64,000 nt of DNA. Source: Gammaproteobacteria bacterium (lineage in GTDB: Bacteria > Pseudomonadota > Gammaproteobacteria > GCA-001735895). The translations under genes were made by a program, and so were the position numbers. How positions within the stretch are numbered: the first letter of the stretch is position 1; every line of letters starts with the position of its first letter. The notes beneath the pieces were generated by a model that was not told the origin of the DNA, made no database searches, and was given only the letters and a program-made list of their open reading frames with translations. This document shows positions 1 through 64,000 of the stretch, piece by piece. The stretch covers positions 70,158-134,157 of the forward strand of contig JAOTYD010000003.1 of assembly GCA_029862005.1 (NCBI GenBank), in the 5' to 3' direction.

Positions 1-1
1 T

Positions 2-712
2 GGCACTATTCAAGCTGTACTTGAATTCCTTGGCATTCCCTATACCGGTAGCGGCGTATGCTCATCGGCCTTGACGATGGACAAGGTTCTGACCAAGAAA
101 GTCATGCGTTGCAGCGGGATCCCCACGCCTGATTTTTTTGAACTGGACAGCGAAACAGATTGTGAACAGCTGCTGCGTGATTTCGGGTTGCCGGTGTTTA
201 TCAAACCGATACTGGAGGGTTCAAGTATCGGCATGACGCCAGTGCACCAGGAAAGCGAGCTATTTCCGGCGTGGAAGAACGCGCGTCGCTACGGTGATGT
301 TTTCGCCGAGCGTTTCATCGATGGTACCGAATACACGGCAGGGTTTGTCGGCGACACAATTCTGCCGTTGATTAAACTGGACACACCCCACGAATTTTAC
401 GATTACGATGCCAAGTACCTGGCCGATGACACTGTTTATACCTGCCCCTGCGATCTTGACGACGCAAGCGTCACGGCAATAAACGAAATCGTGCTCGAAA
501 CAATTCGTGTTACCGGTGTGAGGGACTGGGGCAGGGTGGACTTGATACTGGATCAACAGCAACAACCCTGGGTGATCGAGGTTAATACGGTGCCCGGGAT
601 GACGGATCATAGCCTGGTTCCAATGGCGGGCCGTGCCGCTGGACTGGAAATGCCCGACCTGGTTGTAAAAATTCTTGAAACAACACTGGCGGGAGGTAAA
701 CGCAATGGCTAA
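2..712 (+). CDS. ddl: D-alanine--D-alanine ligase (5' truncated by window edge)
   Basis: Frame is open from nt 2: GTIQAVLEFLGIPYTGSGVCSSALTMDK, then KPILEGSSIG and EVNTVPGMT motifs; directly upstream of ftsQ. Confidence 0.97.
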   Translation, partial: GTIQAVLEFLGIPYTGSGVCSSALTMDKVLTKKVMRCSGIPTPDFFELDSETDCEQLLRDFGLPVFIKPILEGSSIGMTPVHQESELFPAWKNARRYGDVFAERFIDGTEYTAGFVGDTILPLIKLDTPHEFYDYDAKYLADDTVYTCPCDLDDASVTAINEIVLETIRVTGVRDWGRVDLILDQQQQPWVIEVNTVPGMTDHSLVPMAGRAAGLEMPDLVVKILETTLAGGKRNG

Positions 713-1502
713 GTCCCGCAGGCAGATCAAGCAGGCACAACGCAACACGCCGGCATCGACGTCACCATCTTTCCAGTGGCGCAAATCTTACAACTGGATA
801 TTTCTGTTGCTGCCGTTGATGCTGGCGGTTGTCTATCTCATCCAGGTGGAAGAGCCGCTGCCGATACGCACGATTCAGCTTTCCGGGACATTTGAAAACC
901 TGGATCAGCAGGCGGTCGAGATGGCGCTGCAACCCTATCTTGGTCAGGGATTCTTTTCCCTCGACATTCACCATGTCAAGCAAACTCTGCACGACAGATC
1001 ATGGATTGAATCGGTCTCGGTACGCAGGATCTGGCCCGATAAGCTCAGGGTCAATGTCAAGGAAAAGGTACCGGTGGCACGTTGGGATGGGCAGCACCTG
1101 CTGAGTGATTCGGCCAGCGTTTATCGCGCGGATACCGCTGCGTTCAGCCATCTGCCTGTGGTGCATGCAACCAACCATCCGCCGGCCTGGGTATTGAAGC
1201 AGTTTTACCACCTGGAGGCCCGCTTCCACAGCGTAGACGAGCGACTGATCGCGTTACAGGTCGATAGCCGCGGAGCGCTCGACGTCGAATTGATCAATGG
1301 ATTGGAAATCAAGCTGGGCAGGAGAGATATCGATCACAAGATCGACCGTCTGGTAGTTATTTACCCGCAGCAGATTCTGCCCCGACGTGAGCAGATCCAG
1401 CGTCTGGATTTACGCTACAGCAATGGTTTTGCTGTGGCCTGGAAAAAAGAAGCCCTGCAGGGCAGCGACAAAGCATCAATCTGGAGTAATGGTAATGTCT
1501 AA
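705..1502 (+). CDS. ftsQ: Cell division protein FtsQ
   Basis: Basic N-tail, one TM helix, POTRA-like region, C-terminal LDLRYSNGFAVAW; between ddl and ftsA; start placed at ATG 705. Confidence 0.95.
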   Translation: MAKSRRQIKQAQRNTPASTSPSFQWRKSYNWIFLLLPLMLAVVYLIQVEEPLPIRTIQLSGTFENLDQQAVEMALQPYLGQGFFSLDIHHVKQTLHDRSWIESVSVRRIWPDKLRVNVKEKVPVARWDGQHLLSDSASVYRADTAAFSHLPVVHATNHPPAWVLKQFYHLEARFHSVDERLIALQVDSRGALDVELINGLEIKLGRRDIDHKIDRLVVIYPQQILPRREQIQRLDLRYSNGFAVAWKKEALQGSDKASIWSNGNV

Positions 1503-2730
1503 GAAGGCATCGGGAAACCTGATCGTAGGGCTTGATATCGGGACCTCTAAAGTGGTTGCGATAGTTGGCGAAGTCACGGTCGAGGGCGATATCGATATTA
1601 TCGGTATCGGCACCCAACCCTCGCGGGGTTTGAAGAAAGGTGTCGTGGTCAACATCGAATCGACCGTGCAAACCATCCAACGCGCGGTGGAAGAAGCGGA
1701 ACTGATGGCGGGTTGCCAGATTCGCTCGGTTTACGCGGGTATTGCCGGCAGCCATATTCGCAGTATCAACTCGCATGGCATCGTCGCAATCAAGGAAAAG
1801 GAAGTGACCGCGGCAGACGTGGCTCGCGTTATCGATGCCGCCAAGGCAGTTGCAATTCCGGCTGATCAGAAAATATTACATGTATTGCCCCAGGAGTTTG
1901 TCATCGATAACTCTGAAGGCATTCGTGATCCCATCAGCATGTCCGGAGTTCGGCTCGAAGCCAAGGTGCACCTGGTGACCGGTGCGGTCAGTGCCGCGCA
2001 AAATATTATCAAGTGTGTGCGTCGTTGTGGTCTCGAGGTCGATGATGTGATTCTGGAACAACTGGCTTCTGCGAGTTCGGTATTGACTGATGATGAGAAG
2101 GAACTCGGTGTCTGCCTGGTCGATATCGGTGGCGGTACGACCGACATAGCGGTGTTTTCCGATGGCGCAATTCGTCATACCGCTGTCATACCGATCGCCG
2201 GTGACCAGGTCACCAACGATATCGCGGTCGCGTTGCGCACACCCACGCAGTATGCAAACGATCTCAAGGTCAAGTATGCCTGCGCGCTGCGTCAGTTGGC
2301 ATCGGATAACGAAACCATCGAGGTTCCCAGTGTCGGCGATCGCGAACCTCGACTCCTGGCCCGGCAAACGCTGGCCGAGGTCGTGGAACCACGCTACGAG
2401 GAATTATTAAGCCTGGTGCAGGCGGAATTACGCCGTAGTGGGCTTGAGGAGATTTGTGCCGCCGGGGTCGTGTTGACCGGGGGCAGTTCGAAAATGGAAG
2501 GCGCAATTGAACTGGCGGAAGAGATTTTCCATATGCCGGTTCGGCTGGGCTATCCACAGTATGTATCGGGATTGGTCGATGTTGTGCGCAACCCGATTCA
2601 TGCTACGGGTGTTGGATTGCTGTTGTTTGGAAACAGACAGCAATCCGGCTTGTCCGGTTTCCAACTGGACGATCGTAATGAAGCCGGTGTTTTGGCGAGA
2701 ATGAAGAGCTGGTTTCAGGGTAATTTTTAA
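1495..2730 (+). CDS. ftsA: Cell division protein FtsA
   Basis: IVGLDIGTSKVVAIVG, DIGGGTTD and VVLTGGSS actin-like motifs; start at ATG 1495. Confidence 0.98.
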   Translation: MSKKASGNLIVGLDIGTSKVVAIVGEVTVEGDIDIIGIGTQPSRGLKKGVVVNIESTVQTIQRAVEEAELMAGCQIRSVYAGIAGSHIRSINSHGIVAIKEKEVTAADVARVIDAAKAVAIPADQKILHVLPQEFVIDNSEGIRDPISMSGVRLEAKVHLVTGAVSAAQNIIKCVRRCGLEVDDVILEQLASASSVLTDDEKELGVCLVDIGGGTTDIAVFSDGAIRHTAVIPIAGDQVTNDIAVALRTPTQYANDLKVKYACALRQLASDNETIEVPSVGDREPRLLARQTLAEVVEPRYEELLSLVQAELRRSGLEEICAAGVVLTGGSSKMEGAIELAEEIFHMPVRLGYPQYVSGLVDVVRNPIHATGVGLLLFGNRQQSGLSGFQLDDRNEAGVLARMKSWFQGNF

Positions 2731-2751
2731 ATAACGCAAGAGGACTAAAAA

Positions 2752-3900
2752 ATGTTTGAACTGATGGATTCACACTCCAAAGATCCGATTATCAAGGTCA
2801 TTGGTGTCGGTGGAGGTGGCGGTAACGCCGTCCAGCACATGGTTTCGTCGGGTATTGAAGGCGTCGAATACATGTGCGTCAACACCGATGTACAGGCGCT
2901 CAAAAAGATGGATGTGCGAACAACCATGCAAATTGGGTCCAGTATTACCAAGGGACTCGGCGCCGGCGCCGATCCCGGTATCGGCAGACAGGCCGCGCTC
3001 GAAGATCGTGAGCGCATCCAGGAAGTGATCGAGGGCTCCAATATGCTCTTTGTTACGGCGGGTATGGGTGGTGGCACCGGCACCGGGGCGGCGCCGGTAA
3101 TCGCGCAGATCGCCAAGGAAATGGGGATTCTGACGGTTGCCGTGGTCACCAAACCGTTCGGCTTTGAGCGTACCAAGCGGATGTCGCAGGCTGAGGTCGG
3201 TATCAAGGAACTTTCCAATGTGGTTGATTCGTTGATTACCATCCCGAACGACAAGCTCATGCCCGTACTGGGTAAACAAACATCGTTGCTGGAAGTATTT
3301 GAAAAGGCAAACGATGTATTGCGCGGCGCGGTGCAGGGCATTGCCGAGTTGATCACCTGTCCGGGTTTGATCAACGTCGATTTTGCCGACGTGCGCACGG
3401 TCATGTCGGAAATGGGAATGGCGATGATGGGTACCGGATCGGCCACGGGTGATAATCGCGCCAAGGAGGCGGCGATGGCAGCCATCTCGTCTCCGTTGCT
3501 CGAGGATATCAATATCTCGGGTGCCCAGGGCATTCTCGTTAATGTCACTGCCGGCCTGGACATGGCCATAGGAGAACTCGATGATGTTGGTACGGCCATA
3601 ACCGAACTGGCATCGATTGATGCCAACGTCGTGGTTGGAACCGTTATCGATTCGAACATGAAGGATGGCGAGTTGCGAGTCACCATGGTCGCTACCGGTT
3701 TGGGTGCCGACAAGATTCTTGCTGATGTACCGGTCGCCGCGGTCCAGCCCGAGCGTAATGGCGAGGTCGATTACAAGAAGCTCGAACGACCTACTGCTAT
3801 TCGCAAGAAAATTGTTGGTGATAGTGTTGAACTGCCCGAGGACAAAGAGAGCATGGACTACCTCGATATTCCTGCATTTCTGCGTCGCCAGGCGGATTGA
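2752..3900 (+). CDS. ftsZ: Cell division protein FtsZ
   Basis: GVGGGGGNAV, tubulin signature AGMGGGTGTGAAP, C-terminal DIPAFLRRQAD. Confidence 0.99.
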   Translation: MFELMDSHSKDPIIKVIGVGGGGGNAVQHMVSSGIEGVEYMCVNTDVQALKKMDVRTTMQIGSSITKGLGAGADPGIGRQAALEDRERIQEVIEGSNMLFVTAGMGGGTGTGAAPVIAQIAKEMGILTVAVVTKPFGFERTKRMSQAEVGIKELSNVVDSLITIPNDKLMPVLGKQTSLLEVFEKANDVLRGAVQGIAELITCPGLINVDFADVRTVMSEMGMAMMGTGSATGDNRAKEAAMAAISSPLLEDINISGAQGILVNVTAGLDMAIGELDDVGTAITELASIDANVVVGTVIDSNMKDGELRVTMVATGLGADKILADVPVAAVQPERNGEVDYKKLERPTAIRKKIVGDSVELPEDKESMDYLDIPAFLRRQAD

Positions 3901-4583
3901 ACGGCAATTCCTCTTGCCAGGAGATCGGTTCAGGGACGAACCGCTCCATGCTCCTTTCCAGGCGCGCTCGCGGGACGGACGATACGATTTCCTTGCCTGC
4001 GTCGTTGCTCGTGGCCGATGGCTTTTATTTCAAGTGTTTTCAGCATCCGACTGCAGCGCACTACTGCATCAAGGTTATGCTTCCGCAACATCACCCGGCT
4101 CGTTTCCGGCGCTGCGTAAGGTACTTTAAAGCCCTGCATCGACGTGGTATTTACCTTGATCATATCGCCGCATTTCATGGTCTGATTAATACCAGCCTGG
4201 GCAAGGGTGCAATCTTTGAAATGGTGCTCGATGATGACGGGCGGGTGTCTAAATCGCTCGACCATTATCTTGCGCTCAATGACAAACGATTTAACGCCTG
4301 GGTAATCCGGGAGATAGAATCGTTGAAACAGTCTCTCCATAACTACTGGATTGCAAGCTACGATTTAAACCCGACTAATGTTCTGGTCAAGCGCCTCGGT
4401 TTTGACGAATTTCGCCTGGTCGTAGTGGGTGGTATCGGCGATAACCAGCTATTTCCGCTGGCCAGCTATAGCCGTATATACGCGCGTAAAAAACTGGCCA
4501 GCGCCTGGAACCCCGGCTATCAGCAATGGTATGCCGAATATCCGTCGGTGCTAAGAAGGCTAAAACCCTATCTGGTTGTATAA
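3897..4583 (+). CDS. YrbL-family kinase-like protein, possibly degenerate; start uncertain (TTG 3897 or ATG 3948)
   Basis: KCFQHP..CIKV, GLINTSLGKGAIFEMVLDDDG, DLNPTNVLV and RLVVVGGIG resemble YrbL-family motifs. Confidence 0.7.
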   Translation: MNGNSSCQEIGSGTNRSMLLSRRARGTDDTISLPASLLVADGFYFKCFQHPTAAHYCIKVMLPQHHPARFRRCVRYFKALHRRGIYLDHIAAFHGLINTSLGKGAIFEMVLDDDGRVSKSLDHYLALNDKRFNAWVIREIESLKQSLHNYWIASYDLNPTNVLVKRLGFDEFRLVVVGGIGDNQLFPLASYSRIYARKKLASAWNPGYQQWYAEYPSVLRRLKPYLVV

Positions 4584-4647
4584 ATCCGGTTAGCGCAGGC
4601 CGGGAGCGTGCCACAGCGTTTTGGCAACGTCCGTAACCCGTTAACAA

Positions 4648-5106
4648 CTATTCCTCGCCAAGCCGTGATTTGAGCCAATGGTCGATCGAGAAAAATCCAC
4701 CACCGTAGAGAACACTGGTCAGCAGCATTGAGCCCCAGAGGTAATGCCACACGAGGCCGGCCCCCTTGGCCAGGGTTGCATAGTAAGAAACCACCGCGAT
4801 GATATTAATGAACGAGACAGCAATCGCGGTAAAGCGAGTGCCCAATCCTATGATTAAAAATACCGGGAACACGAGTTCACCGATGGTCGCGAGGTAAGCT
4901 GCTAGTTCAAAGTTTAGCAGTGGTACCTGGTATTCGTACTCGAACAGTACCAGTGTGGTTTCCCAGTCTCCAATCTTGTGCATGCCGGACTTCAGGAATA
5001 CCCAGGCGACGTAAAGCCTGATAAATAACAGGAATGGCGACTGCAGCTTCGACAGTAAATCGTGAATCGACAAAATCGGCGCACTTAACTTTTCAATGAA
5101 CCCCAT
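4648..5106 (-). CDS. DoxX family membrane protein (BufD-like)
   Basis: LFIRLYVAWVFLKSGMHK...ELVFPVFLIIGLGTRFTA...YGGGFFSIDHWL, four TM helices. Confidence 0.9.
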   Translation of the reverse strand: MGFIEKLSAPILSIHDLLSKLQSPFLLFIRLYVAWVFLKSGMHKIGDWETTLVLFEYEYQVPLLNFELAAYLATIGELVFPVFLIIGLGTRFTAIAVSFINIIAVVSYYATLAKGAGLVWHYLWGSMLLTSVLYGGGFFSIDHWLKSRLGEE

Positions 5107-5148
5107 CTTTTTTCTCCCCTGTATTTTTTTGTATAGATTAGTATTTGA

Positions 5149-5175
5149 TTTGAACCCGGGCCTATTGAAAAGTTC
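5149..5175 (-). promoter_or_regulatory. Putative sigmaE/AlgU-type ECF promoter of the DoxX gene
   Basis: Minus strand reads GAACTT-N16-TCAAA about 43 nt upstream of the ATG, matching the RpoE consensus. Confidence 0.6.
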
Positions 5176-5192
5176 ACAACCTCCGGGAAGAA

Positions 5193-7961
5193 TTAGATTG
5201 CCGAAATTTTTTCTGCCTGCGTGCGCAGGCTGCTGAGCGCCGACTCTGCGTCGGCGAGCTTGCGCTTTTCCTTGTCGACGACGTCTTTCGGTGCGCGCGA
5301 GAGAAAGTTCTCGTTCGAGAGCTTCGCGTTGATGCGTTGCGCATCCTGCTCCAGTTTTTCGATATTTCTCTGTAACCGCTGAAGTTCGGAATCTTTGTCT
5401 ATGAGTCCAGCGAGGGGAATCAACAACTGCATTTCACCCACCAGCGAAGTCGCGGATTCCGGAGCCGGAGCATTCTGTTCCAGCCAGGCTATTGATTCCA
5501 GCTTTGCCAGAGACAGCAGAAGTGATCGGTTGTTTTCGATGCATTCACGATCCCGTTCATCACCGTTCCGGCAAATGACTGGCAGTAGCTTGCCCGGTTT
5601 AATGTCCATCTCGGAGCGAATCTGCCTGACACCCATGACAAAGGTCTTCACCCACTCCAGTTCCGCCAGCGCTGCCATATCGATGAGTGCAGAATCAGTC
5701 TCGGGATAGCGGCGGCGCATGATTGTATCACCCTCGATCCACGCCAGCGGTGCGACGCGTTGCCAGAGCTCTTCGGTGATGTAGGGCATGACCGGGTGTA
5801 ATAGTCGCAGTATTGCTTCGAGCACCGTTACCAGTGTATGCCGGGCCGCTTTTTTGGCTACTACGGGGTAATCATCACCATACAATACCGGCTTGGATAA
5901 TTCGATGTACCAGTCGCAATAGTCGTTCCAGACAAATTCATACAGATCGCGCGCAACAAGGTCGAAGCGATAACCGTCGATACGCGTGGCCACGTCCGCG
6001 CTCACCTGCTGCAGGCGCGCGATAATCCAGCGATCGGCCAGCGTCGGGCTACCCGCGGTACAGTCCTCGCCCTCGGTGTTTTGCAATACGTAGCGAGTTG
6101 CATTCCATAGCTTGTTGCAGAAGTTGCGGTAGCCCTCGATGCGCCCGAGGTCAAAGCGAATGTCGCGCCCGGTTGTTGCCAGTGCGGTGAAGGTAAAGCG
6201 CAACGCATCGGTGCCATAAGCCGGGATGCCTTCCGGGAAATGCCGTCGCGTCGCGGCCTCGATCTTCGGTGCCATCTCCGGCTGCATCAGGCCGGTGGTG
6301 CGCTTGGTCACCAGGTCATCGAGCGGAATACCATCGATCAGGTCCAGTGGATCGAGAACATTACCCTTGGACTTTGACATCTTGTTACCATCGGCGTCGC
6401 GCACCAATCCGTGGATATAGACCTCCCTGAAGGGCACGTCATCCATGAATTTGAGGCCGAACATAATCATGCGCGCGACCCAGAAGAATATAATATCGAA
6501 GCCAGTGACCAGCACGCTGGTCGGGTAAAAGGTTTTTAAGGCTGGATCGTTGCGTTCGGGCCAACCGAGCGTGCTGAACGGCCATAGCGCCGACGAAAAC
6601 CAGGTATCGAGCACATCTTCGTCCTGGGTGAGTTCGATATCTTCGGCAAGTCCATATTTTTTACGCACCGCGTCTATATCGGATGCGACATAAACGTTGC
6701 CGTAGTTGTCATACCATGCGGGAATGCGATGCCCCCACCAGATCTGTCGAGAAATGCACCAGTCCTGGATTTCTTCCATCCAGTTGTAATAGGTCTTGCT
6801 CCAGTTTTCAGGGATGAAGCGAATCCGGCCATCCTTCACAGCCTCGATGGAAGGTTCTGCCAGCGGTTCGGCACGAACGAACCACTGATCCGTCAGGTAA
6901 GGTTCGATGACGACACCGGAACGATCACCATAGGGGCGTTTGTAAACATGCTCTTCCGCTTTGACCAGCAATCCCTCGGCGTCGAGATCCTTGACGATTT
7001 GTTCCCTCGCCTCGAAGCGATCCATACCCTGGTATGCCGGTGGTGCGTTTTCATTCATGATCGCATCGATCGTGAACAGGTTGATAACTTCCATCTCGTG
7101 GCGCTGGCCAACTTCGTAGTCGTTAAAATCATGTGCTGGTGTGATCTTGACGCAGCCGGTGCCAAACTCCGGATCGACATAATCATCGGTAATAATCGGA
7201 ATTACGCGAGGCGTCCGGGGCACCTGCACCTGCTTGCCAATAAAATCCCGGTAGCGCTTATCCGATGGATTAACCGCCAGGGCGCCGTCGGCGAGAATCG
7301 TTTCTGGGCGCGTGGTGGCTATCTCCAGGTGCGTGATGCCGTTAACCGGCCCATCGACGAGTGGATAACGCACGTGGTAGAGAAATCCCTTTTCTTCTTC
7401 ATTGATGACTTCCAGATCAGAAATTGCAGTATGCAGGACCGGGTCCCAGTTAACGAGACGCTTGCCCCGGTAAATCAGGTCTTCCTCGTAAAGTTTGATA
7501 AAAACTTCCTGCACTGCTGCCGACAGCCCGTCATCCATGGTGAAGCGCTCGCGCGACCAGTCGGGTGATGCGCCCATGCGTCGCAATTGACGGGTAATCG
7601 TTCCCCCAGATTCCGCTTTCCATTTCCACACGCGTTCGGTGAACGCGTCACGGCCCAGGTCATGCCGGGTTTTTCCCTCGTGACCTAGCTGTCGCTCAAC
7701 GACCATTTGCGTTGCGATCCCGGCATGATCGGTGCCCGGCTGCCACAGGGTATTATCACCTTTCATACGGTGATAACGAATCAGGGTATCCATGATCGTG
7801 TCCTGAAAAGCGTGCCCCATATGCAGGCTGCCAGTAACGTTCGGTGGCGGGATCACGATGCAGTAGGGGTCGCCGTCTCCATGGGCAGCGAAGTAGCCCT
7901 GATCCTCCCAGCGCTGGTACCAGGCTTCTTCAATCGAATGGGGATCGTAAGTTTTTTCCAT
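5193..7961 (-). CDS. valS: Valine--tRNA ligase
   Basis: [14 protein letters not shown] (HIGH-like), KMSKS, C-terminal coiled coil; start MEKTYDP at 7961. Confidence 0.99.
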
Positions 7962-8064
7962 CAACTCGGTGGCGCAAATCAAAGGGCGCGATTATACCGT
8001 GCCCCCCCTCAAAAATGCACTGTTTCTGTTGTCGCGCTGCTTTGGGAGGAGAGTTCGTTATAGA

Positions 8065-8163
8065 GTCATTGCCGCGACAGCGGCGGTCCGACGTATCGGT
8101 ATCTTGAGATTACGGCATTGTTGCAGGATCCCGGATATGTGCTTCGCAAATTCCGGGATGACG
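8065..8163. repeat. REP-like doublet (CGTC-tagged type) upstream of valS
   Basis: GTCATTGCCGCGACAGCGGC... at 8065 and the inverted unit GGATCCCGGA..TCCGGGATGACG at 8126-8163. Confidence 0.6.
8085..8099 (-). repeat. 15-bp mini-hairpin module CCGATACGTCGGACC, copy 1
   Basis: GGTCCGACGTATCGG is the exact reverse complement of 15316-15330. Confidence 0.75.
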
Positions 8164-8173
8164 CCTGGAGGCG

Positions 8174-8455
8174 TCAATTTTTGAGGTGTTGCTGGATGGC
8201 CAGCTTGATTTCCTGCCAGGCACGTTCCACGTGTTCGTCGAAAATGCGACGAACAATCTGCTCGAGTTCCGGGTTATCCTGAAATGGGTCAACGCTTTCG
8301 GTTTCGGGAGCCGCGAGTTCAATTTCAACGTTCTCGTTGAAGGGTGCCGCGACGCCGGTATCCAGTTCGTCATCCAGGCCCAGGTCGGACAACTTGATCT
8401 CGATGCCTTTTTCTATCAGGTCAGTCAAAATTGGAATGTCGGTCTGATCGCTCAT
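8174..8455 (-). CDS. Small acidic hypothetical protein between holC and valS
   Basis: N-terminal IPILTDLI motif, C-terminal helix, 4-nt overlap with holC stop. Confidence 0.75.
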   Translation of the reverse strand: MSDQTDIPILTDLIEKGIEIKLSDLGLDDELDTGVAAPFNENVEIELAAPETESVDPFQDNPELEQIVRRIFDEHVERAWQEIKLAIQQHLKN

Positions 8456-8865
8456 AGATTAATGTGTTTGAGCGGATAACCGCGTTCCTTATAGTAACTG
8501 TAATGTGCACGCGCCTGGGTCTTATTTTCTTCGGTGACCAGTTCGATGACGCGCTCGAATTGCGCAAAATAGGATGGAACCGATGCTGATAGATTGATTA
8601 ATAGTTGGCGCTCTCCGTCGGGGTCGGGATTATCATTGATCAGGATAGGCGTAACCAGGTCCCCGGTTTCCTCCCGGTCGTGGGGCAAGAAGCTGTCATC
8701 GGAGTAAGTCCAGAGCCTGTTATCGAGATGCTCGCTCTGTTGCTGGTTTTGTGTCAATAGCAGGGTAAGCTGTCGGTTTTCATATGCTTTCTGGCATAAC
8801 TGGCAAACCACGCGGTCATAACTGGTGCCTTCGGGATTCAGCTGGTAAAAATCGATTCGCGTCAT
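8452..8865 (-). CDS. holC: DNA polymerase III subunit chi
   Basis: MTRIDFYQL, LDNRLWTYSDDSFLPH, FERVIELV, YYKERGY; start overlaps pepA stop (TAATG). Confidence 0.96.
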   Translation of the reverse strand: MTRIDFYQLNPEGTSYDRVVCQLCQKAYENRQLTLLLTQNQQQSEHLDNRLWTYSDDSFLPHDREETGDLVTPILINDNPDPDGERQLLINLSASVPSYFAQFERVIELVTEENKTQARAHYSYYKERGYPLKHINL

Positions 8866-10352
8866 TACTTGATCTGGTTGAGTATGTACTGTGTGAGCAA
8901 CGGAACCGGACGACCGGTAGCGCCTTTCTCTTCGCCTGATTTCCATGCAGTACCTGCAATGTCCAGGTGCGCCCATTTGTAATCCTTGGTAAATCTTGCC
9001 AGAAAGCAGGACGCCGTAATGGTACCAGCATCGCGGCCGCCGATATTGGCCATATCGGCAAAATTACTTTTTAACTGGTCCTGGTACTCGTCCCACAGGG
9101 GCAATTCCCAGATTTTATCGTCGATTTGTTGTCCGCTCTTTATCAGGCCGTCGATCAAGGCTCGGTTGTTACCGAGTACCGCTGAAGGAATTTTCCCGAG
9201 CGCGATAATCGCGGCACCGGTAAGGGTAGCAATATCGATAACACAGCACGGTTTGAATTTTCGGGCATAGGTCAGGGCGTCGCAAAGAATCAGGCGTCCT
9301 TCTGCATCCGTGTTAAGAATCTCGATGGTTTGTCCCGACATGCTGGTGACAATATCGCCCGGTTTTGTGGCAAGTCCGTCGGGCATGTTTTCAGTGGCTG
9401 GAATGATCCCCACCACGTTAATCGGCAATTGCAGCTGGGTAACGGCTTTCAATGTACCGACTACAGCAGCCGCACCGCACATATCAAATTTCATTTCATC
9501 CATCGCGGCGCCTGGCTTTAGCGATATTCCACCGGTATCGAAAGTGACACCTTTACCGACCAGTGCAATCGGTTGCTCTTTCGCCGCCGCTCCGCGGTAT
9601 TCCAGTGTAATCAGCTTTGCCGGTTGCCGACTACCGGCACTGACCGAAAGCAGAGAGCCCATTTTCAGCCGTTTCATATCTGCCTCATCGAGCACGCTAA
9701 CCCGCAGACGCTTGTCTTCCCTGGCTAACAGCCTGGCCTGCCGGGCGATGTAACTCGGGGTACAAACATTTGCCGGCAGGTTGCCAAGGTCCCTGGTGAT
9801 GCTCATCCCCGCGCTAATCGCCTGCGCTTCAGCAACGGCCTGTTTTGCCTTGCTTGAATCACTCCTTGGAATATTGAAGTTCAACTTGCGCAAGCCTTTG
9901 CGCTGCCGAGATTTATTACTTTTAAGCTGGTCGAACTGGTATTCGCTGTTACTTGCCAGCAGTGTCGCCTGTCTGATTTTCCAGGTCAGGTCACGACTCT
10001 TTAGCGCAATATCACCGGGGTAGAGTTCGGCGTCGCGGGCACCGCAAGCCGAGAGTGCATCCATAATCGAATTAATCAACCGGGCAAAGTTACGCTCGTT
10101 CATTTCGGTTTGCTTACCGCAGCCTACCAGTAAAACACGCTGCGCCGGGACGCCAGCAACATCTGCTAGCATCAGGGTTTGCCCCAGCTTTCCTTCCATG
10201 TCACCGCGCTTGATAATCGACGTCAGGAATCCCTTGCTGGCCCTGTCAACGTGCTGACCGCTGCGAGACAATTTTCGGGGCTGCGAAACGGTAATTATCT
10301 GGCAAGCGCTACGCGTATTCTCGGGGCTATTATGCTTCAGGCTGAATTCCAT
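8865..10352 (-). CDS. pepA: Leucyl aminopeptidase (M17)
   Basis: VGKGVTFDTGGISLKP, MKFDMCG, NTDAEGRL; start MEFSLK at 10352. Confidence 0.98.
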   Translation of the reverse strand: MEFSLKHNSPENTRSACQIITVSQPRKLSRSGQHVDRASKGFLTSIIKRGDMEGKLGQTLMLADVAGVPAQRVLLVGCGKQTEMNERNFARLINSIMDALSACGARDAELYPGDIALKSRDLTWKIRQATLLASNSEYQFDQLKSNKSRQRKGLRKLNFNIPRSDSSKAKQAVAEAQAISAGMSITRDLGNLPANVCTPSYIARQARLLAREDKRLRVSVLDEADMKRLKMGSLLSVSAGSRQPAKLITLEYRGAAAKEQPIALVGKGVTFDTGGISLKPGAAMDEMKFDMCGAAAVVGTLKAVTQLQLPINVVGIIPATENMPDGLATKPGDIVTSMSGQTIEILNTDAEGRLILCDALTYARKFKPCCVIDIATLTGAAIIALGKIPSAVLGNNRALIDGLIKSGQQIDDKIWELPLWDEYQDQLKSNFADMANIGGRDAGTITASCFLARFTKDYKWAHLDIAGTAWKSGEEKGATGRPVPLLTQYILNQIK

Positions 10353-10510
10353 GATATTCCTGGTGTTGGTGGCTGTGATAACGCGATAAGATACGTGAAG
10401 CGCCAAAAAAAACCAGCCGTATATGACAAAATACTGTGATTATTCAGCGTAGTTTAAGTAATCGGCAAGCAGACTGCCAGGGGCCTAAATAATCGGATGC
10501 CAATCCAGTC

Positions 10511-11608
10511 ATGCGCAACATAATAACATCCTACCTGTCGCAGGAAATTCTTAAAACCAGCGCGGCAACGATGCTGGTTCTGTACATTATTCTAATGAGT
10601 AATGCCCTCGGCAGGGTTCTGGCCGATATTGCCGATGGCGATGTTCCTCGGCAGGCTCTGACTGCGGTTATGTTAAGCCAGTCGGTTAACATGCTGGCAT
10701 TGTTGTTGCCGATAAGTTTTTTCCTCGGAATTATTTTCACTTTTGGGCGCATGTACAAAGATCACGAGATAGTGGTAATGAATGCTTGTGGTATCGGATA
10801 TCGCGATTTCTACAGACCCGTTGTTATCGTCCTGCTGCCATTGTTACTTTTCACCAGTTTTGCAAGCCTTTCGCTCAATGCGAAAATGCAGGCTAACGCA
10901 CGAGCGATTGTCGACCGGGAAGAGAATCAGCACGAGTTTCACCAGATAAAGCCAGGTCAGTTCAACCAGGGCGAAAGTGATGATACAGTATTTTTCATGG
11001 AGTCGATGAGTACCGACAAGCTTGAATTACAGGAGGTGATTATCGGTGAGACCGGTCAGGATCAGATGATCCTGGAGATCGCGAAAACAGGTCGGCAGAA
11101 GCTGGATGAACAAAGCGGCGATTTATTTCTTGTTGTCGGGCCGGGCCAGCGAGTCGAGGGCACGGCTGGACTAAAGAATTTCAAAATTATCGACTACGAT
11201 CAGCACGGCATTTTACTCGAGAGGCAGGTTAATAAAGTCGAATCACGGGTTCGAAGTAAAGAAAAAACCTTAACCGAGCTCTGGTCGTCGGATCAAAACA
11301 ATGACCAGGTTGAGCTGCAGTGGCGGATCGCCATCCCAGTGGTACTTGCAGTTCTGGCATTGCTCGCAGTGCCGTTGTCCTACATTTCGCCCCGGCAGGG
11401 ACGTTTTGGTAAAGTTGGATATGCCCTGGTGGCTTATATCGTCTACCTCAATCTCGTGGTGGTGACTCGCGCTCAACTCGAGGCGGGAACGATACCCATG
11501 ACTGTTAATTTCTGGGGGGTACACCTGTTGTTTGTTGCATTTACCGGTGTCCTTTTATATCGGCGTAACAACGGTGTTCTGTTTTACATGAACAAGCCAG
11601 TGGCATGA
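10511..11608 (+). CDS. lptF: LPS export ABC transporter permease LptF
   Basis: Divergent from pepA; GRMYKDHEIVVMNACG, ELQWRIAIP, PRQGRF. Confidence 0.95.
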   Translation: MRNIITSYLSQEILKTSAATMLVLYIILMSNALGRVLADIADGDVPRQALTAVMLSQSVNMLALLLPISFFLGIIFTFGRMYKDHEIVVMNACGIGYRDFYRPVVIVLLPLLLFTSFASLSLNAKMQANARAIVDREENQHEFHQIKPGQFNQGESDDTVFFMESMSTDKLELQEVIIGETGQDQMILEIAKTGRQKLDEQSGDLFLVVGPGQRVEGTAGLKNFKIIDYDQHGILLERQVNKVESRVRSKEKTLTELWSSDQNNDQVELQWRIAIPVVLAVLALLAVPLSYISPRQGRFGKVGYALVAYIVYLNLVVVTRAQLEAGTIPMTVNFWGVHLLFVAFTGVLLYRRNNGVLFYMNKPVA

Positions 11609-12711
11609 TACTTAACCGATACATTATTCGCACGATTCACCTCGGAACCTTTACTTCGCTACTGGCACTGGTTGGCCTCGGCCTGTTTTTTCTTTTTGTC
11701 GGTGAGCTCGATGATCTTGGTGATGGAAAATATGATTTCCAACAAATCCTCAAGTTCGTAGCACTGAGTTTTCCGGGAAAAGTTGTCGAATTCATGCCGC
11801 TCGCAGCTCTGCTCGGCAGCATGCTCGGGTTGGGTGCGCTGGCCAGCAATAGCGAGATTATTGCGATGCAGGCTTCCGGACTCTCACTGAGGAAATTGGT
11901 CAGTCCGGTCGTACAGGCAGCGGTAATATTAGCGGTGCTTAATTTTTTGCTGGCGGACTGGGTGGTTCCGGATAGCGAGACTTACGCGCGCAATGTCAAG
12001 AATCTTGCACAGGAAAAAACCTCGGCGTTGCTTGTCAGGGAAGGACTCTGGACCAAGGATGAGTCGAGGGTATTACACATCGGGCAACTTCTACCAAATG
12101 GAGTCGCGCGTGATATCGAGATATTCGAGCTTGATAACAAGGGAAGACTGTTCTCTGTGCTCAAAGCAGAGCGTGCCATTCCCCTGGAGCAGGGATGGGA
12201 GTTACACCGGATCCAGAAGTCGATAATCAGTGATAATCAAGTCGAGACGCTGCGCTATGACCAGCTGGTCTATGAAGGCAACTTGTCACCCCAGTTGCTT
12301 GAGGTGTTGATGATAGAACCGAGGCAAATGTCGAGTGGTGATTTACGTGCCTACCTTAACTTCCTGGAGGAGAACAGGCTCGACGGCAGGGTTGAGCGTC
12401 TGATTTTCTGGCAGAAAATTTTGGCACCTTTTACCATTGTTGTCATGTGCCTGCTGGCGTTTCCGTTTGTGCTCGGGTCTCAACGCCAGGGCAACACGGG
12501 GCAGCGTCTGCTGATCGGAATACTGCTGGGTTTGGCATTTGTGGTTGTCGATCGGCTGGTGATACAGCTGGGGAACCAGTTTGAAGTCAATGCGCTGGCG
12601 ATTGCACTGATACCCAGCCTGGCTTTTCTCGGAATTGCGGTTTACATGTTGTTAAAGAACCAGTCCCATGGGCCCGGTGGTAGATTACTTTTTAGCCCGA
12701 TCAAAGCCTGA
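11605..12711 (+). CDS. lptG: LPS export ABC transporter permease LptG
   Basis: LGALASNSEIIAMQASG, FWQKILAP; ATGA overlap with lptF. Confidence 0.95.
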   Translation: MILNRYIIRTIHLGTFTSLLALVGLGLFFLFVGELDDLGDGKYDFQQILKFVALSFPGKVVEFMPLAALLGSMLGLGALASNSEIIAMQASGLSLRKLVSPVVQAAVILAVLNFLLADWVVPDSETYARNVKNLAQEKTSALLVREGLWTKDESRVLHIGQLLPNGVARDIEIFELDNKGRLFSVLKAERAIPLEQGWELHRIQKSIISDNQVETLRYDQLVYEGNLSPQLLEVLMIEPRQMSSGDLRAYLNFLEENRLDGRVERLIFWQKILAPFTIVVMCLLAFPFVLGSQRQGNTGQRLLIGILLGLAFVVVDRLVIQLGNQFEVNALAIALIPSLAFLGIAVYMLLKNQSHGPGGRLLFSPIKA

Positions 12712-13128
12712 AATGTCGATAATGCTGGTCTGACTGAGTTTATCGTGCCAGGTGTAGGGCTTGAAAAGTCGCCAAAAATAGCCAAGACCAAAACACAGTA
12801 TCGAAACCAGGGCAAAAGCAAGGCGCAGGTAACTGCTACCCCAACCCGGATTGCCACCGGACTCGGCGACAATACGAATTTTCCATGCCCGCATTCCCAG
12901 GGTTTGTCCTGATCTGTGCCAGAACCAGGCATAGAATGAAAACAGGATGAACAACAGGTAAAGACTGAACAGAGGACTTGATTCGATCGCTTCACCGCGG
13001 TTGAAGATTAGCGCAATTGCAGTTGAAAAAAAAAGCACTGCAAAAATTAATAAACTGTCATACAACATGGCCGCAAATTGTTTGAACAAACTTGCAGGAG
13101 GGTAGCCATGATAAAAATTGGTTGTCAT
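12685..13128 (-). CDS. RDD family membrane protein
   Basis: AAMLYDSLL and GQTLGMRAWKIRIV...WHDKLSQT motifs; usual neighbour of lptG. Confidence 0.92.
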   Translation of the reverse strand: MTTNFYHGYPPASLFKQFAAMLYDSLLIFAVLFFSTAIALIFNRGEAIESSPLFSLYLLFILFSFYAWFWHRSGQTLGMRAWKIRIVAESGGNPGWGSSYLRLAFALVSILCFGLGYFWRLFKPYTWHDKLSQTSIIDISGFDRAKK

Positions 13129-13340
13129 AACTTTTATTGATTGCGTTTAAGACACATTCAAATTGAAAGAATTCATGTTGATAAAACTAATGAAAAATTT
13201 CATACTATTTTTTTGTCAGACAACTATAATACACGACGTAACTCAGTTCGTAGTGTTTGCAATTAGTACCAACTTGCTATTGTATTATTGTGGATGCTTT
13301 TTTTAATCACATTCGTAAGTCAACGTGAGGAGACCGGACG

Positions 13341-13883
13341 ATGGCGACAGCAAAGAGAGCAGCAAAGTCGAAACCAAAAGCTAAATCTGCAGCAAAGAAA
13401 AAAGCAAGGAAGCCCGCAGTAAAAAGGAAAGCAGTTAAGAGACCCGCGACCAAAAGGAAAGCGGTTAGGAAGTCAGCAGTAAAGAAGAAGGCAGTTAAGA
13501 GACCGGCGGCTAAAAGGAAAGCGGTCAAAAAGTCAGCAACAAAGAAGAAAGCAGTTAGAAGACCCGCGGTCAAGAAGAAGGCGGTCAAAAAGTCAGTAGC
13601 GAAGAAGAAGGCAGTTAAAAGACCCGCGGCCAAAAAGAAGGCGGTCAAAAAGTCAGCAGTAAAGAGGAAAGCGGCTAAGAGACCGGCGGCCAAGAGGAAA
13701 ACGGCTAAGAGACCGGCGGCCAAGAGGAAAGCGGCTAAGAGACCGGCGGCCAAGAGGAAAGCGGCTAAGAGACCGGCGGCCAAGAGGAAAGCAGTTAAAA
13801 GAGCCGCGCCCAAAAGGAAAGCGGTAAAAAGACCGGCAGCTAAGAAAAGGGCGACTCGTTCCGCTACAAAAAAAAAGCGGTAA
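13341..13883 (+). CDS. Histone H1-like Lys/Arg/Ala-rich DNA-binding protein (0-frame product, 180 aa)
   Basis: GAGGAG RBS; about 16 ten-residue units like KRKAVKRPAA; AT-rich upstream region. Confidence 0.85.
   Translation: MATAKRAAKSKPKAKSAAKKKARKPAVKRKAVKRPATKRKAVRKSAVKKKAVKRPAAKRKAVKKSATKKKAVRRPAVKKKAVKKSVAKKKAVKRPAAKKKAVKKSAVKRKAAKRPAAKRKTAKRPAAKRKAAKRPAAKRKAAKRPAAKRKAVKRAAPKRKAVKRPAAKKRATRSATKKKR
13391..13850 (+). repeat. 30-nt period coding tandem repeat
   Basis: Four near-identical units GCGGCTAAGAGACCGGCGGCCAAGAGGAAA at 13671-13790, with more diverged units on both sides. Confidence 0.9.
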
Positions 13884-14149
13884 AGCCTAAAGTTAAGAAG
13901 CGACCCACTGCAATAAAGAAGGCTGCCGCTAATCCAAGGATCAAGGCGCTTGATGATACAGTCAAAACCTTGAAAGAGCAGGTACAGGGATTAAGGAATG
14001 AAGTTCGTGACGCCAAAAGGCGTGCCGATGCCCTGGGTAAGTTATCTGACAAGAGAGGCGCTGCTATCTCAAAATTTGTGTATGGATGGGATAAGCAGGC
14101 CAAATTGGCGGTTACCAGGTCTACGAGGCCACGAACGAAGAAAAGGTAA
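13877..14149 (+). other. Unannotated -1 frame continuation (90 codons) of the histone-like protein
   Basis: AVKPKVKKRPTAIKKAAANPRIKALDDTVKTLKEQVQGLRNEVRDAKRRADALGKLSDKRGAAISKFVYGWDKQAKLAVTRSTRPRTKKR*; no start codon near its 5' end; begins right after an A9 run. Confidence 0.8.
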
Positions 14150-14178
14150 TTGATCTTCATGTTTGGCAAAATATTAAC

Positions 14179-14204
14179 AGGCACAGTAAGCTGTGCCTTT
14201 TTTT
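14179..14204 (+). terminator. Rho-independent terminator
   Basis: AGGCACAG-TAAG-CTGTGCCT followed by T6. Confidence 0.85.
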
Positions 14205-14208
14205 ATCA

Positions 14209-15120
14209 ATGAAAAAAACTTCCATGCAACCTGGCGATCCGGAAATCGAGCGCTTTATCGATAGCCTTTGGTCGCAAAAAGGTTTGGCTGATCGAACGCT
14301 GAGTGCCTATCAGCAGGACATGCGCCAGTTTTCGCGCTGGCTACAGACGCGGCAACAAAAGCTGCAAAATGCCGAGCAGTCAAGTATCCAGCATTTTTTA
14401 GCTGAACGCTTTGATCAAGGCGCCTCAGCACGTTCCAACGCTCGCCTGTTGTCGACCCTGAAACAATACTATCGATATTTAATCAAGATCGGGGATCGCC
14501 AGGACAATCCCACCGCTTTAATCAGTGCGCCCAGGATTCATCGAACCTTGCCGCAGTCGCTCACCGAAAGCGATGTTGAAAAGTTATTGGCCGCTCCGAA
14601 CCTTGAATCCAATTTTGGTCTTCGGGATCGCGGTATGCTCGAGCTTATGTACAGCTCCGGGCTGCGTGTCAGTGAACTGGTGGGCCTGCAAGTGAACCAG
14701 GTAAATACCAATCTCGGTCTGGTGCGGTTGGTCGGGAAAGGTAGCAAGGAGCGGGTTATTCCCGTCGGTGAGGAAGCATTACACTGGCTCGCACAGTATC
14801 TGAAGAGTTCACGCCCCGGTTTGCTGCAGGGGCATGTGAACAATGATGCGCTGTTTATATCGAGTCGCGGTACCGCGATTACGCGTCAGGCGTTCTGGCA
14901 AAATATCAAGAAGTACCTGCTCAAGGCGGGCGTTAAAACTGTTTTTTCGCCACACTCGTTGCGCCATGCGTTTGCCACGCATTTGCTTAATCATGGTGCG
15001 GATTTACGCACGGTACAGATGTTGCTCGGGCACAGCAGCCTGTCGACAACGCAGATTTATACGCACATCGCCCAGGCACGCCTGCAATCACTTCACGCCG
15101 AACACCATCCCCGCGGCTAA
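14209..15120 (+). CDS. xerD: Site-specific tyrosine recombinase XerD
   Basis: LRDRGMLELMYSSGLRVSEL, GKGSKER, SPHSLRHAFATHLLNHGADLRTVQMLLGH, TTQIYTH. Confidence 0.96.
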   Translation: MKKTSMQPGDPEIERFIDSLWSQKGLADRTLSAYQQDMRQFSRWLQTRQQKLQNAEQSSIQHFLAERFDQGASARSNARLLSTLKQYYRYLIKIGDRQDNPTALISAPRIHRTLPQSLTESDVEKLLAAPNLESNFGLRDRGMLELMYSSGLRVSELVGLQVNQVNTNLGLVRLVGKGSKERVIPVGEEALHWLAQYLKSSRPGLLQGHVNNDALFISSRGTAITRQAFWQNIKKYLLKAGVKTVFSPHSLRHAFATHLLNHGADLRTVQMLLGHSSLSTTQIYTHIAQARLQSLHAEHHPRG

Positions 15121-15231
15121 CAAAATCCTTAACCCGCCTCCGTACCCTACACCTCAAAAATTGCCTGCCTGCTACTATTCATTGCATCATTTGGTTGTCT
15201 TCTATCAGTTTCGATGCTGTACCTGGATGGT

Positions 15232-15382
15232 GATGCTAGCTTGAAGGAAAGATCACAAAAGACGCTCCCGACCGGCGCAAGCACCGGTTGGTCCTTCGAT
15301 GGAAACGCTTGGAGCCCGATACGTCGGACCATGGCATCCATGCCTCGCTACTCTTTTGTAAACTTTCCCTCGTGCTAGCATC
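15232..15382. repeat. Palindromic repeat family 1, copy a (diverged, carries 15-bp insert)
   Basis: 30-bp imperfect arms (15232-15261 / 15353-15382, 25/30) around a core homologous to 45137-45212; between convergent xerD and ybbN. Confidence 0.85.
15316..15330 (+). repeat. 15-bp mini-hairpin module CCGATACGTCGGACC, copy 2
   Basis: Present here but absent at the equivalent core position of copies b and c. Confidence 0.75.
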
Positions 15383-15428
15383 GAACCTAATAAGTGTTGG
15401 TTAATGTTGAGGGGGTTAGGTGAGAATA

Positions 15429-16292
15429 CTAGTGGAGCAGGTTGAAGAGTTTGCGACGATACTTTTGCACGCTGGGATGTTCGCCACCGAGCATATCAAA
15501 TAATTCGAGCATGCTGGTACGACTGATATCATCCTCGAAACCACGATCGGTACGCATGATCGTCAGCAGGCATTCCATGGCGTTGTCGTAATCACCTTGC
15601 GCGGTCAAGTGCCTGCTTTTCTGCAACAACGCTTTAAGATCATTGGGATTCTGGGCCAGGCGCTGCTCGATTTCGCTCGGGTCGGGCAAATCGGCAAGCT
15701 GTGCCGCGAGGTTGATTTCGGCGCGCAGCTTGATTGCCGCATCCAGTTTAGCGCCTTCGTTGTCGAGGCTGTCCAGTAACGCCTGCGCACTCTCGGTATC
15801 GCCCTCGCCATAAACCATTTGTGCGATTGTAACCTTGAGTTCGGCATTATCGGGGTCCTTGGCAAGCACATTATTAAGCACTTCAAGCGCCTGTGCGGTA
15901 TTGCCCTGCTGATAAGCCATCATGGCGGCCTGAACCATTTGATCGGATTCTGACACGATGTGCTTGTCGATCATCGCGCGAATATCCGATTCCGGCACCG
16001 CACCCATGCGTTCATCGACGATTTGCCCCTGGTAGAAAAGTTTCATCGTGGGCAGGCTCTTAATACCGAAATGCGCGGCCAATTCCTGCTCCTCGTCAGC
16101 ATTCACCTTGGCCAGTTCGAACTTTCCTGCATATTCTTCAGCGAGTTTGGCCAGCATCGGCATAATGGTTTGGCAGGGTTGGCACCAGTCCGCCCAGAAA
16201 TCGACCAAAACAGGCTTATTAACCGATTTTTCCAGCACCAGATTCTGGAAATTCTGCATACCGACATTGTGAATATAAGGTGACTCGCCCAT
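15429..16292 (-). CDS. ybbN: Thioredoxin-TPR chaperedoxin YbbN/CnoX
   Basis: VLVDFWADWCQPC thioredoxin domain plus TPR C-terminus ending YRRKLFNLLH. Confidence 0.93.
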   Translation of the reverse strand: MGESPYIHNVGMQNFQNLVLEKSVNKPVLVDFWADWCQPCQTIMPMLAKLAEEYAGKFELAKVNADEEQELAAHFGIKSLPTMKLFYQGQIVDERMGAVPESDIRAMIDKHIVSESDQMVQAAMMAYQQGNTAQALEVLNNVLAKDPDNAELKVTIAQMVYGEGDTESAQALLDSLDNEGAKLDAAIKLRAEINLAAQLADLPDPSEIEQRLAQNPNDLKALLQKSRHLTAQGDYDNAMECLLTIMRTDRGFEDDISRTSMLELFDMLGGEHPSVQKYRRKLFNLLH

Positions 16293-16393
16293 AATAGAGA
16301 ACCTGAAAAAAGATGCGCATTATATCAGGCAGATGGTCACTAAATACAAGGATCTGTGTTAGTGCGATCGTTTAAACTCAGGAAGCACTTCAT

Positions 16394-18280
16394 TTGAAAA
16401 ATCAGTACGACGCCGCCTCGATAGAAGTCCTCACGGGGCTCGAACCGGTCAAGAAGCGACCGGGGATGTATACAGACACTACTCGTCCCAATCATCTTGC
16501 TCAGGAGGTGATTGACAATAGTGTCGATGAGGCCATTGCCGGCTATGCCACGCAAATCGGTGTGATTTTGCACACCGACCAGTCGCTTAGCGTCATCGAT
16601 AACGGACGCGGTATGCCGGTTGATATACATCCACAGCAGAAAATCCCCGGGGTCGAGGTAATCCTGACCAAGCTGCATGCCGGTGGCAAGTTTTCAAATA
16701 AGAATTACCAGTTCTCGGGAGGACTGCACGGCGTCGGTGTCTCGGTCGTCAACGCGTTATCAAAAAAACTCGATGTGCGCGTCCGTCGTGACAGCAAGGA
16801 ATACACGATCAGTTTCACCAATGGCAATAAAAAAGACAAACTGAAGCAGACCGGCACGGTTGGAAAAAAGAACTCCGGCACCAGTTTACGCTTTTGGCCT
16901 AATCCCAGGTATTTTGACAGCCCTAATTTCTCGGTAGCGCGACTTAAACATGTATTGCGCGCCAAGGCGGTCCTGTGCCCGGGATTGCGTGTAAAATTTT
17001 ATGTTGAAAAGACCAAGGAAACGGTCGAATGGATATACGAGGACGGACTTTCCGATTATTTACTCGCGTCACTAGCCGATTTCGAGCTATTACCATCACA
17101 ACCTTTTGTCAATTCTCTCCAGGGTGAGCATGAGGCGGTAGACTGGGCAGTGCTATGGCTGCCGCAGGGTGGTGAATCCATTACCGAAAGCTACGTTAAC
17201 CTGGTCCCCACGTCACAGGGCGGCACCCATGTCAACGGACTGCGTACGGGTATTACCGATGCGATCCGCGAGTTTTGTGAATTTCGCAACCTGCTGCCGC
17301 GTGGTGTCAAGATCGCACCGGACGATGTCTGGGACAAGGTCAGTTTCATACTCTCGGTAAAAATGGAGGAGCCGCAGTTTTCGGGGCAAACCAAGGAACG
17401 CCTGTCATCGCGGGAAACCGCGGCCTTTGTATCCGGGGTTGCCAAGGATTCCTTTAGCCTTTGGCTTAATCAGCACGCGGATGTTGGTGATCAGCTCGCA
17501 CAACTGGCAATAACAAGCGCGCAAAGCCGATTAAAAAGTGCCAAGAAAGTCGTACGCAAGAAGGTAACAACCGGTCCCGCGCTGCCCGGTAAACTGTCAG
17601 ACTGCAGCAGCCAGGACGTGGCGCGTACCGAAATTTTTCTGGTGGAGGGCGATTCGGCCGGCGGCTCGGCGAAACAGGCCCGTGATCGCGTGTTCCAGGC
17701 GATCATGCCGCTACGCGGTAAAATTCTGAACACCTGGGAAGTGCCTTCGGACCAGGTGCTGGGTTCGCAGGAGGTGCACGACATATCGGTTGCGATAGGG
17801 GTGGAACCCGCGTCGGATAACTTGTCCAATCTGCGCTACGGGAAAATCTGTATTCTTGCCGATGCCGATTCCGATGGTGCACATATCGCCACCTTGTTAT
17901 GTGCGCTGTTCTTGCGGCATTTTAAACCTCTGGTTGAAAAGGGGCATGTTTACGTGGCCAAGCCACCCCTGTATCGAATTGATATTGCGAAGGACAAGTA
18001 TTACGCGCTCGATGAAGCCGAGCGTGACGGCATTCTCGATCGTATCACGGCAGAAAAGCGCAAGGGCAAGGTAACGGTAACCCGCTTCAAGGGGCTCGGG
18101 GAAATGAACCCGATGCAGCTACGTGAAAGTGCCATAGCACCCGAAACCCGGCGCCTGGCGCAGCTGACGATAGCTCCAGGGGATAAGACCTTTAAAATCA
18201 TGGACATGATGCTGGCCAAGAAACGCGCCGCGGATCGCAAGGACTGGCTGCAAACCAAGGGAGACCTGGCCGAAGTATGA
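16394..18280 (+). CDS. parE: DNA topoisomerase IV subunit B
   Basis: [50 protein letters not shown]; TTG start. Confidence 0.98.
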
Positions 18281-20529
18281 ATGAGAACCTGGAACTCAAC
18301 TACGAGGGCGTCGAGGAACAGCCGCTCCATGTCTTTACCGAAAAAGCTTATCTCGACTACTCGATGTACGTCATCCTCGACCGTGCACTACCGCACATCG
18401 GCGATGGGCTGAAACCGGTACAGAGACGCATTATCTATGCAATGTCGGAGCTGGGGCTTTCGGCGAGTTCCAAGCACAAGAAATCGGCCCGCACGGTCGG
18501 CGACGTGCTGGGTAAGTATCATCCGCATGGCGATAGCGCCTGCTACGAAGCGATGGTGCTGATGGCGCAGCCGTTTTCTTACCGTTACCCGCTGATCGAT
18601 GGCCAGGGTAATTTTGGCTCCCCCGATGATCCGAAATCGTTTGCCGCGATGCGTTACACCGAATCGCGTTTGTCTGAATTTGCACGGGTATTGCTGCAGG
18701 AACTTGGCCAGGGTACCGTCGACTGGGTTGCGAACTTTGATGGCACCATGGAAGAGCCGTCGCTATTGCCCGCCCGCCTGCCGCATATTCTACTCAACGG
18801 CACCACCGGGATCGCGGTTGGAATGGCCACCGATCTGCCGCCGCACAACCTGCGAGAAATTGCCAAGGCCTGCATCATGTTGCTGGACAAGGTTAAAACA
18901 CCGCTCGATGATTTACTCAAGCACGTCAAGGGCCCGGATTACCCGACCGAGGCAGAAATCATCACACCGCAGGACGAGTTACGCGATCTTTATGAAAGCG
19001 GCCACGGCTCGATTCGCATGCGCGCAATATATGAACGCGAAGATGGCGACATTATCGTCACCGCGTTGCCACACCAGGTTTCCGGCGCACGTGTAATGGA
19101 ACAGATTGCGCAACAAATGCTGGCCAGGAAATTGCCCATGGTGGACGATTTACGCGACGAGTCAGATCATGAAAACCCGACCAGACTGGTAATTGTGCCA
19201 CGCTCCAACCGGGTCGATGTCGAGGCTCTGATGGGGCATTTGTTTGCGACTACCGATCTTGAACGCACCTACCGCGTCAATATGAACATGATCGGTACCA
19301 ACGGTCGCCCGCAGGTTAAAAACCTGAAGCAGATTCTGCAGGAATGGATTGCTTTTCGGGTGACCACAGTGCGCCGTCGGCTGCAATGGCGGCTTGATAA
19401 AGTTGACAAGCGTCTGCATGTTCTCGAAGGCCTGTTGATTGCCTTTTTGAACCTGGACGAGGTTATTCGTATTGTGCGCAATGAAGACGACCCCAAGGCG
19501 GCGTTGATCAAGACATTCAAAATCAGTGATATCCAGGCCGAAGCGATACTTGAAACCAAGTTGCGGCATCTGGCCAAGCTCGAAGAAATGAAGATACGTG
19601 CCGAACAGGACGAACTCAGCGATGAGAAAAAAGAGCTTGAAAAATTACTGGGATCCGATCGACGGATCAAGACAATGATCAAACAGGAAATCAAGGAAGA
19701 TGCTGCAACCTACGGCGACGACAGGCGTTCGCCGATTGTCAGTCGAGACGCGGCACGGGCACTCGACGAAGCCGACCTGGTGCCATCCGAGGCAATTACG
19801 GTCGTGTTATCAGCGATGGGATGGGTGCGCGCTGCCAAGGGGCACGATATCGACGTGCGTGCGCTTAACTATAAGTCTGGCGATAGTTTTCAGGACATGG
19901 CGCAAGGCAAGAGCAACCAGAACGTGGTGTTCGTCGATTCCTTCGGTCGTGCTTATGCCCTGGCGGCGCATTTACTGCCGTCGGCACGTGGACAGGGTGA
20001 ACCGCTTACCGGGCGTTTCAAACCGGCAAGCGGGGCCGAGTTCAAGAGCTGTGTAATGGGGCGCGACGACGATCAATTTCTCATGTCCTCGTCGCATGGC
20101 TACGGCTACGTCTGCAAGTTTGAAAACATGTTGACCCGAAGCAAGAATGGCAAAGCCCAGATCAGCTTGCCTCGTGGCGCGCAAATGATGCAGGTGGTAG
20201 CGGTAACCGACTACAACAAAGATCAGATCGTATCGATCACCAGTGACGGTTACATCGCTTTGCTTGATGTTGAATCGATTCCACAGCTGGCCAAGGGCAA
20301 AGGTAACAAGATCCAGGGGATACCGCCGCGACGTATTAAATCAGGGGATGAGGAGATCGCTTTTATCACTTGCCTAACGGGCAAACAAAAGCTCGTAATC
20401 CATTGCGGCAAAAAATATAAAACCATGAACTTGAAAGAACTTGAGGACTATCGCATCGAACGGGGTAAGCGTGGGCGCAAATTGCCGCGCGGTTATCAAA
20501 ATGTAACTGCAATTGAGGTCGTTGATTAA
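18277..20529 (+). CDS. parC: DNA topoisomerase IV subunit A
   Basis: [31 protein letters not shown]; ATGA overlap with parE. Confidence 0.98.
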
Positions 20530-20558
20530 AATCAGGCAATCGGTGTGTGTTTGCCGCT

Positions 20559-21152
20559 TCAGGTACCATTTTTTATATCGTTAAAATCCCCGTGTATCTG
20601 CACAAACTTTTTTTGGTAATTCGCGCCATCGCCATAGGCTAGAAATTTGTGGTAGCGACTGTGGATCGCGGATAGTTTTCTTGCATGCTTGATTGGGCAC
20701 CAGTATTGCTCAGTCCTGGCGGCAATTTCCTGGACCCAGGCAATCAGCCCGTTAAAGTAACTGCAGTAAACACAGTTCACTTTTTCAATCCAGTTCAGAT
20801 ATTGGAGGCTTTGCTGATCGATGACTATATAGTCACTGCGCTTGACTCGGGGAATGTCATATACCCTGAAACAAATTGAATGATAAAAGGATACGACGAT
20901 ATCTAAAAAAAGCGCAGGAACCAGGCAAAACCAGATGATTGGCAGCGTCAATATGTTAAGTATTGATGCGTTCGCAAAATAGGCATGTATTTTGGTAGCA
21001 AGTGTCTGATGGTAGCGCCGGGTTTCTGCTTCGAACTTGACCCGTTTACCTTCGATGATATAAAGGTATTCATCCTGCTTTTTTTGCAGTTCCTGCAAAA
21101 GCTCCTGCTCGAGCTGCTTGATTTCGGTGATTATTTCCTCGAGTTTGTTCAT
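20559..21152 (-). CDS. Hypothetical membrane protein with Cys/His motifs
   Basis: Coiled-coil N-terminus, one TM, NCVYCSYFNG and RTEQYWCPIKH motifs. Confidence 0.8.
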   Translation of the reverse strand: MNKLEEIITEIKQLEQELLQELQKKQDEYLYIIEGKRVKFEAETRRYHQTLATKIHAYFANASILNILTLPIIWFCLVPALFLDIVVSFYHSICFRVYDIPRVKRSDYIVIDQQSLQYLNWIEKVNCVYCSYFNGLIAWVQEIAARTEQYWCPIKHARKLSAIHSRYHKFLAYGDGANYQKKFVQIHGDFNDIKNGT

Positions 21153-21240
21153 AACGACTCCGACCGGGTCAATATAAGGAATAGATTGCGAGACAGTATG
21201 ACCTGTTTCGGCAGAGCCAGGTCACATCTTTGGGCCGCGC

Positions 21241-23325
21241 CTACATGGAGCTGAAATCGTAATTCAATTCCTTGTCCGGTGCCTGCAGGAATTCGCCCTG
21301 CACGAAGTCGACATTCAATGTCCACAAGACACTCAGTACTGCCGCGTCAGTGACACCGGGAGTGATCGTATTAACACCCAGATCGTCCGACTGGTAGGCG
21401 AGTTCGCGAATACTTTCCTGATTCTCTTTATTCTGCGCGAGATTATCCATATAGGCATGGTTGATGCGTACGTAGTTCGCGTTGACGTGCTTGACCAACT
21501 GAAACGGATTCAGTCCAGTGCCAAACTCGTCGATGGCGAACTTACAGTGGATTTGCTGGAGGCCCTTGGCCAGGATTTTGGCAGCTTTCAATTGATTCAC
21601 CGCCTGCGCCTCGTTGATCAGGAACACGAGTTGCTCTCCGCTTACCTTTGCCTTGCTCAGGTTTTCCGATATCCAGACCGCGAGCCCGGAGTCCTGGAAT
21701 GAATCAGCGCTCAGGGCCACGAAGAATTCGATTTTACGGCCGTGTTTGCTGGTTTCGGAAATCTTTTTGATGGCGTGCAGTATCCTCCAGCGATCAAGCA
21801 TTTTGGCAGTGCCGGTGCGTTCCGCGGCGCCCAGGAAATCATGCTCGTAAAGCGTGCGCCCATCCTTGGTGATGATTTCAAGACTCGAGATGTAGCGTTC
21901 TCCTCCCTGAGCCTTGACGCCAATAATGGGCTGATAAAGCCCGCTGATCCGGTTACTATTAAGCGCTTCCTTGATAAGGCTGGCCGTATTCCGGTCGTCT
22001 TCTTCCTGGGTCATTTCCCCCGCTTTCGGGATATAGGTTTTTGATTGATTGCCGCCGTTATCCTGAATTTCCTGACAGGTTTTCTCGGCACGGGATATGA
22101 TTTCATTTGGATTATCAGGAGTATTCTCGTCGATAAACACGACTGAGGTGCTGCAGGTTGTACTGATCGATTGATTACCGATTTCCGATATGTGTCCCTC
22201 AACCAGGCTGGGTATCCTGTCAGCGAGCTCCTCGGCGGCCTTTCGTTCCTTAATTTTAATCAGGCAGGTGTAGGAGCAAGCGCCAAAGCGGGCGATGATG
22301 TCTTCATCGCCAGTGTTTTTGGTCAGGATTCCGGCGATATCTTTAATCAATGTATCGCAACCTGAAATTCCGATCATATCGCGTATCGACTGGAAATTAT
22401 CGATGGCAATGTAAATTAAGGCTGACTGACTTTTGCCATTGACTGCCAGGGTGATCGCAGTTTTCAGTTCGTCCATGAAAAACGGGCGGTTTAATAGTCC
22501 GGATATCAGGTCGTGCTGGTGCAGGTAGTTGATCTGTTCCTCGAGTTCCGAGGTATCAGAGCCAGAGCGAATCAGGATCTGGGTACAGGGTTCTCCATCA
22601 TAACTGGCGCGAGAAAATTCAAGCTTTGCAGAAATTCTCTCACCGCTGCTATGAATGAGCTGCAGCTCGAGCTCGTTGGTTTCATTTTCGTTTTTGCTGA
22701 GTTCACGTAAAAAGGTTTTCAGTTCGCTTTGTTGCGACGTGTCAACCATATCAATGATCGGGGTACCCTCGAGTTCATCGAAGTCAGCATTACCAAACAA
22801 TTCCATGTAAACCTCGTTGGCAAAAATATGCATTCCTTCATGGACATAGGCCACGGCATCTTTTGAATGGGAAAGCAGGTTCTGGCAACGTTTCTCGCTC
22901 TCCTGGAATTCGAGCTCGAGCCGCATAGCGCGCCGCCACATATTAATATTGTAAGCCTCGCGTTTTATCACGTGAATCAGGTGCTCGAGACTGTCACTGG
23001 CGACAACATCCTGTGCGCCTTCCTCAATCGATCTGACGATGACCTTGGAATCCAGTTTTTTTGCCATCGCGATGAGTGATACATGGCGCCCGCATTCGCG
23101 GATCAGGTGTTGACCCTGGCCCAGCGTGAAATCAGTCAGATCGACTGAAAACAGTACCAGGTCCAGAACCTTGTTTTCCAATAGATCGCACATGTCTTCG
23201 CTGTTTTCAGCAAATTCAGCGCGCACATGCATGCCGGCGGCACGCAAGGAACTGGTTATTTGCTCCGCCTTGTGAAAGCCCTCGTCCACAATAAGCAGGC
23301 GAATCAGTTTTTCTTCGTTTTCCAT
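21241..23325 (-). CDS. FimX-like REC-PAS-GGDEF-EAL protein, both catalytic motifs degenerate
   Basis: IRLLIV receiver-like N-terminus, PAS, HDLISGLLNR GGDEF entry with RFGACS, EAL domain with IDEFGTG/QGEF; start MENEEK with GGAGAC RBS. Confidence 0.82.
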   Translation of the reverse strand: MENEEKLIRLLIVDEGFHKAEQITSSLRAAGMHVRAEFAENSEDMCDLLENKVLDLVLFSVDLTDFTLGQGQHLIRECGRHVSLIAMAKKLDSKVIVRSIEEGAQDVVASDSLEHLIHVIKREAYNINMWRRAMRLELEFQESEKRCQNLLSHSKDAVAYVHEGMHIFANEVYMELFGNADFDELEGTPIIDMVDTSQQSELKTFLRELSKNENETNELELQLIHSSGERISAKLEFSRASYDGEPCTQILIRSGSDTSELEEQINYLHQHDLISGLLNRPFFMDELKTAITLAVNGKSQSALIYIAIDNFQSIRDMIGISGCDTLIKDIAGILTKNTGDEDIIARFGACSYTCLIKIKERKAAEELADRIPSLVEGHISEIGNQSISTTCSTSVVFIDENTPDNPNEIISRAEKTCQEIQDNGGNQSKTYIPKAGEMTQEEDDRNTASLIKEALNSNRISGLYQPIIGVKAQGGERYISSLEIITKDGRTLYEHDFLGAAERTGTAKMLDRWRILHAIKKISETSKHGRKIEFFVALSADSFQDSGLAVWISENLSKAKVSGEQLVFLINEAQAVNQLKAAKILAKGLQQIHCKFAIDEFGTGLNPFQLVKHVNANYVRINHAYMDNLAQNKENQESIRELAYQSDDLGVNTITPGVTDAAVLSVLWTLNVDFVQGEFLQAPDKELNYDFSSM

Positions 23326-23435
23326 AGTCTCCAGCAGTGATAATGTAACCACTCTTCCTGCAATCAATAATAGTCGATATATTTCGAATCAAACATAGAA
23401 TCCGGTATGATTAGCCTTTTCCCACCAGGACGGCA

Positions 23436-24005
23436 ATGGCTAGTTATAGTACAAACGAATTTCGCGGCGGATTGAAAATCATGCTTGACGGAGATCCTTG
23501 TGCCATTATCGAAAACGAATTCGTCAAACCGGGCAAGGGGCAGGCATTCAATCGCGTCAAGATTCGTAATCTGAAGACGGGGCGAGTGCTGGATAAGACC
23601 TTTAAGTCGGGCGATACCGTCGATGCAGCCGACGTCGTCGATACCGAAATGCAGTATCTCTACAGCGATGGCGAGTTCTGGCATTTCATGGATCCACAAA
23701 CTTACGAACAGCAGGCCGCCGACGCCAATGCAGTAGGCGATGCAAAGCTGTGGCTCAAGGCCCAGGACAACTGTGAAGTGACGCTCTATAACGGTAGCCC
23801 GATTGGCGTTACGCCGCCTAATTTCGTCGAACTTGAAATCACCGATACCGATCCCGGTTTGAAAGGTGATACCGCCCAGGGCGGTACCAAGCCGGCGACG
23901 CTGGAAACCGGCGCCGTGGTCAAGGTGCCGTTATTCCTCGAGATAGGCGAACTGGTGAAAGTGGACACCCGGTCCGGTGAATACATGTCGCGGGTGAAAA
24001 AATAG
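23436..24005 (+). CDS. efp: Elongation factor P
   Basis: [11 protein letters not shown] (Lys34 type), [17 protein letters not shown]. Confidence 0.99.
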
Positions 24006-24024
24006 CCGGGAAAACAAACTCCCC

Positions 24025-24957
24025 ATGAACTGGCAGCCATGCGCGAATCTGCCGGTTATTCGCGAAAGAGCAAGAATTTACCGACAAATCCGGTCATTTT
24101 TCAACACCCGTGGTTGTCTCGAAGTAGATACTCCCTTGCTGATGCCGACCACGACTACTGATGCGCAGATCGCTTCCATTGGAATACCGGATGGTGATCA
24201 AAAGCGTTTCCTGCAAACTTCGCCCGAATTTGCGATGAAGCGCCTGTTGGCTGCAGGCAGTGGCTCGATTTTCCAGCTCGGTCATGCCTTTCGTCAGGGT
24301 GAGGCCGGACGCCTGCATCATCCCGAGTTCAGCTTGCTCGAGTGGTACCGGGTAGGATATGACTACCAGCAACTCATGGACGAAATAGAATTGCTGATTA
24401 CAACACTGAGCCTACGGCAGTGCAGCTTTACCCGAATCAGCTACCGGAATTTATTCAGGGAGAAACTGGACCTCGTATTTGAAGAAATATCCCTGGAAGA
24501 ACTTCGCGGCCAATGTGCAAGCCGGGTTCCTGACATGAACAGTTCATCACTTGACTATGATCAGTGTCTCGATTTATTGCTGGGTACGGTCATCGCACCG
24601 GCGATGCGAGGTTACCAGTTCGTCTACGATTACCCGATTTCACAGGCCGCACTGGCGCGCATCCGCAAGGACGATGGCAATGTTGCGGAACGGTTCGAAC
24701 TTTTTTTCGACGGGATTGAACTCGCAAACGGCTTTTCCGAGCTCACTGACGCCGCGGAACAGCGGTCGCGCTTTGAGCGGGATAATGCCTTGCGTCTTGA
24801 AAGAGGATTGCCGCAGCACCCGATTGATGAGCGTTTGCTGGCAGCGCTTGAATCGGGCATGGAAGATTGTGCCGGGGTCGCGCTGGGGCTCGATCGCTTG
24901 CTGATGGTGTTACTCGAACTAGATTCTATCGACCAGGTTCTGACTTTCACCGACTAA
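24025..24957 (+). CDS. epmA: EF-P lysine aminoacylase EpmA (GenX/PoxA)
   Basis: LQTSPEFAMKRLLAAG, FRQGEAGRLHHPEFSLLEWYR, GVALGLDRL; adjacent to efp. Confidence 0.97.
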   Translation: MNWQPCANLPVIRERARIYRQIRSFFNTRGCLEVDTPLLMPTTTTDAQIASIGIPDGDQKRFLQTSPEFAMKRLLAAGSGSIFQLGHAFRQGEAGRLHHPEFSLLEWYRVGYDYQQLMDEIELLITTLSLRQCSFTRISYRNLFREKLDLVFEEISLEELRGQCASRVPDMNSSSLDYDQCLDLLLGTVIAPAMRGYQFVYDYPISQAALARIRKDDGNVAERFELFFDGIELANGFSELTDAAEQRSRFERDNALRLERGLPQHPIDERLLAALESGMEDCAGVALGLDRLLMVLLELDSIDQVLTFTD

Positions 24958-25016
24958 ACCGGCATCACGTTCCGCCCCCTCAGGGGTAATTCAGCTAAAG
25001 ATGTAATCACGCGGAC

Positions 25017-25146
25017 GCTACCTAAGGGGTAAACACGGAAAAGTGTAGCGCGGCAGGGATGCCGCGCTCCAAGCGATTCCATGGACGGACCAACCGGCGC
25101 TTGCGCCGGCTGGGAGCGCCTTTTACGTGCTTACCCCTTAGGTAGC
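25017..25146. repeat. Palindromic repeat family 1, copy b
   Basis: 27-bp arms (25/27 complementary) around a 76-nt core containing GTAG-CGCGGCA-GGGA-TGCCGCG; between convergent epmA and psd. Confidence 0.9.
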
Positions 25147-25156
25147 CGAATCATAG

Positions 25157-25298
25157 GGGCGTGGGCATTGGGGCTTGTTTGCGAGAAGCTGTGCGACGGA
25201 GTGCCGTATCACGACATCCCGCGCGCGAGCCTACATGGATGTATCGGTCCGACGCATCGGCACGGCGCTACCGCAAACAAGTCTCGATGACCGCGCCG
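25157..25298. repeat. Palindromic repeat family 2, copy a
   Basis: Arms around CTTGTTTGCG / CGCAAACAAG; core GCGCGCGAGCCTACATGGATGTAT identical to 45366-45389. Confidence 0.8.
25246..25260 (-). repeat. 15-bp mini-hairpin module, copy 3 (14/15)
   Basis: GGTCCGACGCATCGG, absent at the equivalent position of family 2 copy b. Confidence 0.7.
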
Positions 25299-25336
25299 TT
25301 GGTCAGAGCATTAATGGAGATCGGTATTAGCAGGTA

Positions 25337-26200
25337 TCAGGTCGGGAATTGACCGATGGGCTGGCCCATTTTTACGCTTTTGCCAGGGGCGAGATTCGGT
25401 AACCATTCGACCTGCCTGGTGGTTAGCAGGATCACCGTTGAACCCATGTTGAAGCGACCCATCTCGGCACCCTTGGAGATTTCCTTGCGGGTATGGCTAT
25501 AGTCGTACTCGCTGATTTTCTTGCCTATTGGCGGCGTTACCAGGCCACTCCAGACGGTTTCGATTGCGGCAACGTTGAATGCCCCGACCATCACCATTAC
25601 CATTGGTCCGACCGCGGTTTCAAAGTAACAGGCAAGTCTCTCGTTGCGCGCAAACAGGCGGGGAATTTCTTCGACCGTCCACTGTGCGACACTGAACAAA
25701 CGGCCGGGAACGTGAATCATGCGCTGCATATTTGCATCCATCGGCATATGCACGCGGTGATAATTGTACGGGGCAAGATAAATGGTTGCGAAATTGCCAT
25801 CGGCAAATTCAGCTGCCATTGCCTTGTCGCCGCCGAGCAATTCGAGCGCGCTATAACCGCGCCCCTTGGCCTGCATAATGGCGCCCGCACGAACCGGCCC
25901 CGACTGTGATACGGTGCCGTCGCAGGGGCAGGCGAGGGTATTTTCGCCCGCTGCAATGGGTCGAATACCGTGTTTCAGGGGCCGGACAAAGAACTCGTTG
26001 AATGTCTGGTAGTAATCGATTTCTGGTTCTTCGGCCTCGTCCATGTTGACGCCGTATTTTTTCACAAACCAGTTAATCATTGGCCCTACCTGTGGACCAC
26101 GCAGGCGCGTAATAAAATAAACCACGCGCGATACTGCATGGTGCGGCATTACCATGAACAGTGCTTTTAAAAACTTCTGTTTTTTAGATAACTCGGCCAT
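25337..26200 (-). CDS. psd: Phosphatidylserine decarboxylase proenzyme
   Basis: FNEFFVRPLK, IYLAPYNYHRVHMP, LFARNER, FNMGSTV self-cleavage motif. Confidence 0.96.
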   Translation of the reverse strand: MAELSKKQKFLKALFMVMPHHAVSRVVYFITRLRGPQVGPMINWFVKKYGVNMDEAEEPEIDYYQTFNEFFVRPLKHGIRPIAAGENTLACPCDGTVSQSGPVRAGAIMQAKGRGYSALELLGGDKAMAAEFADGNFATIYLAPYNYHRVHMPMDANMQRMIHVPGRLFSVAQWTVEEIPRLFARNERLACYFETAVGPMVMVMVGAFNVAAIETVWSGLVTPPIGKKISEYDYSHTRKEISKGAEMGRFNMGSTVILLTTRQVEWLPNLAPGKSVKMGQPIGQFPT

Positions 26201-26202
26201 CG

Positions 26203-26616
26203 CTACTTTTTCACCCACATCTCGAGCTTTTGTTCAGATCCGTCGTCGAACAGGATAAGAATTTCTATCGAATCGCCAATCTGCGTGGGTTCGCCTGGAT
26301 TCATCATCATTAAATGTAGTCCACCCGGGGTGAGCTGCACAGTAGAATCAGGTTCTATTATTAAAATTGGAATCCTCTCCATGCGCATCATGCCATCCTG
26401 CGCGATAGTCTGGTGAATTTCGATACTGTCAAAGGCGTCGCTGCTCAAAGAAACGATGCTCACCGTTTTGGATTGCGGATTATGAATCGTCATGTAGCCG
26501 GCGCGAACCGGCACTGACGGGGGCAGGTTCTTGATCCAGGAATCGCGGATTTCAAGCTGCGCGAGTGCGAAGCCCGGAAACACCAGCAGCAGAAGCAGCG
26601 TCAGGCGGATCATCAT
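26203..26616 (-). CDS. Copper chaperone PCu(A)C
   Basis: Signal peptide; EIHQT...GMMRM...PGGLHLMM copper motif; follows SCO. Confidence 0.92.
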   Translation of the reverse strand: MMIRLTLLLLLVFPGFALAQLEIRDSWIKNLPPSVPVRAGYMTIHNPQSKTVSIVSLSSDAFDSIEIHQTIAQDGMMRMERIPILIIEPDSTVQLTPGGLHLMMMNPGEPTQIGDSIEILILFDDGSEQKLEMWVKK

Positions 26617-26629
26617 GGTTTGAAAGTCT

Positions 26630-27250
26630 CTAGTTATATTCAACAATGCGGGTCAGGTCGCGCGCCATTGCCAATGGATCATGCGGTGCGCTGAATAGCC
26701 CGGCAAATTCGGCCTGCGGGTTAATCAGGACAATGGCCGAACTATGGTCAACGTCATAACTGGGATTGTCACCGGCTTTATTCCGTATATTGTGGGCGAT
26801 GCCGAGCGAGCTGGTTAGCAAGGTTAGTTTTTCCATGACCGCTGTTGCGCCGGTAAAGCCGGGATTGAAATAGTTGACATAAGTTGCCAGAGTCTCGGCA
26901 TTATCGCGCTCGGGATCTACCGATACAAAATATATACGCACGGCTTTGGTGACATTCGGATCCTCGATAGCATTGGCCATGTCGCTCAGAGTCTGCAGGG
27001 TGGCGGGGCAGATATCGGGACAATGGGTATAGCCAAAAAACATCAGGCTCCAATTTCCGCTTAACGTCGTGCGGTCCATCACCTGTCCATGGTGATCGAC
27101 GAGCTCGAAATCTGGTAAGGCTCGAGCCTGTTCACCAAACCAGAGGCCAGCTTCCAGTTCGATTGGTTTGTTGCTACTGAGATACCAGGAAATCGAGAAT
27201 CCGCCGATCAGGGCGAGCAGTGCGACGATTGCGATACTCGATTTATTCAT
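26630..27250 (-). CDS. SCO1/SenC family copper protein
   Basis: FFGYTHCPDICP (CxxxC), SVDPERD, YDVDHS. Confidence 0.95.
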   Translation of the reverse strand: MNKSSIAIVALLALIGGFSISWYLSSNKPIELEAGLWFGEQARALPDFELVDHHGQVMDRTTLSGNWSLMFFGYTHCPDICPATLQTLSDMANAIEDPNVTKAVRIYFVSVDPERDNAETLATYVNYFNPGFTGATAVMEKLTLLTSSLGIAHNIRNKAGDNPSYDVDHSSAIVLINPQAEFAGLFSAPHDPLAMARDLTRIVEYN

Positions 27251-27305
27251 GGTCGTTATGGTGTAAAATCCGCGGCATTATATTTCAATTGGTAGTAAAC
27301 ACAAC

Positions 27306-28232
27306 GTGTCGATTCCGGAACCTTTGCAAGCCCTGACCACGATTCGCGATTTCATTCGCTGGGGGAGTAGCGAGTTTTTACGCAGCGAATTAACCTTTGG
27401 TCACGGTTTCACCAGCGCGATTGACGAAGCCCGGTACCTCACCTTGCATGCGCTGGCCCTGCCGTATGACTGGCCGGATGAATACCTGGATACAGTACTG
27501 ACAGCCCCAGAGCGTGAGCAGGTCATCGATATCTTGCGCTTGCGGGTCAATTCGCGTCAACCAGCAGCCTATATCACGGGTGAATCCTGGTTCTGTGGCC
27601 TCAAGTTCTACGTCGATGAGCGCGTGCTGGTACCGCGCTCACCGATTGCGGAGCTCGTCTCGGATAAATTTGAACCCTGGATTGATAGTAATCGGGTGCG
27701 TCGGATTCTCGATCTTTGCAGCGGCAGCGGTTGTATCGCGATCGCTGCAAAATATCATTTTCCCGATGCCGAGGTTTTTGCGTCGGATGTGTCACTCGAT
27801 GCGCTTGAAGTCGCGAGGACGAATCTTGAACTGCACGATCTCGTTGACGAGGTAACGCTTTTTGAATCCGATCTCTTTGACACGATACCGGTGCAGCAGT
27901 TTGACGTCATCGTCTGCAATCCGCCCTATGTCGATGCGGAAGACATGGCACGGCTGAGCGACGAGTTCCAATATGAACCTGAAATAGGCTTGCGTGCAGG
28001 TGGCGACGGTTTGTTGCTGGTTGACCGAATCCTGGCCCGTGCCGGTGAGTTCCTCAGCGATCGTGGTGCGCTCTTTATCGAAGTGGGTAACACCCGGGCG
28101 GCAATGGAAAGCAAGTTTGATTTTTTACCGATGACCTGGGTTGAATTTGAATTTGGCGGTGGTGGAGTATGCTTTATCGGGGCACAAGACCTGAAGCAGC
28201 AGCAACCGGCGATTATGGCCATTGCCAGTTAG
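27306..28232 (+). CDS. prmB: Ribosomal protein L3 N5-glutamine methyltransferase
   Basis: TIRDFIRW, FGHG, VLVPRSPIAEL, ILDLCSGSGCIAI, NPPYVD, HEP-like YEPEIGL; GTG start. Confidence 0.96.
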   Translation: MSIPEPLQALTTIRDFIRWGSSEFLRSELTFGHGFTSAIDEARYLTLHALALPYDWPDEYLDTVLTAPEREQVIDILRLRVNSRQPAAYITGESWFCGLKFYVDERVLVPRSPIAELVSDKFEPWIDSNRVRRILDLCSGSGCIAIAAKYHFPDAEVFASDVSLDALEVARTNLELHDLVDEVTLFESDLFDTIPVQQFDVIVCNPPYVDAEDMARLSDEFQYEPEIGLRAGGDGLLLVDRILARAGEFLSDRGALFIEVGNTRAAMESKFDFLPMTWVEFEFGGGGVCFIGAQDLKQQQPAIMAIAS

Positions 28233-28243
28233 CCGGCTTTAAT

Positions 28244-29089
28244 ATGAACGCGAAAGTAGATTCCAGGGAAGTCGGACTAGTCGCCGGACTCAACCTGTTT
28301 AATTTTTTCCTGGGCACCCGTGATTTGCATTATGGTTTTTGGGAGGATGACCTGGAAGTCTGTATCCAGAACCTGCCCGAGGCCCAGAAACGCTACTCGG
28401 ATTTTCTGATCGGTCATATCCCGCAAGGGGTTCAGCGTATTCTGGACGTTGGTTGCGGCGCCGGCGGTGTCGCCACCGAATTATTGGCCCGCGGCTATAA
28501 AGTTGAAGGGGTCTCCCCGAGTCCGCTGTTATCGGAGGCCGCACAGCAACAGGCTGGAGACAGCTTCAAGATCCATCACGGCCGTTTCGAAGATGTTTCA
28601 TTTGACGCCGATGAAAAATTTGACCTCGTGTTGTTCAGTGAAAGCTTTCAGTACATCACGCTCGACACGGTCCTCGAAAACGCCCGACAGCTTCTCGGTC
28701 CGGGCGGGTATATTCTGATTTGTGATTTTTTCAAGACCAACGCGGCCGGCAAATCGGTGATCGGTGGTGGGCATCCGATCGACAAGTTCATCGGGGCCCT
28801 GGACCGATCGGGTCTGGAGGTGCTGGAGGACAAGGATATAACACAGCAGACCGCACCCAACCTGGATATTGTTAATCAAATGGGACACGAACTGCTGTTA
28901 CCGACCTTCAAGCTGGTCGGTTATGCCTTCGATCGAAATCATCCCTGGTTGTCCAGAATACTGCGTTGGAAATACCGCAAAAAAATCAGAAAAATAGATC
29001 GCAAGTATCTCAGTGGTGAACGCAGCGGTGAAAATTTTGCCCGCTACAAGGTTTACCGCCTGCTGCTGCTGCGTAAACCGGAGCACTAA
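28244..29089 (+). CDS. Class I SAM-dependent methyltransferase
   Basis: LHYGFW motif, ILDVGCGAGG motif I, FDLVLFSESFQY. Confidence 0.9.
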   Translation: MNAKVDSREVGLVAGLNLFNFFLGTRDLHYGFWEDDLEVCIQNLPEAQKRYSDFLIGHIPQGVQRILDVGCGAGGVATELLARGYKVEGVSPSPLLSEAAQQQAGDSFKIHHGRFEDVSFDADEKFDLVLFSESFQYITLDTVLENARQLLGPGGYILICDFFKTNAAGKSVIGGGHPIDKFIGALDRSGLEVLEDKDITQQTAPNLDIVNQMGHELLLPTFKLVGYAFDRNHPWLSRILRWKYRKKIRKIDRKYLSGERSGENFARYKVYRLLLLRKPEH

Positions 29090-29091
29090 TT

Positions 29092-29874
29092 ATGGCCTGG
29101 TGGGGTAAAGCGCTCGGTGGTGCATTTGGCTTCATGATCGGCGGGCCGCTCGGGGCCCTGATGGGCATCGCTTTCGGACATAGTTTCGATCGTGGTCTGG
29201 GCCAGCTCGGTGTTGGCGAATCCGGGGCGGACCAGGAGCGTACCCAGGCCGCATTCTTCACCGCTACCTTCTCGGTGATGGGGTATATCGCCAAGGCCGA
29301 TGGCAGGGTAACGCCAGACGAGATAAAACTCGCGGAGGCGGTCATGGATCGCCTCGGTCTCAGTGCTGAAATGCGCAGTTCCGCAAAGAAACTGTTCAAT
29401 GAAGGGAAGGCGAATGACTTTCCCATCGACGAGGTTATGGAGCAGTTCCGACGCGAAACGCACCGACGTACGACCCTGATCCAGATGTTTCTCGAAATCC
29501 AGCTACAGGCAGCTTATGCCGATGGTGTCATGCACCCGGCCGAGAAAGACGTGCTGGCCAGGATTTGTGAGCACCTGGGGATCCCCGCTTCGCAGCTGGA
29601 TCGGCTTGAAGAAATGTTGCGCGCCGGTTTCGGACGCCCCGATTATGATCCCGCAACAACCAGAACATCGCTTAAGGATGCATATCGACTGCTGGGTGTC
29701 GACGAAAGCGTCAGCGATGCCGAGCTCAAGAAGTGCTATCGCCGCTTAATGTCGCAACACCATCCCGATAAACTGGTTGCCAAGGGCCTCCCTGAACAGA
29801 TGATTGCGGATGCTACCGCGAAAACACAACAGATCAAGGCTGCTTACGAACTGATTCGCAAATCCCGCAAGTGA
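29092..29874 (+). CDS. djlA: Co-chaperone DjlA
   Basis: MAWWGKALGG TM, AKADGRV TerB-like domain, J-domain with HHPDKL. Confidence 0.96.
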   Translation: MAWWGKALGGAFGFMIGGPLGALMGIAFGHSFDRGLGQLGVGESGADQERTQAAFFTATFSVMGYIAKADGRVTPDEIKLAEAVMDRLGLSAEMRSSAKKLFNEGKANDFPIDEVMEQFRRETHRRTTLIQMFLEIQLQAAYADGVMHPAEKDVLARICEHLGIPASQLDRLEEMLRAGFGRPDYDPATTRTSLKDAYRLLGVDESVSDAELKKCYRRLMSQHHPDKLVAKGLPEQMIADATAKTQQIKAAYELIRKSRK

Positions 29875-30179
29875 TGAAGAAGGTCTACACACACGAAAAC
29901 CGCATGATTGTTTTCAACATGAAAAACGTGCTGCAGGGAGCCGGCATAGAAACGGTCGTGGTTAACGAGTTTGCCGCGGGAGGTGCCGGCGATTTACCGA
30001 CGTTCGATACCTGGCCCGAACTGTGGATCGAGGATGAAACCATGCTCACGCAGGCCCAGGCGATCGTGAAGGAAATTCTCTCGGATGAAGGGAATGCCGC
30101 ACGGTTTTGTCAAAAATGCGGAGAGCAAAATGAGGCGGCGTTTCGAATCTGCTGGAACTGCGGCAACGCGTTGGAATAG
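29871..30179 (+). CDS. DUF2007-like protein with C-terminal zinc finger
   Basis: LQGAGIET..NE, WPELWI, CQKCGEQNE..F.ICWNCG. Confidence 0.8.
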   Translation: MMKKVYTHENRMIVFNMKNVLQGAGIETVVVNEFAAGGAGDLPTFDTWPELWIEDETMLTQAQAIVKEILSDEGNAARFCQKCGEQNEAAFRICWNCGNALE

Positions 30180-30193
30180 CGAGGAACAGGCTG

Positions 30194-30550
30194 ATGAGAT
30201 ATGTGATTACCGGTTTGATATTACTGTCGACCCACGCCTACGCGGGCGAGGTCGACATTGTCGAGGTCACCGTGGAATGCCCTGGCAGTTGCACTTTTTC
30301 GGTCACGCTCGAGCATGCCGACCAGGGCTGGGGTCATTATGCCAACCAGTGGGACGTGATGACGCTGGACGACAAGCTACTGAAATCGCGCGTGCTGCAC
30401 CATCCGCATGATAATGAACAACCTTTCACCCGCTCATTGTCCGGCGTAATAATTCCTGACGGAACCAACCGGGTGAAAATACGTGCACGGGATTCAAAGC
30501 ACGGTTACAGCAGCGAGGAATTTATCGTCGATATCCCGGCACGCAACTAG
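30194..30550 (+). CDS. Secreted His-rich hypothetical protein
   Basis: Signal peptide (AYA); HADQGWGHYANQW and RVLHHPHDNEQPFTRS motifs. Confidence 0.8.
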   Translation: MRYVITGLILLSTHAYAGEVDIVEVTVECPGSCTFSVTLEHADQGWGHYANQWDVMTLDDKLLKSRVLHHPHDNEQPFTRSLSGVIIPDGTNRVKIRARDSKHGYSSEEFIVDIPARN

Positions 30551-31170
30551 CGTTCCTGCCAAATCAGGCGTAAGCCCAGGAAAACCAGTACGCCACCGGG
30601 AAGCCAGCGCCGTACCAGGACCGCGAATTTGCCACGGGTACGCGTTACCCCGGCGGCCACCAGGTAGGCAATCGACCCGTTGACGATGGCCCCGGTTAAC
30701 AGGAACACCGAGCCCAGAGCCAGCGAAATCAGGAAACCCGGGGTTGCCACCGAGTTTAAGAACTGAGGAATAAATGCGATAAAGAAAAGCGCTATCTTGG
30801 GATTGAGGGCATCGACCAGCAGTCCACGGCGAAAGAACTGCCAGTCGTTGACGCCATCCTGGTAAGCTGCTGTGGGCTCGACTTGGTGCCTGTTTCTCAA
30901 CAGGTCGATCCCCAGGTAAATCAGGTAAGCCGCGCCGAGATACTGAATGATCTTGAACGCAATCGGCGCGGTCGCCAACACGGCGGCAACACCGCTCGCG
31001 GCGAGTACCACGTGAACAAAGGCGCCTGCCGTCATGCCAAGGACCGCAAATATCCCCGCTCTGAATCCGCGTGCTGCGCTTACCGATGTAACCAGCAGCA
31101 CCGAAGGACCCGGAGACAGATTGACCGCGAGACAGGCAATGATGAGTAAAATAAAACTTTCAGGGTTCAT
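30547..31170 (-). CDS. LysE/RhtB family exporter
   Basis: NLSPGPSV, YLIYLG, NPKIALFFIAFIPQF. Confidence 0.93.
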   Translation of the reverse strand: MNPESFILLIIACLAVNLSPGPSVLLVTSVSAARGFRAGIFAVLGMTAGAFVHVVLAASGVAAVLATAPIAFKIIQYLGAAYLIYLGIDLLRNRHQVEPTAAYQDGVNDWQFFRRGLLVDALNPKIALFFIAFIPQFLNSVATPGFLISLALGSVFLLTGAIVNGSIAYLVAAGVTRTRGKFAVLVRRWLPGGVLVFLGLRLIWQER

Positions 31171-32573
31171 GCTGACGTGGCGAGTGCCTGTGCGCGTGCA
31201 TCGACGAAAGCCTTAACCGAGCGCGAAATATCCGTCGGCATAGTGGCCCAGGAGCAAATGCTGACACGAATCACGTTACGTTGTTGCCATTGGGTGCCAC
31301 CGACCCAGCATTCGCCGGATTGTTGAATATTCTTTATTGTCTCTGTGGTTATCGCATCACTGCCGCAAGCCACCAGGACCTGGTTGAAGACGACATCGTT
31401 AAGAATTTCGAAACCCTGTTGTTCGAGTTCCTCGGCAAATTGCCGCGCACGCAAATGAAATCCGTAAACCAGGTCGTCGAGGCCGGATTTGCCCAGGTAT
31501 TTCAGTGCCGCCCAGAGTTCGCATATGCGCGCGCGGCGCGACATTTCAGGGGTATGCAACATGCCGTCACGATTGTCGCTGTAGACGATATAGGCACCCG
31601 AGGCATGCAGCGCGTTTACCAGCGCGTCACGATCCCGACACATGATGACACCGCTGTCATAGGGCGTGTTTAGGGTTTTATGACCATCGAATGACCACGA
31701 ATCCGCGAGTTCGATGCCCGCGGTCAGGTGTTTCAAGTGCTGACTGGTAGCGGCCCAGAGTCCGAAGGCTCCATCCACATGCACCCAGGCCCCGGCTTGT
31801 TGTGCCCTGGTGCAAAGGATCTTAAAGTCGTCGAAGGCGCCCGAGTTAACGTTACCGGCCTGCAGGATGAGGATAGTCGACTGGTCAAGCTCCGGGACCT
31901 TGTCGGTTTCGATTCGGCCCGCGGCATCGGTATCGATCCATTCGACATTATCGATACCGAAGCCGAGCAATGCGATTGCCTTCGATACGGTACCGTGCGC
32001 CTGTTTACCGGTAATTACACGCAACCGGGGTGCGCCTGCGAATCCCCTGCGGTTTATGTCCCAGTCCAGGCGTTCAAAATTGCGTTGCCTGGCTGCTGCT
32101 AAACCACAAAAAATCGACATTGAAGAACCGCTGACGAATCCGGCAACACTTGATCCGGGTAGCGCAAACAGTTCGCGCAGCCAGCCTTCGGTGATTTCTT
32201 CGAGTCGCGATGCAAGCGGTGACGACAGGTACAGCGGCGTATTCTGATCCCAGAAATCGGTGAGCCAGCGCACCGCCAGTACCGCCGGTATCACACCGCC
32301 GTTGACCAGGCCGAAATAACGCCCACCGATTTGAGCCACGGTAGCCGGTGAACCGAACTCGTGCAGCTGCTTCAATATCTCGAGCGAGTCCCCCGGATTG
32401 TCTGGCAAAGGTTCATCGAAGCGGGCCAAATTTTCGAGCGCCGCAGGGGTTGGAAAAACATTGCGCTGCAGGGCCTGGTCGGCATAGTTATAGGCGGCAT
32501 CGCGTGCCACGTCGAAAATAGCCTTCTGCTCCATTTCGCGGAACATTTGGCTGCGAATTTCATCACTCATCAA
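31167..32573 (-). CDS. PLP-dependent group II amino acid decarboxylase
   Basis: WVHVDGAFG, SFDGHKTLNTPYDSG (PLP lysine), PEMSRRAR. Confidence 0.9.
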   Translation of the reverse strand: MMSDEIRSQMFREMEQKAIFDVARDAAYNYADQALQRNVFPTPAALENLARFDEPLPDNPGDSLEILKQLHEFGSPATVAQIGGRYFGLVNGGVIPAVLAVRWLTDFWDQNTPLYLSSPLASRLEEITEGWLRELFALPGSSVAGFVSGSSMSIFCGLAAARQRNFERLDWDINRRGFAGAPRLRVITGKQAHGTVSKAIALLGFGIDNVEWIDTDAAGRIETDKVPELDQSTILILQAGNVNSGAFDDFKILCTRAQQAGAWVHVDGAFGLWAATSQHLKHLTAGIELADSWSFDGHKTLNTPYDSGVIMCRDRDALVNALHASGAYIVYSDNRDGMLHTPEMSRRARICELWAALKYLGKSGLDDLVYGFHLRARQFAEELEQQGFEILNDVVFNQVLVACGSDAITTETIKNIQQSGECWVGGTQWQQRNVIRVSICSWATMPTDISRSVKAFVDARAQALATSA

Positions 32574-32574
32574 T

Positions 32575-33156
32575 TTAATCCGTTAACGCCTGTTTTATCC
32601 TGGTTTTCAGAGTCGGCAGCAGCTCGGCTTCGAACCAGGGATTAGCCTTAAGCCAGCGATTGTTCCTCGGGCTTGGATGCGGCAAGGGTATCATGGTTGG
32701 CCAGTAATCCTGCCAGGACTGCACCAGTTCGGTCAGGGAACGTGAACCCGAATCAAAGTGATAGCGTTGGGCATATTGCCCCATGACCAACGTCAATTTA
32801 ATTTGTTGCATATGGCCAAGCAGTTGCGCCCGCCATTGGGTTGCGCATTCAGGGCGCGGCGGCAGGTCACCCGATTTACCGGTACCCGGATAGCAAAATC
32901 CCATCGGCAAAATGGCGATCTTGGCCGCATCGTAGAAAATCTCGCGACTGATCCCCATCCAGTCGCGTAGCCGATCTCCACTTGGATCGTCGAAAGGAAT
33001 ACCGGTTGCATGAACCTTACTGCCGGGTGCCTGCCCGGCGATCAGGATTCTGGCAGTTTCCGAGCACTGCAACACCGGATTGGGACCCAACGGCAGATTC
33101 GGTTCGCATAACCGGCAATCGGCAACTTCGGTGAGGAGTGATTCAAGTGTAACCAT
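32575..33156 (-). CDS. Uracil-DNA glycosylase-like protein
   Basis: CRLC, AGQAPG, PMGFCYPG, LPHPSPRN. Confidence 0.9.
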   Translation of the reverse strand: MVTLESLLTEVADCRLCEPNLPLGPNPVLQCSETARILIAGQAPGSKVHATGIPFDDPSGDRLRDWMGISREIFYDAAKIAILPMGFCYPGTGKSGDLPPRPECATQWRAQLLGHMQQIKLTLVMGQYAQRYHFDSGSRSLTELVQSWQDYWPTMIPLPHPSPRNNRWLKANPWFEAELLPTLKTRIKQALTD

Positions 33157-33481
33157 TAAGATACCTCAAGCTCCTGGAAAACCGGGTGTCGCAATAGTCA
33201 GATCACTGTAATTTGATAACTGGCCGGATTCAAGTTGTTAATCGAACGCACAATCCCCCGCGCTGTCGCTGAATGGCGCGGTCGTAGTCATTAAATTAGC
33301 GAATCGGATTAAAAAAATACCGGAAGGGATCCAAACACGTACTGACAACGTACAATCAGAGGCAGTTCAAAGTGGTTAGTGAGTGTTAAGCGCGGCTTTC
33401 TCCGGTAGCATAATACCCAGATTGTCGACGTCGATACTACCGCTTACGTTGAAATTAAATCCTTCACCCTGGACCCGAGTT

Positions 33482-33874
33482 ATGAAAGCTTTGATGTTAA
33501 TTGCGCACGGCAGCCGCAAACAGGCGGCAAATGATGAAGTGAGCCGGCTTGCGCAACAGATTTCGCGGCTTGAAGACAGTGAATATGACGCCGTTGTGCC
33601 GGCATTTCTCGAGTTTGCCGAGCCCGATATTCACCAGGGCGTGGAGCGCTGCGTCGAACAGGGCGCCGACACCATCATTGCTATGCCATATTTTCTGGCC
33701 GCAGGCAGGCACGTCGCGGAAGATATCCCGAAGGAGATCGAGTGCGCCCGGGCCGGCAATCCGCAGGTTAATATCGAGATATCGCAGTACCTGGGTGAGA
33801 GCGAAGCCATGGCCCGCCTGATAGTTCAGTGCTCGCATCAGGCCAGTCGAACTGGCGAATCATCTGCAACCTAG
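33482..33874 (+). CDS. Small CbiX/SirB-type chelatase
   Basis: LIAHGSR, AFLEFAEP, PYFLAAGRHVAEDIP; about 130 aa; start ATG 33482. Confidence 0.88.
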   Translation: MKALMLIAHGSRKQAANDEVSRLAQQISRLEDSEYDAVVPAFLEFAEPDIHQGVERCVEQGADTIIAMPYFLAAGRHVAEDIPKEIECARAGNPQVNIEISQYLGESEAMARLIVQCSHQASRTGESSAT

Positions 33875-34114
33875 GTGGCGCAGTCTCACAATACTTATTT
33901 CCCGGTAGCGACAATACCGCGATCGTTCAATATCCCTGACGCGATACCATTGCCATTGTTCGCAACAGGGGCATGTTATTTTTCCGGTTGAATGAAATAG
34001 TTACTGGTAATCCGCCAAAGCGGGTTCCATCAATCCGGTGAACCCCTATAATGTGATGTTTCGCGGCGCAGCCCCGACGGCGTCGATCCTAATCCCGAAA
34101 CAGAGAGTAATCCT

Positions 34115-35470
34115 ATGAATGCTCCACTCAGCAATAGCGCCTTGATCGAGAAAGACCAGGCACACATGATCCATCCGCTGCATCATAATCCCGCGCACGC
34201 CGCTGGTGGACGGGTCTGGATCAAGGCGGAGGGGTCGCATCTGATTGATGCAGACGGCAATCGCTTCATTGACGGGTTGTCCTGTTTGTGGAATGTCAGT
34301 TGCGGTCACGGGCGCGAGGAACTGGCCGATGCGGCATCACGGCAGATGCGCCAGATGGCGTTTTGCTCGAGCTACAATGGCAGCTCGAATCCACCCGCGA
34401 TCGAACTCGCCGACCGGCTTGCCGCGATGTGTTACCCGCAAATCAATAACTTCTATTTTACCTCGGGCGGTGGGGAATCCACCGATAGTAACTTCAAGCT
34501 CGCGCGTTATTACTGGAAGGCCAAAGGCAAACCCGAAAAGACCAAAGTCATCAGCCGGATCTGGGGCTATCACGGGGCCACCTTCGCCGCGATGTGCGCC
34601 ACTGGGATTGCAGGCTACTGGACCTCTTTCGAACCTCGTATTCCCGGATTCAGCCATATCCCGGCGCCCGATCCCTATCATTACCCGGTGCCGGAAGACG
34701 GTTCCTCGCAGGGCATCGCTGCCGCCAACGAGCTTGAAAAAGAGATTCTCAAGCAGGGGCCTGAAACCGTGGCGATGTTTATTGCCGAACCGGTGCAGGG
34801 CGCGGGTGGCGTAATCGTGCCGCCGGACGACTATTTTCCGCGCATCCGCGAGATTTGCGATAAGTACGAGGTGCTGTTTGTCGCGGATGAAGTCATCACC
34901 GCTTTCGGTCGAACCGGCAAACTGTTCGCGCTTGATCACTGGGGTGTGCAACCCGACCTGGTGCAGTTCGCCAAGTCGATTACCTCCGGCTATTTACCGC
35001 TTGGCGGCATTGGCATTAGCGATGAAATCGCCGAAACCATTCGCAGCAGTGAAAAGCCCTGGATGCACGCCTATACCTACAGCGGTCACCCGACTACCTG
35101 CGCCGTTGGCCTGGCAACCCTCGACTTTATCGAGAAGCACGATCTACCGGCACAGGCGGCCAGCAAGGGTGATTACCTGCTTGAGAAGTTGCACCATGAA
35201 CTGGATGGTCATCCGCAGGTGGGTAACGTGCGTGGCAAAGGCATGATGTGCGGGGTTGAACTGGTTGAAGACAAGACCGCTAAATCCTGGTATCCACCCG
35301 AGTGGGGCGTCGGCCCCAAGATGACAAAGGCGTTGATCGATCACGGGGTATTCACGCGTATGCGTAGCGAAGTTATCTGTATCGCGCCACCACTGACTAC
35401 CGACGAGGCCACCCTCGATGAGCTGGTTGCCGGAGTGCGCAGCGCAATCGTCGACGTGTTTGGCGAATAG
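34115..35470 (+). CDS. Class III (omega-amine) aminotransferase
   Basis: IDGLSCLWNV, FIAEPVQGAGG, DEVITAFGRTG, AKSITSGYLPLG. Confidence 0.93.
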   Translation: MNAPLSNSALIEKDQAHMIHPLHHNPAHAAGGRVWIKAEGSHLIDADGNRFIDGLSCLWNVSCGHGREELADAASRQMRQMAFCSSYNGSSNPPAIELADRLAAMCYPQINNFYFTSGGGESTDSNFKLARYYWKAKGKPEKTKVISRIWGYHGATFAAMCATGIAGYWTSFEPRIPGFSHIPAPDPYHYPVPEDGSSQGIAAANELEKEILKQGPETVAMFIAEPVQGAGGVIVPPDDYFPRIREICDKYEVLFVADEVITAFGRTGKLFALDHWGVQPDLVQFAKSITSGYLPLGGIGISDEIAETIRSSEKPWMHAYTYSGHPTTCAVGLATLDFIEKHDLPAQAASKGDYLLEKLHHELDGHPQVGNVRGKGMMCGVELVEDKTAKSWYPPEWGVGPKMTKALIDHGVFTRMRSEVICIAPPLTTDEATLDELVAGVRSAIVDVFGE

Positions 35471-35507
35471 AGACAGGCCTTAAACCCGGCCTGAAAATCG
35501 GCTGCCC

Positions 35508-35708
35508 ATGTTTTTTTTTCTGCTCGGAGTCAGTCTGCTGGCAGCAATTCTGGGTCTTTTCTGGATCAAGGATCGGTTGCAGAGCCCGGTGCTTGCCCGC
35601 ATCGCTTTTTCCGAACCGATTGCCCGTCTCGCGGTGGTTGCTGCCGTTTTCATTGTATTAGGACTCTTGCTTTTTCTGTCTGATTTCAGCGCGAGTGTCC
35701 TGGAATAA
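35508..35708 (+). CDS. Small two-TM membrane protein
   Basis: 66 aa, two hydrophobic segments, fills the gap without overlap. Confidence 0.6.
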   Translation: MFFFLLGVSLLAAILGLFWIKDRLQSPVLARIAFSEPIARLAVVAAVFIVLGLLLFLSDFSASVLE

Positions 35709-35732
35709 CCCGAAAGCGCGGACGGTTATTAA

Positions 35733-36811
35733 TCACCGTTTGGATTCATCTGGCATTTGCTTGATGTACAGGTCGTGCTTGGAGTAGGGGATCTCGATAT
35801 TTTCCTCGATAAAGCGCTTGTAAACCTTGCTGTTCAGGATATCGAGAACCCGGCCGCGCAGCACCGGCTGCTCGATCCAGCAGAGTAATTCGAAGTCGAG
35901 GCTGGAAGCACCGAACTGGCGGAAGCGTACCCTCGGTTCGGGTTCCTCGCAGACGTTCTCGTCCGCCAGCGCGATATCCATCAGGATTTCCCGTACCTTG
36001 TCGATATCGGATCCATAGGCAACACCGACCACGACGCGAATGCGAAATTTCACTTCGGGCCCACCGGATTCGTTGATAATTTTAGTATTCCCCATGACCG
36101 AATTAGGTACGGTAATTTCGATGTCATCACGGGTTCGCATGCGCGTGCTGCGAATGCCGATGTGGGTAATTTCCCCTCGCTCACCGGTTTCCAACACCAC
36201 GAAGTCGCCGATTTTGTAGGGGGCATCGGCCATGATAAACACCCCGGAAAACAGGTTTGCCAGTGTGTCCTTGGCGGCAAAACCAACCGCGATACCGACG
36301 ATTCCGGCCGATGCCAGCCACGCGGTCATATCGACATTCCAGGCCGAGAAAATGACATAAACCGCGAGCACCACGATGATGATCATGGCAATATTTTCAA
36401 ACAGGGGCAGGGTCTGGGGATGCAGGATCGCCACGCGCTTTTGATTGGCAGCGACAGCTCGCAATATGGATCGCACCACGCGCATCAGGAATACTGTCCA
36501 GACGATAAAGGCGATGGTCTGCAGGCTCGAAAAAATAATGGATTCGAAAGGAGCCGCGATTGCCAGCAGGTTAACCGAGAGCGCAATGCCAATCAGGATG
36601 ACGCTGATATAAATTGGACTGTGAAAGTATTCGATTATCTGGTCATCAAACGTAAACCGTGTGCGTGCCGAGAGCTTTTTTAACGTGGCACTAATAAACT
36701 TATCGAAAATCCAGGCAAGAATTAGAAAGACAAAAACAACGACCACTGCTTTGAGCCAGGGATGATCGCCAAACACCCCGAGGTAGGGAGCCATCCAGGT
36801 TTGCAGATCGC

Positions 36812-36818
<7 letters not shown>
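35733..36818 (-). CDS. MscS family mechanosensitive channel
   Basis: [42 protein letters not shown]. Confidence 0.94.
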
Positions 36819-38191
<1,373 letters not shown>

Positions 38192-38287
38192 CGGGCAATC
38201 CTATCTTAGTGTGAGGCCGCTGTATAACACCAGAACAAGGCAACAAATACGCCAGAACACCGCTGCTAACGCCGGGTTGTCGTCTGG

Positions 38288-41170
38288 CTACGCTTCGTCT
38301 TGTTCCAGGTAGGCGGACAGCGGCGGGCAGGAACAGACGACATGGGTATCGCCATAGACATTATCGACCCGGCCTACCGGCGACCAGTACTTGTCGTTAC
38401 GCAGCGAGGGCAGCGGGTATGCTGCCAGTTCACGACTGTAGGCATGATCCCATTCGTCGGCACAGACCATGTCGACCGTGTGCGGAGCGTTTACCAGCGG
38501 ATTGTCATCGGGACCCATTCGGCCTTCCTCGATATCGCGAATTTCCTGCCGGATCGAAATCATCGCGTCACAGAAGCGGTCCAGTTCCTCCTTCGACTCC
38601 GACTCGGTCGGCTCGATCATCAGCGTGCCGGCCACCGGGAAAGACATGGTCGGTGCATGAAAACCGTAATCGATTAAACGTTTCGCGATATCGTCGACGC
38701 TGACCACGTCCTTGACCACGCGCGTATCGATTATGCATTCGTGCGCGATCAATCCGTTCGGACCGGTGTAAAGTATCGGAAAATGGTCTTTTAAGCGATT
38801 GGCGATATAGTTAGCATTCAAAATCGCGGTGGCGGTAGCCTGGGGTAAGCCGTCGCGGCCGAGCAGGGAAATATAGGCCCAGCTGATCGGCAAAATCCCC
38901 GCGCTGCCGAACGGCGCCGCAGCCACTTTGTTGATGCCGCCGTCTGATTTCAGGTTGGTTGACGGCAGGAAGGGTTTCAAGTGTTCCCGGACCCCGATCG
39001 GGCCTACCCCGGGACCGCCGCCACCGTGCGGAATGGCGAAAGTCTTGTGCAGGTTCAGGTGTGACACGTCGCCGCCAAATTTGCCCGGGGCGCAAACGCC
39101 GACCATCGCGTTCATGTTGGCGCCGTCGATGTATACCTGCCCGCCGTGCTGGTGCACGATATCGCAGACCTCGCGCACGTCGTCCTCGAACACGCCGTGG
39201 GTCGACGGGTAAGTGATCATGATCGCGGCGAGCTCGTTGCTGTGTTTCTCACACTTGGCGCGCAGTTCGTCGAGATCGATGTTGCCGTTTTTCGCCGAGC
39301 CGACGACCACGACCTTCATCCCGGCCATTTGCGCCGACGCCGGGTTGGTGCCGTGGGCCGAAGCCGGTACCACGCAGATATTGCGATGCCCCTCGTCACG
39401 GCTCTCGTGGTAGGACTTGATGGCGAGCAGACCGGCATACTCACCCTGCGAGCCCGCGTTCGGTTGCAGTGAAATTGCGTCGTAACCGGTGCAGGCGCAT
39501 AACATTTGCTCGAGCTCGACGATTAACTGCTGGTAACCCTGTGCCTGGTCCAGCGGTACAAACGGATGAATGCGTGCGAAACCGGGCCAGGTGACCGGGA
39601 TCAACTCGGTTGCCGAGTTCAGCTTCATCGTGCACGAGCCGAGCGGAATCATTGTCCGATCGAGCGCCAGATCCTTGTCCGCGAGCTTGCGCATGTAACG
39701 CATCAGGTCGGTTTCAGAGTGATGGCTGTTAAAAACCGGGTGGGTCAGGAAATCGCAGCTGCGGATCAATTGCGGTGGCAATGCCGGCTGTATTTTATTA
39801 TCCAGCTCATCGATGGAAACGTCGCTACCGTGGTCGTGGGTAAAAACATCGTACAACCTGGCGACGTCACCGCGGGTCGAGATTTCATCGAGCGAAATTC
39901 CAATTGTATGCGCGTCGACCTTGCGCAGGTTCATCTGCTTCGAGCGCGCCGCGGCGAGAATGAATTCAGTGGCATTACCGGTATTTATCGTAATCGTATC
40001 GAAGTAATGCCGGGTGTTGACCTCCAGTCCGAGGGCACGTAACCCCTCTGCCAGCAGTGCGGTCAGACGATGTACTCGTTGCGCGATCCGGGTAATTTCA
40101 CCGGGGCCGTGGTAAACCGCGTACATGCTGGCCATGATCGCGAGCAGGGCCTGCGCGGTGCAAATGTTACTGGTGGCCTTTTCCCGGCGGATGTGTTGCT
40201 CGCGCGTTTGCAGCGTCAGGCGCAACGCGGTCTTGCCGCGGCTGTCCCTGGAAACACCGATCAGGCGCCCGGGCAGAGAGCGTTTGAAAGCATCGCGCGT
40301 GGCCATGAATGCCGCATGCGGCCCTCCATAACCTAGCGGTACGCCGAAACGCTGGGACGAACCAACCACGATATCGGCATCGAATTCCCCGGGCGGGGTC
40401 AGCAGGGTCAGGCTCAGCAAGTCGGCCGCCACCGTCACCAGTCCCTTTTTCTCGTGGATCTGTGCTACCAGGTCGCGGTAGTCGTGAACTTCACCGGTCG
40501 AGCAGGGATACTGCAACAGGACTCCGAATAGCTCCGGGTTATCGGCCGCGGCAAACGGGTCGCCGATCACGCACTTGATATTCAAATGCCTGGCGCGGTT
40601 CGTGACTACCTCGATGGTTTGCGGGTGACAGGTATCGGCGATATAAAACACGTCGCTCTTGCTTTTAGACAGTCGGTGGCACATGGTCATGGCCTCGGCC
40701 GCGGCGGTGGCTTCGTCCAGCACCGACGCGTTGGCCATCTCCATTCCGGTCAGGTCGCTGACCATGGTCTGGAAATTGAGCAGCGCTTCGAGGCGGCCCT
40801 GCGATATTTCAGCCTGGTACGGCGTATACGAGGTGTACCAGGCCGGATTACGTAACAGGTTGCGCTCGATGACCGTGGGTGTCTGTGTGTTGTAATAACC
40901 CATGCCGATAAAAGACTTGTAGAGCTGGTTGCGAATCGAAATTTCATACAGACGCAACAGCACTTGGCGCTCGCTGAGGCTGCTCTTGACCTCCAGGGGC
41001 TTACGCCGGCGGATCGATTCCGGCACGACCTTGTCGAGTAACTCATCCATGTTTTTCATGCCGAGCTCGGTTAGCATCGCGTTTTCCTCATCTTCACTAT
41101 TGCCGATATGGCGGCGGATAAAACCGTGGAAGATATCGAGATCCGTTAACTTGAGTTCAGGATTTGGCAT
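38288..41170 (-). CDS. gcvP: Glycine dehydrogenase (decarboxylating), single-chain P protein
   Basis: [51 protein letters not shown]. Confidence 0.98.
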
Positions 41171-41287
41171 TTGAGTGGTCCTTTATACGGGGACGTAAGA
41201 AATAAACCATGTTGTTCATGTTTTGATGATGCTGACAAGCTTACCCTTTTAGAGCGCTCATATTAACACTAAAAATAGCGCTTCACG

Positions 41288-42073
41288 CTAGTCATTGCTG
41301 AGGCTTAAAACCAGCTGGTCTCCTATCCATTGCTTCAGAAATCCCGCGGCCACCAGCCCTACCTGCGAAGCATCGATCCATTCAAGTAAACCTTCACAGA
41401 TTGTCGCAAAATTCGCCCCGTTTGCAGCTTGATCGAGGGCCCAGGCTTCGTGAACCTCGAGCGAACGCCACTGGATTTTCAGGTCCCGTCGCCACAGCAT
41501 CCAGCGTTGCGCAATCTCGGCGCGCTGTTTTGGCGGTACCTCGGTATCGGTATCCAGCGCGTTCTCGATCAGCGGCACATTCCAGTGCAGATCGAGCCAG
41601 GTGAGTGCCGTTATGAATTTAAACGTAAATTCTGGCCATGCTTCGGCGGGAACCGCCGCCACGTCTTCCAGCTGAACTGGTTGCGGGCAATCAGCGGCGT
41701 CGAAGATCATCGTTTGCGCCCACTCGTAACGCGCCAGCTCCTGCAAAAACCCGGCGTCCTCACCGTCATAAATATTGTCGAGATAAGTGGGCAGGTAACG
41801 GCCGAACCAGCGTACCGAGGGATCGCTGGAAGGGAAGTGGCGCAGGTAGTCTAGCGCCAGGTTTTCAAATGCCTCCCGGCCGATGGTTTTCTGCAGCGCG
41901 GAATAATCGACGGCGAGACAGTCGATGAGACGAATGCGATAGGCATTGTAGTAAGTGCCGAGCCGATGTTCGGCAAGCGCATTTTCGGTGCTGGTTATGT
42001 CCTGCTCGATATCATCCGATCCGTCAATCAGGTAGTGCTGGAAGCGCAGCTGCAAATCACGCAAGTGAGACAT
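41288..42073 (-). CDS. DUF2063-type MNIO partner protein (BufC/HvfC-like)
   Basis: LQLRFQHYL, RLGTYYNAY, FGRYLPTYL, LARYEW; 2 nt downstream of DUF692 gene; start MSHLRD at 42073. Confidence 0.88.
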   Translation of the reverse strand: MSHLRDLQLRFQHYLIDGSDDIEQDITSTENALAEHRLGTYYNAYRIRLIDCLAVDYSALQKTIGREAFENLALDYLRHFPSSDPSVRWFGRYLPTYLDNIYDGEDAGFLQELARYEWAQTMIFDAADCPQPVQLEDVAAVPAEAWPEFTFKFITALTWLDLHWNVPLIENALDTDTEVPPKQRAEIAQRWMLWRRDLKIQWRSLEVHEAWALDQAANGANFATICEGLLEWIDASQVGLVAAGFLKQWIGDQLVLSLSND

Positions 42074-42075
42074 GG

Positions 42076-42915
42076 TCAGACCCGGTAGTAGGGTTCGGCG
42101 ATTCGGCGAGCGTGCTCCAGCTCTGCCAGCACGGTATCGAGCTCGGGGATATTGCCATCGCGTTCGATCATCGTGGAAACCGGGCCGAAACGTTTCGCGG
42201 TCTCTTCGTAAAGTGCCCATACGGGCTCTATGACATCCTGGTCATGGGTATCGATAATCAGGTTGCCATCATTGGTATGGCCCGCCAGGTGGTGCTGCCA
42301 GACTCGTTCGACGGGCACGCCGTCAAGGTATTCGACGGGATCGTAATGGTGGTTATAGCTACTCACGTAGATATTATTGACGTCGAGCAGCAGGTAGCAA
42401 TCGGCCCGGTCGGCAATCTCGCTAAGAAATTCCCATTCAGGCATCGCGTCTTCGCAGTAGGTAATATAACTCGAAAGATTTTCGATCAGCATTTGCTGGC
42501 CGAGGAAGTCCTGCACCCGTGAAATCCGGTCTGCGACGTGATTAATGGCTTCCTCGGTGTAGGGCAGGGGCAATAGATCGTGCATGTTTTTATGATCGAC
42601 ACCAGTCCAGCAAAGATGATCTGAGAACCAGCGGGGCTCGATGCGTTCAATCAGGGCCTTTAGTTTTTTCAGGTATTCAAAATCAAGCTCGTCGGTAGTG
42701 CCCAGTGACATCGACACGCCGTGCATCACCATCGGGTAATCCTGGCGGATTGCATCGAGAAAATAGAGCGGCTTGCCGCCTTCGATCATGTAGTTTTCGC
42801 TTAAGACTTCAAACCAGTCGATGTTTGCTGGTTTGCGGTCGAGAATATCCTGGTAATGCTCGGCCCGCAGTCCCAGGCCGAAGCCAAGAAATGGTTTAGA
42901 CGAGGGCTCTGTCAT
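42076..42915 (-). CDS. DUF692 multinuclear non-heme iron oxidase (MNIO, BufB-like)
   Basis: GLGLRAEH, ENYM, HGVSMS, SDHLCW, HDLLPLP, ENLSSY, LLDVNNIY, HLAGH, IDTH, ERD. Confidence 0.96.
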   Translation of the reverse strand: MTEPSSKPFLGFGLGLRAEHYQDILDRKPANIDWFEVLSENYMIEGGKPLYFLDAIRQDYPMVMHGVSMSLGTTDELDFEYLKKLKALIERIEPRWFSDHLCWTGVDHKNMHDLLPLPYTEEAINHVADRISRVQDFLGQQMLIENLSSYITYCEDAMPEWEFLSEIADRADCYLLLDVNNIYVSSYNHHYDPVEYLDGVPVERVWQHHLAGHTNDGNLIIDTHDQDVIEPVWALYEETAKRFGPVSTMIERDGNIPELDTVLAELEHARRIAEPYYRV

Positions 42916-42961
42916 AGCTGCAGGTCCAGACTTTTAACGATATTTATTGTATCCGGCAGGC

Positions 42962-42994
42962 AAAAAAAATGCACCGACAGGGCCGGTGCATTTT
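42962..42994 (-). terminator. Intrinsic terminator between precursor and MNIO genes
   Basis: Hairpin AAAATGCACCG..CGGTGCATTTT with an A8 run (U8 on the minus strand). Confidence 0.75.
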
Positions 42995-43014
42995 CACTAG
43001 CTGAGAAAGACAGC

Positions 43015-43266
43015 TTAGGCTTCGAAGTTGCCGCCAGCTGATTCACATTCTGACTTGGTACGCTTAACCCAACCCTGTCCCGCGCAAGAGTTTTGACCCG
43101 CGCAGCTGGTGGTAGCGGTTGCGCAGGCGCTGGTGCCTTTGCATGAGTTGACGTTAAAGCATTTACCAGCCTTTTCGGTTGCAGAAGCGCTCATGGGTGC
43201 AACGGCAAACATAGCGGCTGCCGCGGCGGCAAGTGCGATCCCAGTGGTTTTCTTAGCTGTAATCAT
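43015..43266 (-). CDS. Bufferin-type (BufA2-like) six-Cys RiPP precursor with Sec signal peptide
   Basis: MITAKK..ALAAAAAAMFAVAPMSASA then CFNVNSCKGTSACATATTSCAGQNSCAGQGW..ECESAGG; GAGG RBS; upstream of DUF692. Confidence 0.88.
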   Translation of the reverse strand: MITAKKTTGIALAAAAAAMFAVAPMSASATEKAGKCFNVNSCKGTSACATATTSCAGQNSCAGQGWVKRTKSECESAGGNFEA

Positions 43267-43325
43267 TATATAGATCCTCACGTTTGATAAAGTTGGTTGT
43301 ACTGGTTTTTCCCCATTACGCGAGC

Positions 43326-43353
43326 TTAGAGAAGCCCTATTTCGAGAAAGTTC
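43326..43353 (-). promoter_or_regulatory. Putative sigmaE/AlgU-type ECF promoter of the precursor operon
   Basis: Minus strand reads GAACTT-N17-TCTAA about 60 nt upstream of the precursor ATG. Confidence 0.55.
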
Positions 43354-43406
43354 ATAAAAAATCCCGATTTTTTTGAATTTTTCGCTTAAATTACCGGGTG
43401 GGACCT

Positions 43407-43919
43407 TTATCGATATTGCCGGATGATCAGCTGGTCGCCCCTTTGAACCAGTTCGAAGTGTTTTAAAACGTTCATACCAAGCAGGATTTCACCAACCTCC
43501 ATACCCGGGATAATGCTGGCATTGACGTCGAAAAGTTCGATTTGTCCGATCGAGAGCTGTTCCAGGCGCGTCAGGTAGGCGGTGGTGATGCCATTTGCCG
43601 TCGATACCGAGGTCGCGGGGCCCTGTTTCAAGCCGAGCGCCTGCTGCAGGCGACCAGGTATCGCCGTGATGGTGGCGCCGGTATCAACCAGGAAAGTTAC
43701 CTTTTGACGGTTGATTTCGCCATCAAACCTGTAGTGGCCACCGCGGTTACGTGTCAGCACTACTTCCTGGAAATCGGACGTTTGTAAGGTTGAAACTGAT
43801 TGATTGGGGTTACTTTGCTGGTCAAGTATTTTTGAAAAGACTAAAGCCAGTAGCAAAAAACCGAGGATCCACGCCGCGGCAGTGAACATCATGCCGAGTT
43901 TTTTAGTAGAATGGGACAT
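43407..43919 (-). CDS. Membrane-anchored retropepsin-like aspartic protease (TIGR02281-like)
   Basis: N-terminal TM, GHY, FLVDTGAT, LLGMNVL. Confidence 0.92.
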   Translation of the reverse strand: MSHSTKKLGMMFTAAAWILGFLLLALVFSKILDQQSNPNQSVSTLQTSDFQEVVLTRNRGGHYRFDGEINRQKVTFLVDTGATITAIPGRLQQALGLKQGPATSVSTANGITTAYLTRLEQLSIGQIELFDVNASIIPGMEVGEILLGMNVLKHFELVQRGDQLIIRQYR

Positions 43920-43971
43920 TACGCTATCTACGTAGTGTCAAATCCCTGGAAATCAATATAGGTCAGGTTTA

Positions 43972-45072
43972 ATGTCGGGAAACAGTTTCGGCAAGTCATT
44001 TGTGGTGACATCATTCGGCGAAAGTCACGGCGCCGCTATCGGGTGTGTCGTAGACGGCTGTCCGCCAGGGCTTGCGCTCGAAGAGGCTGACCTGCAGGCT
44101 GATCTCGACAGGCGCAAACCGGGTACCTCCCGACACACCACGCAACGGCGCGAGGATGACGCCGTAACCATTGTATCGGGTACTTTCGAGGGCAAGACTA
44201 CCGGCACGCCAATTTGCCTGTTGATTCATAACCAGGATCAGCGCCCGAAAGATTACAGTGCCATCATGAACCAGTTTCGTCCTGGTCATGCCGACTACAG
44301 TTATACCCAGAAATACGGTTTTCGGGATTACCGTGGCGGTGGACGTTCTTCAGCAAGGGAGACCGCAATGCGCGTTGCGGCGGGGGGAATTGCCAAGAAG
44401 TACCTCGGGGCTCGATGCGGCATCACGGTGCGCGGCTATTTATCACAACTCGGACCGCTCAAACCTGTCAACTTCGACTGGGACGAGGTCAACAACAATG
44501 CTTTCTTTTGCCCGGATGCCGACATGGTTCCCGAGATGGAGAAGTACATGGACGCGTTACGTAAAGAAGGAGAGTCAATCGGAGCCAGGGTGTCGGTGGT
44601 TGCGAGCGGGGTGCCGCCTGGTCTTGGAGAGCCTGTCTTTGATCGAATTGATGCGGACATCGCACGTGCGATGATGAGTATCAATGCCGTCAAGGGAATC
44701 GAAATCGGCGCCGGGTTTGCCAGTGTCGAGCTCAAAGGTACCGAAAATAGAGACGAAATCACGCCGGAAGGTTTCCTGTCGAACAACGCTGGGGGTACCC
44801 TTGGCGGTATTACCTCGGGACAGGATATTCTGGTCAGCATTGCACTCAAACCGACTTCCAGCATTCACCTCCCCGGAAAGAGCGTGGATGTTGATGGTAA
44901 CGCGGTCGAGATCCGAACCAAGGGCCGTCACGACCCCTGCGTTGGAATCCGCGCAACGCCTATCGCCGAAGCCATGCTCGCGATCGTGCTCATGGATCAC
45001 TACCTGCGCAACCGCGCCCAGAACGCCGACGTCGTCAGCAAAACCCCGATCATCCCCGCCAGCCCTGATTAA
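43972..45072 (+). CDS. aroC: Chorismate synthase
   Basis: [28 protein letters not shown]. Confidence 0.98.
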
Positions 45073-45109
45073 GCTCTGTCGGCGCGATTGTAGAGTTACC
45101 CGTCCGCAA

Positions 45110-45239
45110 GCAGCCCGGGGAGACTGCCCGCAAAAGGCGCTCCCAACCGGCGCTAGCGCCGGTTGGTCCATCCATGGAATCGCTTGGAGCGCGGCATCCT
45201 TGCCGCGCTACACTTTTGCGGGCAGTCTCCCCGGGCTGC
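45110..45239. repeat. Palindromic repeat family 1, copy c
   Basis: Perfect 27-bp arms; 76-nt core 72/76 identical to the reverse complement of copy b; between convergent aroC and yjgA. Confidence 0.92.
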
Positions 45240-45314
45240 TGGGCATACGAAATTTAGACCTGCTGGCCTTTGCCTTCCTGAAACAGGGATAGTCTCCCAG
45301 GCTATTGAATATTC

Positions 45315-45429
45315 GAGCCGTGGACGTTGGAACTTCTTTGCGGGACGCTGCGCAACAGGGATGTTGCGCGCGAGCCTACATGGATGTATTTACGGCGTTC
45401 CCGCGAAGAAGTTCCAATGGCCGCGGCTC
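45315..45429. repeat. Palindromic repeat family 2, copy b
   Basis: 31-bp arms (27/31), inner hairpin GCGCAACA-GGGA-TGTTGCGC, 24-nt core shared with 25221-25244. Confidence 0.85.
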
Positions 45430-45492
45430 TTGCAGCTGTGCTTGTAAAGTTGGTGTTACAGGGTTTTTGAATACCCGGGAATGTCGACAGGA

Positions 45493-46002
45493 TCACGAAT
45501 CGAGAGCGCGCTTGATTTCCTGGTAGATCAGGCGTGAATGCTGGGTGCGTTTGGCGTCGGTCCTGGCATGCTGGTGGTTACGCAACAACTGGCGCAGTTT
45601 CTGACGATCGGCTTGCGTGATTTTGGCCAGCAGTGCTTCGATCGCATCGTTACCCTCGTCAATGATGCGATCGCGCCAGCGTTCCGCACGATGGTGGTGC
45701 TGAATAGACTGCCGGCTTTCGTTGTCAATTTCGGCGAGTGCGGCCAAAATAGGCTCGGTATCGCGTGCGCGCAGCAGTTTGCCGAGAAACTGGTAGTGGC
45801 GCTTGAGAGCGCTGCGCTTGTTTTGAATACGACGTGCTAACGCGATTGCCTCGAGCACAGGTTGATCCAGTGGAATACGCGCCAATTGATCCGCAGATAA
45901 TGTGGCCAGCCTCTTGCCAAGGCCCTGAATGGCATGGCTCTCCCTTTTTAGTTGACTCTTGCTGACATATTCGCTTTCATCTATCTCTGCTTCGTTTTCC
46001 AT
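45493..46002 (-). CDS. yjgA: Ribosome-associated protein YjgA (DarP, DUF615)
   Basis: SKSQLKRE, LGKRL, RHYQFLGKLLR, ERWRDR; divergent from pmbA. Confidence 0.94.
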   Translation of the reverse strand: MENEAEIDESEYVSKSQLKRESHAIQGLGKRLATLSADQLARIPLDQPVLEAIALARRIQNKRSALKRHYQFLGKLLRARDTEPILAALAEIDNESRQSIQHHHRAERWRDRIIDEGNDAIEALLAKITQADRQKLRQLLRNHQHARTDAKRTQHSRLIYQEIKRALDS

Positions 46003-46026
46003 AACAGCTTGGGATAAAATAATCTG

Positions 46027-47382
46027 ATGGACCTTGAAAAAAACAGCATGTTAGCATTTCCGCAAGCGGATTCCCTGAAAAAAATCGTTGCCGATGCAAT
46101 CGAATTAGCACAGGCAAAAGGCGCAACTCAGGCCGAGGCGGGCTTGTCCGTTACCCAGGGCCTTTCAGTTGCGACACGGATGGGAACCGTGGAAACCATC
46201 GAGCACCAACAGGATAATGGTCTCGGTATCAGCGTCTACATCGGTCAACACAAGGGCAGCGCCAGCACTTCAAACCTCGATGCGGAGGCAATTCGCAAAA
46301 CGGTTGAGGCAGCCTGTAATATCGCCCGTTATACGTCAGAGGATCCCTGCACCGGTCTCGCCGATGCCGGGCTGATGGCGACCGATATGCATGATCTTGA
46401 CTTGTATCATCCCTGGGAACTCGAGCCGCAGGCTGTTATCGATTTAGCGCTGGAGTGTGAAAACGCGGCACTCGAGTATGATCAGCGGATCGTCAACTCC
46501 GAGGGTGCCTCGGTAGATTTGAATGCGGGTGTGTCGGTATATGGCAATTCTCATGGATTCCTGCAGGCCGAGCGCAAGACCCGGCACAGCATCAGTTGTT
46601 CGGTCGTGGGGGAGTCAAACGGGAATATGCAACGTGATTACTGGTATGATATCAGTCGTCATCCCGGCCACCTCATGAGCGCTCGAAGTATTGGCGAGAA
46701 GGCAGCCGAACGCACCGTCCGCAGACTCGATGCCAGTAAATTGAATACCCAGCAGGTTCCGGTGCTGTTTGTACCCGAGCTTGCGCGCGGCATCATTGGC
46801 AGTTTCACATCTGCAATCGGCGGTGCGGCCCAGTATCGAAAGGCCAGTTTTCTGCTGAATGCCGTGGGCGAAAGCGTTTTTCCCGAATTCGTGCAGTTGC
46901 GCGAAGATCCTTTTATCCCGCAGGCGCTCGGATCAGCTAATTTTGACTCGGAAGGTGTCGCGACGCATGCCAATGAACTGGTTACCGACGGGGTAATCCA
47001 GCATTACTTGCTGGACAGCTATTCGGCGCGCAAGCTGGATTTGACTTCGACTGGTCATGCCAGCGGGCTTCATAATCTTACCCTGAATGATACCGGTAAA
47101 ACCTTCGACGAATGCCTGGCCGCGATGCACCGAGGATTCCTGGTGACCGAATTGATGGGGCACGGGGTCAATGGGGTAACGGGCGATTATTCGCGCGGGG
47201 CCGCGGGTTTTTGGGTTGAAAATGGTAAACTGGACCACGCTGTCGAGGAAGTGACTATCGCGTCCAACTTGAAGGCCATGTTCAAGGGCGTTGTCGAGAT
47301 TGGCAAGGATATCGATTTCAGGGGCAACATTCGCTGCGGCTCAATATTAATCGACAATATGACTATCGCTGGATCGGACTAG
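46027..47382 (+). CDS. pmbA: Metalloprotease PmbA/TldE
   Basis: GHKG/SAST, MQRDYWY, FDSEGV, DYSRGAAGFWVENG. Confidence 0.96.
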   Translation: MDLEKNSMLAFPQADSLKKIVADAIELAQAKGATQAEAGLSVTQGLSVATRMGTVETIEHQQDNGLGISVYIGQHKGSASTSNLDAEAIRKTVEAACNIARYTSEDPCTGLADAGLMATDMHDLDLYHPWELEPQAVIDLALECENAALEYDQRIVNSEGASVDLNAGVSVYGNSHGFLQAERKTRHSISCSVVGESNGNMQRDYWYDISRHPGHLMSARSIGEKAAERTVRRLDASKLNTQQVPVLFVPELARGIIGSFTSAIGGAAQYRKASFLLNAVGESVFPEFVQLREDPFIPQALGSANFDSEGVATHANELVTDGVIQHYLLDSYSARKLDLTSTGHASGLHNLTLNDTGKTFDECLAAMHRGFLVTELMGHGVNGVTGDYSRGAAGFWVENGKLDHAVEEVTIASNLKAMFKGVVEIGKDIDFRGNIRCGSILIDNMTIAGSD

Positions 47383-47383
47383 A

Positions 47384-47824
47384 ATGCGCATACCTCACCC
47401 CTCGATTTTATTACTGGCACTGACGCTAGTCGCCTTACCAGTCAGGGCGCTGGATGAGAAGCAGGCTCAAGGTTACGTATTCAGCGTGACCGTGAGTTCT
47501 TCGCAACAGCTCGATGTGGTACTGGACCGCGCCGAGGACCTGCGGGCTCTGTTTAACCCGGATGAGCATGGCAAAATCGCGATTGTCCTGCACGGCGATG
47601 AACTGCAGTTGTTTCAGAAAAACAGCTATGCGACAAACCGGTCTGTGGTGGAGCGTGCACGCATGCTGGACCAGGATAACATCATCGATATCAAGGCTTG
47701 CCAGACCATGATGCGAGTACTCGATATCGAGCAAAACGAACTCCCCAGTTTTATCGAGCAGGTACCATTCGCACCCGCAGAAATCGAGCGGTTACAAAAC
47801 CAGCAGGGTTTTACCCGTTTATAA
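47384..47824 (+). CDS. Exported DsrE/DsrF-like protein
   Basis: Signal peptide; IAIVLHGDE, IKACQTMM, VPFAPAEIERLQNQQGF. Confidence 0.7.
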   Translation: MRIPHPSILLLALTLVALPVRALDEKQAQGYVFSVTVSSSQQLDVVLDRAEDLRALFNPDEHGKIAIVLHGDELQLFQKNSYATNRSVVERARMLDQDNIIDIKACQTMMRVLDIEQNELPSFIEQVPFAPAEIERLQNQQGFTRL

Positions 47825-48556
47825 ATCCCAGTCGACTTTCTGCAGCGATAGTACGGATTGGCTTTCGCCAGACTCAAGCTTCTCTATGCGCAAGGGCAGG
47901 AGCGGATTCGCGGCATCGTAGTAATACTTAATTCTCGAGTTTGATCGAACTATCATCTGCTTGTATATGACGGCGTCGATAGACTCGCCGTTGATATTGA
48001 CCTTCCCGGTGCCGCCGTAGACGATTCTTGATTTGACCAGTTTTCCTTTGACGTAAAAATCGACGGTTGTATTTTCCTGTTGCCGTAGCTGCATCGCTGC
48101 CGTGAGCAGGTGAACGCTATGGTAATCATAGACATTGGCATCGAGCGGCAGCTGTTTCTGCTTGCCGCGCCTGAGCACGGCAATAGTACCCTTGCTCCAG
48201 TCGAAGTTCGCAGATTCGTTTTTCTTTTCATCCGCCGCGTCCGTGACCAGAATACGTTGCAACTGGATATCGTTATTGTCCTGAGTGAAGGTGGTTTCCG
48301 AGTAGGGGCTGCTGTTGATAAACAGCGAATAAATACCGCGCGACCGTGTTGACATGCGCCAACGCCAGAGCCCATCCGAATCCTGCAGGCTGAGTTCGGC
48401 AGTAGCGATATGCATGCCGCCCTGGTAAAGGTCGTAACTGGCGTTAAAGGATCGTAGCGGAACTTCAGCGCTGGATCCCGGCGAGATCAGCAAAAGGATC
48501 AACAGTAACAGACTAGCGATCGAAGAGGATTGGCTGTTCAAGCAATGCCTTTTCAT
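47819..48556 (-). CDS. DUF3108 family exported protein
   Basis: Hydrophobic N-terminus, beta-rich, F.ASY.LY pattern; usual position after purN. Confidence 0.82.
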   Translation of the reverse strand: MKRHCLNSQSSSIASLLLLILLLISPGSSAEVPLRSFNASYDLYQGGMHIATAELSLQDSDGLWRWRMSTRSRGIYSLFINSSPYSETTFTQDNNDIQLQRILVTDAADEKKNESANFDWSKGTIAVLRRGKQKQLPLDANVYDYHSVHLLTAAMQLRQQENTTVDFYVKGKLVKSRIVYGGTGKVNINGESIDAVIYKQMIVRSNSRIKYYYDAANPLLPLRIEKLESGESQSVLSLQKVDWDL

Positions 48557-49160
48557 AATAAACCTGTTCGTCTTTAATGGTTAACCTGTCGTCGCTGAGC
48601 CAGCTCAATACCTGTGGATACATCCTGTGTTCGAGCTGGTGGCCCCTGGTTTGCAGATCCTCGACGGTGTCACCGGCTTCGATGGCGTAGCTTGCCTGCA
48701 GGATAATCGGCCCAGCATCGAGTTCTGCGGTCACTAAATGGATGCTGACCCCGTGTTGCGTCTCGCCATTATCAAGCGCGCGCTGGTAAGTGTTCAAGCC
48801 TTTGTAAGCCGGTAACAGCGAAGGATGTATGTTAAGGATCCTATGCTCGAATGCCTCGATGAAGCCGGGGGTCAATATGCGCATAAAGCCGGCTAGCACG
48901 ATATAGTCCGGAGCCATGAGCTCGAGATAGTGCTGCAGGGCTTCATCATAGTCTGAACGACTGGCATAGTCCCGGGCATCAATTACCCGGCTGTGGAGAT
49001 TATGCCGGGTTGCGCGCACCAGACCATAGGCTTCCGGGTTGTCAGATACCACGGCTGTAATTTCAGCATCGAGACGCCCTGCCTCGATGGCATCGATGAT
49101 CGCCTGCAGATTGGAGCCATTGCCGGAGATCAAAATCGCCAGCTTCATGCGGATGGTCAT
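48513..49160 (-). CDS. purN: Phosphoribosylglycinamide formyltransferase
   Basis: [33 protein letters not shown]. Confidence 0.98.
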
Positions 49161-50194
49161 GTGAAAATAACCGGCGCGTTGTTTTCCCGTGGTATAACAT
49201 CACCAATAATCCAGGCGCTTTCACCGAGCAACGCCAGTTGCTCGAGGCATGGTTGGGCCTGTTCTGCTTCAACCGCAAGTACCATTCCCACGCCGCAGTT
49301 AAAGGTGCGCAACATTTCCATTGGTTCGACATTACCCGCCTGCTGCAGCCAGTCAAAAACGGGCGATGGTTGCCAGCTGGACAAATCGATTCTGGCGCCG
49401 AGTTGATCCGGTAACACGCGCGGTATATTCTCGACCAGGCCGCCACCCGTGATATGTGCGATGGCATTGATCTGGCAGTTGCCGGATAACGCCAGCAGGT
49501 TTTTAACGTATATCCGGGTCGGCGCAATCAGTGCATCCGCAAGTGATTGTTCGCCGCAATCCTGTGACAAATTTGCAGCCGAGACTTCGAGGATTTTGCG
49601 CACCAGGGAGAAACCGTTTGAGTGTACCCCCGACGAGGCGAGGGCAATCAGTCGGTTGCCCGCGGCGACACGGCTACCGTCGATGATGCCATCTTTCTCT
49701 ACAATACCGACACAGAATCCGGCCAGGTCAAAATCCCCGGGCTGATAAATACCCGGCATTTCGGCAGTCTCGCCACCGATCAACGCGCAACCGGCCTGCT
49801 GGCAACCTGCTGCTATTCCCTTGATAACCCGTTCGGCCTGCCCAAGCTCCAGGTTACCGGTGGCGTAGTAGTCGAGAAAAAACAGCGCCTCGGCACCGAG
49901 AACGGCGATATCATTGCCACACATCGCGACCAGGTCAATGCCGATGCCATCGAGTCTGTCGAGCTCGATGGCCAGCTTGAGCTTCGTGCCGACACCATCG
50001 GTGCCCGAAACCAGTAATGGATTTCGGTAACGATCCAGTGGTAACTCGAATAATCCTCCGAATCCGCCAATGCTACCGACACTCCCGTCCCGCCGCGTAG
50101 ATTTGATCGCGGGCTTAATGCGTTCCACCAGTTCATTACCCGCGTCGATATCGACGCCGGCATCGCGATAATTCAAAGATCGTCCGGGATTCAT
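49157..50194 (-). CDS. purM: Phosphoribosylformylglycinamidine cyclo-ligase
   Basis: [41 protein letters not shown]; start ATG 50194. Confidence 0.98.
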
Positions 50195-50277
50195 GGTTTG
50201 TTGGTTCAGGAAACAATAGTGGTGTGCTATTTTACACGCCTTGAAGGCAAATGTCCGTGGATGAAAATAGGCAAACA

Positions 50278-51378
50278 ATGAAGTCGCACAAACTTTTAGC
50301 ACTGTTGTCGGTATTGCTGGGTTCGCTAAGTCTGCCTGCTGGCGCAGTAACCGTGGAAGATCTGTTTACCGTGGAATTATCAGTAGCGGATCAAACCACG
50401 AGTTTAAGGCTCGAGTCCTTCAGCCGGGCTTTCAGGCAGGTGATCGTGAAGGTAAGTGGATCAGATGACGCCCTGCGCAGCCCGGCCTTTGAGCGGCCGA
50501 TCGAAAGCAGCGCACGCTATGTCAAGCAATTTCGTTATATCAACCGCAGTTTGCCCGAAGATGATGAGTCCGACGTGGGGCGTCTCTACTTGCGCATCGA
50601 TTTCGACCAGCAATTGATAGAAAGCCTGCTACGTGAACACAATTTCCCGGTATGGGGGCGCGAACGCCCCAGCACCCTGTTGGTGATTTCCTATGATGTC
50701 AACGAAAACATCAAACTGGTATCACAGGATTCAACCCCGAGCCTGGTCGAGGTGCTCGACCAGGCCGCATCGACTCACGCGGTGCCGGTGCTGTTTCCGC
50801 TCATGGATCTCGAGGACATCGCCCTGGTGAAGATAAGTGATGTTGTTTCCCGGGAATTCGGCAAAATTCAAACCATGGCGGTACGATACGCCCCGGACGC
50901 TCTGCTCGTCGGCCAGGTACTGGGACGCAGTGGCCAGGGTTGGCGCGGCGACTGGGAAGTGCGTTTTGCGGACCAAATTTTCAAATGGAAATTTGAAGCC
51001 CCGTCCAGGCGGCAGGTGATCGACCAGGTCATTAGGCACCTGTCAAAGATACTGGCGCTCGAGTATGCACTGGAAGACCATCGTCGGGTCGAGCAAACAC
51101 TTTTGCTAAGCGTGACTGCTCTGGAAGGTATCGATAATCTGATCAAGGTGCAGAAATACCTGAAATCCCTGAATGTTGTCGAAAGTGTGCACGTTGCAAT
51201 GATTAACGGTGATGTCATTACCTATCGCCTCAGGTTGCGCAATGATCCCGAAGACTTGCAGCGTCTCATCGATTTCGGAGACGTGCTGGAGCAGGAGAAT
51301 TTTCCACAGCTGAGCACGAGCGGCGAGGAACAGATTATCCTGAATTACAGCTACATCAATCGCGGAGTCAGCAATTAA
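50278..51378 (+). CDS. DUF2066 family exported protein
   Basis: Signal peptide, [15 protein letters not shown]; usual position between purM and hda. Confidence 0.88.
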
Positions 51379-52072
51379 ACAGATCGCGTTACCGCTTTCG
51401 CTTGACCGACAGTTCAGTTTTGAAAACTACATATCTGGCCGGGCAGAGTTGATCCAGACCAGCATCAAGGCGCTTGTTGCTGGCAGCGGCGAGGTACAGA
51501 TCGGTCTTTGGGGGGCAAGCGCGAGCGGCAAGACCCATTTATTAAACGCCAGCGCTGATCTGGCCAGGCGCAGTGGCGTGCAGCTGCAGATCTACGATGC
51601 GGTACAATTACTGCAGTGTGATGCGAGCGCGTTCGAAGGCTTTGCAAATTGCGATGTGCTCGCGGTTGATAACCTGGATGCCATCGCAGGTAAACCCGAA
51701 TGGGAGGCCTGCTTCTACCAGGTTATCAATCGTTGTCGCGCGGGCGATTTTCGATTCTTGTTTTCGATGTCAGTTAAACCGGATGAACTGGAAACAAGCC
51801 TGGACGATTTTCGGTCCCGCCTGCAGTGGGGACTGTTGTTGCAACTACCCGAAAGTAGCGAAATCGAGATTCGTGAAATTCTGCGCAAGCGCGCTGGATT
51901 AAACGGGATTGAATTGACCGATGACGTGATTTCCTACCTGATGACCCATTATGCCCGTAACCTGTCTGCGCAAATGGAAATACTCCAGCGGCTGGACGGG
52001 GCATCCCTGTCACAGCAGCGCAAAGTGACCATCCCGCTGGTCAAGCAGGCGTTGCTCGAACGCAATTGCTAA
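51374..52072 (+). CDS. hda: DnaA regulatory inactivator Hda (probable non-canonical ATT start)
   Basis: Clamp-binding QIALPL and FSFENY lie upstream of the first TTG; GKTHLL, VDNLD, RSRLQWG; 232 aa if started at ATT 51374. Confidence 0.9.
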   Translation: MKQIALPLSLDRQFSFENYISGRAELIQTSIKALVAGSGEVQIGLWGASASGKTHLLNASADLARRSGVQLQIYDAVQLLQCDASAFEGFANCDVLAVDNLDAIAGKPEWEACFYQVINRCRAGDFRFLFSMSVKPDELETSLDDFRSRLQWGLLLQLPESSEIEIREILRKRAGLNGIELTDDVISYLMTHYARNLSAQMEILQRLDGASLSQQRKVTIPLVKQALLERNC

Positions 52073-52073
52073 C

Positions 52074-52409
52074 TCAAGTCCGTGGCTGAAGCCCGAGGTA
52101 ACGGGCATAGTAAATACTCGACAGGAACAGTAGCGTGCTGCAGATCGTCGTCCCGAGGCCGTAGATGCGCAAATGCGCATTTGAAACCAGCTCGCTGATT
52201 CCGATACAGAAGTAGACCAACGTCATGAATCCAATCCATCTATAGGTGTAGCGTTGATCAGACAGCAAGCCTTTGATCGGAATCAGCAGGGGCAGGGCAG
52301 TCAGGAGTACCCAGTAATAGGCAACATCGTTTGCAGGCCACAACAGGTAGAGCTGAGAAGCAAGCAGGCCTAGCCAGGACAACAGGCTGATGGCTTTGAG
52401 CGGGTGCAT
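52074..52409 (-). CDS. DUF2069 family membrane protein
   Basis: LPLLIPIKG..YTYRW..LVYF pattern; downstream of wrbA. Confidence 0.85.
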   Translation of the reverse strand: MHPLKAISLLSWLGLLASQLYLLWPANDVAYYWVLLTALPLLIPIKGLLSDQRYTYRWIGFMTLVYFCIGISELVSNAHLRIYGLGTTICSTLLFLSSIYYARYLGLQPRT

Positions 52410-52424
52410 ATGCGCTTTTTATAG

Positions 52425-53012
52425 CTACGCTAGCTTACAGGCAAGATCGGCAATGCGCCGACCAAGTGCCTTGCAGGCTGAACGTTCGTGATCGCTGAGC
52501 GCCTGGCCATTCTGCCCCGCGACATGACTGGCGCCGTAGGGGGTAGCCCCGGATCGAGTCTGGTTCAGCGCGGGTTCCGAATAGGGGATGCCGGTAACCA
52601 GCATGCCGTGATGCAGCAGCGGTAGTATCATACTGGTCAAGACGGTCTCCTGGCCGCCATGCATGCTGGAGGTTGCTGTAAACACGCCGCCCGGTTTACC
52701 GATCAATCCACCCGAGAGCCATAACGCGCTGGTCTGGTCGAAATAATACTTTACCGCAGCAGACATGTTGCCGAAATATCCGGGGCTGCCGACGATCAAT
52801 CCGGAGCATGTTTCCAGATCGGAGAGGCTGGCGTACGGAACGCCACTTTCGGGAACAGCCTCCTCGGCTGGTTCAGTTGAGAGCGCTACTGTTGGCAGGC
52901 AGCGCACAACTGCCTCACAGGCCTGGTTGGAATCAACGCCGAGACTCACCTGTTCGGCCATGCGCGCGACGCTGCCATGGCGACTAAAATAAACAATCAG
53001 AATTTTATGCAA
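52425..53012 (-). CDS. wrbA: NAD(P)H:quinone oxidoreductase (WrbA family)
   Basis: YFSRHG, GSPGYFGNM, SSMHGGQET, TPYGASH. Confidence 0.93.
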   Translation of the reverse strand: MHKILIVYFSRHGSVARMAEQVSLGVDSNQACEAVVRCLPTVALSTEPAEEAVPESGVPYASLSDLETCSGLIVGSPGYFGNMSAAVKYYFDQTSALWLSGGLIGKPGGVFTATSSMHGGQETVLTSMILPLLHHGMLVTGIPYSEPALNQTRSGATPYGASHVAGQNGQALSDHERSACKALGRRIADLACKLA

Positions 53013-53364
53013 GGATTTCCATTATCCTGATCGGTGGGCGTCCAATAATTGCCCTGCCATCCGAAATCACGATGGGGCGTTGCAACAGTGCAGGATATTC
53101 GTAGATCGCTTCGATGATTTCATCGTCGGTCAGGGTGTCATCATCGAGCTCCGCGTCCTTGTAAACCGGGTCGGTAGTACGCAGTAAATCTCGCGCGGAG
53201 ACGCCCAGTATTCCGATGAGTTCCTTCAGTTCCAGTGGCGTTGGCGGATCTTCGAGGTAGTTGATTATTTCAGGACTCAAATTTTTATCTTGCAGAATCT
53301 GAAGCGCTTCACGAGATTTGCTGCACGCTGGATTATGATAGATGGTGAGTTCTTTTGCTTTCAT
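53005..53364 (-). CDS. arsC: ArsC/YfgD family glutaredoxin-type arsenate reductase-like protein
   Basis: IYHNPACSKSR, LLQRPIV, IGRPP. Confidence 0.9.
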   Translation of the reverse strand: MKAKELTIYHNPACSKSREALQILQDKNLSPEIINYLEDPPTPLELKELIGILGVSARDLLRTTDPVYKDAELDDDTLTDDEIIEAIYEYPALLQRPIVISDGRAIIGRPPIRIMEILA

Positions 53365-53638
53365 TTCCGGGTTTCTTGGTACCGAAATTGCTGCCGTTTT
53401 ACAATATCAATCAAGGTTTAGCAATAGCAGGCTTCGACTGCTTCAGCAGGGCATATTATTCAATCAATTTGAAGTTCGGCTGTAATCTTCAGAAATTGGT
53501 CTATAATCGCCGCTAATTGAGTAATATTTACATTAAAAACTTGCTCTAAAGGGTTGATCAATGTAGGCTTCTTGGCAAAATGGGCTCACAAAAATCATTA
53601 AGCACTTAATTCGATAAAGTTCTCGGAGAATACAAAAG

Positions 53639-54280
53639 ATGAAACCAACAGAACTACTTAAAGTTGCGGCTATTGCCGTAGTAACGTCAGGTCTGATCGT
53701 CGGTTGTCAGCAGTCGTCTGAAGAGATGACCGAAGTGGCGATGGAAGAAGAATGTCAGGGTGCGACCCCCGAGGTTCGAAATGCCATCTACGCCGCCAAG
53801 TTGAAAAATGCACGTGCCAGAAACCTGGGTGCAGAATGGGAAGAGAACGCGAAGATTATCGAGGAAGCGGAACAGGCTGCCGCCGATTGTGAAAACGTTC
53901 GCGCCAAGATTCTTGCTAACAAGGCAGAAGATGCTGCGGCAGCAGCAATCGCTGCGATGTCCCAGCCGATGGAAACCGAGACTACCGAAGTGGCAGAAGA
54001 ATCGCCGTACCTGGGTGGTTATCTCGTAGTCAGCGGCGACAACCTGTGGAACATTGCAGGGCAGGACACCATCTATGGCAATCCTTTCATGTGGCCCTTG
54101 ATTTACAAGACCAATTCAGGGCAGATAAAAGATGCCGACCTGATATATCCCGGTCAGTACTTTTACATTCCCAAAGCCAAGGGTCCCGAGCGGGCAGCAG
54201 CAATCGAGCATGCCAAGAATCGTGGCGCCTGGTCGATCGGTCAAACCGAGGCATCCGACCTGGACTACCTGGCTCAGTAG
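53639..54280 (+). CDS. LysM-domain lipoprotein
   Basis: Lipobox LIVGC; YLVVSGDNLWNIA..YGNPFMWPLIY..LIYPGQ LysM. Confidence 0.9.
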   Translation: MKPTELLKVAAIAVVTSGLIVGCQQSSEEMTEVAMEEECQGATPEVRNAIYAAKLKNARARNLGAEWEENAKIIEEAEQAAADCENVRAKILANKAEDAAAAAIAAMSQPMETETTEVAEESPYLGGYLVVSGDNLWNIAGQDTIYGNPFMWPLIYKTNSGQIKDADLIYPGQYFYIPKAKGPERAAAIEHAKNRGAWSIGQTEASDLDYLAQ

Positions 54281-54296
54281 AAGTCTACAAGTCAAT

Positions 54297-54328
54297 AAAA
54301 GAGCCCGCTCAATAGCGGGCTTTTTTTT
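54297..54328 (+). terminator. Rho-independent terminator
   Basis: AGCCCGCT-CAAT-AGCGGGCT followed by a T run. Confidence 0.88.
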
Positions 54329-54520
54329 GGTTTTTTGCTGACAGGAATTGTCAGATCAGTAGCGAAATAACGCATAAGGTTTATATCGATATGAACTGGC
54401 TAGATTTTATGGAGATATTCCTGCCCGGCATATTACGACTGACCCAGATCAAATCAATGAACCAAATCTATTTATTTATCTCCTAGTTACCATGAAGATA
54501 ACATTAAACCGACCGACGCC

Positions 54521-54985
54521 ATGAAGCGATTCTTACTCGCGATATTTTTCTCGATTAACCTGGGGACTGCGGTATCGGCGCTGGATATGCCGCTAACCGA
54601 TGTCAATGGAAACAAGGTGAACATCAGCAGTTATCAGGGTCAGTGGATCGTGGTTAACTACTGGGCTACCTGGTGCCCTCCCTGTATTGTCGAGATGCCT
54701 GAGCTCCAGGCTTTCCATGATGAACATTCGGGCAAGGGAGCAATGGTTCTCGGGATCAATACGGAACTGATCGGTAAGCAGCAGCTGCAGGAATTCCTGG
54801 AAGACTATTTCATCACTTACCCTATTTTCGTATCTAAACCGACGCAGGAATCAGAGCTTGGTTTGATACCGGGTTTGCCGACGACTTTCCTGGTAAACCC
54901 GGCAGGAAAAGTGGTGGCACGGCAGGTCGGTCCGGTGACACAGGCAATGATTGAACAATTTATTCAGAAGTGGCAGGAAGAGTAG
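54521..54985 (+). CDS. TlpA/CcmG-like periplasmic thioredoxin
   Basis: Signal peptide, VNYWATWCPPC..EMP, GLPTTF. Confidence 0.93.
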   Translation: MKRFLLAIFFSINLGTAVSALDMPLTDVNGNKVNISSYQGQWIVVNYWATWCPPCIVEMPELQAFHDEHSGKGAMVLGINTELIGKQQLQEFLEDYFITYPIFVSKPTQESELGLIPGLPTTFLVNPAGKVVARQVGPVTQAMIEQFIQKWQEE

Positions 54986-55061
54986 ACTTGTGCCCGCCAT
55001 TGTGCGGTGCAACTCCGTCAATTCCTGCTAATATGAAGTAAAATCATATTAAGTTTAAATC

Positions 55062-56828
55062 GTGACTAAACCCCTCTGTACCCTGGAACGGATACTTGAA
55101 CAGCTCGTATCCCAGGAGATCGTTGAGCAGGACAAAGCCAGCATGGTGACTTCGCTGGTGTCTGCCCAGGACAGAAAAAATCTTCATCCAATTGAAATCA
55201 TAGCCGGCCGACAGTGGAATCATAAATCACATCCAGAGCAGGTTCTGACGCTGGAGATGCTGACGGAATGGCTGGTTGAGCAGTCCGGCACGACTCGATA
55301 TCACTTTGACCCGTTGAAAATGGACGTTGGGTCCTGCACTTCGATCATGTCATACGCCTATGCGTCGCGATTTAATATTCTTGCAGTCGAGGTCACCGAA
55401 GACACGGTGGTCATCGCGGTTACGGATCCCTACAACCTCGAATGGATGGATGAGCTCGAGCGTATCGTCAACAAAAAGATTACCACGGTACTGGCCAATC
55501 CGGCCGAACTGAAAAGTTACCTGGTCGAGTTCTACAGCGTTAGCAGGGCCATGGAAGGTGCCGGTAACAAGTCACTGGGAGAATTGCCGGGCAATATCCA
55601 GAATCTGGAACAACTCATCGAACTGGGTAAATCCGGGAAGGTGGATGCCGAGGACCAGCACATTGTCAGTATTGTTGACTGGCTAATGCAGTATGCGTTC
55701 AACCAACGTGCCAGCGACATTCATATCGAACCGAGGCGGGAACAGGGCAACGTGCGTTTCAGGATCGATGGTGTCATGCACCAGGTTTACGAAATTCCGG
55801 CCAATATCACCGCCGCGGTAATCAGTCGTATAAAAATTATGGGTCGTCTCGATGTTGCCGAAAAACGCAAACCCCAGGACGGTCGTATCAAGACGCTGTC
55901 CCCCGATGGTACAGAAATCGAGTTACGTTTATCGAGCATGCCGACAGCGTTCGGCGAAAAACTGGTGCTTCGAATTTTCGATCCCGAGGTACTGGTCAAG
56001 AACTTTGCGGCCCTGGGTCTCGAGAAAAAAGAGTCGGAATTATGGAACAGTTTGATTTCGCGTCCCTATGGCATCATTCTGGTAACCGGGCCTACCGGGT
56101 CGGGTAAAACCACGACGCTCTATACCAGCCTCAAGCATCTCGCCAGGCCGGAAGTGAATGTTTGTACGATCGAAGACCCTATCGAACTGATCGAACCCAG
56201 TTTTAACCAGATGCAGGTACAACACAATATCGACCTGGATTTTGCCACCGGGGTTAAGACCCTGCTGCGACAGGACCCGGATATCATCATGGTCGGTGAG
56301 ATTCGGGATCGCGAGACCGCTGAAATGGCGGTCCAGGCGGCACTGACCGGGCACCTGGTGCTCTCGACCCTGCATACGAATGATGCACCGTCGGCGATCG
56401 CTCGCCTCGCTGAAATAGGGGTACCGCCCTACTTGATTACCGCGACCTTGATCGGTGTTGTTGCGCAGCGCCTGGTACGCACCCTGTGCCCGCATTGTAA
56501 ACAGGAGACAAAGCTCGAGTTAGTCGACTGGGAGGCGTTGATCAAGCCGTGGACCACGTCCCCACCAGAAAAAATCTCTACTGCCGAAGGCTGTCTCGAG
56601 TGTCGCCAGACCGGATTTAGCGGGCGCATCGGAATTTATGAAATGATGCCGTTGACCGATGCTTTGAAAAAGGATGTCAGCAATAATTTCGACCTCGTCA
56701 AATTTCGCAAAACCGCGATTCGGGAGGGAATGAAACCACTCAATCTGGCAGGTGCGCAAAAAGTGGCACGCGGCCTTACGACAATTGAAGAAGTTCTTAA
56801 AGTAGCTCCACCACGCTACGACCTCTAG
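55062..56828 (+). CDS. GspE/PilB-family secretion ATPase
   Basis: ASDIHIEP, GPTGSGKTT, TIEDP, LRQDPDIIMVGEIRD, CPHC..CLEC; GTG start. Confidence 0.95.
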   Translation: MTKPLCTLERILEQLVSQEIVEQDKASMVTSLVSAQDRKNLHPIEIIAGRQWNHKSHPEQVLTLEMLTEWLVEQSGTTRYHFDPLKMDVGSCTSIMSYAYASRFNILAVEVTEDTVVIAVTDPYNLEWMDELERIVNKKITTVLANPAELKSYLVEFYSVSRAMEGAGNKSLGELPGNIQNLEQLIELGKSGKVDAEDQHIVSIVDWLMQYAFNQRASDIHIEPRREQGNVRFRIDGVMHQVYEIPANITAAVISRIKIMGRLDVAEKRKPQDGRIKTLSPDGTEIELRLSSMPTAFGEKLVLRIFDPEVLVKNFAALGLEKKESELWNSLISRPYGIILVTGPTGSGKTTTLYTSLKHLARPEVNVCTIEDPIELIEPSFNQMQVQHNIDLDFATGVKTLLRQDPDIIMVGEIRDRETAEMAVQAALTGHLVLSTLHTNDAPSAIARLAEIGVPPYLITATLIGVVAQRLVRTLCPHCKQETKLELVDWEALIKPWTTSPPEKISTAEGCLECRQTGFSGRIGIYEMMPLTDALKKDVSNNFDLVKFRKTAIREGMKPLNLAGAQKVARGLTTIEEVLKVAPPRYDL

Positions 56829-56840
56829 TTAACCACCGGC

Positions 56841-57308
56841 ATGAAGATTCCCGCCCGATTGCTCTGCCTGGTATGGGCGGCCATGCTGATCCAGTCCTGT
56901 AGCGACAAACCTACGTCACCTGAGGCGGAGATTCGCGCTTATATCCAGTCGGGAATTGAAGCGGCCGAGAGTCGCAGTTCCGATGTGCTGGCCGAGTTAA
57001 TGCATGATAACTACACGGACTATAAAGGGTATAACAAGAAGCAACTGGTCGGATTGCTGCGTGCCTACTTCTTTCGGCATAAAAATATCCATTTGTTTAC
57101 CAAGATCGATGAAATAGAATTGCTTACTGAAAACGAAGCGACAGTCAGGCTGCACGTAGCGATGGCGGGCAGCGTCATTGCTGATGTGGAGGCACTGTCG
57201 GCATTACGGGCACGTATCTACCGGTTCGAATTACAGCTAATCAAGCAGGACGAATGGATGCTGACGCAGGCGGTTTGGGGGCCTGCAGGTATAGGCGATT
57301 TCGACTAG
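56841..57308 (+). CDS. Hypothetical lipoprotein, NTF2/SnoaL-like
   Basis: Lipobox-like LIQSC; helix followed by beta strands. Confidence 0.7.
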   Translation: MKIPARLLCLVWAAMLIQSCSDKPTSPEAEIRAYIQSGIEAAESRSSDVLAELMHDNYTDYKGYNKKQLVGLLRAYFFRHKNIHLFTKIDEIELLTENEATVRLHVAMAGSVIADVEALSALRARIYRFELQLIKQDEWMLTQAVWGPAGIGDFD

Positions 57309-57348
57309 TGCATTCCCGCACTATGCTACTACGAATTTAGGCAGACTG

Positions 57349-57999
57349 TTGATCAAAAAGCATAGATCAAAACTGATAATTGCGGCCTTGCTGATCACCC
57401 TGGGATTAGCCATGGAGATTGCCGGGTTACTAGACGCCAGGCAAATACTGACGGTCGCAAGAGAGTATGCCCAGTACTGGTGGCTGGCAGTAGTACTGAT
57501 CCTGGCGCAAGCCCTGATGTTTACCTTTGCTCTCGCCGGGTCGATTTTCTTGTGGATTGCGGCACCGCTTTATACGCCTCCGATGGCGACCTTTATTCTT
57601 GCGGCAGGGGGCGCGCTGGGTGGTCTGGGTGCTTATTTTTTTTCAAATTATCTGTCGCAGGAATGGAAGGAAAAAGTCAAGGATTCAAGAACTTACAGAA
57701 CGCTGCAGGCCCAGGAGAACTTTTTTACGCTGTTCGCGATGCGGGTTTTCCCGGCATTCCCCCACGCATTGGTCAATTACAGTGCGGGAATACTGAATGC
57801 AAGGCTAAGCCATTTTATCGCTGCGGCAATCCTGGGTATTTCCATCAAGTCCTATATTTATGCACGGGTTATTTACAGCGCCAGCAACTCGGCCTCACCG
57901 GGTGTGTTGCTGGATTTGACGGTGATTGGTCCCCTCGTGCTCCTGTCGGTCATCAGCGCTGCAGGCGTGTTCATCAAACACCGATTTTTAGATAAATAG
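57349..57999 (+). CDS. TVP38/VTT (DedA-related) membrane protein
   Basis: RVFPAFPHALVNYSAG motif, multiple TMs; TTG start. Confidence 0.88.
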   Translation: MIKKHRSKLIIAALLITLGLAMEIAGLLDARQILTVAREYAQYWWLAVVLILAQALMFTFALAGSIFLWIAAPLYTPPMATFILAAGGALGGLGAYFFSNYLSQEWKEKVKDSRTYRTLQAQENFFTLFAMRVFPAFPHALVNYSAGILNARLSHFIAAAILGISIKSYIYARVIYSASNSASPGVLLDLTVIGPLVLLSVISAAGVFIKHRFLDK

Positions 58000-58033
58000 C
58001 CGCGGCTTGTTCTTTCTTTTGCGCGGTCAGGAT

Positions 58034-58714
58034 TCAGTTTTGTCCGGAGAGAAAATCGGTTCCAAACAACATAACGGCTATCGGAACCGGGGCCACCGAC
58101 AATAGAATCGTAATCAGAAATCCCGGCACCGAGTAGAGTCGGCTAACACCTGCAAAAAGTGCGATACCGCCACCGCCGCCAATCAGATAATTACCGGGTA
58201 TGTTTAAAGCAACCGCCAGCGCCAGGTAGCGATAGCGTAACAGTAACGGCAGGAAACGTTTGGGGGCTTTATCGGCCAGGTAGGTAAGCCTTTGTTTTTT
58301 GCTGAGCGGCTCAATCGTTTTGAGCAATTTGCTGGTCCGATTGAGTTTGATGTCTTTTGCGAGACGGACCAGTACGGATAAGGGTATTAGACGCCCCAGG
58401 ATGAAACTCAGTGAAAGACCGGCAACAGTACACAGGTAGACTAGCAAGGCAATCGGTGGTCCTAGCATTACCAGGAGCCCAATGCCAATCTCGGCCCCGG
58501 GTACAAACGGAACGGCCAAAAGCAACGCATACAGGGTGGCCGATACCATAATGGTTCGATGCACGGCATCTTCGTTGCCAGGGCGAATCGGAAAGTGGAG
58601 CACCTCCATATAGTTACGGGCGAGAAGATTGGCCGCAATCAGCAGGGCAATTAAGCACACTACTTTTACGATTGCACTCCAGCGAATAGTGGTCGGCAAT
58701 CGTAACTCAGGCAT
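58034..58714 (-). CDS. VTT/DedA-like membrane protein
   Basis: LLAVPFVPGAEIG..LSFILGR and NIPGNYLIGGGGG segments. Confidence 0.7.
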   Translation of the reverse strand: MPELRLPTTIRWSAIVKVVCLIALLIAANLLARNYMEVLHFPIRPGNEDAVHRTIMVSATLYALLLAVPFVPGAEIGIGLLVMLGPPIALLVYLCTVAGLSLSFILGRLIPLSVLVRLAKDIKLNRTSKLLKTIEPLSKKQRLTYLADKAPKRFLPLLLRYRYLALAVALNIPGNYLIGGGGGIALFAGVSRLYSVPGFLITILLSVAPVPIAVMLFGTDFLSGQN

Positions 58715-58715
58715 A

Positions 58716-59318
58716 CTACTCGGTGCTTGCGGTCGATGCTGGCTTGTTGGTCAGTGTTCCTTCGAACTCAAAAGTATTCTCAACGGTCCAGTACCAGCGC
58801 TTTACTACCCAGGTCGATTTCCCTTTTATTCTGTCGCCCTCAATAGTACCTCGCCAGATAATCTTCGCATCTTTGTAGGGACATTCTGTCTCACTGATAA
58901 ATTCTGTCCGGTCGCCATTTGAGCGCACAAAATAGGGTCGAGCAGGATACTTACACCTGAGTTCACACTCTTTCGAAACGAAGGTTCCATTTTCGAAAAC
59001 GAATGAATCAGGGGTGTCCTTGGGCTTACCGTCCGGACCCAGAGCGCCGGTGAACGTCATACCGTCAAGTGGGCCCGGTATAGGCTTCTCTTGCAGGACT
59101 GGATTTTCCGCTGACTCGATGTTGCTGGCTGCAGATAACGAAGCCCAGCCGGCGAGCCAGACTAGAATAATCAATAACAGGCACGCATCGACTTTCGAGC
59201 TTTGCATACAATCGCTCGTGAAGCTTTCGACCTGCTTAACATGATCACGTTGCATATCAAAGGATAAAGCCTTTGCAGTTGCAGCCTGCACATTACTCCA
59301 ATCGCTGTGGAATTTCAA
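58716..59318 (-). CDS. Exported beta-rich hypothetical protein (start uncertain, probably downstream of 59318)
   Basis: Hydrophobic segment, LDGMTFTG, FENGTFVSKEC..C, WRGTI.GDRI.G; 1 nt from next gene. Confidence 0.7.
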   Translation of the reverse strand: MKFHSDWSNVQAATAKALSFDMQRDHVKQVESFTSDCMQSSKVDACLLLIILVWLAGWASLSAASNIESAENPVLQEKPIPGPLDGMTFTGALGPDGKPKDTPDSFVFENGTFVSKECELRCKYPARPYFVRSNGDRTEFISETECPYKDAKIIWRGTIEGDRIKGKSTWVVKRWYWTVENTFEFEGTLTNKPASTASTE

Positions 59319-59367
59319 AACTGGCGAGGGGCCGCTTTGGTATCGGGCCGCTATTTGCGGATATTGA

Positions 59368-59946
59368 TTATTGCTTGAACCAGTTCTTATGCAGCGCGTT
59401 GATTACTTTATTGGGATAGACGGTTCGGCCGAGGCTACCATTATAACGTGCCAGCGCACGCCCTAGGTCGTGTGGTTCCATGTCCATGTAATAGCGCAAT
59501 ATGGTGCAGCCCATTCTCAGGTTGGTGCGTATCTTGAATAGATTTTGATCCGAGATTCCGATCTCGTCAAGCCAGAAAGGCATGATTTGCATCAGACCGC
59601 GGGCGCCAGAGACCGAGATTGCAAATTCATCAAAGCGACTTTCAACTTCGATTAATGCAAGCACCAGTTCGGGCTCGATACCCACGCGGCGAGCCTCGTA
59701 GTGAATTTGCTTGAGTAATTCGATGCGCACTTTCGGGTCTACGATAAACTTTTCGAGCCGGCGTGACATATCGAGCAGCCAGACCTGCGCATCGAAGCGA
59801 TCTTCAAATCCCGAATCCGTTTCAATCGCCTTCTTAAGCAACTGAAGAAGCTCGGGGTCAGCCGAGGCATGGGCGGGATTGACCGCTGCCATTGCCAGCA
59901 GGGGCAGGGTTACGATGGCTGCGAGCCGTTTTAACCTGGGGTGCAT
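59368..59946 (-). CDS. Lytic transglycosylase (SLT domain)
   Basis: [25 protein letters not shown]. Confidence 0.94.
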
Positions 59947-61655
59947 TGGTCTGGATACAGATTATCGAGAAAGGCGGACAGCTCGGCGAGTGGAAGTTCC
60001 TGGGCAGTGTCATCCTTTCTACCCTTGTATTCGAACTGTTGTGCCGCGAGTCCGCGTTCGCTTAGCACGATGCGATGTGGAATTCCGATCAACTCCATGT
60101 CGGAAAATATCACTCCGGGACGCAGTGCTCGATCATTCAGCAATACTTCGAGTTCACGTTCCAGGCATTGCTGGTACAGTGTTTCAGTGGCCAGTCTGAC
60201 GGGCTCTGATTTATGGTAATTGATCGGGCAGATTGCCAGTTGAAACGGCGCCAGCGCCGTCGGCCAGATTATTCCATGCTCGTCATGATTTTGCTCTATT
60301 GCGGCGGCAACCACGCGCGTGACGCCGATACCGTAGCAACCCATGAACGGGGCCACGCCTTTGCCCTGTTCATCAAGAACCGAGGCCTGCATGGAATCCG
60401 AGTATTTCTGGCCAAGCTGAAAGATATGACCCACCTCGATGCCGCGTAGAACTTTTAACTGCCCCGAACCACTCGGACTGGGATCACCATCGACCACGTT
60501 GCGAATGTCGACCGTTAGCGGCTCTTCGCAATCTCGCCCCCAGTTGGCGTTGATAAAATGTTTGTCGTTTTGATTCGCACCGCAGACAAAGTCGCTGACG
60601 GCTGCCGCACTGTGGTCAACGAAGGTTTTGATGCCTAATCCAATGGGACCGATCGAGCCGATATCGCTGCCGAGACTAGCACTGATTTGCTCGCGTTGAG
60701 CGAGTCGCAGGGGGCTTGCAACGCCATCGAGCTTTTCTGCCTTGAGCGCATTCAGATCGTGGTCACCGCGCAATACCAGGGCAACAAGTCCATTATCGTC
60801 GGCTTCGACGATCAGGGTTTTCATACATTGCTGCGCGCTCACGCCAAGTCCGCTGGCGAGATCTTCAATGGTGTACATTCCGGGCGTATCGACTGTCTGC
60901 ATCTCTGCTCCGGGTGCTGCACGTTCGCTCGCGGGCGGCAATGCCTCAACGGTTTCAATATTGGCGGCAAAGTCACCCCGGTCTGAAAATGCGATCGCGT
61001 CTTCACCGGAATCGGCCAGAACGTGAAATTCCTGCGAAGTACTGCCGCCGATTGCGCCCGAGTCAGCGCTCACCGCGCGATAGTCGAGCCCGAAACGATC
61101 GAATATATTGATATAGGCCTGGTCCATGATTTCGTAGGAGCGCTGCATGCCATCCCGGTCGATATCGAAGGAGTAGGCGTCTTTCATAATAAATTCGCGC
61201 GAGCGCATAACCCCGAAACGAGGTCTGATCTCATCGCGGAACTTGGTCTGGATCTGGTAAAAATTGAGCGGTAACTGGCGGTAGCTGTTAACCTCGCGCC
61301 GGAATATGTCGGTCACGATTTCTTCATGCGTGGGCCCGATACAGGCATCCCGCTGGTGTCGATCCTGGAGTCGCAGCAACTCGGGTCCAAACTGGTCCCA
61401 GCGTCCCGATTCCTGCCACAATTCAGCCGGTTGAAACGAGGGCATCAATAATTCGAGTGCGCCGGCCCGGTCCATCTCCTCGCGAATGATTTGCTCTACC
61501 TTGCGTAATATTCGCAGTCCAAGCGGTAACCAGCTATAGATACCGGCAGCATGTCTGCGGATCATTCCAGCGCGCAGCATGAGCTGATGGCTGATGATTT
61601 CAGCATCGACCGGGGTTTCTTTAAGTGTTGCCAGGTGGAAGCAGGAAGCTCTCAT
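59931..61655 (-). CDS. proS: Proline--tRNA ligase
   Basis: [49 protein letters not shown]. Confidence 0.99.
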
Positions 61656-61752
61656 AGGTATTCAAACGAGGTGCCGATGCACCTTACAATTAATTCGGCG
61701 CATTATAGAGATTCCACCAGCGGTTAACAGGGAATTAGGTAATAAAGTCCCT

Positions 61753-62178
61753 TTACTCGCAAAAGCGCTCGATGTCGGCTTCGCTTTGGGTCTTACGTTC
61801 TTCGATTTCCTCGCTTGTCATATAGCGTGTGCTACCGTCAACAGATCGAAGTTTGATGCGGTTACTGTTGTTAATAATCTTGAGATCCTCTTGCGCTTTT
61901 TCACAGGCTACCCGGGCCTGGTCTTCGGGGACATTTTCATTCTGAGCGGCATCGCCAGAGCCGCCCGCAGTCGCCTGGGAGCTATCGGGTGATGACAGCC
62001 GGGGCAGTGCTTTACCGGGATTACTCGGGGCTGATTGAACGCGAACGCCTTCAGTCTTGGCTGTAACGGGTGGTGCGTCACCGTAATGGGTATTGCCTTC
62101 CTCGTCGACCCACTTGTGAATCGTTCCCGCATTCAACGACATCGAGGTCAGTAACATCAGGTAAATCAAATAGCGCAT
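61753..62178 (-). CDS. DUF4124 family exported protein
   Basis: Signal peptide then IHKWVDEEGNTHYGDAPP. Confidence 0.88.
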   Translation of the reverse strand: MRYLIYLMLLTSMSLNAGTIHKWVDEEGNTHYGDAPPVTAKTEGVRVQSAPSNPGKALPRLSSPDSSQATAGGSGDAAQNENVPEDQARVACEKAQEDLKIINNSNRIKLRSVDGSTRYMTSEEIEERKTQSEADIERFCE

Positions 62179-62379
62179 GGTTTTCCCTGTTTCGCATTAT
62201 TTATGGTCTACGAACCCAAAGAATAGTTGTCATCCAGATATTTACAATCTTTTTTTAATGTCATCCCTTAATCCCAGGACCCGTTTTTTGCGGCAATCAT
62301 CAATGAAATTTATCTATCCTGTAGGTATCTATAAAAACAATATATAATGTCTTCCCGGACAAATGGGCTAACGTACGCT

Positions 62380-63282
62380 ATGAGCGATCGCAGACTCAAG
62401 GTTTTCCACACTGTTTCCAAGTTGCTAAGTTTCACCAAGGCCGCCGAAGCGCTGCACATGACCCAGCCCGCCGTAACCTTCCAGGTACGTCAGCTCGAAG
62501 AGTACTTTAACACCCGCCTGTTTGATCGAACCCATAACAAGGTCAACCTGACGCCGGCCGGGGAGCGTGTTTCCGAGTTTGCGGAGCGCATTTTTGACCT
62601 GTATTCGGAGATGGAAAACACGGTTCGCGATTTGACGGGCGAGATCAGCGGTGCGCTGACCATTGGTGCAAGTACAACGATCGCCGAATACATGTTACCG
62701 GCATTGCTCGGGGAATTTAAAATTTGTTACCCGGATATCAACCTGCGTCTCAAAGTTTCAAATTCCGAAGGCATCGTATCGATGGTTGAGCACAACGTGA
62801 TCGACCTTGGCGTGGTCGAGTCGCCGGTAAGCAACAAGAACCTGATTGTCGAAGTGTGCTATGACGATCAACTGGTTGTGATTACCGCGCCCGACCACGA
62901 ACTCGCAAAACGCGGCGACAAGGTGAAGGCCTCCGATATTGTCAGGTACCCTTTTGTCAGCCGTGAAGAAGGTTCCGGCACGCGCGAGGTGATCATGCAA
63001 TATTTCCTCGATCAAAAGATCAAACCCAGTGATTTGAACTTCAGTCTCGAACTCGGCAGTCCAGAGTCGATCAAGGGGGCAGTTGAGGCCGGCATGGGAA
63101 TTACGATAATTTCTCGCTCGATCATCGGCAAGGAATTAAAATTGAACACGCTTTGTGAACTGCAACTTGATCCACCGTTGAGCCGACCTTTCTCCTTTGT
63201 TCGCCAGCGACAGAAATTTCGGGTCACGGTAATGGAGAAATTACTCGAGTTCGCTCGATCCTATTTCGAAGACAACAAGTAG
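62380..63282 (+). CDS. LysR family transcriptional regulator (CysL-like)
   Basis: SFTKAAEALHMTQPAVTFQVRQLE HTH, IGASTTIAEY, REEGSGTRE; start probably MSDRRL at 62380. Confidence 0.92.
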   Translation: MSDRRLKVFHTVSKLLSFTKAAEALHMTQPAVTFQVRQLEEYFNTRLFDRTHNKVNLTPAGERVSEFAERIFDLYSEMENTVRDLTGEISGALTIGASTTIAEYMLPALLGEFKICYPDINLRLKVSNSEGIVSMVEHNVIDLGVVESPVSNKNLIVEVCYDDQLVVITAPDHELAKRGDKVKASDIVRYPFVSREEGSGTREVIMQYFLDQKIKPSDLNFSLELGSPESIKGAVEAGMGITIISRSIIGKELKLNTLCELQLDPPLSRPFSFVRQRQKFRVTVMEKLLEFARSYFEDNK

Positions 63283-63319
63283 CTTCAATTGAATCAAGCT
63301 TTGAGTAAAACTACGCGCC

Positions 63320-64000
63320 ATGTTTGATATTTTACAACAGTGGTACCGCCGCCATTTCACCGATCCGCAAACCGTGATTTTCGCGTTTATACTGGTGTCC
63401 GGTGCGTTGCTAATATTTGTCCTGCATGCGCATCTACTGCCGATTCTTGTCGCGATGATTATTGCCTATCTGGCTGAAGGGTTGGTGGCGTGGTTGCATA
63501 AAATCAATCTTGGACGAACAGTAGCGGCGAGCGTTGTAACTGCACTCATGATTACGGCAATCATCCTCACGTTTTTCGTGTTATTGCCGCTGCTGTCCAA
63601 GCAGGTTACCGAATTGTTCCGCGAAATGCCGAACATGCTGAGTCAGGGCCAGCATTTGCTGCTGCAACTTCCCGAGCAATATCCTGATTACGTCTCTGCA
63701 CAGCAGATCGAGGAAGTTCTGACTCTGGCACGCAACGAATTGACGTCTTTCGGGCAGCGCGCGGTGAGCATTTCGCTATCGTCAGTTGTCGGTGTAATCA
63801 CCTTCCTCGTTTACATGATTTTACTGCCGCTGATGGTGTTCTTTTTTCTCAAAGACAAGGAACTGATTCTTCGCTGGCTCGCTGATTTTCTGCCTGAAGA
63901 GCGTCGATTATTGCGCACCGTCTGGGCGGAACTCGACATCAAGATTGCGAGTTACGTGCGCGGCAAGGTCATTGAGGTTTTGATTATCTGGGTGGCTACT
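63320..64000 (+). CDS. perM: AI-2E family transporter PerM (3' truncated; missing from the ORF track)
   Basis: MFDILQQWYRRHFTDPQ..., LPLMVFFFLKDK, YVRGKVIE; frame open to window end. Confidence 0.88.
   Translation, partial: MFDILQQWYRRHFTDPQTVIFAFILVSGALLIFVLHAHLLPILVAMIIAYLAEGLVAWLHKINLGRTVAASVVTALMITAIILTFFVLLPLLSKQVTELFREMPNMLSQGQHLLLQLPEQYPDYVSAQQIEEVLTLARNELTSFGQRAVSISLSSVVGVITFLVYMILLPLMVFFFLKDKELILRWLADFLPEERRLLRTVWAELDIKIASYVRGKVIEVLIIWVAT

Follow-up and report, generated by a model that had tools for sequence, protein, structure and literature searches.

We analyzed a window of 64,000 nt of DNA and, from open reading frames and profile matches, found an intact three-gene operon, bufA-bufB-bufC, on the minus strand. 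Its genes and associated elements are:

41266–41290, minus strand: terminator-like hairpin and T-run closing the operon, located by a terminator scan and overlapping the bufC stop codon
41288–42073, minus strand: bufC, 261 aa; PME type 1 partner protein containing DUF2063 and, as modeled, a C-terminal RRE-like domain; PF09836, AF2 and Foldseek
42076–42915, minus strand: bufB, 279 aa, the MNIO/DUF692 maturase; NF050167 and PF05114 matches
42962–42994, minus strand: intrinsic-terminator-like hairpin and U8 in the gap between bufA and bufB; 14-bp stem and 3-nt loop as folded
43015–43266, minus strand: bufA, 83 aa, with a Sec signal and six Cys
43015–43179, minus strand: bufA core peptide and stop codon; 54 aa, TEKAGKC...NFEA, six Cys, NF050166 match
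43180–43266, minus strand: bufA signal peptide, residues 1–29, MITAKKTTGIALAAAAAAMFAVAPMSASA, read by eye from the sequence
43299–43319, minus strand: GTAATGG-N-CCAGTAC, an inverted repeat within the predicted 5′ leader; putative operator or small hairpin
43326–43353, minus strand: putative ECF sigma-E-type bufA promoter, GAACTT (43348–43353), 17 nt, TCTAA (43326–43330)

We placed the start of bufA at the ATG at 43266 (MITAKK...) and not at the GTG at 43281, because the ATG is preceded at 8 nt by a conserved GAGGA and gives a length in line with the 82–84 aa of the homologues. The true start of bufC is the ATG at 42073 (MSHLRD..., 261 aa), two bases past the bufB stop codon; the boundaries drawn in an earlier note on this DNA, made from the sequence alone, implied an over-long reading frame of 310 aa. 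No DoxX gene was found within the operon, and gcvP lies downstream of bufC past the terminator; the genome does have three DoxX genes, all of them outside the buf operon. We rejected a recent horizontal acquisition because the GC content is unremarkable and the order aroC/protease–bufABC–gcvP–sdaA is kept in seven species-level relatives. The host genus comprises marine-sediment gammaproteobacteria.

The cysteines of BufA are residues 36, 42, 48, 55, 61 and 74, with the exact spacing C-x5-C-x5-C-x6-C-x5-C-x12-C. The earlier note had described a Sec-exported precursor with this spacing and with NSCKG and NSCAG motifs, and all of these are present in the sequence; the signal, assessed by eye, has a KK n-region, an Ala-rich h-region and an ASA/T cleavage site, features conserved across the homologues. 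BufA matches the BufA2 equivalog NF050166 with 78.8 bits (cut-off 60) over profile positions 2–78 of 79, and at 77.9 bits in a whole-genome search; it had no match to PF10048 of Pfam. The residues following Cys II–V are K, A, A and A, making Cys II the only one of the four with a Lys behind it. Caulobacter Buf2 carries four thiooxazoles on Cys II–V and a Cys I–VI disulfide (−18 Da) (PMC11626156), and by analogy we predict a disulfide between Cys I and Cys VI of BufA and thiooxazole sites at Cys II–V. An AF2 model built from 50 homologues was of low confidence (pLDDT 60); in it, Cys I belongs to a strand and Cys VI to a short helix. Neither sequence nor profile searches found a bufferin structure in the PDB.

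BufB scored 385 bits against NF050167 (MNIO_BufB; cut-off 310) and matched PF05114 with E = 5e-113, its nearest solved structures being 3BWW, TglH and MbnB. It aligns over its full length with FonB, HvfB and NgoB and retains every invariant His, Asp, Glu and Asn position (H65, H100, E145, D178, N180/N181, H209, H213, D222, H224, E251 and D253, the last aligning with the catalytic-base Asp), which bears out the earlier reading of a DUF692 protein with intact metal-ligand motifs. The DUF2063 partner was likewise correctly recognized: PF09836 covers residues 7–98 of BufC at 62 bits (cut-off 27). BufC is not an HvfC orthologue, as it reached only 37 bits against that equivalog (cut-off 142). The top Foldseek matches of its AF2 model (pLDDT 94.5) were 3DEE (Neisseria PME1; TM 0.74, E = 2e-6) and TglI (8HI7_A; E = 3e-5), and the C-terminal part gave weaker matches (E 0.4–5) to the lasso-peptide RRE proteins 6JX3_B and 5V1V; on the modeled structure, BufC carries a C-terminal RRE-like winged-helix domain. 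A plain sequence search of solved structures with BufC found nothing, and a profile search reached 3DEE only weakly. With the BufA2 and BufB models above their cut-offs and DUF2063 in BufC, there is full support for identifying the locus as a bufferin-type MNIO RiPP cluster.

Relatives of the locus are abundant: metagenomes contain >200 protein clusters of them, and species-representative genomes >500 loci. We sampled the best 80 loci from the scan of the latter, which contained 79 precursors; the order bufA-bufB-bufC is found in about 55 of the 80, across many phyla. The 5-5-6-5-12 spacing of the cysteines is shared by 118 of 120 database homologues (the two exceptions being of sequencing type) and by the 79 peptides from the sampled loci, and peptides nearly identical to BufA (82–95% identity) are plentiful in marine metagenomes. 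The closest alphaproteobacterial members among the best 80 loci are only 46–51% identical to it, and BufA is almost certainly not a near-identical copy of a characterized bufferin. The Caulobacter locus was not among these 80, and the NF050166 search left the Caulobacter control genome unflagged, owing either to a filter missing short peptides or to the distance of the model from the prototype.

Against this background, the claim of a divergent six-Cys precursor and a new variant was overstated: BufA matches the BufA2 model end to end, its spacing is normal, and Ala commonly follows Cys III and IV among the 79 sampled precursors. The part that stands concerns Cys V and the enzyme. Lys is nearly invariant after both Cys II and Cys V in the sampled family, and after Cys V it is missing only in the clade of the window (7 loci) and in one spirochaete; the replacement of CKG by CAG had been correctly noted and is the only unusual point of the peptide. 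All six Cys and the neighboring Gly and Asn are invariant within the clade. The real difference from the family is narrow, consisting of the lost Lys after Cys V, an Asp-to-Gly change in the MNIO and family-model scores below those of the unlinked paralogs (NF050166, 74–78 bits for operon-linked peptides and 79–87 bits for unlinked ones across the genus). Apart from the Lys loss and the matching change in the MNIO pocket, the locus is an ordinary member of the buf2 family.

The change in the enzyme lies in the motif IERDGNIP (ERDG), with Gly254 at the substrate-selectivity site. The corresponding residue in FonB is F250; Cys-Lys MNIOs have an Asp there, modeled in contact with the substrate Lys (PMC13097082). 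Among 58 sampled enzyme–precursor pairs from linked loci, the site reads ERDD in 42, ERDA in 8 and ERDG in 8, and the mean number of Lys after Cys II–V is 3.1 for Asp, 2.6 for Ala and 1.1 for Gly enzymes; the Gly clade is a single lineage, and the correlation therefore represents one evolutionary event and not statistics. Ala-site enzymes are also paired with fully Lys-rich peptides (loci L032 and L048), and Asp at the site is therefore not obligatory. In turn, 12 precursors of Asp enzymes have Ala after Cys III/IV, which those enzymes would tolerate if the cysteines concerned are modified at all.

Upstream of bufA, 8 species share the elements TGAACTT and CTCTAA without variation, while the flanks diverge. 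GAACTTT-N16-CTCTA also precedes the only rpoE homologue of the genome, and a search of the 4-Mb genome for the exact bufA motif gave a single occurrence; a sigma-70 consensus scan upstream of bufA found no site. Similarity of motifs thus points to a putative sigma-E-type (ECF) promoter for bufA. Six pairs of the leader repeat are conserved in 8 species, one of them with a compensatory change, and its fold is weak (−4.4 kcal/mol); Rfam gave no credible match, the leader repeat included. The bufA–bufB intergenic RNA folds at −33.5 kcal/mol (z = −3.6). This internal hairpin, missed by the terminator scan and found by folding, has counterparts at the equivalent position in 18 loci with unrelated sequences, in many of them followed by a U-tract.

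The genome has a single MNIO and a single bufC against three BufA2 genes, two of which are Lys-rich and unlinked to bufABC, and the pattern of a single maturase with several BufA2 genes holds genus-wide. The upstream motifs of the unlinked paralogs differ from that of bufA, and their coexpression with BufBC is therefore not assured. One of them lies in a merR-merC-GDCCVxC string, beside a two-component system and a CopI-like cupredoxin. The HvfX-like DoxX gene 36 kb from bufABC (4648–5106) has a sigma-E-like promoter, and across the genus the presence of this DoxX and the MNIO (both/MNIO only/DoxX only/neither, 12/1/2/4) is associated with a Fisher p of 0.017, uncorrected for phylogeny. As one 97%-complete genome retains the DoxX and has no buf genes, a role of the gene as a strict BufD in trans is weakly supported, and we set it aside.

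Taken together, the evidence makes it very probable that the locus is a buf2-type bufferin (captophorin) operon working broadly as follows. Transcription of bufA would start from the sigma-E-type promoter, and the terminator past bufA, if leaky, would yield far more mRNA for the peptide than for the enzymes. BufA would be synthesized as an 83-aa prepeptide, and in the cytoplasm BufC, through its RRE-like domain, would present it to BufB, an iron enzyme that by four-electron oxidation would convert the central cysteines (up to four, Cys II–V) into 5-thiooxazoles, the product installed by all characterized MNIO–PME1 pairs (PMC13097082). The peptide would then be exported by Sec, lose its signal peptide after ASA29 and form the disulfide between Cys I and Cys VI. 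The resulting 54-residue product would reside in the periplasm, where its thiooxazole thiolates would sequester copper and possibly further soft metals. The Lys normally present after Cys III–V has been lost from the cis-encoded peptide of the genus, and the Gly in place of the Asp proposed to hold that Lys probably relaxes the sequence selectivity of BufB, so that a single BufBC pair could also act on the two Lys-rich BufA2 paralogs encoded elsewhere.

We tentatively extend this to a bufferin network across the genus, a reading that we regard as possible though not favored. The Asp-to-Gly change would let one relaxed-specificity BufBC pair process the Lys-poor cis peptide and the two unlinked Lys-rich ones under separate inputs: sigma-E-type promoters for bufABC, the HvfX-like DoxX gene and one orphan precursor, and an OmpR-type direct-repeat box for the other orphan, placed in the mer-like metal island. 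If true, it would provide a natural test of the proposed Lys–Asp specificity rule and an example of RiPP precursors regulated apart from their enzymes.

The loss of Lys could alternatively mean that the product is undermodified, with only Cys II, the sole C-K-G, or Cys II and one other converted to thiooxazole. The remaining cysteines would then stay as thiols or disulfides, and the metal site would differ in stoichiometry or geometry from that of Caulobacter Buf2, making the peptide a real chemical variant. The residues flanking Cys govern turnover by FonBC (PMC13097082), and here the near-invariant Lys after Cys V and the Asp proposed to contact Lys have both been replaced. However, the invariance of the six Cys and their adjacent Gly/Asn within the clade speaks for continued use of all the sites. 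A residue as small as Gly is likelier to relax selectivity than to abolish it; the F250A and F250D variants of FonB remained active (PMC13097082). Ala after Cys III/IV is, moreover, common in family members that retain the Asp, and we consider undermodification unlikely.

We regard as slightly less probable again that the peptide matures as proposed and serves mainly in a general response to envelope stress or in handling another soft metal (such as Hg, Ag or Cd) instead of copper buffering. The sigma-E-like promoters of bufA and the HvfX-like DoxX gene and the paralog in the mer-like string fit such a role, as do the lack of copper induction of the Microbulbifer mmr cluster (PMC12538549) and the links noted between bufferins and MerC (PMC12452194). 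Nevertheless, all characterized captophorins bind copper (PMC13097082). The cluster in the window has no metal-specific neighbor of its own, and copper stress can itself be an envelope stress. The idea that a membrane-anchored clan-AA aspartic protease encoded upstream (43407–43919; TIGR02281, 94 bits) is a fourth component trimming the exported peptide seems very improbable. Its gene directly adjoins bufA on the same strand, an adjacency found in 9 related loci, two of them with BufB only 75% identical, but the arrangement is limited to the lineage, travels with aroC and is separated from bufA by the conserved promoter. The protease is present in none of roughly 45 more distant bufABC loci, and no further conserved genes are described for bufferin clusters (PMC12452194).

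For the operon itself, we retain the buf2-type reading with predicted modification of the central cysteines. Bufferins/captophorins are a very large and widespread known RiPP class, and one more intact operon adds little. The lineage is of interest as a modest natural experiment on MNIO substrate selectivity because it combines Gly at the residue proposed to read the Lys (PMC13097082), loss of Lys from the cis peptide and Lys-rich precursors without a second enzyme; the maturation of stand-alone bufferin genes in trans has been raised as a question (PMC12452194). The predicted sigma-E control, if right, would mean that the link between ECF factors and bufferins, known from SigF of Caulobacter, also exists in gammaproteobacteria.

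Among known systems, the bufferin 1 (BufA1, DUF2282) clusters share the biosynthetic logic and probably the copper-buffering role in the periplasm with the locus, but have four Cys, the DUF2282 signature and usually DoxX and sigF-nrsF. The four-gene bufABCD cluster includes DoxX in the operon, unlike the locus described here. Fontiphorin, oxazolin, gonophorin and bulbicupramide, the Lys-Cys/EGKCG captophorins (PMC13097082, PMC12538549), have the same enzyme pair and presumably the same 5-thiooxazole chemistry; they differ in having EGKCG-repeat precursors in place of a folded six-Cys domain, ERDF in their MNIOs and, in many cases, DoxX (HvfX/NgoX). The Cys-Lys captophorins (PMC13097082) share with it the ERD catalytic motif, the MNIO–PME1 pairing and an exported precursor rich in Cys, but multiple Cys-Lys motifs are the defining feature of that group and its MNIOs carry Asp where FonB has Phe250, whereas the precursor of the locus has a single Cys-Lys and its BufB has Gly. 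The locus most resembles bufferin 2 of Caulobacter vibrioides (BufA2-BufB2-BufC2, CCNA_03001-02999; BUF_6/12Cys; PMC11626156, PMC12452194), a copper-induced operon that protects against copper without DoxX (PMC11626156). The two share the Sec-signal six-Cys precursor, the MNIO, the DUF2063/RRE partner, the gene order, the lack of DoxX in the operon and, in all likelihood, control by an ECF-type sigma factor (SigF in Caulobacter). They differ in that BufA has one Cys-Lys against several and has lost the Lys after Cys V, that Gly254 of the MNIO stands in place of Asp251 of BufB2, and that the promoter resembles those of RpoE/sigma-E rather than SigF, with no adjacent sigma/anti-sigma pair. In the genome of the window, furthermore, one maturase pair would serve three precursor genes.

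This locus is a genuine bufferin-2 operon, intact, and belongs to a known, very large family. Its boundaries were set as follows:

41266–43353, minus strand, bufABC, a compact unit of three genes as read from the sequence
43266 (ATG) to 43015 (stop), minus strand, bufA, precursor peptide of 83 aa, with a Sec-type signal at residues 1–29 (MITAKKTTGIALAAAAAAMFAVAPMSASA) and a core of 54 residues (TEKAGKCFNVNSCKGTSACATATTSCAGQNSCAGQGWVKRTKSECESAGGNFEA)
42076–42915, minus strand, bufB, MNIO maturase of 279 aa, separated from bufA by a 99-nt spacer
42073 (ATG) to 41288, minus strand, bufC, partner protein of 261 aa, starting two bases past the bufB stop
overlapping the bufC stop, a terminator-like hairpin, then gcvP as the next gene

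An ORF-finder start for bufA at GTG 43281 was rejected, as it falls within a conserved GAGGA ribosome-binding site and the homologues begin at the ATG. The 310-aa ORF that the earlier note implied for bufC was over-extended, the ATG at 42073 giving 261 aa. Between bufA and bufB we found a strong hairpin followed by U8 (spacer –33.5 kcal/mol, z = –3.6); in 18 loci of unrelated sequence, hairpins occurred at the equivalent place, many of them followed by a U-tract. This supports a leaky terminator that would set the ratio of peptide to enzyme. The gene immediately ahead of bufA, likewise on the minus strand, encodes a membrane-anchored clan-AA aspartic protease (43407–43919; TIGR02281, 94 bits). 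This adjacency was kept in nine related loci and missing from distant bufABC loci, and is probably synteny only.

The identification of a bufferin-type MNIO RiPP cluster, made earlier from the sequence alone, was right. BufA shows exactly the Cys spacing described, C-x5-C-x5-C-x6-C-x5-C-x12-C, along with the NSCKG/NSCAG motifs. The intact metal-ligand motifs of the DUF692 enzyme were borne out by family-model matches and by invariant residues kept in alignment, and the DUF2063 domain was found in BufC. BufB scored 385 bits against NCBIfam NF050167, "MNIO family bufferin maturase" (cut-off 310), and matched Pfam PF05114 with E = 5e-113. Aligned with FonB, HvfB, and NgoB, the MNIOs of characterised captophorins (sequences from the supplement of PMC13097082), it retained all invariant His/Asp/Glu/Asn residues (H65, H100, E145, D178, N180/181, H209, H213, D222, H224, and E251) and D253, the counterpart of FonB-Asp249, the proposed catalytic base. 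Because the numbering in the supplement text is off by 2–3 residues, correspondences were set by motif (LDVNNIYV, IDTH, ERD) and not by number; matched in this way, BufB N180, D222, and H224 are the counterparts of HvfB N175, D242, and H244, site-3 residues shown to be essential (bioRxiv 10.64898/2026.07.17.739211). For the AlphaFold model of BufC (pLDDT 94.5), the top structural matches were Neisseria PME1 3DEE and TglI, the partner of the MNIO TglH, while the C-terminal part matched lasso-peptide RRE proteins.

The precursor had also been called divergent, and for the most part this did not hold. Over the full length, BufA matched the curated equivalog NF050166, "BufA2 family periplasmic bufferin-type metallophore", with 78.8 bits (cut-off 60). 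A search of a large protein collection returned at least 200 clusters; among the matches listed, many were 82–95% identical, their sources being marine metagenomes and MAGs of Gammaproteobacteria, and the Cys spacing was identical in essentially all. Scanning species-representative genomes gave more than 500 loci with relatives. Among the best 80, the order bufA-bufB-bufC was found in ∼55, spanning Gamma-, Alpha-, and Betaproteobacteria, Spirochaetota, Binatia, and others, and ∼20 contained stand-alone precursor genes. Two or three tandem BufA2-type genes preceded a single bufBC at L016, L035, L051, L083, L024, L044, and L068, with hosts from Cocleimonas/Thiotrichaceae and several Alphaproteobacteria.

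What stood of the divergence was a clade-specific loss of Cys-adjacent Lys, with a matching Asp-to-Gly change in the enzyme. We tabulated the residue following each Cys (Cys I–VI, residues 36, 42, 48, 55, 61, and 74 of BufA) for 79 family peptides from the best 80 genome loci. Among these, Cys II was always followed by Lys, Cys III and Cys IV by Lys and Ala about equally, and Cys V by Lys, barring the window's seven closest relatives (L005–L011) and one spirochaete. The window clade is therefore K,A,A,A after Cys II–V, with one Cys-Lys motif. The BufA core contains six basic residues in total, and VKRTK ahead of Cys VI offsets the Lys lost beside Cys. A "Cys-Lys" precursor group has been defined whose MNIOs have Asp at the FonB-Phe250 position, and an AlphaFold model sets Asp251 of BufB2, the MNIO of Caulobacter vibrioides bufferin 2, against the substrate Lys (PMC13097082). 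In 58 sampled enzyme–precursor pairs from linked loci, the motif at this site was ERDD in 42, ERDA in 8, and ERDG in 8, the last restricted to the window clade and one further locus (L023). The mean Lys count after Cys II–V was 3.1 for Asp, 2.6 for Ala, and 1.1 for Gly enzymes, which fits the published Lys–Asp contact model. The Gly enzymes are one lineage and thus one evolutionary event, and Ala enzymes were found with K,K,K,K peptides too.

The genome itself (97% complete) holds one MNIO, one bufC, and three BufA2-family genes, two of them outside the window:

contig C43, 5264–5515, plus strand, extra BufA2 paralog with K,K,K,K
contig C94, 293914–294165, minus strand, extra BufA2 paralog with K,K,K,K

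Each is ∼62% identical to the window peptide, and no maturase was found near either. Within the genus, operon-linked peptides scored 74–78 bits against the family model and unlinked paralogs 79–87, and the cis-encoded peptide is therefore the more derived one. Across 19 genomes of the genus, the MNIO count never exceeded one per genome, and two or three precursors were present in six. The C94 paralog sits in the string merR, merC, a GDCCVxC protein, the bufA2-like gene, an OmpR-family regulator, and a histidine kinase; a CopI-like cupredoxin is encoded close by. PMC12452194 expressly considers stand-alone precursors that may be matured by a different locus; the paralogs are therefore a good illustration of an arrangement already known, not a new one. 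In the 200 nt upstream of orphan precursors (L102–L108 and the two paralogs), we found two regulatory types, one with a sigma-E-like ATGAACTA-N17-TCAGA element and one with a direct repeat, GTGATAcTTTtGTGAat, whose spacing resembles that of boxes for OmpR-family regulators.

Ahead of bufA, eight species shared TGAACTT and CTCTAA without change, amid drifting sequence. GAACTT-N17-TCTAA occurs once in the genome, and GAACTTT-N16-CTCTA precedes its single rpoE homologue, whose product shares ∼59% identity with E. coli RpoE. The latter motif resembles the classical sigma-E consensus, and a sigma-E type promoter for bufA appears reasonably probable. Just downstream of the –10 element, the predicted leader contains an inverted repeat, GTAATGG...CCAGTAC (43299–43319, minus strand), which was kept in eight species with one compensatory change and might serve as an operator or fold into a small RNA hairpin.

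A similar element occurs elsewhere in the window:

4648–5106, minus strand, DoxX gene, closest to HvfX among the three in the genome
5149–5175, minus strand, promoter-like element of the DoxX gene, TGAACTTT-N15/16-TC(A/C)AA

The element was invariant in 13 genus members and resembles that before bufA. Against the HvfX model, the gene scored 59.7 bits and the other two 39 and 37, all below the cut-off of 80. Within the genus, this DoxX gene and the MNIO tended to be found together: 12 genomes had both, 1 MNIO only, 2 DoxX only, and 4 neither (uncorrected p = 0.017). A nearly complete genome of one relative kept DoxX without any buf genes. The gene may encode a BufD-like partner 36 kb from bufABC.

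Caulobacter bufferin 2 (Buf2) carries a change of –18 Da, with –4.03 Da on each of the four central Cys together with a Cys I–VI disulfide (PMC11626156), and all characterised MNIO–PME1 pairs make 5-thiooxazoles (PMC13097082). By analogy with Buf2, BufBC would oxidise the central Cys of BufA to 5-thiooxazoles ahead of Sec export, which also fits the chemistry of the characterised pairs, and the periplasmic product would then bind copper. With three of the sites in a Cys-Ala context and a Gly in the pocket, up to four may be modified, and their number is the one real chemical question. In a low-confidence AF2 model of the precursor, the first strand contains Cys I and a short helix contains Cys VI, which agrees with the published fold description and carries no weight here. 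The NF050166 search gave no match in the control genome of C. vibrioides, from which the family has its name, whereas a match was obtained there for the MNIO; either so short a gene escapes the first-pass filter or the prototype lies far from the model. Cys I and Cys VI of Buf2 are numbered Cys24 and Cys50, 26 residues apart (PMC11626156), whereas the family spacing sets them 38 apart and would fit Cys12 and Cys50; the mismatch may be a numbering slip or a differing spacing in the prototype.

Buf2 is the second-largest bufferin family, buf2 lacks DoxX, and tandem and stand-alone bufferin precursor genes are common (PMC11626156, PMC12452194). The window system, which the earlier note took for a new variant metallophore, is not new in kind and is a handy natural test of the published specificity hypothesis; in the spread of its relatives and in gene arrangement, it agrees with bufferin 2 as published.
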